A DNA stretch of 61,863 nt from Eubacteriales bacterium (GCA_045655865.1 JAZOQB010000035.1:1-61863); one strand, 5' to 3'. Positions 1 through 61,863 are shown, counted from the stretch's first letter. Numbers and translations: made by a program. The notes: generated by a model from the sequence alone, not told the origin.

Positions 1-62
1 CACACAGTATTGCTACCACTAGAACCTGAATCTAGCGCGTCTGCCAATTCCGCCACATCCGC
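1..62 (-). tRNA. tRNA-Leu(CAG), 3' part cut by window edge
   Basis: Reverse complement GCGGATGTGGCGGAATTGGCAGACGCGCTAGA-TTCAGGT-TCTAGTGG...; anticodon stem CTAGA/TCTAG with CAG and a long variable arm. Confidence 0.95.
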
Positions 63-101
63 ATAAAAAGGGAAAATCGCTCTTCTGAGTCGACTTTTAG
101 G

Positions 102-130
102 ATTATAGCAAAGAAGAAAGGAAAAGTCAA
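102..130 (-). promoter_or_regulatory. sigma-A promoter of tRNA-Leu
   Basis: Minus strand TTGACT-17bp-TATAAT with TG extension. Confidence 0.7.
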
Positions 131-379
131 GACGAAAACAAGAAAAACTTTTCGGGAGGCACACTTTTTTCATTCACATCCCTGGCGGTCCGGCCTGCCT
201 TTTGGAAAGCGGGCGGCGGATTGAAACGGGAGAAAAGTATGTCTTCTTTGGAAACTTTCCAAGAAAGGGGAGTATTTCCCTTGCAAATTTTTCTAGAGTG
301 ATTATAATATAATTGTAATTTTTTAAAATAGACAGCCGTTTAGGCCTTGTCCGTCGAAACGGAAAATAGGGAAGTATCT

Positions 380-2206
380 ATGGAAAAAGAAAACATTCGA
401 AATATTGCAATCATCGCTCACGTCGACCACGGCAAAACCACCTTGGTGGACGCCATGCTCCGTCAGACAGGAACCTTCCGCGCCAATGAACAGGTGGAAG
501 AGCGTGTTATGGACTCCAATGACTTGGAGAAAGAGCGCGGAATTACCATTTTGGCAAAAAATACCTCTTTGTATTATAAGGGAGTCAAGATCAACATCGT
601 GGATACGCCCGGCCACGCGGATTTCGGCGGGGAAGTGGAGCGCAGCCTTTCTATGGTGGATGGCGTGATTCTTTTGGTGGACGCCTACGAGGGATGTATG
701 CCACAGACCCGCACGGTTCTGAAAAAGGCTTTGGCGCTGGGCTTGGTTCCCGTTATTGTTATCAACAAGATCGACCGGCCTATGGCCCGCCCCAAGGAAG
801 TTACCGATGAAATGTATGACCTTCTCATCGATCTGGGTGCTACCGAGGAACAGCTTGATCTGCCGGTGATCTATGCCTCCGGCCGGGACGGCTGGGCAAC
901 CACCGATTACAATGTAAAGACCGAAGACCTGATCTGCCTGTTTGATGTGATTTTAAATGACATTCCATCTCCTCAGGTGGAAGAGGACGCTCCTTTCCAG
1001 ATGATGGTTTCTAACATTGATTTTAACGACTATACCGGAAGAATGGCAGTGGGCAAGATCCTCCGTGGCGTGATTCATGAAAAGACTCCCGTGTCCGTGG
1101 TCCGCCGGGACGGATCTGTAAAGAAGTGCAAGATTGCCGGTATGTACACCTTTGATAAATTGAAGAAGACTGCCGTTACTTTTGCCAGCGCCGGAGATAT
1201 CGTATGTCTTACCGGTATTCCGGACATTGAGATCGGCGATACCGTTTGCGATCCCGAGCATCCCGAGGGGCTTGCTTTCGTGGAGATTGAAGATCCGGTT
1301 CTGTCCATGTTCTTTTCTGTGAGTACTTCGCCTTTCGCCGGGCAAGATGGGACCTACGTTACCTCTCGCCATATCCGGGAGCGTCTTTATCGGGAATTGG
1401 AATCCAATATTTCTCTTCGGGTAGAGGACACAGATACTACGGATACCTTGAAAGTTTCGGGAAGAGGCGAGCTTCATCTTTCCGTTCTCATTGAAAATAT
1501 GCGCCGTCAGGGATACGAGTTTCAGGTATCCCGTCCTACGGTCATCACCAAAGAGATCGACGGCGTTTTATGTGAACCCTATGAAATTCTCTACATTGAC
1601 TGCCCCGATGAGTTTTCGGGTACGGTGATCGACTTGATCTCCCGCAGAAAAGGAGAGCTTTTGCAAATGTCTCCAACCACAGCGGGCTTTACCCGATTGG
1701 AATTCTCCATTACCAGCCGCGGAATGATCGGCTGTCGCGCGGAGCTGCTTACCGCCGCCAAAGGAAACGCCGTGGTGAATACGGAGTTCGAGGGTTACCA
1801 CCCTATGAAGCCCGGGCTTTCCACCCGTTCCCGCGGATCACTCGTTGCCTGGGAAAACGGAACTGCTACTTCCTACGGTATGTTTAATGCTCAGGATAGA
1901 GGAACCATGTTCATCGCCGTGCAGGCTGAGGTTTACGAGGGAATGATCGTGGGTGAGTCCAATGACTCCAAGGATCTTGTGGTAAACGTTTGCAAAAAGA
2001 AGCACCTGACTGCCATCCGCTCCAGTGGCGCGGATGAGGCACTGCGCATCACCCCGCCACGCCAGATGAGCTTGGAAAAATGCATGGAATTCATTGCGGA
2101 TGATGAGCTTTTGGAAGTTACTCCCAAGACTTTGCGCTTGCGTAAAAAGATATTGGATACCGAGCAGCGAGCAAAGATTCGGGCAAAGGAAAAAGCAGGC
2201 GTTTGA
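380..2206 (+). CDS. typA: Translational GTPase TypA/BipA
   Basis: [37 protein letters not shown], BipA C-terminus ([14 protein letters not shown]); ATG at 380 preferred to the upstream start of the ORF track. Confidence 0.97.
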
Positions 2207-2230
2207 CCTTAGTCCCTGAAAGGAGATCGG

Positions 2231-3169
2231 ATGAATATTTTACATTTAAGGTACGCCGTGGAAGTAGAGCGTACCCGTTCCATTACCGGAGCTGCCGCCA
2301 ATTTGTTTATGAGTCAACCCAATCTCTCCCGGGCCATTAAGGAATTGGAAGAAAACTTGGGAATCACCATTTTCAAACGCACATCCAAAGGAATTGTTAC
2401 TACTACCCAGGGCGAGGAGTTTCTTTTTCAAGCCAAAAATATCCTTCGTCAGATGGATGAAATGGAAGAAAAGTACAAGAAAAACGTGCCCGAGCGGCAA
2501 AGCTTCAATATTTCCGCGCCTCGCGCCTGCTATATTACCCGGGCTTTCACAAGCCTTGTGAATTCTCTGGACAATAGCAGGGAAATGGACCTGAATTACA
2601 AAGAGACCAACTCTTTGCGGGCTATTACCAACATTCTGCAAAGCAATTATAATCTGGGGATCATCCGATATCAGACTGCTTTTGAGTCGTATTTCTTGAA
2701 AATGATGGAAGAAAAGGATTTGAAGCACCAGGAGATCTGGGAATTTGAGTACGTTGCTCTCATGGACCGCTCTCATCCCCTGGCGGGCAAGACTCACCTG
2801 AGTCGGGAGAATTTTAAGAATTGTATCGAAGTGGTTCACGGCGATCCTTACGTTCCGTCCCTTCAGATTGCCTATGTGCGAAAGGCAGAGTTTTCCGATC
2901 TTACCGATAAAAAGATCTATATTTACGAGAGAGGCACCCAGTATGACCTTCTCAACGATGTCCCTTCTGCTTTCATGTGGGTTTCGCCCTCTCCGGAGGA
3001 GGTCTTAAAGCGCCACAATGTGGTGCAAAAGCGTTGCCCGGGTTTGAGCCACAAGTATAAGGATGTTCTCATCTATCGAAGCGGATATCACCTGTCACCC
3101 GTGGATCTTCGTTTTATCGAAGAATTGAACAAAGCCAAAAGCGAAGCCTCTCACTCCAATATGGAATAG
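2231..3169 (+). CDS. LysR-family transcriptional regulator
   Basis: N-terminal HTH SITGAAANLFMSQPNLSRAIKELEENLGITIFKRT; RBS AAGGAG. Confidence 0.93.
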   Translation: MNILHLRYAVEVERTRSITGAAANLFMSQPNLSRAIKELEENLGITIFKRTSKGIVTTTQGEEFLFQAKNILRQMDEMEEKYKKNVPERQSFNISAPRACYITRAFTSLVNSLDNSREMDLNYKETNSLRAITNILQSNYNLGIIRYQTAFESYFLKMMEEKDLKHQEIWEFEYVALMDRSHPLAGKTHLSRENFKNCIEVVHGDPYVPSLQIAYVRKAEFSDLTDKKIYIYERGTQYDLLNDVPSAFMWVSPSPEEVLKRHNVVQKRCPGLSHKYKDVLIYRSGYHLSPVDLRFIEELNKAKSEASHSNME

Positions 3170-3240
3170 TCGTAAAGAAGGGTGCTTGCTTTTCTTAAAG
3201 CGTGAAAAGAAAAACTGCATTTTCTTACAGAAAAAGATAA

Positions 3241-3273
3241 AAAAGATGCGCGAATGTTTCGTGCATCTTTTTT
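3241..3273. terminator. Intrinsic terminator between convergent genes
   Basis: AAAAGATGCGCGAA-TGT-TTCGTGCATCTTTT hairpin with T tract. Confidence 0.7.
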
Positions 3274-3394
3274 ACTGTCCTTTAGAGTATAATCGGTAGA
3301 CGTACCCTCTGTTTTTTTGGTTTTGCATAAAAAAGTTTTTTCGGTTTTTCTTCGTTTTAAGTCTGCGGCAAGGGGAGCAAGAAAGGAAAGGATA

Positions 3395-4060
3395 TTACCA
3401 AATCCATGGGATCAAGCGGTATTTGACCCTTTTCTTATACTCACGGTAACCGTCAAGTTCTTTTTCGAGAAATTCTTCTTCGTGCTTGATCCGTTTTGCG
3501 ATGATAAAAGGATATGCCAGAAAAATCAAAAACGAATATACAGACCCCAATACAATCGGCATGGATAAAAACAAAAGCAAGGTCACGCTATACATCGGAT
3601 GCCTGACAAGGCTGTATAAACCGGTGTCGACTACTTTTTGATTTTCTTGCACTTCAATTGTGCGGCTAAGATATGTATTTTCACGGAGAACCTGTGCATA
3701 AAGAATATAGGCAAAGAGAAATACCAAAGCCGCACCGATTGCTACGCCTTCAGGCAAGATATACCAATGAAAACGGACACCGAGGCCGGATGCGATAAAG
3801 CCTACAACAAACATAAGACCGCTGAGTTTCACAACAAGACTTTGCTCCGGGCTGTTTTCTTTTGCATCAAGTCTACTCTTTAATAGATTGGGGTTTTTAA
3901 GCATCATAACAATTCCGGCAAAAAACATTGGAACAAATAAAATCCCCATCAATAACCAGCCGTTAAAATAAGAAAAAGTGCCTGCGGGTAAGAATATCAA
4001 TAACCCTGTCAAAATAACACCCAATAAAAACTTTGTTATCGCCCCAACAAATAATTTCAT
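3395..4060 (-). CDS. Isoprenylcysteine carboxylmethyltransferase (ICMT/PEMT)-family membrane protein
   Basis: Multiple TM segments; VVDTGLYSLVRHPMY and RIKHEE...GYREYKKRVKYRLIP motifs. Confidence 0.88.
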   Translation of the reverse strand: MKLFVGAITKFLLGVILTGLLIFLPAGTFSYFNGWLLMGILFVPMFFAGIVMMLKNPNLLKSRLDAKENSPEQSLVVKLSGLMFVVGFIASGLGVRFHWYILPEGVAIGAALVFLFAYILYAQVLRENTYLSRTIEVQENQKVVDTGLYSLVRHPMYSVTLLLFLSMPIVLGSVYSFLIFLAYPFIIAKRIKHEEEFLEKELDGYREYKKRVKYRLIPWIW

Positions 4061-4132
4061 CGTGTTTCTCCGTCAGATTTTGTTTCTTTGTTTTATTATA
4101 CCACATTGCAGTTCAAAAGAAAGGACTTTGCA

Positions 4133-4165
4133 AAAAAATCCCCTCGGAGCCATCCGAGGGGATTT
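4133..4165. terminator. Intrinsic terminator downstream of the UDP-sugar pyrophosphorylase gene
   Basis: AAATCCCCTCGGA-GCCA-TCCGAGGGGATTT hairpin; the A run gives a U tail on the minus strand. Confidence 0.65.
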
Positions 4166-4200
4166 GATTGAGCAGTATTTCAAGTTCCGTTAGGGAAAAC

Positions 4201-5430
4201 TTAACAAACAACGCCGTTTTTGGCAAGAAGCGCCCGGGCAGAGACTACGGAGTCGATGCCTTCTTTGTTCTTGATAGGAGCAAATTCTTTTTCGCGGTCT
4301 ACCTCAAAGGGAAGACAAGAGAGCATATCCCGTACGGTGTCTGTGGCCAGGTACTCGAATTTATAACCGTTTTCTTTCGTAGGCTTCACTTCGTTTCCGG
4401 CTTCATCGATGTAGGGGATTTTCTTTTCCACGATGTGAAGCGGCATCTTTCCGTTCACGATCTTATACATTTGCTCCACACGGAAAAGATAGTTGAGGAT
4501 CACGCCGAATCGATATTTCAGCTTTCCGGTCTCGTCTTTTTCCGCGGCCAATTCTTCGCCCATTTCGTAGTATTCCACGATGGTGGGAAGACCGTCTTTT
4601 AAGCAAAGGGCACCTACCTTTTCTCCCGGTGCATTTTTGGACACTACTTTTGCGCCGCAGTTGCATCCGGAAAGAAGGGTCGCTCCGATAAAGACGGGAT
4701 CGCAGATTCTTTGGAGCACGTTGTCCATAGAAAATACGTTAATAAACTCTACGCCCTGTGCCACCAATTCCTTGTCCAGCCCGGCCTTGCACAGTGAGTG
4801 GAACCATCCGCCGTTTCCGTTGGGGGAGAGGGAAAGACGGCCTTTTTCTTCCAAGTAGATCTTCCCGTTGAAATCGCAACTGGGGGCCATTTCCTGACGG
4901 AAAAAGCGAACCTTTTCTGCTGGGAAGCCAAAGAAGTTGTGTTCTTTCAAGAAACGCTGCGTTTCCTCGTCGTTTTTATCCGAGGTCATGATCAAAAGAG
5001 GAAAGGCGCAACCGGCTTTTTCACATACGTCCAGCATATTGCGGATCTGAGCTTCAAAAATATAAAAGTCACGAGTGACACCCAGGTTGTAAGTACCCTT
5101 GGGCCCATCAAAACCGAGTCTGGTGCCCTGTCCGCCGCCTAAAAGCAGTGCAGCTACTTTGCCTTGGCGGATGGCCTCTAACCCCTTGGCTTCAAAGGTT
5201 TCTTTTTTTGCTTGGATCTCTTCGATCTCCAGGGCTCCCAGGGGGGTGAGGGTGCCGGCGCAGTCGCTGACCTGTTTATTTTGATCTTTCTTTTTCAGTG
5301 CGTCTAAAAGGGAAAAGTCTGCTTGGTTGATCTGATCAACCAAAGCTTTCTGTTCCACGGGTGTTAATTCATCAAAAAATCGGAGCAGATGCTCCTGACC
5401 GTATTCCTGCAAGCGATCGATGTTGTTCAT
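4201..5430 (-). CDS. UDPGP type-1 family / UDP-N-acetylhexosamine pyrophosphorylase (UAP1-like)
   Basis: LGGGQGTRLG.DGPKG, SPNGNGG, DNVL, YKFE, EFAPIKN motifs. Confidence 0.9.
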   Translation of the reverse strand: MNNIDRLQEYGQEHLLRFFDELTPVEQKALVDQINQADFSLLDALKKKDQNKQVSDCAGTLTPLGALEIEEIQAKKETFEAKGLEAIRQGKVAALLLGGGQGTRLGFDGPKGTYNLGVTRDFYIFEAQIRNMLDVCEKAGCAFPLLIMTSDKNDEETQRFLKEHNFFGFPAEKVRFFRQEMAPSCDFNGKIYLEEKGRLSLSPNGNGGWFHSLCKAGLDKELVAQGVEFINVFSMDNVLQRICDPVFIGATLLSGCNCGAKVVSKNAPGEKVGALCLKDGLPTIVEYYEMGEELAAEKDETGKLKYRFGVILNYLFRVEQMYKIVNGKMPLHIVEKKIPYIDEAGNEVKPTKENGYKFEYLATDTVRDMLSCLPFEVDREKEFAPIKNKEGIDSVVSARALLAKNGVVC

Positions 5431-5547
5431 TGTGGTCCTTCCTTGTGTTTTGATGGAAAAATTTTATCATGAGAGCGTTTTTTTGTCAATTTCTTTGGAA
5501 AAGAAGATAAATTTCTGAAGAAAAAATATAACAATCTTGAATTTGTC

Positions 5548-5575
5548 TTGCAATTTATAAAATATGTGATATAAT
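5548..5575 (+). promoter_or_regulatory. sigma-A-like promoter for small peptide gene
   Basis: TTGCAA-16bp-TATAAT with TG extension. Confidence 0.6.
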
Positions 5576-5633
5576 AAATAGTGTTGATATATTGATTTAT
5601 TATCATGTTTTGTATTTTAAGGAGGCATTCTTT

Positions 5634-5783
5634 ATGAAGATATACCAATCTCCTGAGTTGGAAATTCGCTTTTTCAAAACCAGCGACGTGTTGGAAAGCA
5701 GCGATCCCCAAACCCCCATTGAGCCCTGGTCTTTCAGACGTAAGGCAAGTGGTGAAGAAAAAATGAATGTGTTCACAAAATAA
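5634..5783 (+). CDS. 49-aa small peptide, possible RiPP-precursor-like (YxxPxL leader)
   Basis: Strong RBS AAGGAGG, ATG at 5634; MKIYQSPELEIRFFKTSDVLESS...; has its own promoter and terminator. Confidence 0.7.
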   Translation: MKIYQSPELEIRFFKTSDVLESSDPQTPIEPWSFRRKASGEEKMNVFTK

Positions 5784-5820
5784 TTTGTTCTTGTTCTGCT
5801 TTTCATTGTTTTTGTATCAA

Positions 5821-5849
5821 AAAAGATGCGGCTTGATGCCGCATCTTTT
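5821..5849. terminator. Bidirectional intrinsic terminator
   Basis: AAAAGATGCGGC-TTGAT-GCCGCATCTTTT between convergent genes. Confidence 0.75.
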
Positions 5850-7320
5850 ATTTTTTTGGGCTGGTGTTTTCCGGCCTTGTGGTATAAGAGCTGGTGGAAA
5901 GAATGGGCTCCAATTCCAAAATAATATCATCCTCGTGGTCAAAGGTGTTTTGCGGGCCACGGGTAATTGTGATTTTGGTGTAATAGCTGGAGGATGGCTC
6001 CGGAACTGTGCTTCCTGCAGGCGGGAAGATTCCGTTTACCTTGGAGATCAAGTACCAGCCAGCGGTTTTGGAATACATGACGGCATGGCCTTCGGAAAAG
6101 TGACTGATCTGATCGAAGGAGCAGGGGATCACTTCTTTTCCCGTCAGATCCACCACGCCCATTTTTCCATCTTTGTTGGTGACGGTGGCCAATCCTTCAA
6201 AGAAGGGGGAGGCGTCAGCATAAATGGGATCTGAAAGCCAAGCTCCCAGAGCGGTAAAATACCCGAAGCGCTTACCGTCGGTGACAGAGAAAACCCCCTG
6301 GTGGTAAGAAACGGCCCGAAATCCCTCCGGCAGAGAAAACTCTTGCCCATAGCGGTCGATAATCCCTTCCCGGGATTCTTTCAGAACGCCTTGTTCGTCA
6401 TAGCTGGCAAACACCACTCGTAAAAGGCCGTTTTCAAAGTAAGAAAAGCCCAGCGCTTCTTCTCCCGTCTTGTCCGGGAGTATGAGAGAGAGGTGAGAGA
6501 AAACCACCTCTCCTTTTTCGTTGCGAATGGTAACTTTTCCCTCGGCATCCGCCATCACCGCAAAGCCTTCGGAATAAGCGAAAGCGGTGGGATACTGGGG
6601 GGGAACCGTGAAGGTCTGGGTTCTACGTCCGTTTTGATACGTGCCGGTATAGCCGAAGAGACCGTTTTCATAGATGAGCTTTCGCTCCGGCTCGCCCACA
6701 CCGTAAGAGGCGGGCATGGGAAGTAAAATGCCTCGACCGTCTCGCACCGGATCAAAATCCGTTGGTTGAAAAGATAGGTCGGAAAGGAGCAGACGGTAAT
6801 AGCTCCCATCTTCCTTTTTTTTGAAAACCGGATCACCTTCTTGATCTCGGTAGCCGGTAAGATCATACTCCTGGTTTCCCGGAATCTCCCGCAGTCCCAA
6901 GGCCAGACGGATCTGCTTTGCCCCTTCTTTTTCGCTGATCAGAAAGCCGTGAGCGGTATTATGATTTCCCGGTTCCAGAGGAGTTTTGACAATAGACATT
7001 CCCTTTTGATCAAAGGTGGCGGCACTGACAAGCTCTGCCCCGCCTTCCACTTGAGAAAAATCAAAGAGGGAAGCGAGAATATCGCCGGCATAGGCCGCGT
7101 AGTCGAAAACCACAGCCTCATCCGTTCTGTTTGGGTTTTCTTCGGTAGTAGGCGACTCGCGTCTGGGTCTTCTTACCAAAAAGGGCAAATCGATGACGCC
7201 CGTGTCCCAAAGAATCAGGACCACGCTGAAAGCCACCACCGCCAATGCGATGACGAGGCGTCCGGTAAGCTCGCCCCATTGTTTTTTTGATAAAAAAGAC
7301 TTTCTCTTTTTCGTTTCCAT
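5848..7320 (-). CDS. Membrane-anchored WG-repeat protein
   Basis: One N-terminal TM; repeats of the F/Y-SEG-x-A-V...G-x-I-D-x-x-G...I-P type (YSEGFAVM, FENGLLRV, FFEGLATV, FSEGHAVM). Confidence 0.8.
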   Translation of the reverse strand: METKKRKSFLSKKQWGELTGRLVIALAVVAFSVVLILWDTGVIDLPFLVRRPRRESPTTEENPNRTDEAVVFDYAAYAGDILASLFDFSQVEGGAELVSAATFDQKGMSIVKTPLEPGNHNTAHGFLISEKEGAKQIRLALGLREIPGNQEYDLTGYRDQEGDPVFKKKEDGSYYRLLLSDLSFQPTDFDPVRDGRGILLPMPASYGVGEPERKLIYENGLFGYTGTYQNGRRTQTFTVPPQYPTAFAYSEGFAVMADAEGKVTIRNEKGEVVFSHLSLILPDKTGEEALGFSYFENGLLRVVFASYDEQGVLKESREGIIDRYGQEFSLPEGFRAVSYHQGVFSVTDGKRFGYFTALGAWLSDPIYADASPFFEGLATVTNKDGKMGVVDLTGKEVIPCSFDQISHFSEGHAVMYSKTAGWYLISKVNGIFPPAGSTVPEPSSSYYTKITITRGPQNTFDHEDDIILELEPILSTSSYTTRPENTSPKK

Positions 7321-7385
7321 TTTTCCCGCCTAATTGATACTTTTAAGGACAGTATATCATTTGACAGATGAAAAAAAAAGACTTT

Positions 7386-8006
7386 TCATGAAAAAATCTC
7401 GGCAATTTTTTCTTTTCCTCGGCCCCACCATTCCAAAATTTTAAAGCGAATTTTGTATTTTCCCTTCTGAACGGTAACTGTTTTTACGTTTTCTTCCTTC
7501 ATCCCCGCCTCCAGAAGTGCATCTTCTGTGTCTAGCGCGGTGTTGAGACAAATGGGCGGAAAGAGAACGCACCACCAGTTTTGACCTTGCGCTTGCCCGA
7601 TCTTCACTTGCAAAGAGAGGTATTTTCCGCTGGGAAGAGAAAGGGATTCGTATCTTTTTGTGGGATAGTATTCTTCCATAAGAGAAAGTTCCACCGGCAT
7701 GGCGCAACCTGCCTCCAAAAGCGCATCCTGAGCGATGCGTTGCATGTCGTCAAATCGTTTGCAAATTTCCTCGGACGCTTCCTCTTTTCCGTCGAGCTGG
7801 GCAAAGTTCTCCTGGGAATAGGAAAGAAGTCGATCCCGCACCAAAAGCTTGTATTCTTGATCCTGCGGGGAATCGGAATTGGCCAAAACGTGTATGCGAA
7901 TCACCGATTGGTATAAATTTTCTTCTCCGGCAATGGGGGAGATGGCAAAGAGGATCAAAAGAGCGATTCCCCAGAAAACGATCGCTAAGGTCCATTCTTT
8001 TTTCAT
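7386..8006 (-). CDS. spoIIR: Stage II sporulation protein R
   Basis: IRIHVLANSDS..DQ..KL.VRD and GQNWWCVLFPPIC motifs; start at MKKEW after RBS AAGGAA. Confidence 0.93.
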   Translation of the reverse strand: MKKEWTLAIVFWGIALLILFAISPIAGEENLYQSVIRIHVLANSDSPQDQEYKLLVRDRLLSYSQENFAQLDGKEEASEEICKRFDDMQRIAQDALLEAGCAMPVELSLMEEYYPTKRYESLSLPSGKYLSLQVKIGQAQGQNWWCVLFPPICLNTALDTEDALLEAGMKEENVKTVTVQKGKYKIRFKILEWWGRGKEKIAEIFS

Positions 8007-8084
8007 GGTATGTATTCCTTTCCGAAAAAAATAGCTTCGCAGATTTCTCCGCAAAGCTATTGTGGCCAAAAGGAAAACAAATAA

Positions 8085-8939
8085 TCAGATCAAGGTGCAA
8101 AAATATGCCTGAACTCCCGTTTGATTCAAGGCATCTGCGGCGGCCCGGGCTTCTTTTTCCGAAAGAAACAGTCCGTAAACTGCGCTGCCGGATCCGGTCA
8201 TCATAGCAGCTTGCGCTCCCAGGGAAAGCAGAGCTGCCTTTCCAAGGGCGATTTCCGGGCAAAGAGCTACGGCGGGTAGCTCCAGATCATTTTGCATCAA
8301 GGAAAAGAGCTGTGAAATATCCGCTCCTTCCAGAGCTTCTGTGATCCGCTTTGGGTCCGGCGTCGGGTGTTTTTCGGAAGCCATCAAGTCAAACAGTCCG
8401 TAGATGCGGGGCGTAGAAAGACTTTGGCAGTTTTTTAACACCACACAGAACAGATTCTTTTTTTCGGGAAAGCAAAGAGGGGAGAGCTCGTCTCCGATCC
8501 CGGAGCAAAACTGTGTTCCTCCTGCAAGGCAAAAGGGAACGTCTGCCCCAATGGTTGCGCCAATATCAAAAAGATTGATCTGAGCGGGGAAAAGCGCCTG
8601 CATGGCTCGAAGCGTTGCTGCGGCATCGGCACTGCCGCCGCCAAGACCTGCTCCGTCCGGAATTTGTTTTGAAAGGGTGATTTTTACACCGCCTCGCATC
8701 CCCGCTTTTTCCAAATACCGCTTTGCCGCTTTGTAGCAAAGATTTTTTTCATCGGTGGGAATGCCGGGCTTGTCACACAGGATGAGGATCCCGGATGAGA
8801 TCTTTTGCACGGAAACCGTGTCGGCAAGGGAAATGGATTGCATGACGCTCTCCAGGGTGTGATACCCGTCTTCGCGCTTTCCCGTAACGGCAAGGGTCAA
8901 GTTGATTTTGGCGTAGGCAGAAAGGGTAATGGAGTCCAT
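8085..8939 (-). CDS. ispE: 4-diphosphocytidyl-2-C-methyl-D-erythritol kinase
   Basis: AYAKINLTL, IP.GAGLGGGSADAAA, GADVPFCL, MMTGSGS. Confidence 0.96.
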   Translation of the reverse strand: MDSITLSAYAKINLTLAVTGKREDGYHTLESVMQSISLADTVSVQKISSGILILCDKPGIPTDEKNLCYKAAKRYLEKAGMRGGVKITLSKQIPDGAGLGGGSADAAATLRAMQALFPAQINLFDIGATIGADVPFCLAGGTQFCSGIGDELSPLCFPEKKNLFCVVLKNCQSLSTPRIYGLFDLMASEKHPTPDPKRITEALEGADISQLFSLMQNDLELPAVALCPEIALGKAALLSLGAQAAMMTGSGSAVYGLFLSEKEARAAADALNQTGVQAYFCTLI

Positions 8940-8957
8940 ATGATTCCTTTCCAAAGA

Positions 8958-9671
8958 TTATTTCTTTTTCCCTTTTCCAAAGGTGAATTTCTTTTCGGTT
9001 TTGTTTAAGAGCCGATGAATATTCTCGCGGTGCATGGCGATGATGAAAAAGGCGATAAAAAGGGAAAACAGAAGGTAAACGGTGCTGGGATGGCGAATAT
9101 TGAAGGCGTAGACCACCAAGGGATAGAAAAAAGCGGCGGTAATGCTGGATGCGGAAATGATCTGCGTAGCAGCAAACATCAGCGAGAAGATCAATAGCAG
9201 AACCAAAAACACCAACGGATCAATGAGAAGCACGGTAATGGCTCCCACAACCACCCCTTTTCCGCCTTTGAAGCGGTAATACACAGGGAAAACGTGACCC
9301 AAAATACAGAAAAAGCCTGCTATGTATTGTCCAGGGCCTCCCAGAATAAAAAAGGCGATGGAAATGGCAAGGAGAGCTTTTACCGCGTCTCCTGCTAAAG
9401 TGAGAAGCCCCGCCTTTTTGCCGAACGTTCGGAACATGTTGGTCATACCGGCGTTTCCGGAGCCGTAGTCTCGCACGTCGTATCCGTAGATTTTCTTGGA
9501 CAGAAGAACCGCGGTGTTAATGCTACCCAAAAGATAGGACAGGATAGCGATCAGAAAAAAACCGATGATAAGAAAAGAGAGAAATGCCCGCGAGGAGACG
9601 TTGTTTTCAATGAGCCGTGTCCCCAAAGCTCCCCATTCTACAATGGATGGGTTAGAAAAAAAGTACCTCAT
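8958..9671 (-). CDS. plsY: Glycerol-3-phosphate acyltransferase PlsY
   Basis: YLLGSIN, GSGNAGMTN.FR, GHVFPV...FKGGKGV, HRENI.RL; follows der. Confidence 0.95.
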   Translation of the reverse strand: MRYFFSNPSIVEWGALGTRLIENNVSSRAFLSFLIIGFFLIAILSYLLGSINTAVLLSKKIYGYDVRDYGSGNAGMTNMFRTFGKKAGLLTLAGDAVKALLAISIAFFILGGPGQYIAGFFCILGHVFPVYYRFKGGKGVVVGAITVLLIDPLVFLVLLLIFSLMFAATQIISASSITAAFFYPLVVYAFNIRHPSTVYLLFSLFIAFFIIAMHRENIHRLLNKTEKKFTFGKGKKK

Positions 9672-10999
9672 GGTTCCTCCTTTGTCCTTTCACGGATCAC
9701 AAATTGAATGGGCGTGCCCCGAAAGCCGAAGGTGTTTCGCAAACAGTTTTCCAAATAGCGCTGGTAGGTGAAGTGGAACAGTTTTTCGCTGTTGCAAAAA
9801 ATAACAAACTTGGGCGGTTTGACACTTACTTGGGTCATATAATAAATCTTTAACCGCCTGCCCTTGTCACTGGGAGGCTGCACTCGGGTAGTGGCCTCGT
9901 TGAGCATATCGTTGAGCATGCCTGTGGAGATTCGCATGGAAGCCTGCATATTCACGTACGTTATGTGCTCGAAAAGTTTGTCTACTCGCAGTCCCGTCTT
10001 GGCGGAAATGAAAAGCACCGGTGCGTACTGGAGAAAAGGAAGAAGATCGAAGGCCTTTTTGGTGGCGTTTTTCACTGAGTCGTTGTCTTTTTCGGGAAGG
10101 TCCCATTTGTTCATGCAGAGAATGCAAGCTTTTCCTGCTTCATGTGCAAGCCCTGCAATGGTGGCGTCCTGACTGGTGACTCCTTCAAAGGCGTCCACCA
10201 TGATCAGACAAACATCGCTTCGTTCTACTGCCAGTTTTGCCCGGAGAACGCTGTACTTTTCGATCCGATCATCGATTTTTGAAGTTCTGCGGATTCCGGC
10301 GGTGTCGATGAAATTGAAAATTCCGTGCTCGTTTTCCACGCGGGTGTCAATGGCATCTCGCGTGGTTCCGGCCACAGGAGAAACAATGACCCGTTCTTCT
10401 CCAAGAATTCGGTTGATCAGACTGCTTTTTCCGGAGTTTGGTTTGCCGATCACCGCTACGTGGATCACGTCCTCGTCTTCCTCCGGACCAATTTCCGGGC
10501 CCAGCAGGTGAAGGATCTCGTCCAGAATATCGCCGCTTCCCGTTCCGTGAATGGAGGAGAGAGCAAAGGGGCCGTGGTCGATACCCAGTTCATAAAATTC
10601 ATAAAACTCAGGCGGAAGGGCACCGATGGCGTCCACTTTATTTACCGCCAAAATGACAGGTTTGCGACTGCGTTTTAAAATGGAGGCGATCTCGCGGTCT
10701 GCCGCAGTCACACCGGCATGAAGGTCGGTCATGAATACGATCACATCGGCGGCTTCCATGGCAAGCATGGCCTGTTCTTCAATGTGATTTAAAATTTCAT
10801 CGGTGCTGCCCGGTTCGATCCCACCGGTATCAATGAGGATCATTTTCCGTCCGCTCCACTCGGTTTCGTAATAGATCCGATCCCGAGTGACCCCCGGCGC
10901 ATCGTCTACGATGGAGATGCGTTTGCCGGAAAGTTTGTTAAAAAAAGTGCTTTTTCCTACGTTGGGTCTGCCAACGATGGCGATCACGGGTTTTGCCAC
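9668..10999 (-). CDS. der: Ribosome biogenesis GTPase Der (EngA)
   Basis: Two G domains (GRPNVGKS; GKPNSGKSS), YQRYLEN..R..FGF.GTPI. Confidence 0.97.
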   Translation of the reverse strand: MAKPVIAIVGRPNVGKSTFFNKLSGKRISIVDDAPGVTRDRIYYETEWSGRKMILIDTGGIEPGSTDEILNHIEEQAMLAMEAADVIVFMTDLHAGVTAADREIASILKRSRKPVILAVNKVDAIGALPPEFYEFYELGIDHGPFALSSIHGTGSGDILDEILHLLGPEIGPEEDEDVIHVAVIGKPNSGKSSLINRILGEERVIVSPVAGTTRDAIDTRVENEHGIFNFIDTAGIRRTSKIDDRIEKYSVLRAKLAVERSDVCLIMVDAFEGVTSQDATIAGLAHEAGKACILCMNKWDLPEKDNDSVKNATKKAFDLLPFLQYAPVLFISAKTGLRVDKLFEHITYVNMQASMRISTGMLNDMLNEATTRVQPPSDKGRRLKIYYMTQVSVKPPKFVIFCNSEKLFHFTYQRYLENCLRNTFGFRGTPIQFVIRERTKEEP

Positions 11000-11002
11000 A
11001 GA

Positions 11003-12334
11003 TTATCCTCCCAAAAGTATGGTTTCAATTTGGTCCAAAAGGGGAATGCCGTTTTCCACGGCGTAAACCGGACAGTCCAGTTCTTTTTTTAGCTGGGAAA
11101 GGGTTACATCGTCCAGAAAACGGTCCCGTTCGTGCCGCAACGCTACTGCGGGGAAAAAGAGGATCTCCGTCTTTTCCATTACGGGTTTTACCGTCCGAAT
11201 CAGATCCTTTCCGCAGATCAGTCCTGCCACAGTTACCGTTTCTCCGAAAAAGAGATTTTTGACGGGAATTACCCTTAGGGTGAGAAAAGGCAGGCGCTTT
11301 GTAATTTCCATGCAGATCTCTTCCAAAAGATCCTGTGCGGCAAAGCCTGTGGCCAGAGCAATGGAAAGGGGCTTTTTGGGAAGGCTTTTCCAGTCTCCTT
11401 CTTCCCAGCGCCATCGGATTTCATCCAAAAGCTCTTCCCTGGTACTGCGGAGCAACCCAACCCCGTTGTCCAACTGAGGATAGCCATCATAGTCCTCTTC
11501 CGGGGGAAGGGGACGGGCGGCGGCCAGATAAAACTCGTCGGCGGCGTAAAAAAGGCGCGTGTCATGACATTTGGCCCAATTTTCTGCAAATTCTTCTACG
11601 ATGTCAATGACCTCTTTTGCCGATTTGTTGTCATAAGGGATCAGTTCCGTAAGTCCTTCTCGGTGCTTTGTAAGGCCTGCCGGAACCACAGCGATGCTCT
11701 GAATGGCAGGGGAGAGCAGAGATAGATCCGAAAGGGTCTGTCGCAATTGGTTTCCGTCGTTGATGCCGCGGCAGCAAACGATCTGACAGTTGATCTGAAT
11801 CTTGCCTTCTTTTAAGATTTTCAGTTGCTCCAGAATTCGGTCGGCTTTGGGATTTCCCAGCATTTTGACTCGCAGAGCAGGGTTTGTGGTGTGAACGGAA
11901 ACGTTTACCGGGGAAAGACGCATGTTTACGATCCGTGCCAATTCCTTGTCGCTTACGTTGGTTAAAGTTACGTAGTTTCCCATGAGAAAAGACAGACGGG
12001 TATCGTCGTCCTTGAAATATACCGTTTCCCTCATTCCGCATGGGTTTTGGTCAATGAAACAGAAAATGCAGCGATTGGCGCATCTTCTTTTTTTGTCCAT
12101 CAGAAAGGTCTCAAAATCCAGACCGATGTCATCGTATCGTCCTTTTTTGAGGGTGACCTGGTATTCGTTGTCCCCTCGTTTCAAAGAAAGGCAGATATTT
12201 TCTTCTGTGAGAAAGAAGCGATAGTCTAAAATATCCCGAATGGGGTGGGAGTCGATAGAAAGAAGAAAATCGCCACCGCGAATTCCTGCATCTTCCGCAG
12301 GGGATCCTTTTTCCACGTGTAAGATCTCGACCAT
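11003..12334 (-). CDS. DUF512 / putative radical-SAM Fe-S protein with N-terminal PDZ-like domain
   Basis: C.N.C.FCFIDQ.P.GMR, KDDD.RLSF..GNY.TLTN; usual position upstream of der. Confidence 0.9.
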   Translation of the reverse strand: MVEILHVEKGSPAEDAGIRGGDFLLSIDSHPIRDILDYRFFLTEENICLSLKRGDNEYQVTLKKGRYDDIGLDFETFLMDKKRRCANRCIFCFIDQNPCGMRETVYFKDDDTRLSFLMGNYVTLTNVSDKELARIVNMRLSPVNVSVHTTNPALRVKMLGNPKADRILEQLKILKEGKIQINCQIVCCRGINDGNQLRQTLSDLSLLSPAIQSIAVVPAGLTKHREGLTELIPYDNKSAKEVIDIVEEFAENWAKCHDTRLFYAADEFYLAAARPLPPEEDYDGYPQLDNGVGLLRSTREELLDEIRWRWEEGDWKSLPKKPLSIALATGFAAQDLLEEICMEITKRLPFLTLRVIPVKNLFFGETVTVAGLICGKDLIRTVKPVMEKTEILFFPAVALRHERDRFLDDVTLSQLKKELDCPVYAVENGIPLLDQIETILLGG

Positions 12335-12450
12335 CCCAAACCTCCTTGTAAAAATCTGCCAAAAATGAAAAAAGATACATCTCCGGCACCAAAACCCGAA
12401 GGCTTTGCCAAAGATATATCTTTTTGTGCCGCATCCACGGATAAGCCAAG

Positions 12451-12482
12451 TGGCATACGGTCTCCCGAGAGACCGTATGCCG
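12451..12482. terminator. Hairpin downstream of rpmF
   Basis: GGCATACGGTCTC-CCGA-GAGACCGTATGCC perfect stem. Confidence 0.55.
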
Positions 12483-12493
12483 CCATTTGAAAA

Positions 12494-12676
12494 TTAGTCC
12501 TTTACCTGAAAGACTTCTTTTCCGTCTTTCTGTCCGCACTCGGAGCAAACTCTGTTATGGAGATTGTAAGCGCCGCAGTTGGGGCACTTTTCCAGAGTGG
12601 GGGCCGTCAGTTTCCATACGCTGGAGCGTCTGGAATTCTTTCTGGCTTTGGATGTTTTACTCTTCGGTACTGCCAT
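12494..12676 (-). CDS. rpmF: 50S ribosomal protein L32
   Basis: MAVPKSKTSKARKNSRR, CPNCG...HNRVCSECG; RBS GGGAGG. Confidence 0.96.
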   Translation of the reverse strand: MAVPKSKTSKARKNSRRSSVWKLTAPTLEKCPNCGAYNLHNRVCSECGQKDGKEVFQVKD

Positions 12677-12724
12677 TGTTAGCACCTCCCAATTTTTTCA
12701 TTTACACCGTTTCCGGTTTTATTT

Positions 12725-13246
12725 TTACTTAAAAAAGTCTGCCAGGCCAGCCAGCCTGGGGTCGATCTCCCGCTTTTCACATTCGCAGTCTCCGGCATTG
12801 ATGTCCTTTCCGCATTTGGGACAGAGCCCCCGGCAATCCTCGCGGCACAAAAGCCGCATGGGAAGCTCGGTGAGTATCGCCGTTTCGGCCACCTCCGCCA
12901 GATCGATTTTCTGTCCGTGAGCCACAATGACCTCTTCCTCGGAATCCGAGGGCGGCGCCAAGGTGGATGAGACGGGAAAATCTACCGGAACGGAAAAGCT
13001 TTCTTCGACCGGAGCAAGGCAACGCGCGCAGGGAGCGGAAAGTTTGGCGCTCACGGTGCCGGTAAGTCTTGGAAAGCCGGAGTGGTCTAATACCTGCCCG
13101 GAAAAGCCCAAAGAGGATACGGTGATGCCATTCTCCTGATAGGAAAGACCGGAGAGCGCCGAATCCAGGCAAAAAGAGACCTCTTGGACCTCTCCGGAAA
13201 AAAGCTTTGCAAGATCAAGGAATTTTGGGTTCATTTCATTCATCAT
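12725..13246 (-). CDS. DUF177 / YceD-family protein
   Basis: CARCL, LPMRLLC..DCRGLCP.CG.D.N.G.C.C, DPRLA.L; upstream of rpmF. Confidence 0.93.
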   Translation of the reverse strand: MMNEMNPKFLDLAKLFSGEVQEVSFCLDSALSGLSYQENGITVSSLGFSGQVLDHSGFPRLTGTVSAKLSAPCARCLAPVEESFSVPVDFPVSSTLAPPSDSEEEVIVAHGQKIDLAEVAETAILTELPMRLLCREDCRGLCPKCGKDINAGDCECEKREIDPRLAGLADFFK

Positions 13247-13278
13247 GTTTCGTTTCCTCTAGGTATCGACAGTGTTTT

Positions 13279-13307
13279 ATTATAACCGCAATTTATTTTT
13301 TTGTCAA
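13279..13307 (-). promoter_or_regulatory. sigma-A promoter of the yceD-rpmF operon
   Basis: Minus strand TTGACA-17bp-TATAAT. Confidence 0.75.
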
Positions 13308-13427
13308 TGGTCTTCTTGCATTTTGCGCATTATTTTGTCAATATTAATACGAAACGAGGATGCGGTCCCGGAATGACTGCGGCTTTGTGGCGCCAAGCTT
13401 TATTTATCCGGATTCAAAAATGGCGCT

Positions 13428-13943
13428 TTACAAGGTGATATCAATGGAGTAGGTGTTTTCAATGAGAATATATTCTATCCCCATTTTATCGCATCGCTCC
13501 TGTACCAGCGCGTTGTCCTTCAATACGTTCTCCAGGGTGCAGTCTTCATCGTTTCCTCGGTCTTCGATGACGTTGGCATAAGCTCGAATCCGGTGAAAAT
13601 GTTCTCGGATGTACCCTTGGCTCATCACCAGACAAAAAAATTGAATCTGGTCTAGGTATTTTTTTTCGAAATCCTTTTTCCATTCCGTCGGGATATAGCA
13701 TCCTTCTACAATGAGATTCTGTCCGTTTTCAATGGCTGTTTTGACGATTTCCCGAACGATGGGCCACAGATAAGATGTTAGCTCGTCATCACAACTTGTG
13801 GGTGTCAGTTTCGTGTTACCGCTGCGGATCAGACCCATTTTCAAGTGATCGATGGATAAATAAGGATAGTGATATCGTTCAAGAAGCTTTTGTGCCATCG
13901 CAGTTTTTCCGGTATGCGAAGCACCTGTGATCAAAACGACCAT
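13428..13943 (-). CDS. P-loop small-molecule kinase-like protein (adenylate/2-phosphoglycerate kinase-like)
   Basis: Walker A GASHTGKT, YLSIDHLKMGLIRSG, LIVEG. Confidence 0.78.
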   Translation of the reverse strand: MVVLITGASHTGKTAMAQKLLERYHYPYLSIDHLKMGLIRSGNTKLTPTSCDDELTSYLWPIVREIVKTAIENGQNLIVEGCYIPTEWKKDFEKKYLDQIQFFCLVMSQGYIREHFHRIRAYANVIEDRGNDEDCTLENVLKDNALVQERCDKMGIEYILIENTYSIDITL

Positions 13944-14297
13944 AGTTTTTCGGTTCCTTTTCTTTGCAGTTTGTTGTTAGATTTAGCTCCATTTTTAGCC
14001 CCGGACAATGCGATCTTATGGGGAAAAAGCGTATACCCGGTCGCCGGGGGTAAGAGCGTTACGATCTCTCAAATCGAGGCTTTTTTTATTTTATCAGTTT
14101 TTTTATCATCTTGCAAGGCATGTGGCCGGTTTTGTTCCGTTTTTCGTTAGCGTTTGAAGAGAATTTCTAAGGAGTGGATGATTTTTCGCATTTTTTCTGA
14201 AAAAGGATTGTTTTTTTGATTCATTCGTGTTATCATGAACATGTATGTGAAATGTTTTTTGTTTACCAATCTATTTGGAAGGACATTGAATTGAGTT

Positions 14298-15050
14298 ATG
14301 GAAAATAATCAGCAATTTCAGCAAGTTGTAAATGAAATTGATTTTGTCGCTCTGGCAAAGAAGCTTTGGAGCCGTCTTTGGCTTATTGTAATGGCTGTCA
14401 TCGTTGGCGCGGTGGCGGGCTTTACTTGCGGAAAACTTTCCACACCCACCTATCGCTCTCGTGCTTCCATTATGGTTAACAATACTTCATCCACAGATGC
14501 TTCCGGCGGTATTTCCACCGGTCAAATTGCTGTGGCGATGCACCTTGCACAGACCTATATTATTTTGGCGGAGAGTGATACCGTTTTGGCCGATGTGATC
14601 CACACCGGTGGATTTTCGTATACCGTTTCCCAGCTGAGGAGCAAGGTTTCCGCCGAGGCCATTGAAGAAACTGAAATTTTTGAGATTTACGTTACTGACA
14701 CCGACCCACTGCAATCTCAGGCGATTGCCAACGTTCTTGTGGATGTCCTTCCGCAGCGGGTTCAGGAAATTGCCAAGGGCAGTTCTCTTGAGGTGGTGGA
14801 CCGAGCGCAATTGGGTTCCCGGGTTAGCCCCGGTGCGACTCGCTTTGCTCTGGTTGGCGCGCTTTTGGGAGCGCTTCTCAGCATGGCCATGATCGTTTTG
14901 CTGGAACTGTTCAACAATACCATTTCCGATGAGGAATACCTCATTCAAACCTACAAGTTGCCGGTGTTGGCTTCCGTTCCCAGTTTTGACGAGGGCAAGT
15001 CAAACCGTCATTACGGGTATTACACAAGCAATTATCGTAACAAAAACTAA
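14298..15050 (+). CDS. Polysaccharide co-polymerase / tyrosine-kinase modulator (CpsC/Wzz-type)
   Basis: EIDF..L.K.LW..LWLI, TPTY.S.A, two TMs, PVLASVP; upstream of a BY-kinase. Confidence 0.9.
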   Translation: MENNQQFQQVVNEIDFVALAKKLWSRLWLIVMAVIVGAVAGFTCGKLSTPTYRSRASIMVNNTSSTDASGGISTGQIAVAMHLAQTYIILAESDTVLADVIHTGGFSYTVSQLRSKVSAEAIEETEIFEIYVTDTDPLQSQAIANVLVDVLPQRVQEIAKGSSLEVVDRAQLGSRVSPGATRFALVGALLGALLSMAMIVLLELFNNTISDEEYLIQTYKLPVLASVPSFDEGKSNRHYGYYTSNYRNKN

Positions 15051-15067
15051 CTACGGGGAAGAAGAGT

Positions 15068-15895
15068 ATGATGTCGTTATCGAGTCAAAAGAAGAGGGGA
15101 ACGAACCCGGAGAATCAAGTGGCCTGGGGTCCAAACTTGAGTTTTTCTGCCTCTGAGGCTTATAAGCGTCTGCGGACCTCTCTGGCTTTTTGCCTGCCAA
15201 AAAATGCCGAGCGGAATTGCCGGATCGTTGGGATCACAAGCGCTCTTGGAACAGAGGGGAAAAGTACTACGGCGCTCAATCTTGCTTATTCCATTGCAGA
15301 AAGTGGTCAATTGGTGCTTCTTATTGATGGGGATATGCGTTTGCCCCGTTTGGCTAAACGGCTCAAGCTTCAGGCTACTCCGGGATTGAGTGAGTGTCTG
15401 GCGGGAGAGATCAACGACGGGAATGCTGCCCTTCGTCAGATCAACGAGAATTTGTACGTTATGCCGGCCGGTAGCATCCCACCCAATCCGTCAGAACTTT
15501 TGCTATCTGCCAGAATGCGTCGGGTGACGGAGACGCTGGCTCAGAATTTCCATTATATCATTATCGATCTGCCTCCTGTAGGCGCCGTAGCGGATGCTTT
15601 GACCGTGGCGGAATTGGTGGATGGAATGATTATGGTGGTGCGGAAGAATTATTCGACCAAGCGTGCCCTTACTAGTGCGGTGCGAGAGCTGAACTTTGCC
15701 AATGCAAAGATTCTCGGCTTTGTGTTTAATGATGCCAGTGCTGATAGCAAAAAAGGCAAGAAAGGTTACAGAAGTTATAGCTACTACGGCCGGTATGCCA
15801 GTTCGAGTTATATGAAAAAACGTCCTTCTCCGAATAATCAAATTCATCAAGAGGGAACGAGTCAGGAAGATTTGTCGAAAACGATCTTGCCGTGA
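15068..15895 (+). CDS. Bacterial tyrosine kinase CpsD/CapB
   Basis: EAYKRLRT, Walker A EGKST, LLIDGDMR.P, PPNPSELL, IIIDLPP, C-terminal Tyr cluster. Confidence 0.93.
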   Translation: MMSLSSQKKRGTNPENQVAWGPNLSFSASEAYKRLRTSLAFCLPKNAERNCRIVGITSALGTEGKSTTALNLAYSIAESGQLVLLIDGDMRLPRLAKRLKLQATPGLSECLAGEINDGNAALRQINENLYVMPAGSIPPNPSELLLSARMRRVTETLAQNFHYIIIDLPPVGAVADALTVAELVDGMIMVVRKNYSTKRALTSAVRELNFANAKILGFVFNDASADSKKGKKGYRSYSYYGRYASSSYMKKRPSPNNQIHQEGTSQEDLSKTILP

Positions 15896-15955
15896 TCGGT
15901 TTTTGGTCGATATTCTTCAAAACAGAAAGTTTGTTTTCATTTCTTAGTTGAAAAA

Positions 15956-16028
15956 AGGGCGCCCGGAAATCCCGGACGCCCTATTTTTATATCAGAAAAG
16001 AGAGGCTTGCGAGCAAGCCTCTCTTTTT
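15956..16028. terminator. Two tandem terminator hairpins between convergent cpsD and the triple QueG-like gene
   Basis: AGGGCGCCCGG...CCGGACGCCCT and AAAAGAGAGGCTTGC-GA-GCAAGCCTCTCTTTT. Confidence 0.7.
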
Positions 16029-16042
16029 TAATTTATGTATGC

Positions 16043-18253
16043 TTATTTCTTTTTGGCAATGGGACAGTTTTGCAAGCAACGTTCAATGATAATATCAATA
16101 AAGTGAGGATTTCGATAGCAAAGCGTCTGGATCTTATCTTTGTTGCTCTGAATTTCCTTGATGGTTTCATCGTCAAGGGTTTCGGGAAGTTTTACGTCGG
16201 GCAACTTCCAACCCAACTGAGCAGAGCCGGCCCCTTCACACATTGCCAAAGATCTTGCCCAAGCACACTTGGTTTCATCGCGGGTAAATACGGGGTAGGA
16301 GATACCGTCTTTGATCGTAACGTTTTCAAGCTTGTCAAGCAAAGCCTGCATCGGGCAAGCCGTTGCACAAGCTTTGCATCCTTCGGGGCAAAGATTTTTT
16401 GTGTTTACTGCGGTGGGAGTGAGCTCGGCATCGGTTAACACGAAGGTAAAGCGCATTCTGGGACCGTATTTTTCATTTACGACCATTCCGCCTTTACCCA
16501 GTACGCCAAGTCCTGCAGCGACGGCAAACGGAGCGTTGGCACGAAGGTCGGGCATATGACGTCCGAATTTTCCGATGGTCGTGTGAGAATCGGGAGCAAG
16601 CTCAGCCAGCGGAATGGCTTGATACCCGCGGGCTACCAGGTTGCTGCAAAGGTCCACGCCGGCCCAGATGCTTTCCTTGTGTATTTCATAATGAGCATAC
16701 GCATAAGCGGAACCGTCTTCTGCTTCCTGAACGCCTGCAAGCTCTACAGCGCGTTCGGGAAGGGCCTCTGCCAAGCAGACGATAGATTTCATGCCGGGGA
16801 ACTGTTCTTTGATCTGCTCGATTCCGGGATAGGTAATATCGTCAAAGGTGCCAACGGTTACCATATCCATGTTTTTGAAAATATCAAGCTCGGGGGAAAG
16901 ATTGGGAACACACTCATCGTTCCATTCGCGCAAAACCAACGTCTGTGGTTTGAAAGGAATGTTACAGATAATAGCGGAAAGTGCAACGTATCTGCCTTCT
17001 TTTTCCCAGCCGGCATTGAGAGAAGCTTGTGCTGCAATACCGGTGGCTTTCCAATCCTGAATTGCCTCGTAACCCAGATCGTCAAGATAACGGGTGGCGT
17101 CAATGGCAAAACAAGAGCCCCGGTCATTCAATGCCGAAATCAGATGTTTTCTGTTTCTCGCATTCAACTCGTTTTCGGTTGTAAAGCTGTGGGTGTAACG
17201 GCCGATCGTAATTACGGTGGTGAAGGTCTCGAAAAATTGCTCGGTTCTGAAGCCTTCGTCAAAATTCTGCTTGTTGTTTACAAAATCGGAAAGGGGCTGA
17301 ATGGTGATGCGGTCGGCACCGGCATCCAAAGCCAATTTCTTGATTCTTTCAAGCATTTCTTCGTGGGATTTTTTCACGATCATCTTTTTGCGCAATGCAC
17401 CGGGGGTGTATTTGCGGTTGATGGAACGCTTTTTGGGAGTCATGCAATGCTTGAATGAACTGCACATGTAACCGTGGTTCTTCACTCTTTTACCGGTTTC
17501 AACTCCCTTATAAATCTTCTCTTCGTCCATATCATCGATATCGGCAAGAAGATCGGTGTCAAGATGGGCCTGTTCGCCCCAGAAGCAACGCCAACGGTTG
17601 ATGTTGGGGTAACGGAAATGTTTTCCTTCAATGGTGAAATCGAAAAATTTCGGGTCATTCAGGCGCTCTTCGCCGTAGTTTCTGCCTGCACAGTGTTTGG
17701 CACAAGCCATGCAGCCATCGCAGAGCGGGTCGCCGTTATAAAGCGGATCATATTCCAGCTCAGCCTCAGTAATAAACGAAATAATACGTTCACGGGGACC
17801 GTATTCGGGCGACATTACCATACCGTGATAGCCGTATTCGCCCAGACCTGCGGCAACGAATGCAGGCATATGATTCCAGGAAGCGGTGTGCTCGTAAGGA
17901 ATGTCTTTATAGGTCCTGTGTCTCCAATAGGTGGTACAGGGCTGCGGAATGGTGTTATAACCTTGTTCTTCAAGCCATTTGCACATGCGGAAGCACATGG
18001 CATCAAGCTTTGGAATCATACCGATCTGAAAAGCGGCAGGGAAGTTGGGGTTGGGCTCGCCGCACCAGTCAACCGAAGCATCAGGATGGTGAATGCCAAA
18101 GCACACGACCGATTTTGCTTCTGGCAAATGGGCTTGGGGTCTTAACATATGGGGCATGCCTTCAAAACGGGATACGGGAGCAATACCAACCATATCAGCT
18201 CCAAGATCAAGAGCCATTTTTTTAATTGCTTTTGTCAGTTCCTTCTTATTCAT
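16043..18253 (-). CDS. Triple-module QueG/reductive-dehalogenase-like (cobalamin/Fe-S) oxidoreductase, function unknown
   Basis: Modules begin ALDLGADMVGIA, ALDAGADRITIQ and DMVTVG; AAGLG...G.V..PE/KYGPR...TE/DAEL plus a ferredoxin-type Cys motif in modules 1 and 3; start MNKKE after RBS AAGGAG. Confidence 0.8.
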   Translation of the reverse strand: MNKKELTKAIKKMALDLGADMVGIAPVSRFEGMPHMLRPQAHLPEAKSVVCFGIHHPDASVDWCGEPNPNFPAAFQIGMIPKLDAMCFRMCKWLEEQGYNTIPQPCTTYWRHRTYKDIPYEHTASWNHMPAFVAAGLGEYGYHGMVMSPEYGPRERIISFITEAELEYDPLYNGDPLCDGCMACAKHCAGRNYGEERLNDPKFFDFTIEGKHFRYPNINRWRCFWGEQAHLDTDLLADIDDMDEEKIYKGVETGKRVKNHGYMCSSFKHCMTPKKRSINRKYTPGALRKKMIVKKSHEEMLERIKKLALDAGADRITIQPLSDFVNNKQNFDEGFRTEQFFETFTTVITIGRYTHSFTTENELNARNRKHLISALNDRGSCFAIDATRYLDDLGYEAIQDWKATGIAAQASLNAGWEKEGRYVALSAIICNIPFKPQTLVLREWNDECVPNLSPELDIFKNMDMVTVGTFDDITYPGIEQIKEQFPGMKSIVCLAEALPERAVELAGVQEAEDGSAYAYAHYEIHKESIWAGVDLCSNLVARGYQAIPLAELAPDSHTTIGKFGRHMPDLRANAPFAVAAGLGVLGKGGMVVNEKYGPRMRFTFVLTDAELTPTAVNTKNLCPEGCKACATACPMQALLDKLENVTIKDGISYPVFTRDETKCAWARSLAMCEGAGSAQLGWKLPDVKLPETLDDETIKEIQSNKDKIQTLCYRNPHFIDIIIERCLQNCPIAKKK

Positions 18254-18281
18254 TTCCTTTACTCCTTTCAGTACTGCTTTC

Positions 18282-18340
18282 ATTGTAATAAAATGCAGAA
18301 AAATTTTGTATGGGAAAATGAAATATTTATATGGACAAAT
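18282..18340 (-). promoter_or_regulatory. Putative AraC-activated promoter with 21-bp-phased direct repeats
   Basis: AAATTTTGTATGGGAAAAT (18301-18319) and AATATTTATATGGACAAAT (18322-18340); minus-strand -10 TACAAT at 18282-18287. Confidence 0.55.
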
Positions 18341-18377
18341 TCGCTCATTTCGTGTTATTCTTGATGGGGTGATAAAA

Positions 18378-19187
18378 ATGAATACTTTTCAGGATAACTA
18401 CTTTGATTTTAAAATTAAAAGCGACTTGAATTTGCACTATTGCGGAAACCGAGAAGCATCCATTGACCACAGATACAAACATAAGCAGGCTGCATATTTG
18501 CTGACGTTTGTTGTTTCCGGTGAAGCGGTTCTCACGGTAAGGAATAAAAAATACGATTTATCCACGGGTGATTTTTGCACGTTCTTTCCCCGATCCAATG
18601 CATCATATATTACCAAATCCGGTGTTCCGTGGAGCATCAGATGGGTGACGCTAACGGGGGATCAACTGCAGGAATTATTGCCAATGTTGGGCTTTACGCC
18701 TGAAAATCCTATTATCAAGGTAGCAGACCCTTCGGAAATTGAAAGAATACTCGAAAAACTGTTTGTTGTTACACCGAAAGACGATTTGAGAAGCAAAATA
18801 TCGGCGTTGTCTTTGATTTACCAGTTATTTTCACAGCTGGCTAAATCTTCGGTTTCACCGATCAAAAATGAAGTAGTCGCGGATGCAGCGGAATATATTT
18901 CCCGTCACTATAACCGGGAATTAACCGTGGAATCACTTGCTCAACGAGCTTTTCTGAATGCAAACTATTTTTCGAAATTATTTACAGCCAATGTTGGAAT
19001 TACACCGCAGCAATTGATTATCAGAACACGAATGGAAAAGGCGAAGGAATTGCTTTTATATTCTGAGCTTTCAGCCGGAGAGATCGCATCGGCGGTTGGT
19101 TTTTCGGATGCACTGTATTTCAGTCGCGCTTTCAAAAAGTACACCGGTACCTCTCCGTCGGAATTCCGCAAACAAAAAACAAGGTGA
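18378..19187 (+). CDS. AraC-family transcriptional regulator (cupin-like N-domain)
   Basis: C-terminal double HTH (YFSKLF...G.TP...R.EKAKELL...IA..VGF.D..YFSR.FKK.TG.SP.EFR); ATG at 18378. Confidence 0.93.
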   Translation: MNTFQDNYFDFKIKSDLNLHYCGNREASIDHRYKHKQAAYLLTFVVSGEAVLTVRNKKYDLSTGDFCTFFPRSNASYITKSGVPWSIRWVTLTGDQLQELLPMLGFTPENPIIKVADPSEIERILEKLFVVTPKDDLRSKISALSLIYQLFSQLAKSSVSPIKNEVVADAAEYISRHYNRELTVESLAQRAFLNANYFSKLFTANVGITPQQLIIRTRMEKAKELLLYSELSAGEIASAVGFSDALYFSRAFKKYTGTSPSEFRKQKTR

Positions 19188-19213
19188 TGCGAAAGCATCG
19201 CCTTGCTTTTTTT
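19177..19213 (+). terminator. Terminator after AraC gene
   Basis: CAAGGTGATGC-GAAA-GCATCGCCTTG followed by T7. Confidence 0.7.
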
Positions 19214-19309
19214 GTATCAAAATTTTTAAAGAAAGAATGATTTGAATTGAAAGCATATCCATGCCCTGAATTGCAAACACTAATTTTATTAAAAATCGGA
19301 GGAAATGTT

Positions 19310-20617
19310 ATGCAATCGGTTTGGGGAAAAAGCACGTCAAAGGTGCATTTTGATGCGCTTTATGGAAGTCGATGTGTGGACGTTTTGATCATCGGCGGCG
19401 GGATCGCGGGTGTTTTGTGCGCTTACAAGTTAAAAAATGCGGGCGTGGATTGTGCGCTGGTGGAAGCGGCGGAGATCTGTGGCGGTGTTACGGGGAACAC
19501 CACGGCAAAGATCACATTACAGCACGGAGCGATCTTTGACAAAATGATACAACGCTTTGGGGCGGATAAGACTCGGTGTTATGTGGACGCACAGATCAAA
19601 GCGTGTAAGGAATATGCGCGGCTTTGTAAGAATATCGACTGTGACTACGAAACGAGAGATTCTTACGTTTATTCTTTCAACCAGAGATGGAAAATCGAAA
19701 AGGAAGTTGCTGCCCTTGAACGAGTTGGCGTGAAAGCTGGGTTTTCCAATGCACGGGAGCTTCCGTTTGCTGTTGCGGGAGCGGTTTGTGTCAAGAATCA
19801 AGCCCAGTTTCACCCTTTAAAATTTCTATATAGCATCGCTCAGGATCTTCCCATCTATGAGCATACCAAGGTGGTGGAGCTGATGCCCCATAAGGCCGTT
19901 ACAAACCTAGGCGAGATCACTTATAAAAAACTGATCGTAGCAACACATTTTCCGATCCTCAACAAGCACGGCCTGTATCCGCTCAAGCTCTATCAACACC
20001 GCTCGTACGTTTTAGCGCTTAAGGGCGCTTTCAATGTGGCCGGAATGTACGTTGACCAGTCCGACACGGGATTATCCTTTCGTACCTATGGCGACCTTTT
20101 GCTTCTTGGCGGAGGAGGGCATCGAACGGGAAAACAGGGCGGATGTTGGCGGGAGCTGGAAGATTTTGCAAGAAAGCATTACAAAAATGCACAGATCGTC
20201 GCGAAATGGGCAACTCAGGACTGTATGACGCTGGATGACGTGCCATACATTGGGCAGTATTCAAAATCCACACCCGATATGTTCGTGGCAACCGGTTTTA
20301 ACAAATGGGGAATGACAAATGCCATGGTTGCAGCCGATATTCTTTGCGATCTGGTGCGGGAAAAGACCAATCCGTACGCATCGTTTTTTTCGCCTTCTCG
20401 CACCGTTTGGCGCCCACAGCTTTTGGCCAATGCCTTGGAATCAACGATAGGACTTCTCACGCCAACCAAGCCGCGATGTCCGCATTTGGGTTGTGCACTC
20501 AAATTCAATCGCGCAGAGCATACCTGGGATTGCCCTTGCCACGGATCACGTTTTACAGAGCGCGGAGAGCTTATTGATAATCCCGCAACAGACGATCATC
20601 GGTCAATAGGGAAATAA
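19310..20617 (+). CDS. FAD-dependent oxidoreductase with C-terminal Rieske domain (YhfW-like)
   Basis: DVLIIGGGIAG, TGNTTAKIT, ATGFNKWGMT, CPHLGC...WDCPCHGSRF; RBS GGAGG. Confidence 0.92.
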   Translation: MQSVWGKSTSKVHFDALYGSRCVDVLIIGGGIAGVLCAYKLKNAGVDCALVEAAEICGGVTGNTTAKITLQHGAIFDKMIQRFGADKTRCYVDAQIKACKEYARLCKNIDCDYETRDSYVYSFNQRWKIEKEVAALERVGVKAGFSNARELPFAVAGAVCVKNQAQFHPLKFLYSIAQDLPIYEHTKVVELMPHKAVTNLGEITYKKLIVATHFPILNKHGLYPLKLYQHRSYVLALKGAFNVAGMYVDQSDTGLSFRTYGDLLLLGGGGHRTGKQGGCWRELEDFARKHYKNAQIVAKWATQDCMTLDDVPYIGQYSKSTPDMFVATGFNKWGMTNAMVAADILCDLVREKTNPYASFFSPSRTVWRPQLLANALESTIGLLTPTKPRCPHLGCALKFNRAEHTWDCPCHGSRFTERGELIDNPATDDHRSIGK

Positions 20618-21030
20618 ATATTTCACCGACAAGCAAAAAAAAATCTTGTCGGTGGTTCATTTCATTTCTTGCTGTTAAAGTTTAGTTACTCAAGTAAAAC
20701 AAAAAATCCGAACGCTTCTCCAAGTAAGAGGATGTTCGGATTATTTTTATGTGGCGAGGTTTTTTTAATGGATTTGAGAAAGCCAAACCTTAAAACCCAC
20801 CATCAAACGTATATTCAAACCGTATGAAAGCGGCACATTGGTGTTTTCGAAAACAATGGTTTTCCAAATAGAAAAAATATCAAAAAAAAGAAATTTTTCA
20901 ACAAAAAACATTGAAATCATGCTATTTTATCATGTTTATATTGATATGTTTGAAAAAATATAATAAAATAATTTCACTGAATGCAAGATTTTTTGCATAA
21001 AAAACAAAATGATTCATAGGATGGGGAAAA

Positions 21031-21687
21031 ATGATTGGAGTGATACCATTGAATTTACAGCAGGTTGCATTCCGTTTGTGTTTGGCAGTAGTGATGGGAC
21101 TTTTGATCGGAATGGAGCGCGCAAAGCACGGCAGAGCTGCCGGAATGCGCACCCACGTCCTTGTTTGCCTCGGTGCGACGATCACCGCCATGACAGGTGT
21201 GTTTGCCCATTCGGTCTTTGGCGGCGGTGATGTTACAAGAATTTCGGCGCAGGTCATCAGTGGGGTTGGTTTTTTGGGCGCCGGAATGATCATTTTGAAA
21301 AATGATAATATGATTACCGGCCTCACAACGGCGGCCGGTGTATGGGCAACTGCAACCCTCGGAATCGCTGTGGGATACGGTTTTTACAGTGTTGCTGTGA
21401 TCGCCACCGCACTGTTTTTAATTACGCTGATGCTCTTTTCCAAGTTTGAGAGAAGAAAGAAAAACACCGAGGTGATTTATCTTGAAATCTCGGATATGAA
21501 AAGGCTCAATGCACTTATGGAAGAAATTCGCGAAAAAATTCCGAAAGAGCTGACCTTTCGTGTTCTTCCGCCGAAAAGCGGCATGACCGGACACATCGGT
21601 CTGGAGCTTGTCATGGATCGCAGAAAAGCGCCCGGTGTAGATGTATTTTTAGAGCTTGAAAGCGTTGTTTTTGCATTGGAGATCTAA
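21031..21687 (+). CDS. MgtC/SapB-family membrane protein
   Basis: IGMER....RAAGMRTH.LV, RISAQVISGVGFLGAG.I, GLTTAA.VW; start codon uncertain. Confidence 0.92.
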   Translation: MIGVIPLNLQQVAFRLCLAVVMGLLIGMERAKHGRAAGMRTHVLVCLGATITAMTGVFAHSVFGGGDVTRISAQVISGVGFLGAGMIILKNDNMITGLTTAAGVWATATLGIAVGYGFYSVAVIATALFLITLMLFSKFERRKKNTEVIYLEISDMKRLNALMEEIREKIPKELTFRVLPPKSGMTGHIGLELVMDRRKAPGVDVFLELESVVFALEI

Positions 21688-21919
21688 AAAACGAGGAAAG
21701 ATTGCAAAAAGAAAAATCCCGTTGAAACTTTTGTTTCAACGGGATTTTTATCATCTCGGTAGTTTCGCTGGATTCTACAAAACCTAAAGTGTCTTGATGC
21801 ATTTTTTGCAAAACTAAGTTGTTTTGGTGCAAAGCTGAAAAGTTTGGCGCATATTTGGCTTATGTTTGCATTTAGGGTGCGTTTTCATATTGCATCGGTC
21901 AGCTTTTGTTGTTTGTCTA

Positions 21920-21949
21920 TTGACTTTACCGTTTTTTTTGCGTTATAAT
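21920..21949 (+). promoter_or_regulatory. sigma-A-like promoter of the nucleotide-sugar operon
   Basis: TTGACT-18bp-TATAAT, about 275 nt upstream of the ATG. Confidence 0.6.
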
Positions 21950-22225
21950 AATTCAGAATAATGGGTTGGTGTAACTTGTTGCTCCGGAGTCATTACTGGA
22001 ACTTTTTTGAATCTTGCAACAATCTGGTTGAAAAAGAAAAAGTCCATGTTGCCGTGGCGTGGGTTGAAAAGAAACCGCACGATTTCGCGGTGCGATGCGT
22101 AACCCAAATTGTTTAATATCTTGGATGGTTTATACCTTGAAAAGAGGCTCGGGGATTGGGAGTCTGGGAAGATAAAAGTAACAGTTGATAAAATAAAAAT
22201 GGATACAAAAAGAGAGGGTTAAAAA

Positions 22226-23536
22226 ATGTCACTCTATGAAAAGATCCTAAACAAAAAAGAAACGATCTCACTTGTAGGACTAGGTTATGTTGGTATGCCT
22301 ATTGCGGTTGCTTTCGCAAGGAAAGTCAAGGTTATCGGTTATGATCTTAACGAAAAGAAAATTGAAGCTTACAAAGCCGGTATAGACCCCACCAACGAAG
22401 TTGGAGATGAAGTTATTAAGAATACGACTGTTGAATTCACCTTCGACGAAACCAGACTTCGCGATGCAAAATTCCATATTGTAGCTGTTCCGACTCCCGT
22501 ATATGACGATCATACTCCGGATTTGACTCCTGTCGAGGGGGCGAGCCGTATTCTTGGTAGAAATCTAACCAAGGGTTCTATTGTTGTTTATGAATCTACT
22601 GTTTATCCTGGAGTAACAGAGGATGTTTGTGTTCCGATACTTGAAAAAGAATCCGGATTGAAATGCGGAGTTGATTTCAAGGTGGGGTATTCTCCCGAGC
22701 GAATCAATCCCGGAGATAAAGTACATCGCCTTGAAACCATCGTGAAAATCGTTTCCGGTATGGATGATGAAACGCTTGACGAGATTGCCAAAGTTTATGA
22801 GCTTGTTGTTGATGCAGGGGTCCACAGAGCCTCTTGTATTAAAGTGGCAGAAGCGGCAAAAGTTATTGAGAATAGTCAGCGCGACATCAATATCGCTTTT
22901 ATGAACGAACTTTCGATTATTTTTAACAAGCTTGGAATTGATACAAAATCTGTGCTCGAAGCAGCCGGAACCAAATGGAATTTTTTGAAATTCTATCCCG
23001 GTCTTGTTGGCGGACATTGCATCGGTGTGGATCCCTACTATCTTACGTACAAAGCAGAGCAAGTCGGATATCATAGCCAAGTAATCCTTTCGGGTCGCCG
23101 TATTAATGATGATATGGGAAAATATATTGCTGAAAACGCAGTTAAGAACCTCATCAGGTCTGGCAAGGCTGTGAAAAATGCGAGAATTGCTATTTTGGGC
23201 TTTACATTTAAGGAAAATTGCCCTGATACAAGAAATACCAAGATTTTTGATATCGTAAAAGAACTCAGGGAATATGGAATTGAGCCGGTTATCGCAGACC
23301 CCACAGCGGACGCTGCCGAGGCTAAGCATCTCTACGGTGTTGAGTTTGTAGAGATTGATACCATTCAAAATATGGATGCCGTTGTGCTCGCTGTAGCGCA
23401 CGAAGAATTTGCACGTTTTACTATGGATAGGATGAACTCTTTCTTCGCGGAAGGACAAAAAGTTCTACTTGATATCAAGGGCTTGCTTAACAGGAAAGAA
23501 TACGAAAATGCAGGCTATTTATACTGGAGACTTTAA
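22226..23536 (+). CDS. UDP-N-acetylhexosamine 6-dehydrogenase (WbpO/TviB-like nucleotide sugar dehydrogenase)
   Basis: GLGYVG, ESTVYPG, SPERINPGD, AEAAKVIENSQRD, GGHCIGVDPYYL, GFTFKENCPD.RNTK. Confidence 0.95.
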   Translation: MSLYEKILNKKETISLVGLGYVGMPIAVAFARKVKVIGYDLNEKKIEAYKAGIDPTNEVGDEVIKNTTVEFTFDETRLRDAKFHIVAVPTPVYDDHTPDLTPVEGASRILGRNLTKGSIVVYESTVYPGVTEDVCVPILEKESGLKCGVDFKVGYSPERINPGDKVHRLETIVKIVSGMDDETLDEIAKVYELVVDAGVHRASCIKVAEAAKVIENSQRDINIAFMNELSIIFNKLGIDTKSVLEAAGTKWNFLKFYPGLVGGHCIGVDPYYLTYKAEQVGYHSQVILSGRRINDDMGKYIAENAVKNLIRSGKAVKNARIAILGFTFKENCPDTRNTKIFDIVKELREYGIEPVIADPTADAAEAKHLYGVEFVEIDTIQNMDAVVLAVAHEEFARFTMDRMNSFFAEGQKVLLDIKGLLNRKEYENAGYLYWRL

Positions 23537-23678
23537 TGTGTTAAGATTTCCCGAGAACGTTTTGTTCCTTGTTACGGGCGGCAGCGCAATACGGGAAATA
23601 TTTGACTATTATAAAAAGAGTAGTGCTGACGGAGTTGTTTTGTGGAAAAAGCCAGTCTTGGATCAAAGAAAATCATGA
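23536..23678 (+). pseudogene. Remnant of an NAD-dependent epimerase (WbpP/TviC-like)
   Basis: The TAATG-coupled ATG gives M-C-stop; a shifted frame reads RFPENVLFLVTGG then breaks off before the rest of the GxxGxxG motif. Confidence 0.6.
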
Positions 23679-23729
23679 AGCAATTTCTTCATTAGGTAAA
23701 TTAAAAGAAATTGCAGAGGAGAAAGAAAT

Positions 23730-24899
23730 ATGAAAATAGTTCATGTTTGTTTGGGATGCTTCTACGTTGAGCATATGTCATACCAAGAAAATATCTTGCC
23801 AAAATTTCATAAGCTTCAGGGACATGATGTGTCGATCATTGCTTCTCAGCATTCCTTTGATCATAACTACAGAAACAAACAGCGTGAAATCGGCCTCTTT
23901 ATAAACGAAGATGGTATTCCTGTTACTATCGTTGGTTATTCAAAATTTCCTTTTTGGGGGAGATTTCTCAGGTTTTACCCTGATCTATACAAGGAGCTCG
24001 AATCAAAGTCTCCGGATATCATTTTTGTACACGGTCCTCAGTTTTTTGGGAACACTCATTTAAATAAATACAAAAAACATCATCCTGCGGTTAGAATTAT
24101 CTGTGATAACCATTCTGACTATATCAATACTCCCATAAAACCCCTTAAATATTTTATTCTGAATAAGCTCCTTTGGCCTACTGCCGTGCGAAATGTGCGG
24201 AATACCGCGGATTTCTTTTGGGGCGTTACGCCTTTGAGAGTTCAATATTTACAAGAGATTTATAAGATACCCAAGAAAAAAACAGGGCTTTTAATTATGG
24301 GCGGAGACGATTCTTTGATTAACTTTAATCAAAAGAAGCAATATCGTTCAACCTTGTGCAGAGAATTGAAGATCAATGAGGATGATTTTATTATTGTTAC
24401 GGGAGGAAAAATAAATTTTGCTAAACGGACGGCAGAACTGGTGCAGGCCGTATTGAAATTAAATAACCCCAAGGTGCATTTGATCGTTTTTGGGGAATTT
24501 CCTCCTGAAATGAATGATGTGAAAAAAATGAGTGAAGAATCAACCAATATTCATACCGTCGGTTGGATAGATTCTTCCCGAGTATATTATTATTTTCTTG
24601 CTAGCGATCTCGGGTGTTTTCCAGGCACGCATTCTGTGCTTTGGGAACAAGCGGTCGCAAGCGGACTGCCGTGCATTTTTAGAAAATGGGAAGGAATGGA
24701 TCATGTTTTGGTTGACAATAATTGTGTGTTGATAGAAACATATGATGTTGATGACTTAAAGAAGCATTTAATGAGATTTGTAAATGATCCCGTATATTAC
24801 AGTGCGTTTAAAGAAGGTGCAGAACATTCGAAAGTAAATTTCTTATATTCAGAAATAGCAAAAAAAGCAATTGATATACCAGAGGTTTGCCTGGACTAG
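23730..24899 (+). CDS. Glycosyltransferase family 4 (GT-B)
   Basis: GHDVSIIAS, PDIIFVH, VTGGKI...KR, ASDLGCFP..HSVLWEQA.ASGLP; AT-rich. Confidence 0.88.
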   Translation: MKIVHVCLGCFYVEHMSYQENILPKFHKLQGHDVSIIASQHSFDHNYRNKQREIGLFINEDGIPVTIVGYSKFPFWGRFLRFYPDLYKELESKSPDIIFVHGPQFFGNTHLNKYKKHHPAVRIICDNHSDYINTPIKPLKYFILNKLLWPTAVRNVRNTADFFWGVTPLRVQYLQEIYKIPKKKTGLLIMGGDDSLINFNQKKQYRSTLCRELKINEDDFIIVTGGKINFAKRTAELVQAVLKLNNPKVHLIVFGEFPPEMNDVKKMSEESTNIHTVGWIDSSRVYYYFLASDLGCFPGTHSVLWEQAVASGLPCIFRKWEGMDHVLVDNNCVLIETYDVDDLKKHLMRFVNDPVYYSAFKEGAEHSKVNFLYSEIAKKAIDIPEVCLD

Positions 24900-25002
24900 A
24901 GAAAATGCAGGAGGTTCGCGCGGATAGTCAAACCTTCACTGATAAGAAAACTAAATATCAAAGTATAAAGTTAAACAGAAAGATGGAAAGTAAATTAACA
25001 GT

Positions 25003-26055
25003 ATGAGTATTTCGGTGTTTACAAACAAAACCCTTTTAATCACCGGCGGAACCGGGTCCTTCGGCAATGCCGTGCTCAATCGTTTCCTGCGCACGGATAT
25101 CGGCGAGATCAGGATTTTTTCGCGCGATGAGAAAAAGCAGGATGATATTCGACATGAATTTCAAGCGAAGATGCCTGAGGTGGCAGAAAAAATCAAATTC
25201 TATATCGGCGATGTACGCGACATCCAGTCGATTCGCAACGCTATGCATAGTGTAGACTACATATTTCACGCGGCAGCGCTTAAGCAAGTTCCTTCCTGTG
25301 AGTTCTTTCCGATTGAAGCTGTTAAGACCAACGTTCTCGGTACTGAAAACCTTCTGACTGCAGCTATCGAAGCAGGGGTTAAAAATATCGTTTGTCTTTC
25401 TACCGATAAAGCGGCATACCCTGTAAACGCAATGGGCATATCCAAAGCCATGATGGAAAAGGTTATCGTTGCAAAATCCCGTACAGTTGATCCTGCCAAG
25501 ACAAAGATCTGCTGCACTCGTTACGGTAACGTTATGTGCTCACGTGGTTCGGTCATTCCGCTTTGGATCGATCAGATCAAAGCAGGTAACCCCATCACCA
25601 TTACCGATGGATCCATGACTCGCTTCATTATGTCTCTTGATGAGGCGGTTGACCTCGTTCTGTTCGCATTTGAGCACGGAACAAACGGAGATATCCTTGT
25701 TCAAAAGGCTCCTGCCTGCACCATCCAGACTCAGGCTGAGGCTGTTTGTGAGCTCTTTGGCGGCGACAAGAACAACATCAAGGTTATCGGCATTCGTCAC
25801 GGTGAAAAGATGTACGAAACCCTCCTCACCAACGAAGAATGCGCAAACGCTATTGATATGGGCAATTTCTACCGTGTTCCCAGCGACAAACGCGGACTTA
25901 ACTACGATAAATATTTTAACCAGGGTGACGTTGAGCGCAATACTCTTACTGAATTTAACTCTCACAACACCCAGCTTATTAATGTAGAACAGACCAAAGA
26001 AAAGATCGCTTCTTTGGCATACATTCAGGAAGAACTTGCTAAAATGGGTAGATAA
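25003..26055 (+). CDS. UDP-GlcNAc 4,6-dehydratase/epimerase (FnlA/CapE/WbjB-like)
   Basis: TGGTGSFG, FSRDEKKQ, HAAALKQVPSCEFFP, STDKAAYPVNAMG.SKA, RYGNVM.SRGSV, GIRHGEK. Confidence 0.94.
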   Translation: MSISVFTNKTLLITGGTGSFGNAVLNRFLRTDIGEIRIFSRDEKKQDDIRHEFQAKMPEVAEKIKFYIGDVRDIQSIRNAMHSVDYIFHAAALKQVPSCEFFPIEAVKTNVLGTENLLTAAIEAGVKNIVCLSTDKAAYPVNAMGISKAMMEKVIVAKSRTVDPAKTKICCTRYGNVMCSRGSVIPLWIDQIKAGNPITITDGSMTRFIMSLDEAVDLVLFAFEHGTNGDILVQKAPACTIQTQAEAVCELFGGDKNNIKVIGIRHGEKMYETLLTNEECANAIDMGNFYRVPSDKRGLNYDKYFNQGDVERNTLTEFNSHNTQLINVEQTKEKIASLAYIQEELAKMGR

Positions 26056-26066
26056 GGAACACCGAA

Positions 26067-26156
26067 ATGAAGATCTTTATCACCGGTGCTGCCGGATTGG
26101 CCGGAAACCTAGTGTACGCTTTCAAACCAACCCGCAACACGAGGCAGAAAATATAA
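26067..26156 (+). pseudogene. Truncated N-terminus of an NAD-dependent epimerase/reductase (FnlB/CapF-like)
   Basis: RBS AAGGA plus ATG; MKIFITGAAGLAGNLV... stops after 29 aa; sits where fnlB normally follows fnlA. Confidence 0.62.
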
Positions 26157-26345
26157 AAATGAAGAACCCCGATACGCAGACGCACCATACGGTATCGACA
26201 TCCCAAATGGTAAAAAACACCTAATTTATAGGCGTTTCCGGTTATTTCTAACCCTTTTCGCTAAAAAAACAGATGCTTTCCGGCTTTTCTTTCTCCGCTG
26301 TTTTTGTGTACGACCGTCGTGTCTGTGGAATAAACTTTGGTCAAG

Positions 26346-26391
26346 CAAAACACCCCGAATGCAGCTTTCCGCCGCATCCGAGGTGCTTTTT
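26346..26391. terminator. Terminator downstream of the 304-aa gene
   Basis: AAAACACCCCGAATGC...GCATCCGAGGTGCTTTT imperfect stem. Confidence 0.5.
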
Positions 26392-26394
26392 GTA

Positions 26395-27309
26395 TTATTC
26401 TCCTTTGGCTTTGATCAAATTCCACGTGGCAAGAAAGTCTGGATTGACAACGATCTCTCCGGTGGAACGAAGCTTATACTCTCCTTGCCGTGCTCTTTTT
26501 GTGGAGCTTAGATCGGGGGGCAAAGTGAAATCCGTTCCGTCTTTTTGTTTAATGCGAATCAACTTCTTGTTTGCTTCTGTGACCGTTCCGTAAAACTGTT
26601 TTTGTTCGATATATTCATTATCGTGGGTATAATACGTAATCCCGACCAAGAGGACCTTGCCGATCAACTCATCGAAGGTTATTTCTTTTTCGGTATCCTT
26701 GTCATGTTCCTTTCGGGCTTCGTATAAGTACATTCCATATTCTTTGTAATCTTCGGGAATGTCATAGATCGTTTTGCCCGTTTCTTCTGAAACGTACAGC
26801 TCACATTCTCCCGGATGCAAAGGATCAAACGTATCCCAAGCGGTGACAAGGCTCTTAACCTTCTTAATCCCAAACTTCTTGAAAAACTCTCGATACGAAT
26901 CCGCGCTTTTGGTATAGATCGTCATCACGTTGTATTTGCCGAACAGAATCTCCTCGTGAGATTCGTGGCAACCGAAGCCGAAATGATTCATTCCGTCCAT
27001 GACAAGAAAACTACCGAGTGAATTCAGACAATCGATTGCCTGTTGGGCATTAAGACCGTCGATGAAATAAACGTCATAGTCGTCGTTTGCGTTCGTAAAG
27101 GTTTTTTCTGACGTGATCCCATCCTCGTTTTTGCAAGGAAGCTCCAAAATGAAAAACATAGGCTCGTTATGCATTTCAATAAAACGCCTCATCATATCAA
27201 TGACCTTTGAAGCGTTGATGTTGGCATAGATAGCAGTATCTTTTACTTCGTACTCTTCAAGAAGCTTTTCGGGAAACGGCACTTTGCAGCACTCTTTCAT
27301 TTCAAGCAT
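26395..27309 (-). CDS. Hypothetical protein, probable two-domain fusion
   Basis: 304-aa ORF, RBS GGAGG, extended -10 (TGATATAAT) upstream. Confidence 0.8.
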   Translation of the reverse strand: MLEMKECCKVPFPEKLLEEYEVKDTAIYANINASKVIDMMRRFIEMHNEPMFFILELPCKNEDGITSEKTFTNANDDYDVYFIDGLNAQQAIDCLNSLGSFLVMDGMNHFGFGCHESHEEILFGKYNVMTIYTKSADSYREFFKKFGIKKVKSLVTAWDTFDPLHPGECELYVSEETGKTIYDIPEDYKEYGMYLYEARKEHDKDTEKEITFDELIGKVLLVGITYYTHDNEYIEQKQFYGTVTEANKKLIRIKQKDGTDFTLPPDLSSTKRARQGEYKLRSTGEIVVNPDFLATWNLIKAKGE

Positions 27310-27582
27310 GGCGGAACCTCCTTTAACAATTTTTTGAATTATTATATCATAAGTATGCTTTTATTACAATGGCTGGTTTTTGTTGTATGGTAACTCTGTC
27401 CACCCAAAAGTCAAGGCCTTTCGCAGAACAAATTTTGCCCCGCAGTAGACAAAGAAAAAGAATTTTACGATGCGTATTGTCAAGTAAAAATCATTTTTAC
27501 TGACAATGTAAAAATGGTCAAAAACTGTGGTCAAAAAATTGCGAGATTTCTAAAAGTGGGGATAAAACACCTAGATAACAAT

Positions 27583-27631
27583 AAAAAATGACCTAAAGTG
27601 GAGATTAAATCTCTGCTTTAGGTCATTTTTA
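27583..27631 (-). terminator. Terminator of tRNA-Pro
   Basis: AAAAATGACCTAAAG...CTTTAGGTCATTTTT long stem directly after CCA. Confidence 0.7.
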
Positions 27632-27707
27632 TGGTCGGAGTGACAGGATTTGAACCTGCGGCATCTTGCTCCCAAAGCAAGCGCGCTACCAACTGCGCTA
27701 CACCCCG
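27632..27707 (-). tRNA. tRNA-Pro(TGG)
   Basis: Reverse complement CGGGGTGTAGCGCAGTTGGTAGCGCGCTTGC-TTTGGGA-GCAAG...GGTTCAAATCC...CCGACCA; 76 nt with encoded CCA. Confidence 0.97.
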
Positions 27708-27905
27708 ATAATTTCTCTAGCCATTCTAACAAGTTCAGTGTTTTTTGTCAATACGCCTAGGAAAAATCGGTCCCTAAATTTTTTGAAAGAGGGAGATCTG
27801 ATTCCTTGGTGAGAAAAAGAGACCGGGGAAAATACAGTTGAAATTTTTCTTGTCTTGTAGTATAATAAATGAGAAATAAGAAGAAAAAAGAAAAGAAATC
27901 TGGGT

Positions 27906-28790
27906 ATGTTGGAATTTCATCCATTGACTTTGGAACAGGCTGAGTTACTGCAGGAGTATTTTAAAAAAGGAAAAACAAGACTTTGCGATCAGACCATGGG
28001 TGGTGCCATGATGTGGCGCAATTGTTTTCACACACAATTTGCTTATGACGGGGAATGCCTTTATTTTCGCAGTGAATTTGAGCCGGGCAAGACGGTCTTT
28101 ACTCCGCCGGTGGGAGATTTGGAAACGGGTGTAAAAAGGCTTGTCGAGCACTGCCGCCAAGAGGGATGCTGTCTTTCCTTTTGCAGTGTGGGTGAAGAAG
28201 AAAAGGATCGGATCCTAGCGCTTTTACCGGATTATTTCGCTACCCCTACCCGGGATTGGTTTGATTATCTGTATTCTGTGGAAAAACTGTCCACGTTTTC
28301 CGGAAAAAAGCTTTCCGGACAGCGCAATCATCGCAATTTTTTTCTAAAAAATCATGCATCTTGGCGTTTTGTTCCCCTCTCAAAGGAGAACGTGGCTTTG
28401 GCCAAAGAGTTTTTCCTTCAGTACGATCAAGAGACCCAGAAAGATTCCCCCTTCTTTCAAGAAGAGGAGAGGGCTGTTTTGGAGGTGTTAGACCATCTGG
28501 AGGTCTACGGCTTTTTTGGCGGAATGATCGTGACAGAGGAGAAGGTGGTCGCGCTCTCTTTGGGGGAGATCATTGGAGATACGATTTTTGTTCATATCGA
28601 AAAGGCCAAACGCCAGGTTCGTGGCTCCTATCAGATGATGGTATCGGAATTTCTCAGGCATTTTGCCGGAGGCACCGTTTTTGTGAATCGGGAAGAGGAT
28701 GTGGGAGATCCCGGCCTTCGATATTCCAAGGAGTCTTATCACCCCGAGCGATTACTGGCAAAATATAGCATTGAAAAACGGGAAAAGTAA
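27906..28790 (+). CDS. DUF2156 / aminoacyl-tRNA-dependent transferase (MprF C-terminal-like) domain protein
   Basis: DYLY...L....GKK...RNH.N.F, VHIEKA, VNREEDVG..GLR.SKESYHP. Confidence 0.85.
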   Translation: MLEFHPLTLEQAELLQEYFKKGKTRLCDQTMGGAMMWRNCFHTQFAYDGECLYFRSEFEPGKTVFTPPVGDLETGVKRLVEHCRQEGCCLSFCSVGEEEKDRILALLPDYFATPTRDWFDYLYSVEKLSTFSGKKLSGQRNHRNFFLKNHASWRFVPLSKENVALAKEFFLQYDQETQKDSPFFQEEERAVLEVLDHLEVYGFFGGMIVTEEKVVALSLGEIIGDTIFVHIEKAKRQVRGSYQMMVSEFLRHFAGGTVFVNREEDVGDPGLRYSKESYHPERLLAKYSIEKREK

Positions 28791-28844
28791 AAGCAGATGA
28801 TACGGGAAGAAGAATTTTGAAAAACAAGAAAAAACAAGGTCCGC

Positions 28845-29078
28845 TCAGTTTTGAGAGGACCTTGTTTCGTTTTCATTTAAAAAATTGGGAATGGAAGGAA
28901 ACTCCGGCGCTTTGCGCACGGACATTTTGACCCGAAGAGGGTCAAAGCAAAATTTGCGGCATTTTTCATGGGGCAATACAATTCCTTTTTTCTTGCAAAT
29001 GCAATACTCGCCCCCGAAGATTTCTTGGGCGTATTCGCATACGGCGCAATTTTCTTCAAAAGTGTTTTTATGTTTCAT
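28845..29078 (-). CDS. Small Cys-rich hypothetical protein
   Basis: RBS GGATGGAG; CAVC...CICKKKG...CRKFCFDPLR. Confidence 0.7.
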   Translation of the reverse strand: MKHKNTFEENCAVCEYAQEIFGGEYCICKKKGIVLPHEKCRKFCFDPLRVKMSVRKAPEFPSIPNFLNENETRSSQN

Positions 29079-29121
29079 TTCTCTCCATCCTTTTCTTTAT
29101 TCTACAGGATGTTCTCTTTTT

Positions 29122-30006
29122 TTACAAGAGTTTTTGCAAAATTTCTGCTCCCAAAAAAAGAAGAGCGGAGAAAACCAGCTTGCCCAAAAAGTATTTTTTC
29201 AGAGAAAGACCCGTTCCTTCCAAGCATCCCACCGTCTGTATATGCACCGACAGGGAAGACCAACCGCATCCGGCAGCGCAGAGGGGGAAGGCTAGAGATG
29301 GAGGAAGAGCGATCAGAGCTTTCATACCGCCGGTGAGCTCCAGAAAAAGAGAGAGACAAGCGGTAGAGATGGGGGAGAGGGCGATACAAAAGGAGAACAA
29401 CTCCGACACAAAAGAAAAAAAGAGAATACAGGCACATATATATAGGAAGGAATTTGCCGCCCCGGAAAGGCTTTGCGTGATAAGCTGGGAAAGAGAGACG
29501 GGTTTGGCGCAGGTTTTTTCGATTTTTTCCAACCGAAAAAGCTTTTTATGAAAGAAAAAGAAAAAGAAAAAAATTGCCAAAGCCCCCTGAAGCAAAAACA
29601 GAAACCAGCCGTATTTTGCCTCCCCCATAAGGCCGATCCCACACACTCCAACCAGAAAAGCCGGTCCGGTGTTGTTGCAAAAAAACAAGAGAGTCTCCCC
29701 TTCGTTTCGGGAAAGAGCCCCTTCTTTGAAAAGGGAGGCGACGGTGACCGCTCCTATGGGGAAACCGCAAAAAAGTCCCAAAAAAAGTGGAAGTAACAGG
29801 GCGGATTTTCCTCCTTTTTTTTGAAGGGAAAGGGTCATCATTCGGGAGAGGACCAGAGAAGGAAAAAGGGAGGGCAGAGCACGCTGTAAGGCGATTTCCA
29901 GTCCTTTTGCCACCCCGCTTATACAGGCTTTTTGAAAACAAAGAGACAAAAGCAGTAGAGAGAAGGGCAGAAGAAAAAGAAGGAGGCTTCGTTTTGGTTT
30001 GGTCAT
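29122..30006 (-). CDS. Sporulation integral membrane protein YlbJ-like
   Basis: LPSLFP, GLFCGFPIGA, FCNN.GPAF, LELTGG, SVHIQ. Confidence 0.82.
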   Translation of the reverse strand: MTKPKRSLLLFLLPFSLLLLSLCFQKACISGVAKGLEIALQRALPSLFPSLVLSRMMTLSLQKKGGKSALLLPLFLGLFCGFPIGAVTVASLFKEGALSRNEGETLLFFCNNTGPAFLVGVCGIGLMGEAKYGWFLFLLQGALAIFFFFFFFHKKLFRLEKIEKTCAKPVSLSQLITQSLSGAANSFLYICACILFFSFVSELFSFCIALSPISTACLSLFLELTGGMKALIALPPSLAFPLCAAGCGWSSLSVHIQTVGCLEGTGLSLKKYFLGKLVFSALLFLGAEILQKLL

Positions 30007-30064
30007 ATTTTTTCTTCCCTTGTGTATATTGGTATTGATACTTTATGCAAAGGATGGCATCTTT

Positions 30065-30319
30065 ATGGCGAAAAAAAGGAAAAATCTCTTTCGTTGGAAT
30101 CATGGAAAAAGCAATTGTATTACTATACATAGCTATCGGCGTCTGGTTATGGAGGGAGTGGAACGCATTATTTTGTGCGATTCGGAAAAAATGGTCTTAC
30201 AGGGCTCTCTTTATATGGTGGTGGAGGGAAAGGATCTTGTCCTTTTGGAATTGGGCAATGATAATATGGAGATCACCGGCTCCATTGGCTCCGTCTCGTT
30301 TGAGGAGAACGCTCCGTGA
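30065..30319 (+). CDS. YabP/YqfC-family sporulation protein
   Basis: Small beta-rich ORF (EGV..I......V.G.DL.......ITG.I.SV.F) upstream of yqfD-phoH. Confidence 0.75.
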   Translation: MAKKRKNLFRWNHGKSNCITIHSYRRLVMEGVERIILCDSEKMVLQGSLYMVVEGKDLVLLELGNDNMEITGSIGSVSFEENAP

Positions 30320-31527
30320 ACGGCGTTTATCGCTACGTTCTGGGGTATTACCGCATCCGTTTTTACTCTTCTCGGCCGGAGCGTGTCCTGAATTTTGCTT
30401 TAAAACAAAACATTCCCATTTGGGGGATATGCCGGGAAGAGACGTCTGTTTCGTTCTCCTTGCATTTCTATCACCGTTTAGCTCTGGAGCCTTTTTGCTC
30501 TGCGCTAGGTCACGGAGAAGAGATTCGGGAAGAGCAAAAAGGATTTCCGGCTCTGGTTTCCCGATTCAAAAAGCGCTGGGGATTCTTTCTTGGCCTTGCG
30601 CTCTTTTTTCTTGCTCTTGCGGTCTCTACACAGTTCGTTTGGAATGTAGAGGTGATTGGAAATGTGAATTTGACCCAGCACCAAATTCGCAAGGCGCTCT
30701 CTCAGGCTGGGCTTTCTCCGGGAAAGGTGATCTCAAAGATCGACCAGGACGAGTTTGCCATGCAGTTTCAGATCGAACACAGTGAATTTTCTTATGTTTC
30801 TTTGAATATTATTGGCACTCGAGCTTTGGTGGAAGTCCGGGAGCGGGAAAAGGTAACGCAAGAGATCGCAGATGACATTCCAACCAATCTGGTTTCCTCT
30901 ATCAGTGGAAAAATCGTGCGTTATGAGGTGCTTTCCGGTCAGGCTGCGGTGACCCGAGGGGAAACGGTTCCCCGGGGAGCGCTTCTGATCAGCGGAGTGA
31001 TGGAACGGTCCAACGGTGCTTTTTCCGTCGTTCGAGCCAAAGGACGGGTGTTTGCAGAAACCGAACGGTATTTTGAAGAAAAAGTCCTTTTTTCCCAAGT
31101 GGAAAAACACTATACCGGTAAGGAAAAGATCCACCGCACATATCAGATCCTGGGATTTTCTCTTTCTTTGCCCGGCGGAGAAAAAAAGCCGTGGGATTGC
31201 TGCGAGGAGCTGGTAAGCGAGGAGAATCTTTCTTTTTTTGGAAGGGCGCTGCCTATCGTTTGCCGAGAGGTGGTTTATCTGGAAACCAGGGAAGAAACAG
31301 AAGTGTTCAATATTGACAGAGCGAGAAATTTCGCTTATGATAAATATGAACAGTATAAAAGGGATACTTTTGCTCCGGGCTATGAAATTCTGGAGGAAAA
31401 CATCGAATTTTCTCAGGATGAAGAGGGAATTACAATAACGGTGTCTCTTCGTCTGATCGAGGATATTGCTGAGGAGAAACCCTTTTCCTGTGCCACGCTT
31501 CCTCCCGGAATGGAGAAGGAAAACTGA
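30316..31527 (+). CDS. yqfD: Sporulation protein YqfD
   Basis: ERVLN....NI.IW, FVWNVEV.GN, NLV...GKI, LLISG; synteny yqfC-yqfD-phoH. Confidence 0.85.
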   Translation: MNGVYRYVLGYYRIRFYSSRPERVLNFALKQNIPIWGICREETSVSFSLHFYHRLALEPFCSALGHGEEIREEQKGFPALVSRFKKRWGFFLGLALFFLALAVSTQFVWNVEVIGNVNLTQHQIRKALSQAGLSPGKVISKIDQDEFAMQFQIEHSEFSYVSLNIIGTRALVEVREREKVTQEIADDIPTNLVSSISGKIVRYEVLSGQAAVTRGETVPRGALLISGVMERSNGAFSVVRAKGRVFAETERYFEEKVLFSQVEKHYTGKEKIHRTYQILGFSLSLPGGEKKPWDCCEELVSEENLSFFGRALPIVCREVVYLETREETEVFNIDRARNFAYDKYEQYKRDTFAPGYEILEENIEFSQDEEGITITVSLRLIEDIAEEKPFSCATLPPGMEKEN

Positions 31528-31539
31528 AAGGAAGTCAGG

Positions 31540-32499
31540 ATGTCGTCAAAAACCATTGAAATATCAAATATGGATACGGTTGCAGAGATTTTTGGTGCTT
31601 TTGATTCTAACCTTCAGCGCATCGAAAAAGAATTTTCTGTTACCATTTTCAGCCGGGACGGACAGATCTGTGTCTCCGGAGAAGAAGAGGGCGTAGAGCT
31701 GGCGGCTAAGGTCATTTCGTATCTGGCCAAGCTTTCCGGCCTTTCCGGAGGGATCACGGAACAGAATCTGGAATATGTTATTGGCGTGGTTCGGGACAAC
31801 GATGAGTGGAGCGCAGAGGAATTGACCCGAGATACCGTCTGCATTACCGCCAAAGGGCGTCCTATTAAGCCGAAAACCATGGGGCAGAAAGGTTTTCTTG
31901 AGTGTATTCGCACGAAAACCATCACCTTTGGCGTAGGTCCTGCCGGAACAGGAAAAACCTTTCTTGCAGTGGCCATGGCTTGTGCCGCTCTGAGAAAAAA
32001 AGAAATTTCCCGTATCATCATTACCCGTCCCGCGGTGGAAGCGGGCGAGCGCCTTGGTTTTTTACCCGGCGATCTGCAAAGTAAGGTTGACCCTTACCTT
32101 CGCCCCCTGTACGATGCACTGTTTGAAATGCTGGGGGGAGAAAATTATCAACGCCTTTTGGAAAAGGGTACCATCGAAGTGGCTCCCCTGGCCTATATGA
32201 GAGGACGCACCCTGGACGATTCTTTCATTATATTAGATGAAGCGCAAAACACCACACCGGAGCAGATGAAAATGTTTCTGACCCGCCTGGGACAGGGATC
32301 GAAGGCGGTGGTCAACGGTGACATTACCCAGATCGATCTTCCCGCCGGAATGCCATCAGGTCTGTCTCAGGCATTGGAGGTTTGTCGGGAAGTGGAAGGA
32401 GTGGGCATATTCCACTTAACTGCCAAAGATGTGGTCCGCAATTCCATTGTTTCCCGGATTGTAAAGGCCTATGAAAAATATGGAAAGGGAAAAAAATGA
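31540..32499 (+). CDS. phoH: PhoH-family protein
   Basis: GPAGTGKTFLA, TRPAVEAGERLGFLPGD, YMRGRTL, LDEAQN. Confidence 0.95.
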   Translation: MSSKTIEISNMDTVAEIFGAFDSNLQRIEKEFSVTIFSRDGQICVSGEEEGVELAAKVISYLAKLSGLSGGITEQNLEYVIGVVRDNDEWSAEELTRDTVCITAKGRPIKPKTMGQKGFLECIRTKTITFGVGPAGTGKTFLAVAMACAALRKKEISRIIITRPAVEAGERLGFLPGDLQSKVDPYLRPLYDALFEMLGGENYQRLLEKGTIEVAPLAYMRGRTLDDSFIILDEAQNTTPEQMKMFLTRLGQGSKAVVNGDITQIDLPAGMPSGLSQALEVCREVEGVGIFHLTAKDVVRNSIVSRIVKAYEKYGKGKK

Positions 32500-32972
32500 A
32501 CCACCGCATTCAAATTGAAAATATCCAGACGGAACGCGCACCGTTCCGCGGATATAAGACCGCACTGCGTCGGGCCATATCTGCCGTCTTACAGGAAGAG
32601 GGCTTTTCTCAAAAGGCAGAGGTTTCTGTGACCCTGGTCTCCCGGGAAGAGATCCGAAGGCTCAACCATCAGTATCGCGGCATCGATCGGGAGACGGATG
32701 TGCTCTCTTTCCCTATGCTGGAAAAGGGAGAAACGGAAGATGTACAGCAGTGGGGAAGCGCCGCCCTTTTGGGAGATATCATCGTCTGCCCGGAGATCAT
32801 CTTTTCTCAGGGCGAACAGTTCGGCACCGGTTACCGAAAGGAATTTTGTCTTATGGTGATCCACTCCACCCTTCACCTTTTGGGCTGGGATCACATAGAG
32901 GAAAAGGAACAAAAATTAATGTTCGCTTTGCAGGAGAAGATCCTTGATTCTTTGCAGGGCGAGGATGAATAG
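32496..32972 (+). CDS. ybeY: rRNA maturation endoribonuclease YbeY
   Basis: LN..YR.ID..TDVLSFP, LGDI, HSTLHLLGWDH. Confidence 0.95.
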   Translation: MNHRIQIENIQTERAPFRGYKTALRRAISAVLQEEGFSQKAEVSVTLVSREEIRRLNHQYRGIDRETDVLSFPMLEKGETEDVQQWGSAALLGDIIVCPEIIFSQGEQFGTGYRKEFCLMVIHSTLHLLGWDHIEEKEQKLMFALQEKILDSLQGEDE

Positions 32973-32984
32973 AAACGGAATTAC

Positions 32985-33890
32985 ATGATGGAAAATTTAA
33001 CTCAAAAAACAGGATTTATTGCCATTGTTGGCCGCCCCAACGTGGGGAAAAGCACTCTTTTGAATACCCTTTTGGGGGAAAAGATCGCAGCGGTATCCCG
33101 CAAGCCGCAGACCACTCGCACCTCCATCACAGGAATCCTTACCCGGGATGGTTGTCAGTACGTTTTTTTGGATACCCCCGGTGTACATAAACCTCGCACC
33201 AAACTTGGCGATTTTATGATGAAGAGCGTGGGCACTGCCACCGCCGACGTATCTTTGGCCATGCTGGTCACCGAGCCCTTGGCCAAGATCCACCCCATTG
33301 AAAAGGAGCTTCTGGATAAATTTCAGAAAATGAGGCTCCCTGTCATTCTTCTTATAAATAAGACCGATCTTTTTTCACCGGAGGAGATCCTTCGGACCAT
33401 TGACGTGTTCGCCAAAGAATATACTTTTGCAGCTGTCATTCCGCTTTCTGCCAAAACGGGAGACGGAACGGATATTATTTTCCGGGAAGCCGAACCTTTC
33501 ATGGAGGAGGGCCCCTGGTTTTTCCCCTCGGATATGATCTCCGATCAGCCGGAACGCACCATCGCTGCGGAGATGATCCGGGAAAAGCTGTTAAAGCTCC
33601 TGGATCAGGAGATCCCCCACGGTGTTGCGGTGGTCATTGAGGATTTTAAGGAATCGGATAAGCTTTTGGATATCCGCGCTGAGATCTATTGCGAAAAGCC
33701 GGGACACAAAAAGATCATTATCGGAAAAGACGGCGCCATGCTGAAAAAAGTGGGCAGTTTCGCTCGGGAAGATCTGGAGGCCTTTTTCGGCGTTCACGTA
33801 AATATCAATCTTTGGGTCAAAGTAAAGGAGAATTGGCGAGATAACGAACTGCTCCTTAATTCTCTCGGTTTTCGTCGCGAGGACAAATGA
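32985..33890 (+). CDS. era: GTPase Era
   Basis: GRPNVGKSTL, KPQTTR, DTPG.H, KH domain IIGK.G.MLK. Confidence 0.96.
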   Translation: MMENLTQKTGFIAIVGRPNVGKSTLLNTLLGEKIAAVSRKPQTTRTSITGILTRDGCQYVFLDTPGVHKPRTKLGDFMMKSVGTATADVSLAMLVTEPLAKIHPIEKELLDKFQKMRLPVILLINKTDLFSPEEILRTIDVFAKEYTFAAVIPLSAKTGDGTDIIFREAEPFMEEGPWFFPSDMISDQPERTIAAEMIREKLLKLLDQEIPHGVAVVIEDFKESDKLLDIRAEIYCEKPGHKKIIIGKDGAMLKKVGSFAREDLEAFFGVHVNINLWVKVKENWRDNELLLNSLGFRREDK

Positions 33891-34690
33891 TACGGACTGT
33901 CAAAGGGCTGGTTCTTCGCAGCATTCAATATGGGGAAAGCGATAAGCTGATCACCGTTTTGACTGAGGAAGGAAAAATTTTCTTCAAAGCGCGCGGAATC
34001 CGGAGTTTGACCAGCAAAAATGCTGCCGGTTGTGCCGCTTTTGTGTATTCGGAATTTGTTTTGGACCAGAGAGGGGACAAGTGCTTTTTGAGAAGGGCAC
34101 AACCCCTCTATTCCACGGTGCGCGCCGGCGCCAGCCTGACTTCTCTGTCGCTGGCAACGTATCTGGCAGAGCTGGCGGAAGACGTGGCACGGGATGAAGA
34201 AACAGGGACTATGGTGCTTCGCCTTTTGATGAACGCGCTGTTTCTTATCTCTAAGGAAGACCGGCCGGAGGATCTGATCAAAGGCGTGTTTGAAATGCGA
34301 CTTCTGGCCGCCAACGGCCTAATGCCGCGCCTGGAGGGGTGCGTTGTTTGCGGAAAAGAGACAAAGCGGTTCACCGGACTTTTTTTTCGACTTTTGGAAG
34401 GGGATCTTGTTTGCCCGGATTGCCTTACCTCTTACGATCGAGAGCTTTGCCGAGTGTCGCCGGAAGTGATTGCTCTTTGCCGCCACAGTATAGAACAGAG
34501 CGAGGAAAAAGCTTACGCCGTTCGGATTTCCGAGAGGCTTTTACGGGAATTTTCCCATTTTGCAGAGAAATTTCTTCTTCAACAAATGGAGCGAAAGTAC
34601 AACACTCTGGATTTTTACCACCAAGTAAAACGCTTGCCGCAAGAAAAGCATCGAAAAGAGCAACCAACGAATGAAGGAAGAAAAATATGA
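33887..34690 (+). CDS. recO: DNA repair protein RecO
   Basis: GLVLR...YGE.DK..T.LT...G, ARG.R, CxxC...CxxC zinc motif; follows era. Confidence 0.92.
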   Translation: MIRTVKGLVLRSIQYGESDKLITVLTEEGKIFFKARGIRSLTSKNAAGCAAFVYSEFVLDQRGDKCFLRRAQPLYSTVRAGASLTSLSLATYLAELAEDVARDEETGTMVLRLLMNALFLISKEDRPEDLIKGVFEMRLLAANGLMPRLEGCVVCGKETKRFTGLFFRLLEGDLVCPDCLTSYDRELCRVSPEVIALCRHSIEQSEEKAYAVRISERLLREFSHFAEKFLLQQMERKYNTLDFYHQVKRLPQEKHRKEQPTNEGRKI

Positions 34691-37065
34691 TACCCTTTGA
34701 AAAAGCTGTCGCAACTTTGGAATATGAAAAGATTCTTTCAATGCTGGCTTCCTCTTGCAGTGTGGAGGCCGGTAAGGAAAAGATTTTGACGCTCCGGCCG
34801 GACTCAGATCCGGACCGGGTCTCTTTTTTGCAAAAGGAGACCGCAATTGCAAAACGGGTCTTAGCGGTCAAAGGAAGTCCTGCCCTTTCCGCTCATCCCC
34901 TTTTACCCGGAGTGATCGATCGGGCAGAGAAGGGAGCGGTGCTCAATCCTTCGGAACTTTTGCGGGTCGGTGCTCTTTTGCGATCGGTGAGCCACGCCCG
35001 ACAATACGGAGAAAACCTTCAAGGAGAAGATCGCCTTCTGGGGGAAATTTTCTCTCGCTTACGTCCCAATCGCGGACTGGAAGAGGAGATCGGTCGCTGT
35101 ATCCTATCCGAGGACACCCTCTCAGATGAGGCTTCTCCTGCCCTGTTTTCCATTCGTCGGAAAATGGCCTCTTGCGCCGCGAAGATCCGGGAAGCTCTCC
35201 AACACTATATCTCCGGAGCCTATGGAAATTTTTTACAGGAGAACATCATTACCTTTCGCAATTCCCGGTATGTGATCCCGGTAAAAAGTGAATATAAAAA
35301 TGAGATCCGGGGGCTGATCCACGATACCAGCTCCAGCGGTGCCACGGTATTCATCGAACCGATGAGTGTGGTGGAGTATAACAATCAGATCAAGGTGCTG
35401 GAAGGAGAGGAAAAGGATGAGATCGAGCGCATCCTTTCCGCCCTCTCTCAGTCCGTTTCCGCCTTTTCCGATGCTCTTCGCCTTGATTTTTACGATATCG
35501 TAGAAATTTCCGTGATTTTTGCACGGGCGGAGCTAGCGGTGAAAATGGATGCCGTGGAGCCGTCCATTTCCCGTAATGGGGAGTTGGAACTGTGCTTGGC
35601 TCGCCATCCTCTTCTGGATCGAAAAATCGCCGTTCCCATCTCGCTGAGTCTGGGAAAGGGCTTTGACACTCTGGTTATTACCGGTCCTAACACCGGAGGA
35701 AAAACCGTAACGCTCAAGACCGTAGGTCTACTTTCCATGATGGCGCAAACGGGACTGCAGATCCCTGCCCAGTCCGCTGTTTTTCCTGTGTATCCGGACA
35801 TTTTGGCAGATATTGGAGACGAGCAGAGCATCGAGCAGTCTCTCTCCACGTTCTCTGCACACATTCGGAATATCATCTCCATGCTCTCCCAGGCTCCCCG
35901 GAAAGCGCTCATGCTCTTTGACGAATTGGGGAGTGGCACAGACCCGGTGGAGGGAGCTGCTCTGGCAGAGGCTATTTTGGAAACCGTTCGGGAACGTGGT
36001 ATCTTTTGTGTAGCCACCACCCACTATGCAGAGTTAAAGACCTATGCCTTGGAGACAGAGGGTGTGGAAAACGCCTCTTGTGAATTTGATCTTGCCACTT
36101 TGAAACCTACCTATCGCCTGATCATCGGTACTCCGGGGCGTTCCAACGCCTTTCTTATATCCGCTCGCCTTGGCCTTTCGCAGGAAATCATCCAAAAGGC
36201 GGAGCGCCTTGTCAAGGCAGAAAACCGTCGTTTTGAGACCGTGGTTGGAAAGCTGGAGGAAGAAAGAGTGGAGATGGAGAAGGCCCGGGAAGAGGCCCGG
36301 CGTCTTCAGGAAGAAGCCCGCGTGATGCGGGAGGAAACGTTAAAGGAACGGGAAGGGCTGCTCGGCGGCGCGGAAAAAGAATTGGAGCGGGCAAAGCAAG
36401 AAGCGTTGCGCCTTGTTAAAAGCGCTCGTGCTCTGTCTGACTCTACCTTTGAAAAATTAGAAGAAATGCAGAAAAAAGCCCTTCGTGATCGGGCTCAGGA
36501 GGATCTGGAAGAAGAGAGAAGGAAGATTCGCCTCACTTTGCGCAACATGGAAGACGACGTTTCCAGCCGTATGGTAGAGGTGGAGGAAAAAGAAGAGAAC
36601 TACACCCTCCCAAGACCTTTGAAAAAAGGAGATGCGGTGTTGATCTCCAATGTGGGAAAAGAGGGGATCCTGGAGAAGCTGACCGGTAGGGAAGCTACCG
36701 TTTTGGTTGGCAATCTCCGTATGAAAACGCCGGTTTCCGCCTTGCGGCTGATGACGGGTTTCCAAAAAGGAAAAAAGGAAAAAAAGAAGGGATCAGTTTC
36801 CTCAACTCCCCGAGCGCAAATTACCAATTCCGTGGATGTTCGCGGCCTTGTTACCGACGATGCTTGGTTTGTGGTGGATAAATACCTGGACGATGTCATC
36901 CTCACGGGATTTGAAAGCGTTACTGTGATTCACGGAAAGGGAACGGGGGCGCTCAAGGCAGGTCTTTGGCGTTATTTTAAAAAGGATCCCCGGATTCGTT
37001 CCTTCCGTTTGGGCCTCTATGGTGAAGGAGACGGAGGAGTTACAATTCTGGAAATGAAAAAGTGA
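34687..37065 (+). CDS. mutS2: Endonuclease MutS2
   Basis: HDTSSSG.T.FIEP, ITGPNTGGKT, DIGDEQSIEQSLSTFS, DELGSGTDP.EG, Smr domain IHGKGTG. Confidence 0.96.
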   Translation: MIPFEKAVATLEYEKILSMLASSCSVEAGKEKILTLRPDSDPDRVSFLQKETAIAKRVLAVKGSPALSAHPLLPGVIDRAEKGAVLNPSELLRVGALLRSVSHARQYGENLQGEDRLLGEIFSRLRPNRGLEEEIGRCILSEDTLSDEASPALFSIRRKMASCAAKIREALQHYISGAYGNFLQENIITFRNSRYVIPVKSEYKNEIRGLIHDTSSSGATVFIEPMSVVEYNNQIKVLEGEEKDEIERILSALSQSVSAFSDALRLDFYDIVEISVIFARAELAVKMDAVEPSISRNGELELCLARHPLLDRKIAVPISLSLGKGFDTLVITGPNTGGKTVTLKTVGLLSMMAQTGLQIPAQSAVFPVYPDILADIGDEQSIEQSLSTFSAHIRNIISMLSQAPRKALMLFDELGSGTDPVEGAALAEAILETVRERGIFCVATTHYAELKTYALETEGVENASCEFDLATLKPTYRLIIGTPGRSNAFLISARLGLSQEIIQKAERLVKAENRRFETVVGKLEEERVEMEKAREEARRLQEEARVMREETLKEREGLLGGAEKELERAKQEALRLVKSARALSDSTFEKLEEMQKKALRDRAQEDLEEERRKIRLTLRNMEDDVSSRMVEVEEKEENYTLPRPLKKGDAVLISNVGKEGILEKLTGREATVLVGNLRMKTPVSALRLMTGFQKGKKEKKKGSVSSTPRAQITNSVDVRGLVTDDAWFVVDKYLDDVILTGFESVTVIHGKGTGALKAGLWRYFKKDPRIRSFRLGLYGEGDGGVTILEMKK

Positions 37066-37081
37066 ATTTTTTGTTAACAAT

Positions 37082-37116
37082 GAAGCCGGCAAAGGACGAA
37101 TTCTTTGCCGGCTTCG
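37082..37116. terminator. Hairpin after mutS2
   Basis: GAAGCCGGCAAAG...CTTTGCCGGCTTC. Confidence 0.6.
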
Positions 37117-37241
37117 TATGATTGAACATATATTATATAAGGAAAAAAACCAATGAAAAAAAGATCGCTTTTTCTCAGAAAATGAGGAAAAACGAAAAAT
37201 GAATAAAATATTTCATAATTATTAAAAAAAAGAGAACAATA

Positions 37242-37270
37242 TTGACAAGGAATTTTTTTCTGCCTATAAT
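37242..37270 (+). promoter_or_regulatory. sigma-A promoter
   Basis: TTGACA-17bp-TATAAT. Confidence 0.7.
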
Positions 37271-37329
37271 CACCAGCGATTTGATAGCGCTTCGAGAAAT
37301 GTGCGAAGAAAAAGAAATTAGGAGATCGT

Positions 37330-38082
37330 ATGACAAAACACTTGCTGAAGCTGAGCGGATCGGTTTCCGTGTTTTTCGCAAGCCTGGGTTTGATCCTGTC
37401 CGTTCTGATTTCTCCCTTGCAATTGCCTGTTTTCGAAAGAGTGAATATCATTTGCTTGAAAGAAGAGGAGAAGGGCGATGCGTATCAGGATTCGGAGCCT
37501 CAGGCTGAGCCCGAGACTGCCGTGCTTCCCATGGCAACGGTGACACCTTTGGAAATATCCGATCTTGCAAAAGCGTCTCTGTCATCCACGCTGTTTCACG
37601 CAAACAGAGAAGAGATACCGGGTTCGGTGGAGAATGTTGTTTCCTCCGTTCTTGCTTCCCGTCAGGAAGGGCCTGTGCCCGAGGGAAATTTTGAAGTATT
37701 CTGTGATCTGACACCGGAAGAATATGAAATGCTGCTTTATTGTGTAGACCATGAAACCAGAAACGGATCATTGGAGCACCGAATGTTGATTATTCAGGTG
37801 GTGCTCAACCGGGTTCAAGGTCCCAAGTTTGGTTCCACCGTGAAGGAAGTTCTTACCGCGCCCAACCAGTTTTGCGGAATGGCCGGTTTTGAAGAGCGCG
37901 ACGGTTGGGTTCCTCTGGAGTTAACTCGGCAAGCGGCGGATCAGGTGCTTTCCGGTCAGGCGCCGGATCTTGCCCAAGGAGCGGTGTATTTCTGCAATCC
38001 CACCTTGGTAGGGGAAGGAAATTGGTTCGACACCACGTTGGAAGCGGTGTGTTACATCGAAGGTCACCGCTTTTATCGCTAG
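37330..38082 (+). CDS. Cell wall hydrolase (SleB/Hydrolase_2 family)
   Basis: N-terminal TM/signal; DHETRN (catalytic Glu position), VVLNRV...F..TV.EV...PNQF, GAVYF.NP, IEGHRFY. Confidence 0.88.
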   Translation: MTKHLLKLSGSVSVFFASLGLILSVLISPLQLPVFERVNIICLKEEEKGDAYQDSEPQAEPETAVLPMATVTPLEISDLAKASLSSTLFHANREEIPGSVENVVSSVLASRQEGPVPEGNFEVFCDLTPEEYEMLLYCVDHETRNGSLEHRMLIIQVVLNRVQGPKFGSTVKEVLTAPNQFCGMAGFEERDGWVPLELTRQAADQVLSGQAPDLAQGAVYFCNPTLVGEGNWFDTTLEAVCYIEGHRFYR

Positions 38083-38155
38083 AGAACATGAAAGAGACAG
38101 GTTTCCTGTCTCTTTTTTCTTTTTGCGGGAGAGAAAAAATATTTTAATTCTGCTC

Positions 38156-38184
38156 TTGACAAAAACTGGTTTCTTGTGTATAAT
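38156..38184 (+). promoter_or_regulatory. sigma-A promoter of the rpsF operon
   Basis: TTGACA-17bp-TATAAT with TG. Confidence 0.8.
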
Positions 38185-38189
38185 TCCTC

Positions 38190-38262
38190 GATGTGTCATG
38201 GTAAATTCTCATGCCATGCCCCTTGCCCCTCGAAAGAGGGGACATATGTCCAAAAGGAGGAA
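38190..38262 (+). ncRNA. Probable S6:S18 ribosomal protein leader
   Basis: CCTTGC-CCCTC-GAAA-GAGGG...AAGGAGG: C-rich strand able to pair with the RBS plus an inner GNRA hairpin, directly upstream of rpsF. Confidence 0.6.
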
Positions 38263-38268
38263 AGCATA

Positions 38269-38565
38269 ATGGAAAAACTGAAAGGCAAGTACGAGACTGT
38301 TTTCATCGTGAATGCCGAACTTGGAGAAGAGAAGGTTCAGGAATTGGTTACCAAGTTCAAGGGTATGATCGAGACGAACGCTGTGGTGGAAAACACCGAC
38401 GAGTGGGGCAAGAGAAGACTTGCGTATCCCATTGAAGATGTCAATGACGGATACTATGTCATCATGCAGTACACCGCAGATCGTGATTTCCCCGTAGAGT
38501 TGGAAAGAGTCTTCCACATTACCGAGGGAATTCTCCGTTCCATGACCGTTCGCCTGGACGGCTAA
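38269..38565 (+). CDS. rpsF: 30S ribosomal protein S6
   Basis: YET.FI, WGKRRLAYPI, GYY; RBS AAGGAGG. Confidence 0.96.
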   Translation: MEKLKGKYETVFIVNAELGEEKVQELVTKFKGMIETNAVVENTDEWGKRRLAYPIEDVNDGYYVIMQYTADRDFPVELERVFHITEGILRSMTVRLDG

Positions 38566-38578
38566 AGGAGAAAAGAAA

Positions 38579-39019
38579 ATGGCAGCGTTTAACAAGGTGA
38601 TCCTGATCGGCAATCTGACCGCCGATCCGGAACTGAAGCAGACCCAGAGCGGGATTTCCGTCACCTCGTTCAGCATCGGCGTCAGCCGCAGCTACGCTTC
38701 CCGCAACGCGGAAAGCGGCCAACCCCAGTCCGACTTTTTCAACATTGTGGCTTGGAGAAACACCGCTGAATTTGTATCGAAGTATTTTCGCAAGGGTAGC
38801 TCGATTTTGGTCTGTGGCTCCCTTCAGAACAGAAGCTGGGTCGATCAAAATGGCCAGAAGCGTTATACCACCGAGGTGGTAGCGGAAGAAGTTCGTTTCG
38901 TGGACAGAAAGACTGACAGTTCTGCTCCTACACCCGGCGCCGTCCCCGCTCCTTACGGGGCCAGTCCGAAAGACGAGGCTTTTGAGGAAATGAGCGCCGA
39001 TGATGACCTTCCCTTTTAA
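38579..39019 (+). CDS. ssb: Single-stranded DNA-binding protein
   Basis: NKVILIGNLT.DPEL, C-terminal DDDLPF. Confidence 0.97.
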   Translation: MAAFNKVILIGNLTADPELKQTQSGISVTSFSIGVSRSYASRNAESGQPQSDFFNIVAWRNTAEFVSKYFRKGSSILVCGSLQNRSWVDQNGQKRYTTEVVAEEVRFVDRKTDSSAPTPGAVPAPYGASPKDEAFEEMSADDDLPF

Positions 39020-39044
39020 TTCAACTTTTACGGAGGAAAGATAA

Positions 39045-39284
39045 ATGGATAAAGAACAAAAGGCATTTAGACCGAAGAGAAAAAAGAAAGTGTGCGCTTT
39101 TTGCGCTGAAAAAGTAACTGTTATTGATTACAAGGATGCGGCAAAGCTTCGCAAGTTTGTTTCCGAGCGCTCCAAGATTCTTCCCAGAAGAATCACCGGA
39201 ACTTGCGCAAAGCATCAGAGAGAGCTGACCACCGCCATCAAGCGCGCCCGTCAGATTGCGGTTCTTCCCTATATCAGCGATTAA
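39045..39284 (+). CDS. rpsR: 30S ribosomal protein S18
   Basis: C.FC, IDYKD...LRKF.SER.KILPRR.TG.CAKHQR. Confidence 0.97.
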
Positions 39285-39305
39285 GCTTTTTCGAGGAACA
39301 GGAAA

Positions 39306-39746
39306 ATGGAAGTATTGATTACGGTTCTTTGCAGCATCATGATTTTGCTGGCTATCTTTTTGGTAGTAGCTGTTTTGATGCAGAGCGGAAAAGACAACCG
39401 ACTTTCCGGTACCATTGCCGGAGGCGCTGAGACCTTTTTCGGAAAGACCAAGGGTAAGACCATTGACCGTGCTCTTTCCAAAGCCACGACCATTGTTTCG
39501 ATCATTTTTGTGGTTTTGGTGCTGGTAGTTTATGTGCTCCAGGGAGTACAGAGCAAGAATAACATTCCAAGTTCTTCCGGAACCGGTTCCGGTTCTTCTT
39601 CCGGCGGCAGCAACGCTGCACAGACCGAAACAGTAGATGACAAAACCGCTACCGAAGAAGAATCCACTACAGATCCCACTACTGACTCGGATGGCGAATC
39701 CGACGAAGAAAATAAGTCTACAGAAAACACTGCACAACAGAATTGA
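39306..39746 (+). CDS. secG: Preprotein translocase subunit SecG with long acidic C-terminal tail
   Basis: VLMQSGK...LSG.I.GGAETFFGK.K....D..L.K.T; two TMs. Confidence 0.9.
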   Translation: MEVLITVLCSIMILLAIFLVVAVLMQSGKDNRLSGTIAGGAETFFGKTKGKTIDRALSKATTIVSIIFVVLVLVVYVLQGVQSKNNIPSSSGTGSGSSSGGSNAAQTETVDDKTATEEESTTDPTTDSDGESDEENKSTENTAQQN

Positions 39747-39781
39747 CGTTGAGCGCTGCGGCGCTTTTGGAGGTATGAAGA

Positions 39782-39967
39782 ATGGCAAAGTGTGAAATTT
39801 GCGGAAAGGGCGTTGCTTTCGGACAGAGAGTTTCCCATTCCCACAGAAGAACCAATCATGCATGGAAGCCCAATGTAAAGAAGGTTAGAGCCGTTGTGAA
39901 CGGTTCTCACACCCGTCTTTACGTTTGTGCCCACTGCTTGAGAAGCGGCAAGGTCGAGAGAGTTTAA
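39782..39967 (+). CDS. rpmB: 50S ribosomal protein L28
   Basis: CEICGKG...G..VSHSHR.T...WKPN...V...CLRSGKV. Confidence 0.96.
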   Translation: MAKCEICGKGVAFGQRVSHSHRRTNHAWKPNVKKVRAVVNGSHTRLYVCAHCLRSGKVERV

Positions 39968-40029
39968 GAAACAAGAAAGACCGTGTTTTTAAAACACGCA
40001 CAGCCGGTAAAAGAAGCAAAAACCAGCCG

Positions 40030-40067
40030 AACGGAGACACTTCGTAAAGAAGTTGTCTCCGTTTTTC
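40030..40067 (+). terminator. Terminator after rpmB
   Basis: AACGGAGACA...TGTCTCCGTT followed by T run. Confidence 0.6.
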
Positions 40068-40243
40068 TGTTTATAATCGGTTTTGCCGAAAAAGGAAAAA
40101 TGAAGAATTACGGGGAAAGATAAAAAAGTTACGGTATCTTTGAGTTGACAAAAGGGGGTGGTTATGAGATAATCGGGGTATAATATGCCGGGGAATGATA
40201 AAAACATTTTCTCTTGTCGGCCTTATGAAAAAGGAGCGGTACA

Positions 40244-42535
40244 ATGTATCAGTGCGAAAACCAGCAATATCGGTATGAAGTGCGTTTGATTGAAAAAGGC
40301 ATTGTTCGGGTGCGTATGGCACGCACCGGCGCCAATTATATTGAAACGCTGTTTTCTCGTTACCATGTAATCGAGGAAAAGGGCGACCTGAAAATGAAAA
40401 TGACCGATGAACCTGAGCGTTGCACTTTGACGGCGGACGATCTTTCCGTTGTCATTGACAAGGCCTCGGGCAAGGTTTGTCTTTCCGGGAAGACGGTATC
40501 TTTGACGGTCAAGATCTCCTGCAAAGAAGGCGGGCGTCAAGGAAACGAAGGATTTCGTCTGGAAATTCCCATGGATAAAGAAGAGCGCCTTTTCGGCCTG
40601 GGAGATGAATCCAGAAACCACATTGCTCGTCGGGGCACCAAATCCAGATTGGATATGTCCAATATTGCATCCTACGGCCCCATTCCTTATCTTATGAGTA
40701 CGGGTGGCTGGGGAATCCTGGTCAATTCCACTTATGCGCAAGACTATGATTTGGGCGCCACGGATCCCGATCAGATCGTAATGGACATACCGGAAGGCAG
40801 TGCGGATTTCTATGTTTTCTTGCCGGAAAACGGAAAGCTGCCGGATATTATTCGCATGTACGCTAGCATTTCCGGTTTTCCCATCATGATGCCAAAATCT
40901 TTCTACGGCGTTACCTATATCATGAACGAAAGAAGCAATGCTCGGTATCTGTTGGATGACTGCTTGCGCTTCCGGGAACGTGATATTCCCTTGGATATGG
41001 TGAGCCTGGAGCCTAACTGGATGACCAAGTCTTACGATTACAGCACTGAAAAGGCTTGGGATCCCGAACGCTTTTTCATTCCTACCTGGGAACCGGTCAA
41101 CACCAGCAGCAAAGACACCTTTTTCTATCCTTTGCGCCAAATGGGATTCAAGCTCAGTCTTTGGCTTTGCATGAATTACGATCTGTTCTGGGAAGAGGAA
41201 AGAAAGATCGGTCAGCCTACCGAGCCTACTAATATCATCTATCCTTTTGGGGAAGATGCAATGATCAAGGATCCTCGCCTTGTCAATGCCAAATACGTGG
41301 ATAAGATCACCAAGCGTGACGAGGCTTGGTTCGAGCATTTGAAGAAATTTGTGGACAACGGCGTATCTGCCTTCAAATTGGATGCTTCCGCTCAAGTCCG
41401 TCACCATCCTGACAGACTCTGGGCGTGCAAGTTTACGGATAAAGAGGCCCACAACATTTATCCTGTCCTTTACGTTCGACAAATGCAAGAGGGCTTTACG
41501 GAACACACCAATGGCCGCCGTGCGATTATTTTCACGCCTTGCTTGAGCGTGGGTACGCAGAAGCACGCTGCCAGCTGGTCAGGAGATACGGGCGGAGGAC
41601 CCAAAACGCTGGTTTCCATGCTCAATTTCGGTCTTTGCGGTCATAGCAATGTGGCCTGCGACATGGAAGATTCTCCTGCATCCATGCACTATGGTTTCCT
41701 TTCTCCTTGGTCGAAGTATTTTGGCTGGGATAACTGGAAACAGCCCTGGTATCTGGGTCAAGAAAAGGAGCAGCTATTCCGCAGATATGCAAAGCTTCGT
41801 AGCTCTCTGTTTCCGTACATCTATTCTATGTCTCACTACGCTGCCCAGACGGCTATGCCCGTGGCAAGAGCTTTGTGCCTGATGGATCAGGACAATCCTG
41901 CTTACGATGAAATCAAAAACGAATATTGGTTTGGCGACAAATTCCTGGTGGGAGCATTTGATATGCACCTGACCCTTCCCAGCGGTCGCTTTTACGATTA
42001 CTTTACCGGCGAAATCATCGAAGGCGGAAGAGAGATCGACTACCGTATTCCCGAAAACTGGGGCGGAGCGCTCTTTGTAAAAGAAGGGGCTATCTTTGTT
42101 ACCATGGAGCCCAGAAAGTATGTGGAAGAAAAAGTCTCCAATCACTATGATATCAACATTTACCACGGTAAAGATGACTCTTTTGTGATGGTGGATGACG
42201 ATGGCTACACCTATGATTACAAGTCGGGAGCTATGACGTGCACGCCTATGTCCATTGAGAACAGCAACGACAGTGGTTTTGACGTGGTTCTGGGGCGTCG
42301 CCAGGGTGAATTCTTTGGCCGTGAGCGCCGTCCTGACGCCATGCCCTCCGAGCCTGAGATTCCCGGAATGCCTTCGATGGAAGCCTTCCGTGTGGTGTTC
42401 CACACCTGCAAGCCCGCACAGGTTACCCTGGACGGAGAAGCCATCGCCCTCAAGGAAGAGGACGGTAAGACCGTGTTCGAAATCTCTGCGGAACTCCACG
42501 AGAAAAAAGACCTGCGCTTTGCAGTTCAACTGTAA
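40244..42535 (+). CDS. Glycoside hydrolase family 31 (alpha-glucosidase/xylosidase-like)
   Basis: FGLG, PYLMS..GWG, FRE.DIP.D, nucleophile FKLD, HN.YP..Y, acid/base WSGD, LR..L.PYIYS. Confidence 0.9.
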   Translation: MYQCENQQYRYEVRLIEKGIVRVRMARTGANYIETLFSRYHVIEEKGDLKMKMTDEPERCTLTADDLSVVIDKASGKVCLSGKTVSLTVKISCKEGGRQGNEGFRLEIPMDKEERLFGLGDESRNHIARRGTKSRLDMSNIASYGPIPYLMSTGGWGILVNSTYAQDYDLGATDPDQIVMDIPEGSADFYVFLPENGKLPDIIRMYASISGFPIMMPKSFYGVTYIMNERSNARYLLDDCLRFRERDIPLDMVSLEPNWMTKSYDYSTEKAWDPERFFIPTWEPVNTSSKDTFFYPLRQMGFKLSLWLCMNYDLFWEEERKIGQPTEPTNIIYPFGEDAMIKDPRLVNAKYVDKITKRDEAWFEHLKKFVDNGVSAFKLDASAQVRHHPDRLWACKFTDKEAHNIYPVLYVRQMQEGFTEHTNGRRAIIFTPCLSVGTQKHAASWSGDTGGGPKTLVSMLNFGLCGHSNVACDMEDSPASMHYGFLSPWSKYFGWDNWKQPWYLGQEKEQLFRRYAKLRSSLFPYIYSMSHYAAQTAMPVARALCLMDQDNPAYDEIKNEYWFGDKFLVGAFDMHLTLPSGRFYDYFTGEIIEGGREIDYRIPENWGGALFVKEGAIFVTMEPRKYVEEKVSNHYDINIYHGKDDSFVMVDDDGYTYDYKSGAMTCTPMSIENSNDSGFDVVLGRRQGEFFGRERRPDAMPSEPEIPGMPSMEAFRVVFHTCKPAQVTLDGEAIALKEEDGKTVFEISAELHEKKDLRFAVQL

Positions 42536-42539
42536 ACGA

Positions 42540-42573
42540 AAGATCCCACCCCGAAACGGGGTGGGATCTTTTC
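42540..42573. terminator. Bidirectional terminator
   Basis: AAGATCCCACCCCG-AAA-CGGGGTGGGATCTT. Confidence 0.75.
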
Positions 42574-42578
42574 CTGTT

Positions 42579-43619
42579 TTACTCTTTTACACTTTGCAGG
42601 ATACATACGGCAAGCAGAGGGAAGATGAGCATCCCGAAGAATCCGAAAAAGTAGAGGCCGCCCAGAACAAGAACCAGGGAAAGAACAGGATGAAGGCCGA
42701 TGGATGACCCTACGATCTTCGGTTCCGCGATCTGGCGGATGACCAAAACGATCAGATAAAGGATCAGAATTCCCAGCCCAAGACCGGTATTTTTGCTAAG
42801 CAAACAAAACAGAGCCCAGGGAATGAGTACGGTTCCGCAGCCTAAAACAGGAAGAATGTCCACGAAAGCGATGAAAAACGCTTTCCCGGCGGCACCCGGT
42901 ACCCGGATCAGAGCCAATCCCAGAAAAAGCTCGGAGAAGGTCAATAGAAAGAGGAGAAGATAGGCTTTTCCGTATTGTGCAAGAGCACGGAGAAAGAGCG
43001 ATTTTGTTTGGTGAAACCGGTCCAACTTTTCCGGGGAGATTTTTTTTGCGAAAAAATTGGAGAAGCGTTCTCCGTCGCAGGAAAAATAGTAAGTGCAGAT
43101 GAGAAAGATGAAAAGGGAAATGAAGAATCTTGGCACAAAACTTGCCACTTTTCCGATCCACTCCGGCGTCTTTTCCATCATCTTTTGAAGTAGAGAGCGA
43201 AACAGAGGAGGAAGATTTGCGCTGATGCTGTTTTGCAGATCCCTTTTGAAAAGATTGGAAAAAAAGCGTTCTACCGCTTGAACTTTTTCTTGGCAGAAGG
43301 AAAACATTTCGTCAAAATGAGCCGAGAGAAAATTGGAAAGGGAAGTGATGACCCGAATCAGCCGATCGGTCAGAAGAATGACCATCAATGATAATAGGGC
43401 GAAAAAAATCAAAAGGATCAAAATGATCAGGATCTTTTTGACCCCGGAGGAGAGTGGGCTGAGTCTTAAAAAGCTCTTGCGGATCAGCTCTGAAAAAATC
43501 AGCGCAAGTGCAATGGGAAAAATGAAAAAAAAGACGTGCCGGATTCCCCGATACAAGACCGCCACAGCGGCGGCGATGAGTAAAAAGTCAAAAAGTCGAT
43601 TCCTCCAACGAACGTTCAC
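42579..43619 (-). CDS. AI-2E-family transporter / sporulation membrane protein YtvI
   Basis: VDILPVLG.G..LIPW, RQI.EPKIVG.SIGLHP; GTG start after RBS GGGGAG (start approximate). Confidence 0.88.
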   Translation of the reverse strand: MNVRWRNRLFDFLLIAAAVAVLYRGIRHVFFFIFPIALALIFSELIRKSFLRLSPLSSGVKKILIILILLIFFALLSLMVILLTDRLIRVITSLSNFLSAHFDEMFSFCQEKVQAVERFFSNLFKRDLQNSISANLPPLFRSLLQKMMEKTPEWIGKVASFVPRFFISLFIFLICTYYFSCDGERFSNFFAKKISPEKLDRFHQTKSLFLRALAQYGKAYLLLFLLTFSELFLGLALIRVPGAAGKAFFIAFVDILPVLGCGTVLIPWALFCLLSKNTGLGLGILILYLIVLVIRQIAEPKIVGSSIGLHPVLSLVLVLGGLYFFGFFGMLIFPLLAVCILQSVKE

Positions 43620-43706
43620 GAGCACTCCCCCTTCTTTTCCATTATTTGCAGAAAAAAGAAAAGCTATACCAAAAAAGAACGGCAAAGCCGCTCTTTTTTT
43701 GGGGGA

Positions 43707-44330
43707 TCAGCGAATAAAATTGGTGCGAATGGGAGCCTCTTTTGGCGGAAATTCGATGCCTTTTTCTTTTCCTGCTTGAATGCAAGACAAAAGCCAGGCC
43801 ATGTTCCGACCCAGAGAGCGCATGATCTGAAGTCCCTCCAGGTCCTGTTCCACTTCCTCCGGACGGTTCCCGTGGACCATATTCCAGTACTGTCCGGAAA
43901 CGATGGGCATGGAGGAGATGGTAAAGTACTTGTTCATCTGATCGAAGGCGGCACTGGCGCCCCCTCTCCGACAGGAGAGGACTGCACAGACCGGTTTTCC
44001 CGCCAGACGCTTGCCGTAGGTATAAAAAAGACGGTCCATAAAGGAGATAATGGCGCCGCCCGGGGCTGCATAATGAACCGGCGATCCAAAGACCAGGCCA
44101 TCTGCCGCAAGGATTTCCGGAGCGTACGTGTTGACGGAATCATTTCGAACGCACCTTCCGGTTTTTCCGCAACTGCCGCAACCCAAACAACCGGGGATAG
44201 GATCCGTTCCCAACCAAAGAATTTGGCTGCTCACGCCTTCTTTTTCCAAGGTGTTGGCGATCTCTTGGAGGGCGCGGTGGGTGCATCCGTTTTGATGGGG
44301 GGAACCATTGATAAGGATAACTTTCATCAT
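43707..44330 (-). CDS. Flavodoxin-family / iron-sulfur flavoprotein
   Basis: INGSP...GCT, CLGCGSC....C, GSPVHY, SCRRGG. Confidence 0.9.
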   Translation of the reverse strand: MMKVILINGSPHQNGCTHRALQEIANTLEKEGVSSQILWLGTDPIPGCLGCGSCGKTGRCVRNDSVNTYAPEILAADGLVFGSPVHYAAPGGAIISFMDRLFYTYGKRLAGKPVCAVLSCRRGGASAAFDQMNKYFTISSMPIVSGQYWNMVHGNRPEEVEQDLEGLQIMRSLGRNMAWLLSCIQAGKEKGIEFPPKEAPIRTNFIR

Positions 44331-44514
44331 TCTTCACCTCTGAGTATTATATGCAAACAGTATAGCAGTTTCCACCATGTTTTTCAAGAATTGAAAAAGA
44401 ATCATTAAATTTTCTCAAAGAATTGTATTTTGTATTGTGATTTTTTTGAGAATGTGCTATAATCATCCTAAATATAGCATGAAAAATTGTGCCTTTTTGG
44501 AAAGGAACCGAAGC

Positions 44515-45183
44515 ATGGGGACATTGATCGTCATTGACGGATTAGACGGAAGCGGAAAAAACACGCAGTCCAAATGTTTATACGAAAGGCTTTTGAAAGA
44601 GGGAAGAAGGGTTCGTCTGGTATCTTTCCCCGATTATGAAAGCCCCGCTTGCGGCCCGGTAAAACTGTATTTGAGCGGCGCTTACGGGCAAGATCCGGAA
44701 GCGGTGAATTCTTATGCGGCCTCCGCTTTTTTTGCGGTGGACCGCTATGCTTCCTTTTCTTTGGATTGGAAAAAGGATTACGAAAAGGGCGCTATCATCA
44801 TCGCCAATCGCTATACTACCGCCAACGCCATCCATCAGTTGACTAAACTTGCACCGGAACAGCACGAGGCTTTTTTGGATTGGCTTTACGATTTTGAGTT
44901 TCAAAAGCTTGGACTGCCGGTTCCGGATTTGACGGTGCTGTTGCAGGTTCCGGTAGAAAAAAGTCTTGAGCTCATCGATCATAGGGGAGAGGAAAAGGAC
45001 ATCCACGAAAACAGGGATCATTTGGAAAAAGCGGCCCGTGCGGCTCGAGTTTGTGCCGAGAAGTGGAATTGGAAGGTGCTCTCCTGCATGAACGACCGAC
45101 AGGAAATGAATTCCGTGGAGACCATTGGAGATGCGGTATTTGATTTGGTTTCCTCGGTTTTGGAATCGGGAGAAAAAATATGA
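44515..45183 (+). CDS. tmk: Thymidylate kinase
   Basis: IDGLDGSGK.TQ, SFP.Y, DRY, NRY, LP.PD. Confidence 0.88.
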   Translation: MGTLIVIDGLDGSGKNTQSKCLYERLLKEGRRVRLVSFPDYESPACGPVKLYLSGAYGQDPEAVNSYAASAFFAVDRYASFSLDWKKDYEKGAIIIANRYTTANAIHQLTKLAPEQHEAFLDWLYDFEFQKLGLPVPDLTVLLQVPVEKSLELIDHRGEEKDIHENRDHLEKAARAARVCAEKWNWKVLSCMNDRQEMNSVETIGDAVFDLVSSVLESGEKI

Positions 45184-45731
45184 TAACGGTGTTTTTGGCA
45201 GAGGGATTTGAGGAGATCGAGGCGGTCACGCCGATTGATATCCTGCGCCGGGGAGGCGTTGACGTGCGCACCTGTAGCATTACCTCATCCCGTCTTGTCA
45301 CCGGTGCCCACGGCATCCCTTTTCAGGCCGACACGACCATCTCCGAGATTGACGGCCGGGAGGAGGGCATCCTTTTACCCGGAGGAATGCCCGGTACCTT
45401 GCATTTAAAGGCCAGCGCTCCTTTGCGCCAAAGGATCCTATCTTGCCATCAAAACGGCGGTCTTGTTGCGGCCATATGCGCAGCTCCCACGGTGCTGGGT
45501 GATCTTGGAATCTTAAAGGACCGGACCGCAACCTGTTACCCGGGTATGGAAAAAGAATTGTTTTGCGCCCATCCTTCTCAGGAGCCTGTCGTGGTATCGG
45601 GAAACATCATTACTTCCCGGGGCGCGGGAACGGCTTCTTTGTTTGCTTTTCGCATTCTTTCTATGCTAAAAGGGGAAGAGTGTGCCAGAGACCTTGCCCG
45701 AGCCATGGTTTACAAGGGGGAGTTGTTTTGA
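45180..45731 (+). CDS. DJ-1/PfpI-family (YajL/ThiJ-like) glyoxalase
   Basis: GFEEIEA...D.LRR, LPGGMPG, AAICAAP, TCYPG, TSRG.GT. Confidence 0.93.
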   Translation: MITVFLAEGFEEIEAVTPIDILRRGGVDVRTCSITSSRLVTGAHGIPFQADTTISEIDGREEGILLPGGMPGTLHLKASAPLRQRILSCHQNGGLVAAICAAPTVLGDLGILKDRTATCYPGMEKELFCAHPSQEPVVVSGNIITSRGAGTASLFAFRILSMLKGEECARDLARAMVYKGELF

Positions 45732-46696
45732 AACTGAAATCCAGTCTTTACGCTCCGATTCTGTTTGGAGTGATCTTGATTCTGGCCGGCATGATGGCGC
45801 CCCTGACCACCTTGCTGCAAAGGGTCTCTCAAGAGCCCTTTTTATCTACCGCCATCATTCAGCTTCTGGTGTACCTTTTGCCCTTGGCTTTTTACTGCCG
45901 GGTGCGGGGACTGAATTTGCTGTCTACCCTGAAATTTAGGTATGTAACACCAAAGAAGATCCCCTTTCTTGTGGTAACCGTTCTGATTTTTGTCACCGGC
46001 ACCACAATTCTTCGCTATTTTGGCCTGTTCTTTTTCAACGGCGCCTTTGTTGATACTCCTGCTGCCGTATACGTACCGCTGGAGAGTGAAAACGGTTTCT
46101 TGATCGCTTTGTGCGGCATTGTTCTTCCTGCGATTTTGGAAGAGTTGGTATTTCGTGGGGTCTTGCTTGAGGAGTATCGCTCTTACGGATCTTGTTGGGC
46201 GGTTGGAATGAGTGCGGTTCTTTTTGCATTGATCCACGCTTCTCTGGAAAACTTTTTCTTTTATTTGTTTTTCGGTTTGATCCTGGGGGTGATGACGGTA
46301 TTTGCCGATTCTATCGTTCCCGGAATTGTTCTCCAGATCCTGATGAACGCTTCTTACTTTTATTTTCGTCCCGGAGTGGTGGAGTATTTGCGGCAAGCGG
46401 GTAAAAGCCCTCTTTTGCCCTATCTTCTCCTTGCATTTTTCCTTTTGCTTTTTGTCATTCTCTTTGCTCGTCTGCAGACTATCTATCAGGACAAAGCGTA
46501 TGAAGAAATGTTTCAAAGCCGAAAAGAGCTTCTGCGCCAAGAGATAGAACGTGCTCGGAGCGCTCGGGAAGAAGCAAAGCAGGAAACTCGGTCTGCTACG
46601 TTTTTCTCTGTGTTTAAGGAACTGTACTTGTCTCCCACGTTTCTTCTGTCTTGTGCCGTTTTTCTGTGTTTGGCACTGGGAATTTTTGAGAAATAA
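45728..46696 (+). CDS. CPBP-family intramembrane glutamic endopeptidase
   Basis: PAILEELVFRG, FALIH; multiple TMs; TTG start after AAGGGGAG. Confidence 0.85.
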   Translation: MKLKSSLYAPILFGVILILAGMMAPLTTLLQRVSQEPFLSTAIIQLLVYLLPLAFYCRVRGLNLLSTLKFRYVTPKKIPFLVVTVLIFVTGTTILRYFGLFFFNGAFVDTPAAVYVPLESENGFLIALCGIVLPAILEELVFRGVLLEEYRSYGSCWAVGMSAVLFALIHASLENFFFYLFFGLILGVMTVFADSIVPGIVLQILMNASYFYFRPGVVEYLRQAGKSPLLPYLLLAFFLLLFVILFARLQTIYQDKAYEEMFQSRKELLRQEIERARSAREEAKQETRSATFFSVFKELYLSPTFLLSCAVFLCLALGIFEK

Positions 46697-46707
46697 GAGG
46701 TTTTTAA

Positions 46708-48195
46708 ATGAACGAAGAAAAAGAGATGGATTTTTCCAAAAAAGAAAATACCATCGACATCTTGGTCTCTCCAAAGAAAGAAGATGCCCCTCATAAGGCT
46801 CCCGCTTCCTCTGCCGGAACAGCGATCCCCCCTCGCACTGGCTCTTCCACTGCGCCCGGGGCAAAGAAGATCCCTACGGGAGAAGCGGATCGAACCCGCG
46901 CCATTCCCGGCGAAAAGAGTATTCGGACCTCCTCCGGCTCGAAAATCGCGGACCAGACCCGGGTGGGGAGCGGTGTGGTGATACCGGAGAAGAGCACGGC
47001 TACGTTGACAAAGCCCTCCAACAACAAGGGTCAGGGAAAGAACCGGTTAAAACTTTTAAAAAATGAGAAAAAAGAGCCCACTCCCGAAGAGAAAAAAGCC
47101 ATTCTTTCTTCTCTTCGTTCCACGGCAATGATGGCTCTTATTTATATCGCGGTGGTGGTGACCGTCTCTGCCGTTTTGTCCTATTTTGGTATTAGTTGGG
47201 CCAATGATGTGTTTGCTCTTGTGAAGGATGAGGTGGTAGCGACTGTCGTGATCCCTGAAAACGCAACCTTATCTGAGGTAGCGGACATTCTGGAAGACAG
47301 CGGACTGATCGAATATCCCACCATTTTCCGTCTGTACATCGGTTTTAAAAATCGAGATGCCAATCCGCCTTTAGGATTCCGTGCCGGGGAGCATGAGCTG
47401 CGAAGCACTCTCAATTACGATCAGATGGTCAGCGCGATCAAGAACCGTCGGAGCCGTGCCATCGAAACCATTACCATTCCGGAGGGATATACGGTAGATC
47501 AGATCATTGAACTGTTTACTTCCAAGGGAATCGGTACAAGGCAAGGCTTTGAAGAAGCCATCAATCAGTATCCGTATGACTACGAATTTATGGATCGGCT
47601 CAACCAGATCACCTTCGCTTCCGGTCGGCGCTATCGGCTGGAAGGATATCTGTTCCCGGATACCTACGACTTTTATACAGATTCCAGCGAGGTTGCCATT
47701 GTAGATAAAATGCTGGCTGCCTTTGAGGCGCATTTCGAAAGGGAATACTATGCTCGTCTGGATGAATTGAACATGAATTTGGATCAGGTGATCACTCTGG
47801 CGTCCATTATTCAGATGGAAGGAAAATTCAATGCTGATTTTTATCCCATCTCCGGAGTGTTTCACAACCGTCTTGCCTCCAAACATCTCAAGCGCATGCA
47901 ATCAGACGCCACGGTGCAGTATTGCCTGCCGGAGAGAAAACCGGAACTTACCTACGCAGACCTTGAGGTAGACGATCCCTACAACACGTACCGCTACGCC
48001 GGGCTTCCCCCTTCTGCCATTGCCAATCCGGGCTGGGATGCCATTCAGGCGGCGCTGTATCCTCAAAATCATAAGTATTATTACTTTATTTCCGATACCG
48101 ACGGTTCTACCTTGTTTGCTGTGGGTGAGCACGAGCACCTGAGAAACGTGAACGCTGTGGCAAAAGCCAAGGCAAACGGAACCAGCGTAGACTAA
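46708..48195 (+). CDS. mltG: Endolytic transglycosylase MltG
   Basis: TIPEG, LEGYLFPDTY, LASII..E, VF.NRL, QSDATV.Y, PYNTY...GLPP..I.NPG. Confidence 0.94.
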   Translation: MNEEKEMDFSKKENTIDILVSPKKEDAPHKAPASSAGTAIPPRTGSSTAPGAKKIPTGEADRTRAIPGEKSIRTSSGSKIADQTRVGSGVVIPEKSTATLTKPSNNKGQGKNRLKLLKNEKKEPTPEEKKAILSSLRSTAMMALIYIAVVVTVSAVLSYFGISWANDVFALVKDEVVATVVIPENATLSEVADILEDSGLIEYPTIFRLYIGFKNRDANPPLGFRAGEHELRSTLNYDQMVSAIKNRRSRAIETITIPEGYTVDQIIELFTSKGIGTRQGFEEAINQYPYDYEFMDRLNQITFASGRRYRLEGYLFPDTYDFYTDSSEVAIVDKMLAAFEAHFEREYYARLDELNMNLDQVITLASIIQMEGKFNADFYPISGVFHNRLASKHLKRMQSDATVQYCLPERKPELTYADLEVDDPYNTYRYAGLPPSAIANPGWDAIQAALYPQNHKYYYFISDTDGSTLFAVGEHEHLRNVNAVAKAKANGTSVD

Positions 48196-48220
48196 TTCTT
48201 TAAAAGAAAGGGAGAACCAT

Positions 48221-49537
48221 TTGGAACAGACTCTTCTCATCCTTCTTGTGGCTCTGACTGCTTTGAGCCTCGGTGTGACATTCTATACCCTTTGGAAAAT
48301 ATCCAAGGCCAATGGCCGAGGAGAAATATCCCGAGAGGATCTGGAGCGAACGGGCGAGCGCTTGGAGCGGTCGCTTGCTGCCACTCGCCGGGATCTGGAG
48401 GAAGATATTCACCGCACTTTGGAATCTTTTTCCCGCTCTCTTCGGGAAAACCAGAGTCAGGTCTTCGATCAGCAGGATCGGCGAATCCAGGATTTGACCC
48501 GCAATCTCAATACTGCCTTGAAGAACTTGGATGAAAGAGTGGGGCAGATGATCGCCATCCAGGAAAAGAGTGCTCAGGCTCTGCGGGAGACTGTGGATCA
48601 AAAACTGAGAGAATTGCGCCAGGACAACGAGAAGAGCCTGGGAGAGATCCGCCAGAACGTAGAAGAAAAATTGCAAAAAACTCTGGAGGATCGCATCAGT
48701 CGCTCTTTCCAGGAAGTCAGCGAACGGTTAAAGCAGGTGTACCAGGGTCTGGGAGAGATGCAAACCTTAGCTAGCGGGGTAGGGGATTTGAAAAAAGTCC
48801 TTGCCAATGTCAAGACCCGCGGTATTCTGGGAGAGATTCAGCTTGGGGCCATATTGGAAGAGATTCTGTCCCCCGAGCAGTATGAAACCAACGTGGTCAC
48901 CGTGCCCGGTTCCGACAAGCGAGTGGAATTTGCCGTCCGTCTCCCCGGAGACGGAGATCAGAAGGTCTATCTTCCCATTGACTCTAAGTTCCCGGCAGAC
49001 GCCTATATGAATTTACAGGACGCGTATGACGCCGGAGATCCGGATTTGATCAGAAATCAAAGAGCACAGCTGGAAAGCCGGATCAAGTCCTTTGCCAAAG
49101 ACATCCAGACCAAATACATCTCTGCGCCTCACACCACCGATTTTGCCATCCTCTTCCTTCCCACCGAAGGACTTTATGCGGAGGTGGTAAAAATGGGTTT
49201 GGTGGAGATCTTACAGAGAAATTACAAGGTCAATATCGCCGGCCCAACTACCATGGCCGCCCTGCTCAACTCCCTCCAGACCGGTTTTCGCACCCTGGCC
49301 ATTCAGAAGCGAAGCGGAGAGGTGTGGGAAGTTTTGGGGGCTGTGCGCACAGAATTTGAAAAGTTTGAGAGCGCCCTTCGGGATGCGCAAAGAAAGATTG
49401 ATCAGGCTCATGACGGCTTGGAAGCCCTGGTGGGGGTTCGTACCCGCCAGATCCAGCGGAAATTGAAAAAAGTTTCCGTTCTTCCCACTGACCGGGCCCA
49501 GATCCTTCTTGGCGAGGATAATGATGCAGAAGAATGA
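48221..49537 (+). CDS. rmuC: DNA recombination protein RmuC
   Basis: N-terminal TM and coiled coil; [38 protein letters not shown]. Confidence 0.94.
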
Positions 49538-49994
49538 CAGTGTAAAAAATGCCGCCTCCAACCGCAAAGCCTTTCACGATTATTTTGTTGAAGAGCGATT
49601 TGAGGCGGGAATTGAGCTGTTTGGCACCGAGGTGAAATCGATCCGTCAGGGAACGGTCAATTTGAAGGATTCGTATCTGACCATTTCCGACGGCGAGCTG
49701 TTTGCCAAAGGGATTCACATCAGCCCTTACGAAAAAGGGAATATTTTTAACCGAGATCCTCTGCGACAGAGAAAACTTTTGATGCACAAAAAAGAAATTT
49801 TAAAGCTTCGCGCCCTTTCGGAGAAAGAGGGCTATACACTGATACCCCTTTCCCTTTATTTTAAAAAGGGGAGAGTGAAGGTAGAGGTGGGAGTGTGCCG
49901 AGGCAAGAAGCTTTATGACAAACGGGAAAGCGCACTCAAGAGGGACCTTGAGCGAGAAAATCGCCGGGGGATCAAATTGTCGGATCGAGAATAG
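49521..49994 (+). CDS. smpB: SsrA-binding protein
   Basis: [35 protein letters not shown]. Confidence 0.96.
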
Positions 49995-49998
49995 GAAT

Positions 49999-51798
49999 AT
50001 GGAAAAGAACATTCGAAATTTTTGTATCATCGCACATATCGACCACGGGAAATCTACCTTGGCCGACCGAATCCTGGAAATGACCGGATCTGTGGAAAAA
50101 AGGGAAATGGAGAACCAGGTTCTGGATAATATGGAGCTGGAACGGGAGCGTGGCATTACCATTAAGGCCCGTGCCGTCACGCTGGACTACAAGGCAAAGG
50201 ACGGCCAGGTCTATGAATTCAATCTGATCGATACTCCCGGCCACGTAGACTTTAACTACGAGGTTTCCCGGTCTCTTCGCGCTTGCGAAGGGGCGATCCT
50301 GGTGGTAGATTCCACCCAGGGGATCCAGGCTCAGACTTTGGCCAACGCATATCTTGCGGTGGATAACGATCTGGAGCTTTTTCCCGTGGTCAACAAAGTG
50401 GATCTTCCCGCCGCCGACCCGGAAAAGGTAAAGAAAGAGATCGAGGACGTGATCGGTATCCCTGCAGATTACGCTCCTTGCGTTTCTGCTAAAACGGGAC
50501 TTAACATCGAAGAGGTCCTGGAGGGGATCGTCCAGTACATTCCGGCGCCCAAACTTTTGCCGGAAAAGCCGTGCAAAGCCTTGATCTTTGATTCTTTTTA
50601 CGATGCTTACAAGGGCATCATCGTCTATTTCCGTCTCTTTGAAGGAACCCTTTCCCGGGGTGACCGGATTCGCCTGATGAGCACCGGCGCGGAGTTTGAC
50701 GTTACCGAAGTGGGCACTATGAAGACCTTTGGCTTTGCCCCTTGTGACACCCTGACGTCCGGACAGGTAGGATACCTTACCGCTTCCATCAAAACCCTGG
50801 CAGATACCCGTGTGGGCGATACCATTACCCTTGCGGAAAATCCAACAGAAAAACCTTTTGAAGGTTTCAAAAAAACGTTGCCCGTGGTGTTTTCCGGCAT
50901 CTATCCTGCTGACGGCGCCCGGTACAACGATTTGCGGGAAGCTCTGGAAAAACTCCAACTCAACGATGCCGCCCTTTCCTTTGAACCGGAGACCAGCGCC
51001 GCTTTGGGATTTGGCTTCCGTTGCGGCTTTTTGGGACTTTTACACATGGAAGTGATCCAGGAACGCCTGGAGAGGGAGTTCAACCTGGATTTGATCACCA
51101 CCGCTCCCAGCGTGATCTATAAGCTGGAAATGACAAACGGTCAGATCGTTTACATTGACAATCCCACCAATTATCCTGCTACTGAGACCATCGCTTCCGC
51201 CATGGAGCCGGTGGTGAAGGCAAGCATCATCACCCCGGTGGAATACGTGGGAGGAATCATGGACCTGTGTCAGGACCGGCGCGGGGAATTTGTGGATATG
51301 AAGTACATCACCCCCACCCGGACAGAGCTTCATTATAAACTTCCATTAAACGAGATCGTCTATGACTTTTTCGACGCGCTCAAATCCCGTAGCAAGGGCT
51401 ACGCCTCTTTTGATTACAGCGATACCGAATACGTCCCCTCTAAACTGGTGAAGCTTGACATTCTTTTGAACGGCGATCCGGTGGACGCTCTTTCTTTCAT
51501 CGTCCATAGCGACAAGGCTTACCCCAGAGCACGAAGGATCGCGGAAAAACTCAAGGAAAACATTCCCCGTCAGCTTTTTGAGATTCCCGTTCAAGCGGCG
51601 GTGGGAGGCAGAGTCATTGCCCGGGAGACGGTCAAGGCTATGCGCAAGGATGTCCTGGCTAAGTGTTACGGCGGCGATATCACCCGGAAAAAGAAGCTTC
51701 TGGAAAAGCAGAAAGAAGGCAAGAAGAAAATGCGCTCTCTGGGTAGCGTAGAAGTGCCTCAGGAAGCTTTTATGGCGGTTTTGAAATTGGATGAATAA
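49999..51798 (+). CDS. lepA: Elongation factor 4 (LepA)
   Basis: [54 protein letters not shown]. Confidence 0.97.
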
Positions 51799-52909
51799 GA
51801 TCAGCCTTTATTTACATTTTCCTTTTTGCAAAAATAAGTGTGGGTACTGCGATTTTTATTCTCTCCCCGCACTGTCCCGGATCCCGGCGTATGAAAGTGC
51901 TCTGTGCCGCGCCATCCCCCCGTTTCGGGAAGCGCTCTCTTCCTATACGGTAGATACTTTGTATTGGGGCGGCGGAACCCCCAGCCTGATATCTCCGGAA
52001 GGTGTGCAAGCGGTCTTTTCGGCGTTGCGGGAGAATTTTTCCCTTTCCGGGGAATGTGAGATCACCATGGAAATGAACCCGGAATCCGCCTCGGACGAGA
52101 TTTTGCTGGCAGCGCAGATTGCGGGAGTCAATCGTCTGAGCTTTGGCATGCAGTCTGCTGTGGATGAGGAGCTTTCTGCCATTGGAAGGTGTCATCGGGC
52201 AAAGGATGTCAGATCGGCGGTGAAACGGGCGAAACAGATCGGTTTTGATAATATCAGCTTGGATCTGATGTATGGCCTCCCGGGACAGACCCGGGAAAGC
52301 TTTCGACAGAGTCTTGAGGCTGCTCTTTCCATGGATATCCAGCACATTTCCTATTATTGTCTGACTCTCTCTTCCACGGTTCCCCTCTGCAAAATAAGAG
52401 AGAGCCTTCCCGGAGAGGAAGAGGTGCGAGAGATGTATCTTGACGCTTGTTCCTTTGTAAAACGCTCAGGTCTGGATCAATATGAGATCTCTAACGCTGC
52501 CCGTCCCGGTTTTGCTTCCCGGCACAATCTTTGTTACTGGGAGGGCGGGGAATACCTGGGTTTTGGTCCCGGTGCCCATTCGTATTTTCAGGGGAAACGC
52601 TTTTTTGTGAAGGAAGATCTGGAATCCTTCTTGTCCGATCCTGAAGGATCGGTCCAAGTGGAAGAGACCCTCTCTTTTAGAGACCGGCTGGAGGAGAACG
52701 TGATGCTCTCGCTGCGGCTGGCAAAAGGCTTGGATCTTCATCAGCTCGAGGCATTTTGCCGGAAGGAAACGGTTCAACGAATCGAAGAAAAATTTTCTCT
52801 TTGGGCTCGACACGGCCTGGCGGAAAAGACCCGGAACGGATTTCGCCTGACCCCGGAAGGCTTTTTTGTGTCCAATGAAATGATCGCTTCGATCTTATCA
52901 ATTTTGTAA
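51791..52909 (+). CDS. hemW: Radical SAM heme chaperone HemW (HemN-like)
   Basis: [37 protein letters not shown]; follows lepA. Confidence 0.9.
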
Positions 52910-52918
52910 GGAGTTCTC

Positions 52919-53476
52919 ATGAAACATACCATTCGTATCTTGTCTCTTTTCTTGGCTCTGACCCTGTCCTTTCCTCTCGTAGCCTGCTCTCAGCAGGAAG
53001 CACAGGGGCCTGAGGGTTTTCTTTTGGCGGAAAACGAGGGAGCGGACTATTACTTTTATTACCCGGCCACTTGGATTTTGGATCGGTGTGACGCAGGCAT
53101 GACATCTGCCTACGTTTCCGAAACGGATTTTTCCAATGTCAGTGTTACCGTGTTTACCGCTTCCGCAGAGTATAAGAGCTTACCGGATTACGCTAAGGAC
53201 TACTATTTTACTCAGTTCAAAGACAATTTCCAGAACCTGACGCTGGAATATAACCAAGACGGATCTTTGAAACGAAGCAATTTGAAAATTGACGAGAGTG
53301 ACGCCATTGCGGTGAATTTTTCTGCAGTTTTTGCCGGGGAGAACTATTCTTTCCGGGCCTGGTTCCTCTATTACAACGGTTATATCTATACGGTTCTCTA
53401 TACGGCAAAGAGCGCCGTGTTTGAGAGCCATTTGGAAGTGGCCGGTCAGATCGCAGAGAATCTTCGGCTCAAATAA
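52919..53476 (+). CDS. Putative lipoprotein, unknown function
   Basis: Signal peptide with lipobox LVAC; YP..W pattern suggests a PsbP/DcrB-like fold (inference). Confidence 0.75.
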   Translation: MKHTIRILSLFLALTLSFPLVACSQQEAQGPEGFLLAENEGADYYFYYPATWILDRCDAGMTSAYVSETDFSNVSVTVFTASAEYKSLPDYAKDYYFTQFKDNFQNLTLEYNQDGSLKRSNLKIDESDAIAVNFSAVFAGENYSFRAWFLYYNGYIYTVLYTAKSAVFESHLEVAGQIAENLRLK

Positions 53477-53488
53477 AGGAGAATACAG

Positions 53489-54511
53489 ATGGAAGAACAG
53501 AAGAATCCACGCGTTGGAAAAGTGGGCGGCCAGGCGGTGCTGGAAGGCATTATGATGCGTGGCCCGCAAAGCTATACCACCGCGGTCCGCAAGGCGGATG
53601 GCACCATTATCCGGGATAGCCATCCCAATGAGATCAAAAAGAAAAACTGGTTCTTTCGGCTTCCCGTGGTTCGGGGAGTGGTCAGCTTTGTGGAAAGCAT
53701 GATCCTTTCTTTTTCTACCCTAAGTTTTGCCGCTGAAGCCATAGAAATCGAAGAAGAGACCAAATTTGAAAAATGGCTGGCAAAGCACCTGGGAAAGAGC
53801 TTGACCGGGGTCATTATGGCCGTCGGCACCGTTTTGGGTCTGATCTTGGGGATCTTCCTCTTTCTGGTTTTGCCCGCTCTTCTTACAAGCATGATCCCAA
53901 ACGAAATCGTGCGCAAGGTGATAGAGGGTGTTTTGCGCATTGCTATTTTCTTGGGGTACGTTTCCCTGGTTTCGCTGACAAGCGATATCAAGCGGGTCTT
54001 TATGTACCACGGCGCCGAACACAAGAGTATTTTCTGCTATGAAAAAGGACTGGAACTGAACGTGGAGAACATTCGCGCCCAAAAGCGGTTTCATCCTCGC
54101 TGCGGTACCAGCTTTATGGTTTTGATGATGCTTGTGGGGATCGTTATCGGTCTTCTGATCGGCATCGTGTTTCCCGCCACCCGGGCAAGTACGCTTTTGT
54201 ATATTGCCATCAAGATCCTGCTTTTGCCGCTGACCATGGGACTGGGGTACGAGATCATTCGCTTTGCCGGACGCCACGACAACGCCCTGATCCGCATCGT
54301 TACCGCTCCCGGCCTTTGGATCCAGCGCATCACCACAAAAGAACCCGAGGACGATATGATCGAGGTTGCCATTGTAGCACTAAAATCCGCTCTTCCGGAG
54401 GAATTTGCGGAGGAAGAGGTGTTTTCCGGGATCTCTGTCCCCAAGTCTGAGGCCGAGAACGTGGAAGAAAAATTATCTGAGGAAACATCCGCCGCTCAGG
54501 AGGAAGTATGA
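53489..54511 (+). CDS. DUF1385 (YqhQ-like) membrane protein
   Basis: VGGQAV.EG.MMR, VF.YHGAEHK, HPRCGTSF, PGLW.Q..TT.EP. Confidence 0.93.
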   Translation: MEEQKNPRVGKVGGQAVLEGIMMRGPQSYTTAVRKADGTIIRDSHPNEIKKKNWFFRLPVVRGVVSFVESMILSFSTLSFAAEAIEIEEETKFEKWLAKHLGKSLTGVIMAVGTVLGLILGIFLFLVLPALLTSMIPNEIVRKVIEGVLRIAIFLGYVSLVSLTSDIKRVFMYHGAEHKSIFCYEKGLELNVENIRAQKRFHPRCGTSFMVLMMLVGIVIGLLIGIVFPATRASTLLYIAIKILLLPLTMGLGYEIIRFAGRHDNALIRIVTAPGLWIQRITTKEPEDDMIEVAIVALKSALPEEFAEEEVFSGISVPKSEAENVEEKLSEETSAAQEEV

Positions 54512-55347
54512 CCGTCCGGGAGCTGAGTCTTCTTGTCAAAAAAGCATACCGAAACAAAGATGGAGAGCGCTTTTTCACCGAAAAAGCGCTCCTTTCTGCG
54601 CTCTTTGAGAAAAACGGACTGGACCGTTCTCTTCCGCTGATCGATCCGGATCTTGCCCTTACGGAAGAACTGGAGAGGGCGTTCCTTTCCGATCTGGACC
54701 GGCTTCTTTCCGGAGAGCCTTTGCAGTATTATCTGGGAACAGAGTTTTTCTGCGGCCGGGAATTTCTGGTTTCACCCGGTGTCCTTATCCCGCGTCCGGA
54801 AACGGAGCTCCTGGTAGAATTGGGAAAAAAAGAAGCGGAAAAGGGAAGTCTGGTTTTTGATTTTTGCTGTGGCTCCGGTTGTGTTGGCATTGCCCTTTTG
54901 CTTGCAAGAGAGGATCTATCCTGCCACGCGTTTGACGTCTCTTCCCAGGCTTTGGCTCTTGCGAAAAAAAACCGAGCACGATTCTCATTGGAAAACCGGC
55001 TCTGGGTTGAAGAACTTGACGTTTTATCCTCCGGGGCTCTGCAGCTTTTGCAGCGGGAAAAACCATCTCTTGTTTTAGCCAATCCCCCGTATTTAACACG
55101 TCAGGAAATGGAGAATATCCCGGAAAATGTCAGACGGGAACCTGCGATTGCGCTTCTTGGCGGAGAGGACGGTCTTTTGTTCTACCGAGCCTTCGCTGAA
55201 TATTGCCGGGTGAGCGGCATTCCCTTCCTCTGCGAGATCGGATCCGCTCAGGAGGAGAAAATCCGAGAATTGATGGAATCCCAAGGTCTTAGCGTCACAT
55301 TTTATCGAGATTTTTCTGATCTTCCCCGCGCCTTTTTGATCCGATGA
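54508..55347 (+). CDS. prmC: Release factor glutamine methyltransferase
   Basis: GEPLQY, VLIPRPETE.LV, D.C.GSG, NPPY, EP..AL.GG.DGL.FY. Confidence 0.93.
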   Translation: MTVRELSLLVKKAYRNKDGERFFTEKALLSALFEKNGLDRSLPLIDPDLALTEELERAFLSDLDRLLSGEPLQYYLGTEFFCGREFLVSPGVLIPRPETELLVELGKKEAEKGSLVFDFCCGSGCVGIALLLAREDLSCHAFDVSSQALALAKKNRARFSLENRLWVEELDVLSSGALQLLQREKPSLVLANPPYLTRQEMENIPENVRREPAIALLGGEDGLLFYRAFAEYCRVSGIPFLCEIGSAQEEKIRELMESQGLSVTFYRDFSDLPRAFLIR

Positions 55348-55398
55348 TATCAAAGGGCAAAAGAATCAAAAAAAGCCCTTTCTTCGGCAAAAAATCAC

Positions 55399-55428
55399 TT
55401 GCCAAAAAGCACCTGCTTATGATATAAT
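55399..55428 (+). promoter_or_regulatory. recA promoter with spacer palindrome
   Basis: TTGCCA-18bp-TATAAT (TG-extended) with AAGCACCTGCTT in the spacer. Confidence 0.6.
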
Positions 55429-55463
55429 ATACATAGATACCATGGGGAAACTTTTGTGGAGGA

Positions 55464-56594
55464 ATGAAGATGGCAAAAGCCGAAAAAACAACGAAAGCAA
55501 ATAGTGAAAAGATCGAGACCGGCATGCAGGAAGGAAAACGCAAGGCGATCCAAACTGCTATGGGTCAAATCGAGAAAAAATACGGAAAAGGCGCCATTAT
55601 GAAGTTGGGTGAAAACGCCACCATGAATGTCAGTGCCATTTCTACCGGATCCCTTTCTTTGGACCTTGCTCTCGGGATCGGCGGTGTTCCCCGTGGGCGC
55701 ATCATTGAAATCTACGGCCCGGAATCTTCGGGTAAGACCACGGTTGCCCTACAGGTCATCGCATCGGCTCAGAAGGCCGGGGGCGCTGCCGCTTTTATCG
55801 ATGCGGAGCACGCTTTGGATCCCGTGTATGCCAAAGCTCTGGGTGTGGATATCGACAATTTGCTCGTTTCCCAGCCCGACAGCGGAGAGCAGGCGCTGGA
55901 GATTGCAGAGGCCCTGGTTCGCTCTGATGCTATCGACGTGATCGTAGTGGACTCTGTGGCGGCCTTGGTTCCCAGAAGTGAGATCGAAGGAGAAATGGGC
56001 CAGTCTTCCGTGGGTGTTCAGGCGAGATTGATGAGCCAGGCGCTCAGAAAGATTGCCGGTGCGATCGCCAAGAGCCAATGCGCCTTTATTTTCATCAATC
56101 AGCTCCGGGAAAAGGTTGGTGTGATGTACGGCAATCCGGAGGTCACCACCGGCGGCCGTGCCCTTCGTTTTTACTCCTCCGTTCGTATTGATGTACGCCG
56201 CGGTGAGCAGATCAAGGAAAAGGGCGATGTGGTTGGAAACCACATCAAGTGTAAGATCGCCAAGAATAAGGTCGCTCCTCCTTTTAGGGTAGCGGAGTTT
56301 GACATTCTCTACGGACAGGGCATTTCCAGAGAAAGCGAGATCATTGAGATCGCTTTGCAGTACGAGATCATTCAAAAGAGCGGAAGCTGGTTCTCCTATC
56401 AGGGCGAACGGCTGGCTCAAGGCAAAGAGAACGTACGTATCTACCTGAAAGACCATCCGGAATTGGCGGAAGAGATCGCCCAAAAAGCCATTGCCCTCAC
56501 AAAGGAAACCCCGGCGGAGAAGGTCAGCGGAGAATCCATCTTTGACACCGAGGAAGAAGAAGACGACGATCTGGGCTTGGATGATTTGGAATAA
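55464..56594 (+). CDS. recA: Recombinase RecA
   Basis: [42 protein letters not shown]. Confidence 0.98.
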
Positions 56595-56658
56595 AACCGG
56601 ATTCAAAAAAACAAAGCTTACAACATTTCAAAGATAAAAAATAAGGACGGATGAAGCA

Positions 56659-57822
56659 ATGATTACCATGCCTGGACAGAAGATCACCGCAGAGGATGTT
56701 TTTAAGGAGCAGGATCGCGTCGCTCCTTTAAAGATCATTTCCCTGGGAGCGGATGAACTGGCACAAAAAGTGAATTATTATCTGACTTCCTGGGCGAAAA
56801 ACGCCGGATGGGACAGTTTTGACAACTTCCTGGTTTCTGCGGAGTGCCCTCGCTTTTCTTCCGGAGAAGCAAAAGGAATCATCTACGAATCGGTTCGCGG
56901 AAACGATTTGTTTTTATTGGTTGACGTGGGAAATTACAGCATCATGTACAACATGTTTGGTCAGAAAAACCACATGAGTGCTGACGATCATTACCAGGAT
57001 CTGAAGCGGATCATTCAGGCGGCCAGCGGAAGAGCCAATCGACTGAACGTGATCATGCCTTTGCTCTACGGCGGCCGTCAGCATCGAAGAAGTTACCGTG
57101 AGTCTCTGGACTGCGCCTATTCTCTCCAGGAAATGCACTCCATGGGCGTGCAGAATCTGATTACCTTTGATGCTCACGATCCCAGAGTGCAGAACGCGGT
57201 TCCTCTGATGGGATTTGACAGTTTCATGCCCTATTATCAAGTGATCAAGTCCATGTTCCGTGCCTACCCTGACCTTGCCCCCTGCAAGGACAACTTTATG
57301 GTGGTCAGCCCTGACGAAGGCGCCATCAACCGTAATATGTACTACGCCTCCGTTCTTGGCGTGAATATGGGTCTGTTCTACAAGAGACGGGATTATTCCC
57401 GCGTGGTAGAGGGGAGAAACCCCATCGTGGCTCACGAGTATCTGGGCGAATCCATGGAAGGGAAAGATGTGTTCATTGCGGACGACATCATCGCCTCCGG
57501 AGATTCCGTTCTGGACATCGCCCACGAAATGAAACGCCGCGGGGCAAAAAGAGTTTTTGCTTATGCCACCTACGCCATTTTTTCCGCCGGTCACGAAAGA
57601 ATTGATAAGGCCTACGAGGACGGCATTTTGGATGGCATTTTCGGAAGCAACTTGACCTACATCAGTCAGGAGACTCGCTCAAAGCCTTGGTTCCACGAAG
57701 TGGATGTTTCCAAGTACTTAGCTTATATCATTGCAGCTTTGAATCATAATTTGTCTGTTGCTGCGCTTCTGGATCCTCACGAAAAGATCAACACGCTTTT
57801 GAAAAAGCGCGGCCTTCGCTAA
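56659..57822 (+). CDS. prs: Ribose-phosphate pyrophosphokinase (long clostridial type)
   Basis: RF.SGE, SVRG.D, VIMP.LY..RQ, VVSPDEG, KRRD, PRPP loop DDIIASG. Confidence 0.85.
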   Translation: MITMPGQKITAEDVFKEQDRVAPLKIISLGADELAQKVNYYLTSWAKNAGWDSFDNFLVSAECPRFSSGEAKGIIYESVRGNDLFLLVDVGNYSIMYNMFGQKNHMSADDHYQDLKRIIQAASGRANRLNVIMPLLYGGRQHRRSYRESLDCAYSLQEMHSMGVQNLITFDAHDPRVQNAVPLMGFDSFMPYYQVIKSMFRAYPDLAPCKDNFMVVSPDEGAINRNMYYASVLGVNMGLFYKRRDYSRVVEGRNPIVAHEYLGESMEGKDVFIADDIIASGDSVLDIAHEMKRRGAKRVFAYATYAIFSAGHERIDKAYEDGILDGIFGSNLTYISQETRSKPWFHEVDVSKYLAYIIAALNHNLSVAALLDPHEKINTLLKKRGLR

Positions 57823-58316
57823 TGGAAATTCCCAAAGAGCTTTCCCCCTGTGTAAAAAAGGCCCTTTCGCGCCTTGGCATAGGGGATATGACTGTAGGGG
57901 AAATGCTGGATTACCTTTCGGATCCTTATCGGAAGAATACTGCTTTTCCGCCGGAAGTCGCCGAGAGAGCGGTTTCCCTTTTGATTCAGGAAGGCTTTTT
58001 GGACGATAAGCGTTACCTGCGCATCGTGCTCCGTCGTTTGGATGCTCGCCTTTTCGGTCCGCGACGGATCCGGGAGGAATTGGTCCGTCACCGTTTTTCG
58101 CCCGGTTATGTCAAGGCGGCACTTGACCGGTCTGTGGATTACACAAAGAGAGCCAAAATGCTTCTTGACAAAAAGCCGGAGGCTTCGCAAATGGCATCGA
58201 CCCTCCCCGGGAGGAAAAAACTGATGGATTATCTGGCCCGTCACGGCTACGATTACGGCACTGCAAAGGCTGCGGTGGACCGGATCGGCCAAGGGTGTGA
58301 AAACTGTTTCGATTGA
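57822..58316 (+). CDS. recX: Regulatory protein RecX
   Basis: GFLDD.RY, FGPRRI..EL, K...YL.R.GY; near recA. Confidence 0.8.
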   Translation: MEIPKELSPCVKKALSRLGIGDMTVGEMLDYLSDPYRKNTAFPPEVAERAVSLLIQEGFLDDKRYLRIVLRRLDARLFGPRRIREELVRHRFSPGYVKAALDRSVDYTKRAKMLLDKKPEASQMASTLPGRKKLMDYLARHGYDYGTAKAAVDRIGQGCENCFD

Positions 58317-58326
58317 AAGGAAAACT

Positions 58327-59661
58327 ATGCAAGCAAAAGTAGGTTTTGTTTCTCTGGGCTGCCCCAAAAACGAGGTGGACTGTGAAATGATGCTGGCCCG
58401 GGTCGCCCAGGCCGGCTATCAGATCGTGCCGGAGGATTATGAGGCGGACGTGGTCATTGTCAACACCTGCGCTTTTATTCAAAGCGCCAAGGAAGAAGCC
58501 ATCGAAAACGTCCTGGACCTTGCCTGGTTGAAAGAAAACCGCCGTCTTCGCGGGATCATTGTTACCGGTTGCCTGGCACAGCGTTACTTTGAAGAAGTAC
58601 AAAAGTCCTTACCGGAGGTGGACGCCGCCCTTTCCCTGGGAGCTGAGGTGCACATTGTAGAGGCCATTGAAAAGGTCCTCAAAGGAGAGAAGTGCTTTAT
58701 TCACAAAGAACCGGAAACGCTTGAGCTGGAAGGGGATCGGGTAGTCACCCACGATCATTTCGCCTATCTTCGCATTGCCGAGGGTTGTGACAATCGCTGC
58801 GCTTATTGTGCGATTCCCGGAATTCGCGGCTCCTTGCGTTCCCGCCCTATGGAAAATATTATCAAAGAGGCCGAAACTCTTTCGAAAATGGGGATCCGAG
58901 AGATCTGCGTGGTGGCTCAGGACACCACTGTTTACGGAAAGGATCTCTATGGACGCCTGGCTCTTCCCGAGCTTTTGGAACAACTGGCATCGCCATCTCT
59001 TGGCTTTCATTGGATTCGGTTATTGTATTGTTATCCTGATAAGGTCACAGACCGGCTCTGTCAGGTCATGGCCAAGCATGACAATATTTGTAAATACATC
59101 GACCTTCCCATTCAGCACATCTCCGATGCGGTGTTATCGAAAATGAATCGCCACGGCGGAAGCCAGGCTATTTATGACGCCATCTCTCGCTTGCGGAGCG
59201 CCATGCCGGACATTGCCATCCGTACTACGGTGATGGTGGGATTCCCCGGGGAAAAGGACCGCGATTTTTCGCTTCTTTCCGACTTTGTGAAGGAGACAAA
59301 GTTTGCCCACTTGGGCGCCTTTGTTTATTCTCGCGAAGAGGGGACTGCGGCATATTTGATGGAGAATCGAATCTCGAAAAAGACCCGCGAAGCAAGGCTC
59401 TCTTCCATCATGCAGACCCAATTGGGCATTACGGAAGAGTACCTAAAGGGGTTTGAGGGGAAGAAGATCTCAGTGCTTGTGGAAGGGTATGACCCGGGAA
59501 TCAAGCAGTATTTTGGCAGAACACAGTATCAAGCGCCGGAAATTGACGGCGTGGTGTATTTCACCTCTCCCCGAAAAGAAATTCCTGTGGGAGAACAGGT
59601 GACTGTTTTGGCAAAAGAGGCGATGGAATATGATCTTTTTGGAAAAGAGGTGAAAGAATGA
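58327..59661 (+). CDS. rimO: Ribosomal protein S12 methylthiotransferase RimO
   Basis: SLGCPKN.VD.E, NTC.FI..AK.E, AEGC...C.YC.IP, APEIDG. Confidence 0.95.
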   Translation: MQAKVGFVSLGCPKNEVDCEMMLARVAQAGYQIVPEDYEADVVIVNTCAFIQSAKEEAIENVLDLAWLKENRRLRGIIVTGCLAQRYFEEVQKSLPEVDAALSLGAEVHIVEAIEKVLKGEKCFIHKEPETLELEGDRVVTHDHFAYLRIAEGCDNRCAYCAIPGIRGSLRSRPMENIIKEAETLSKMGIREICVVAQDTTVYGKDLYGRLALPELLEQLASPSLGFHWIRLLYCYPDKVTDRLCQVMAKHDNICKYIDLPIQHISDAVLSKMNRHGGSQAIYDAISRLRSAMPDIAIRTTVMVGFPGEKDRDFSLLSDFVKETKFAHLGAFVYSREEGTAAYLMENRISKKTREARLSSIMQTQLGITEEYLKGFEGKKISVLVEGYDPGIKQYFGRTQYQAPEIDGVVYFTSPRKEIPVGEQVTVLAKEAMEYDLFGKEVKE

Positions 59662-60254
59662 ATCTGCCCAATAAGCTGACTTTGATTCGTGTTGCCATCA
59701 TTCCCTTTTTTCTCTTTTTCGGACTGTTTTGTTTTCCCGGTGAGTGGGGGGAGATCCTCTCTCGGTCGCTGGCGGCCCTTTTGTTTCTTGCCGCCGCTAT
59801 TACGGATTTTATTGACGGAAAGATTGCTCGCTCCCGTGGACTGATCACCGATTTTGGAAAGTTTATGGATCCTTTGGCGGATAAATTTCTGATTTTCGCT
59901 GCGATTTTGATTTTTATTTCCTCTTCCATGTACATGGCCGACGCCGCGCTTCACATTGCCCTGGTTATCAGCGGCGCCATTGTCATGTTTCGGGAATTGG
60001 CGGTGACCTCTCTTCGCCTGGTCGTGATGGGCAGTGATAAGCCTGTGGTCATTGCCGCCAGTTGGTACGGTAAGGCAAAAACCTTTTCCCAGTGCATCTG
60101 GGCCATGGTGATTATGTTGGAACCGGTTCTCCTGTTCTTTCTGCCTTTTCCTATCTTCTCCTGGATTTCCACCGTTGTGATGACGGTTTTGACTGTGCTT
60201 TCCGGTATCGATTATATGAAAGACTATTGGAGCTATTTGGATCCGAATAAATAA
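59658..60254 (+). CDS. pgsA: CDP-diacylglycerol--glycerol-3-phosphate 3-phosphatidyltransferase
   Basis: MNLPNKLT..R, TD..DG.IAR....T.FGKF.DPLADK, GK.KT. Confidence 0.95.
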   Translation: MNLPNKLTLIRVAIIPFFLFFGLFCFPGEWGEILSRSLAALLFLAAAITDFIDGKIARSRGLITDFGKFMDPLADKFLIFAAILIFISSSMYMADAALHIALVISGAIVMFRELAVTSLRLVVMGSDKPVVIAASWYGKAKTFSQCIWAMVIMLEPVLLFFLPFPIFSWISTVVMTVLTVLSGIDYMKDYWSYLDPNK

Positions 60255-60270
60255 ACGCTGAGGAGAATGC

Positions 60271-61671
60271 ATGAAACTGTTTAATGACTTGACCGGCAAG
60301 AAAGAAGAACTCGGTCAAAAAGAAAACTATGTGAGAATGTACGCTTGCGGACCCACGGTCTACAATTTTTTCCACGTGGGCAACGCTCGCTGTTTTGTTA
60401 CCTTTGATCTGCTCCGTCGGTATTTGGAATACCGGGGCAATCGGGTGGATTTCGTCCAGAATTTTACAGATATAGACGATAAGATGATCCGTCGTGCCGC
60501 GGAGGAAAATACCACCGTGAAAGATGTGGCCGATCGTTACATTGAAGAATATTTTAAAGACGCCAAGGGATTGGGGATCCGTCCTGCCACCTTCCATCCC
60601 CGTGCTACGGAGAATATCGACGCGATCATCCAGATCATTGAAACTTTGATCGAAAAGGGTCATGCCTATGAGTCTCAGGGAGATGTGTACTATGCCGCCC
60701 GCTCTTTCCGTGGCTACGGAAAGCTTTCCGGCAAAAATGTAGACGATCTGGAAAGCGGTGCTCGGATCGACGTTTCCGAAATCAAACGCGACCCCTTGGA
60801 TTTTGCTCTTTGGAAATCTTCCAAACCCGGAGAACCCGCCTGGGATTCTCCTTGGGGAAAGGGAAGACCCGGTTGGCACATTGAGTGCTCCGCTATGGTG
60901 GACCGATACCTGGGGAAAACCATTGACATTCATTGCGGCGGCGTGGATCTCACCTTCCCGCATCACGAAAATGAAATTGCCCAGTCCGAGGGCGCCTTTG
61001 ACGCCCCCTTCTGCCGCTTCTGGATTCACAACGGTTTTATCAACGTGGACAATAAGAAGATGAGCAAATCCCTGGGGAACTTTTTCACCGTTCGGGACGC
61101 CGCCGAAAAATACGGCTATCCTGCCATTCGCTATTTTATTCTCTCCGCTCACTATAAGAGCCCGGTAAATTTCTCCGCTGAGATTCTGGCCCAGGCACAG
61201 AATTCCGTGCAAAGGCTTTACAACTGTGAGGAGAATTTGCGATTCCTCCTAAAGAGCGCCGATGGGGAAAAGAGCGAAGAAGAAACAAAGTTCCTGCAGA
61301 GCCTTCAGGACAAGAGAGAAAAGTTCGTCCAGGTCATGGACGACGATTTCAATACCGCCGACGGCATTGCCACCCTTTTTGAGGCGGTGAAAGACATCAA
61401 CATCTTCGTAGCCTCTCCCCGCAGCCGTGAGTGCCTCCAGGAGATCCTTTCCTTCTATGAAGAGATCTGCGGCCTTTTGGGCTTTTTAAAGCCACAAGAG
61501 GAATCTCAGGGCGCTTTGGAGGACGAGGCCATCGAGGCCCTAATCTTGGAGAGAAGCCAGGCGAAAAAAGAAAAGAATTACGCCCGTGCCGATGAAATTC
61601 GCGCCGAATTGGCACAAAAGGGCATCGTGATCGAAGATACTCCTGCCGGTCCCAAGTGGCACCGCGCTTGA
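60271..61671 (+). CDS. cysS: Cysteine--tRNA ligase
   Basis: CGPTVY...HVGNAR, GRPGWHIECSAM, FPHHENE, KMSKS. Confidence 0.97.
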   Translation: MKLFNDLTGKKEELGQKENYVRMYACGPTVYNFFHVGNARCFVTFDLLRRYLEYRGNRVDFVQNFTDIDDKMIRRAAEENTTVKDVADRYIEEYFKDAKGLGIRPATFHPRATENIDAIIQIIETLIEKGHAYESQGDVYYAARSFRGYGKLSGKNVDDLESGARIDVSEIKRDPLDFALWKSSKPGEPAWDSPWGKGRPGWHIECSAMVDRYLGKTIDIHCGGVDLTFPHHENEIAQSEGAFDAPFCRFWIHNGFINVDNKKMSKSLGNFFTVRDAAEKYGYPAIRYFILSAHYKSPVNFSAEILAQAQNSVQRLYNCEENLRFLLKSADGEKSEEETKFLQSLQDKREKFVQVMDDDFNTADGIATLFEAVKDINIFVASPRSRECLQEILSFYEEICGLLGFLKPQEESQGALEDEAIEALILERSQAKKEKNYARADEIRAELAQKGIVIEDTPAGPKWHRA

Positions 61672-61713
61672 GAAAAGACCGATTCCAGTTCACAGAAAGA
61701 GAGGAAAAAGCGA

Positions 61714-61863
61714 ATGTTTCGAAACATGGATAAAAAATACTTTCATATCTTTTTGACCGTCTCTTCCTGTGTTCTTTTTTATTTTTTTCTTACCAATTTT
61801 TCAAGTGTCTTTGGCGTGATCCGTTCTCTTTTTCGGATCTGCAGCCCCCTTTTGTACGGTTTT
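61714..61863 (+). CDS. Membrane protein (AI-2E-like), partial, runs off window
   Basis: RBS GAGGA; MFRNMDKKYFHIFLTV...SPLLYGF, an N-terminus typical of AI-2E permeases. Confidence 0.55.
   Translation, partial: MFRNMDKKYFHIFLTVSSCVLFYFFLTNFSSVFGVIRSLFRICSPLLYGF

Follow-up and report, generated by a model that had tools for sequence, protein, structure and literature searches.

A three-module protein of the class III cobalamin fold, with two different full modules, in an Eubacteriales bacterium

The minus strand of the window (the whole stretch of DNA analysed here, 61,863 nucleotides from an Eubacteriales bacterium) carries a gene for one soluble protein, and sequence and model comparisons confirm that this protein contains three copies of the QueG/reductive-dehalogenase (class III cobalamin) fold. 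In modules 1 and 3 a nitroreductase-like B12-binding core is followed by a two-cluster ferredoxin, and module 2 consists of the core alone. The original prediction had proposed three homologous modules in one chain, with two divergent full modules and a degenerate middle one, and all three points stand: module 2 has neither the GLG hairpin nor a ferredoxin, and modules 1 and 3 have conserved but different pockets. As to function, we consider it about as likely as not that the protein is a cytoplasmic, inducible reductase of the B12/Fe-S type whose two sites differ, and in which Co(I) cleaves a C–O or other C–X bond in a glycan-derived compound. The gene, its start signals and the modules are as follows:

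16043–18253 (stop codon included), minus strand: gene for the 736-residue three-module class III cobalamin/Fe-S protein (open reading frame and full-length homologues)
18262–18266, minus strand: ribosome-binding-site-like AGGAG ahead of the ATG at 18253 (read from the sequence)
18282–18287, minus strand: −10-like hexamer TACAAT, kept upstream of close homologues (alignment of 18 upstream regions)
17384–18253, minus strand: module 1 (residues 1–290), full B12-binding core and ferredoxin, the most conserved module (conservation and structure/profile comparison)
16925–17377, minus strand: module 2 (residues 293–443), same core fold without GLG hairpin or cysteine motif, the least conserved module and likely structural (profile and model comparison)
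16046–16891, minus strand: module 3 (residues 455–736), full B12-binding core and ferredoxin (profile comparison and conservation)

The reading frame (16043–18283, minus strand) runs through 746 codons. Translation probably starts at its second ATG, at 18253: this ATG is preceded by AGGAG and is where close homologues begin, and the first ATG overlaps the conserved −10-like hexamer. Residue numbers of the resulting 736-residue product are 10 lower than on the 746-residue track used in the original prediction, and with this shift all motifs quoted there were found. The hexamer was not picked up by a strict scan. A search of 72,556 plasmid records gave no match; no RNA run was listed among the sequencing runs matched, and two DNA runs contained short pieces only.

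Domain libraries recognize the protein poorly. Pfam gave weak ferredoxin matches only, with no match to PF08331 (DUF1730) at E 0.1, and two stretches each matched the NCBIfam models for RdhA (TIGR02486, 80.6 bits versus a cut-off of 160.35) and QueG (TIGR00276, 50.8 versus 200). The relationship of the modules is clear in profile–profile comparisons, in which module 1 matches module 3 (99.8%, E 2e-29) and module 2 (97.3%, E 2e-11, 137 columns); the direct match of modules 2 and 3 is weak (31.8%, E 5e-4). An AF2 model of the whole chain (pLDDT 94.3, pTM 0.94) shows the same order of helices and strands three times, with the GLG hairpin and ferredoxin missing from module 2 and the first helix missing from module 3. 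The model matches QueG (Z 17.7, rmsd 4.2 Å, 234 residues aligned) and PceA (Z 17.5, rmsd 3.2 Å, 236 aligned), and for QueG, PceA and NpRdhA together the matches lie at Z 16–18 over about 210–250 residues. The profile of module 3 matches PceA (E 1.6e-19) and QueG (E 2e-13), and PceA is the best solved-structure match of the protein by sequence. Folded alone and compared with 48,161 chains, module 2 came closest to NpRdhA (Z 10.2, rmsd 3.4 Å, 142 aligned); PceA and a nitroreductase followed at Z 8.6 each, then QueG at 8.5. Its top Foldseek match was PceA.

A search of 7,997 scored candidates yielded 173 matching proteins of 404–1288 residues. Two sets were aligned: 116 close homologues (the best 120 of the 173 matches minus four partial ones) and 43 full-length representatives at 26–48% identity to the query, taken from the best 150 matches of a 50%-identity library. 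The divergent representatives keep the two full modules, and the middle part has diverged. Neither an RRxFL motif nor a membrane-like window occurs in any of the 159 aligned rows (116 + 43, with 3 shared), and no gene for an RdhB membrane anchor lies beside the gene in the window, where its neighbors are an AraC-family gene and a convergent kinase gene. The protein is thus predicted to be cytoplasmic, in line with the original prediction. Loci of the three-module gene were found in Clostridia, Lentisphaerae, Planctomycetes, Spirochaetes and Verrucomicrobia. Its distribution is patchy, with a close copy in 6 of 60 relatives and a distant copy in one more, and among 299 further genomes of the class at least 5 gave a three-module-type match (three candidates scored per genome). 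In one genome of 9.3 Mb (G061) the profile matched 20 times, in 3 cases a protein of three-module length. Judged by sequence, the family is large, unstudied and at home in anaerobes that degrade sugars.

The catabolic RdhA enzymes (NpRdhA, BhbA; PDB 4ras, 6zxu) are likewise soluble, about 700 residues long and equipped with a cofactor-less duplicate of the B12 core, which mimics a dimer partner according to the accessible text of PMC10463259. They are the best whole-chain Foldseek match (E 1.5e-11) as well as the best match of module 2. However, catabolic RdhA has one B12 site and one ferredoxin, whereas the three-module protein has two full modules that are predicted to partner each other, seven cysteines per module and no fused reductase domain, and global superposition of the two fails (rmsd about 24 Å). 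A single active module with its dimer face covered by a vestigial domain is not the arrangement here, as far as the modeled pairing of modules 1 and 3 can be taken. By this comparison, the novelty lies in the second intact module and not in the vestigial module 2, which qualifies the original prediction. Two intact, different class III modules in one chain are not described in the literature searched (mostly open-access main texts without supplements), nor is such a form listed in the main text of a survey of RdhA-like architectures (PMC12219181). As had been anticipated, no characterized counterpart was found there, and a listing of papers showed no link between the three-module protein and mycotoxin de-epoxidase, which speaks neither for nor against such a relation.

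PceA (PDB 4uqu, 8q4h) has the core fold and ferredoxin in common with the protein, which differs in having neither Tat signal nor RdhB, in its two different sites in one chain, and, by weak profile alignments, in the residue corresponding to Tyr246, which appears to be out of register. QueG (PDB 5d08, 5d6s) also has the same core fold, and module 3 carries an acid at what, by spacing, would be the position of its catalytic Asp. Unlike QueG, the protein lacks the DYH motif (which is absent from the family consensus as well), the RNA-binding repeat domain and an equivalent of Cys240, and Arg141 of QueG is replaced by Met or Ala.

The cysteine regions of the two full modules map as follows:

17444–17722, minus strand: Fe-S region of module 1 with C178, C181, C184, C188, C223, C264 (or C266 in relatives) and C270, without an equivalent of QueG Cys240 (alignment; QueG ligand map in PMC5175355)
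16064–16390, minus strand: Fe-S region of module 3 with C622, C626, C629, C633, C663, C726 and C730; D720 and E724 are candidate fourth ligands (alignment)

The Fe-S motifs of modules 1 and 3 are present as originally predicted, but each full module of the close subfamily has seven invariant cysteines and not the eight expected for two [4Fe-4S] clusters, a feature that had been overlooked. The 7 + 7 cysteines and the glycines and arginines of the hairpin are kept in the 116 close homologues, and all 14 cysteine positions are 97–100% conserved in the 43 divergent representatives. In QueG, the B12-adjacent cluster is bound by Cys198, 214, 240 and 243, according to the part of PMC5175355 available to us, and in both modules it is the equivalent of Cys240 that is missing, so the B12-proximal cluster is short of one cysteine. 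No cysteine lies within eight residues before the middle cysteine in 110 of 116 sequences for module 1 and 115 of 116 for module 3. The trait is not universal, as 15 of the 43 divergent module 3 sequences have a cysteine five residues before the middle one, and C712, found in 85 of 116 sequences, stays possible as a remote ligand in module 3. Since E227 and E724 are invariant (116 of 116), D720 occurs in 107 of 116 sequences and the Cys240 equivalent is absent, we infer that the B12-proximal cluster is likely either carboxylate-ligated (a [4Fe-4S] cluster with three Cys and Glu/Asp) or a [3Fe-4S] cluster.

The pockets of modules 1 and 3 differ, and the alignments indicate that each is conserved; two differently conserved pockets are meant here, not two demonstrated activities. 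Module 1 carries the polar residues H55, D58, C106, W110–R113, H128 and E227. Module 3 keeps Y517 and Y522 together with an acidic residue, E551 (mostly Asp in homologues), at the putative QueG Asp134 position. Among the 116 homologues, Asp or Glu occurs at 551 in 94% and Y522 in 93%. Residue 551, assigned as the catalytic-Asp position by spacing from the preceding Gly, would also be the position of QueG Asp130/PceA Asn272; this pair of residues, like the definition of DYH, comes from the accessible text of PMC4646009. In module 1 the same spacing places C106 (96%) there, facing the cobalt position. The Tyr shared by QueG and RdhA corresponds to Ile80 in module 1, and in module 3 Tyr522 lies one helical turn away, both by weak profile alignments.

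When modules 1 and 3 were folded as two chains, they paired with a score of 0.87 (best control 0.00), at least 94% contact agreement between runs and a partner pLDDT of at least 91. The mark for pairing was reached by 116 of 157 solved pairs and 2 of 215 mismatched pairs, in a calibration from which this job differed by its own alignment and by ligands riding along, and the score may reflect memory of PceA dimers. In the predicted interface, helix 81–95 contacts helix 516–527, and loop 35–44 contacts residues 505–512. On this model the two modules would pair through their central helices, from which a PceA-like dimer mode is suggested. Covariation over 265 sequences is consistent with such pairing: 7 of the 16 module 1–3 pairs among the top 40 inter-module pairs fall in the predicted interface (about 8% expected), a signal that is weak (effective number about 141), affected by phylogenetic noise, and not independent of the pairing model, as the alignments overlap.

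In phylogenetic trees, modules 1 and 3 each form one clade. The topology that joins them has the best likelihood (p-AU 0.58), and one that groups module 3 with paralogues from cassettes of single-module genes is not rejected (0.37); the FastTree root on QueG is a long branch and was not relied on. Internal duplication is thus the favored origin of the architecture, and the internal triplication claimed in the original prediction fits the best tree, although the joining of module 3 with other paralogues stands beside it. The multi-gene QueG/RdhA-like cassettes belong to the same orphan branch of the superfamily and occur in the same hosts, often in the same operon as the three-module gene. However, they form a separate clade (SH-aLRT 99), and the host genome of the window has the three-module gene without a cassette; because of the separate clade, the protein is not simply a set of fused cassette genes, and a fusion of neighboring two- or three-gene cassettes is not favored. 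An assembly chimera was rejected, as full-length homologues span both junctions. Split forms are rare: one locus (L059) has modules 1 + 2 and module 3 as adjacent reading frames, possibly by a frameshift, and two proteins (P0270, P0271) are of module 3 size.

Within the window it is a solitary gene, flanked on one side by a divergent AraC-family gene and on the other by a strong hairpin, beyond which lies a convergent kinase gene:

18378–19187, plus strand: divergent AraC-family regulator, co-inherited with the gene (domain search and upstream comparison)
18330–18345, minus strand: conserved 16-base operator-like motif, likely an AraC site (alignment of upstream regions of close homologues)
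15994–16029, no strand assigned (reported on the plus strand): terminator-like hairpin of 16 bp that lies 13 bases beyond the stop codon and by its sequence has a T tail on either strand

Because the hairpin is T-tailed on both strands, the gene is likely monocistronic. Neighbors were counted for 100 distinct homologues from 174 loci, 92 of which have an upstream gene. A divergent AraC gene adjoins 43 of these 92, and a co-directional IclR-type gene adjoins 13. Another class III gene occurs in 24 of the 100 loci, a Gfo/Idh/MocA oxidoreductase near 16, an FAD oxidoreductase near 8 and a U32-like gene near 8; no catabolic gene is constant beside the homologues, the best being the first two oxidoreductases. 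Several environmental operons consist of an IclR gene, the three-module gene and then two or three single-module genes, and single-module QueG/RdhA-like cassettes, with or without a U32-like gene, were seen at four loci (L107, L121, L131, L146). By raw occurrence, other neighbors include varied glycosidases, sulfatases, sugar ABC components, URO-D-like genes and glycyl-radical genes. Glycan genes are abundant in the host genomes generally.

The operator-like motif suggests a link of the gene to sugar metabolism. The host genome was scanned with a matrix derived from 16 sites in other genomes. The two best sites were a second copy of the motif, ahead of GH31 and EamA genes on another contig (C50; score 15.0), and the site of the three-module gene (14.4); a third site scored 11.4, and all others 2.3 or less. 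Of 61 related genomes, 5 have the exact motif, and all 5 also carry the three-module gene; the one extra site among these relatives (in G015) precedes an orthologous GH31 gene (59% identity). Of 22 gene-carrying genomes (some duplicates of each other or of earlier genomes), 20 have the motif, with extra sites before sugar-binding-protein genes in three (two of which read as ABC + GH77 operons) and before an FAD oxidoreductase in one. In these 22 genomes a search for the GH31 orthologue found none; three of them have paralogues at 35–36% identity. The maltodextrin (ABC + GH77) operons have their own paralogous AraC (38–43% identity), and the shared motif therefore need not mean a shared inducer. 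From sequence, the regulator link is the best clue to the substrate, which it suggests to be glycan-derived. Cleavage of an anhydro-sugar ether, prompted by GH31 and Gfo/Idh/MocA, was considered and set aside as speculation, for which no supporting literature was found.

For the inducible two-site reductase, the following course of events is proposed. The AraC neighbor would switch the gene on, and modules 1 and 3 would pair into an internal, asymmetric PceA-like dimer, with module 2 as a cofactor-less structural element. By analogy with the family, each full module, in which the hairpin residues are kept, would bind a base-off corrinoid, two Fe-S clusters would pass electrons from ferredoxin or flavodoxin to give Co(I), and Co(I) would attack carbon, so that the C–O (or other C–X) bond is cleaved reductively. 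The QueG-like Tyr/acid pair of module 3 would protonate an oxygen leaving group, and the polar pocket of module 1 (His, Asp, Cys, Trp-Arg) may take a second step or a second substrate. The host genome has a MetH-like B12 enzyme and a cobalamin riboswitch, in keeping with this proposal. To our knowledge, only two chemistries of class III B12 enzymes are known, dehalogenation and tRNA epoxide reduction. A bolder version, which we hold tentatively and regard as clearly less probable than the general reductase, is that the protein represents a fourth kind of class III enzyme. Such an enzyme would be a reductase with two cobalamins at two different sites of one chain and with carboxylates among the ligands of the proximal clusters, and it would carry out a new reductive C–O cleavage, by deoxygenation or by opening of an ether or ring, when sugars are broken down anaerobically.

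The main rival explanation, which is unlikely but deserves the most weight of those considered, has a single catalytic module performing one reduction, with the other full module serving as electron relay or pocket-completing scaffold. Module 1 is indeed more conserved than module 3, with a mean column conservation of 0.77/0.68 versus 0.58/0.59 in close homologues and 0.60/0.52 versus 0.50/0.45 in the 43 divergent representatives. Residues 509–520 and 707–713 of module 3 belong to the predicted interface, to which module 1 contributes the conserved 108–116 loop among other residues, and catabolic RdhA shows that a partner domain can turn purely structural (PMC10463259, in the text accessible). 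However, module 3 of the divergent representatives keeps both cluster motifs, the hairpin, Y517 (93%), D551 (88%), W665 and E724, whereas the vestigial module 2 has one position conserved to 80% or more.

That the protein is a cytosolic reductive dehalogenase of the catabolic type, with natural organohalides as substrates, is a good deal less probable than a single-site enzyme. The best family match (TIGR02486) and the best solved-structure match by sequence (PceA) both point in this direction, and cytosolic RdhA-like proteins of 300–1000 residues are described in the main text of PMC12219181. The score nevertheless reaches half of the TIGR02486 cut-off, the RdhA Tyr appears to be out of register, the neighbors scanned offer no aromatic-degradation or fused-reductase context, and the regulator links lead to glycans. 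Marginally weaker still is a role in handling corrinoids or methyl groups, either in cobamide processing or reactivation like CblC/CblD or in O-demethylation of sugars together with URO-D/MT2-like proteins. The chaperones CblC (MMACHC) and CblD, which have no ferredoxin domain, share the nitroreductase-like B12 fold with the model (Z 7–10), C106 occupies a cobalt-facing position, and URO-D-like genes lie near 4 of the 100 homologues and at two loci, L029 and L059. However, position 106 is Ala, Ser or Cys in divergent members, and the many paralogues per genome (20 in G061) fit substrate diversification better. An Rfam search over 13000–23000 gave no match, and hence no cobalamin riboswitch near the gene; the sole cobalamin-riboswitch match of the host genome lies on another contig (C7). 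CbiR was rejected as a relative, being a TIM-barrel hydrolase in the available text of PMC7733943.

It is improbable that the protein is a corrinoid-free Fe-S enzyme in which the open iron of the three-Cys cluster binds substrate. Substrate binding at an open iron would be dehydratase- or IspG/IspH-like chemistry, and the cysteine that both modules lack belongs to the ligands of the cluster nearest the pocket. Against this, the B12-binding hairpin is fully kept, the conserved acids E227, E724 and D720 could fill the fourth site, and the divergent module 3 sequences with an additional cysteine do not share the trait. Least probable is that the protein is a paralogue of QueG with tRNA or another RNA as its substrate, which is suggested by the JGI label 'epoxyqueuosine reductase' on several homologues and by QueG as the top structural match (tied with PceA), but is opposed by the absence of DYH, the low TIGR00276 score, a patchy and AraC-linked gene (7 of 60 relatives), and the presence in the host genome, alongside tgt and queA, of a distinct QueG-like gene that has DYH, DUF1730 and 8 Cys but stays below the family cut-off (128 of 200 bits); a substrate other than tRNA epoxyqueuosine had been suggested in the original prediction.

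The authors of a QueG structure noted, in the text of PMC4646009 available to us, that class III enzymes have no diagnostic B12-binding motif and that further families, though probable, are not recognizable from a motif. The three-module family is a concrete candidate for such a family, widespread, diversified and misnamed 'epoxyqueuosine reductase' in databases, and the copy in the window makes an easy test case, as one soluble protein from a likely monocistronic gene beside an AraC regulator, with its operator predicted. Should both sites prove active, one chain would unite two different B12 centers, an arrangement of which no description was found for class III enzymes. The proposed function, if true, would mean an unrecognized demand for B12 in carbohydrate-fermenting anaerobes, and a fourth kind of class III enzyme, if the protein is one, would place it at the head of a large orphan branch found in glycan degraders of gut, rumen and sediment, where a single genome can have up to 20 matches.

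In the window, the region of the three-module reductase is flanked by Wzz-like and tyrosine-kinase-like genes and by a nucleotide-sugar cluster (positions 14298-15895 and 22226-26055). The GC content dips at ~18 to 28 kb (0.40-0.43 versus 0.47-0.51), and in most other genomes the pair of AraC and reductase genes lies next to different genes than in the window.

Around nine of the matches (loci L146, L137, L140, L131, L139, L144, L145, L168 and L176), the three-module gene shares its operon with single-module class III genes, between one and three of them. Several of these combined operons are headed by an IclR-type gene, some have a U32-like gene interposed, and that of L146 has the largest class III content, with up to six modules. 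At L174, a tandem pair of three-module genes (778 and 777 aa) is located downstream of an IclR-like gene. Other layouts were also observed: L059:9989-12218 carries two adjacent ORFs, one of 452 aa for modules 1 and 2 and the other of 276 aa for module 3, which is either a natural split or a frameshift, and the proteins P0190 and P0242 (470 and 678 aa) each contain two class III modules in an arrangement that differs from the three-module protein.

An unannotated family of ~330-390 aa adjoins a 340-aa single-module class III gene, and its members include:
L034:7954-9126
L050:7897-9000
L111:2337-3383
L121:10175-11149
L122:1645-2676
The similarity of this family to U32 is weak (best Pfam E-value 2e-4; ESM Atlas cluster 20% U32). 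In several of the neighboring 340-aa class III genes, the cluster Cys of relatives is replaced by Glu.

The genome of the window also encodes a separate, short QueG-like protein:
C38:46439-47251 (L104:1315-2127), QueG-like gene, 271 aa
It has the DYH motif, DUF1730 and eight Cys residues, scores below the TIGR00276 cut-off, and apparently lacks the C-terminal repeat domain.

The operator-like motif found upstream of the three-module gene also occurs elsewhere in this genome:
C50:29573-32787 (L236), GH31 gene with the motif upstream
C11:55950-55985, third-ranked site (11.4), between genes read from sequence as homoserine-dehydrogenase-like and threonine-synthase-like
The C11 site is probably a chance occurrence. 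The C50 GH31 gene, which has an unusual nucleophile region (AEDA), is followed by an EamA transporter gene, and a paralogue with 34% identity lies at 40244-42532 of the window. At L275, L277 and L252, which belong to other genomes, the same motif accompanies sugar-binding-protein genes under a paralogous AraC, with ABC permeases and GH77 downstream at L275 and L277.
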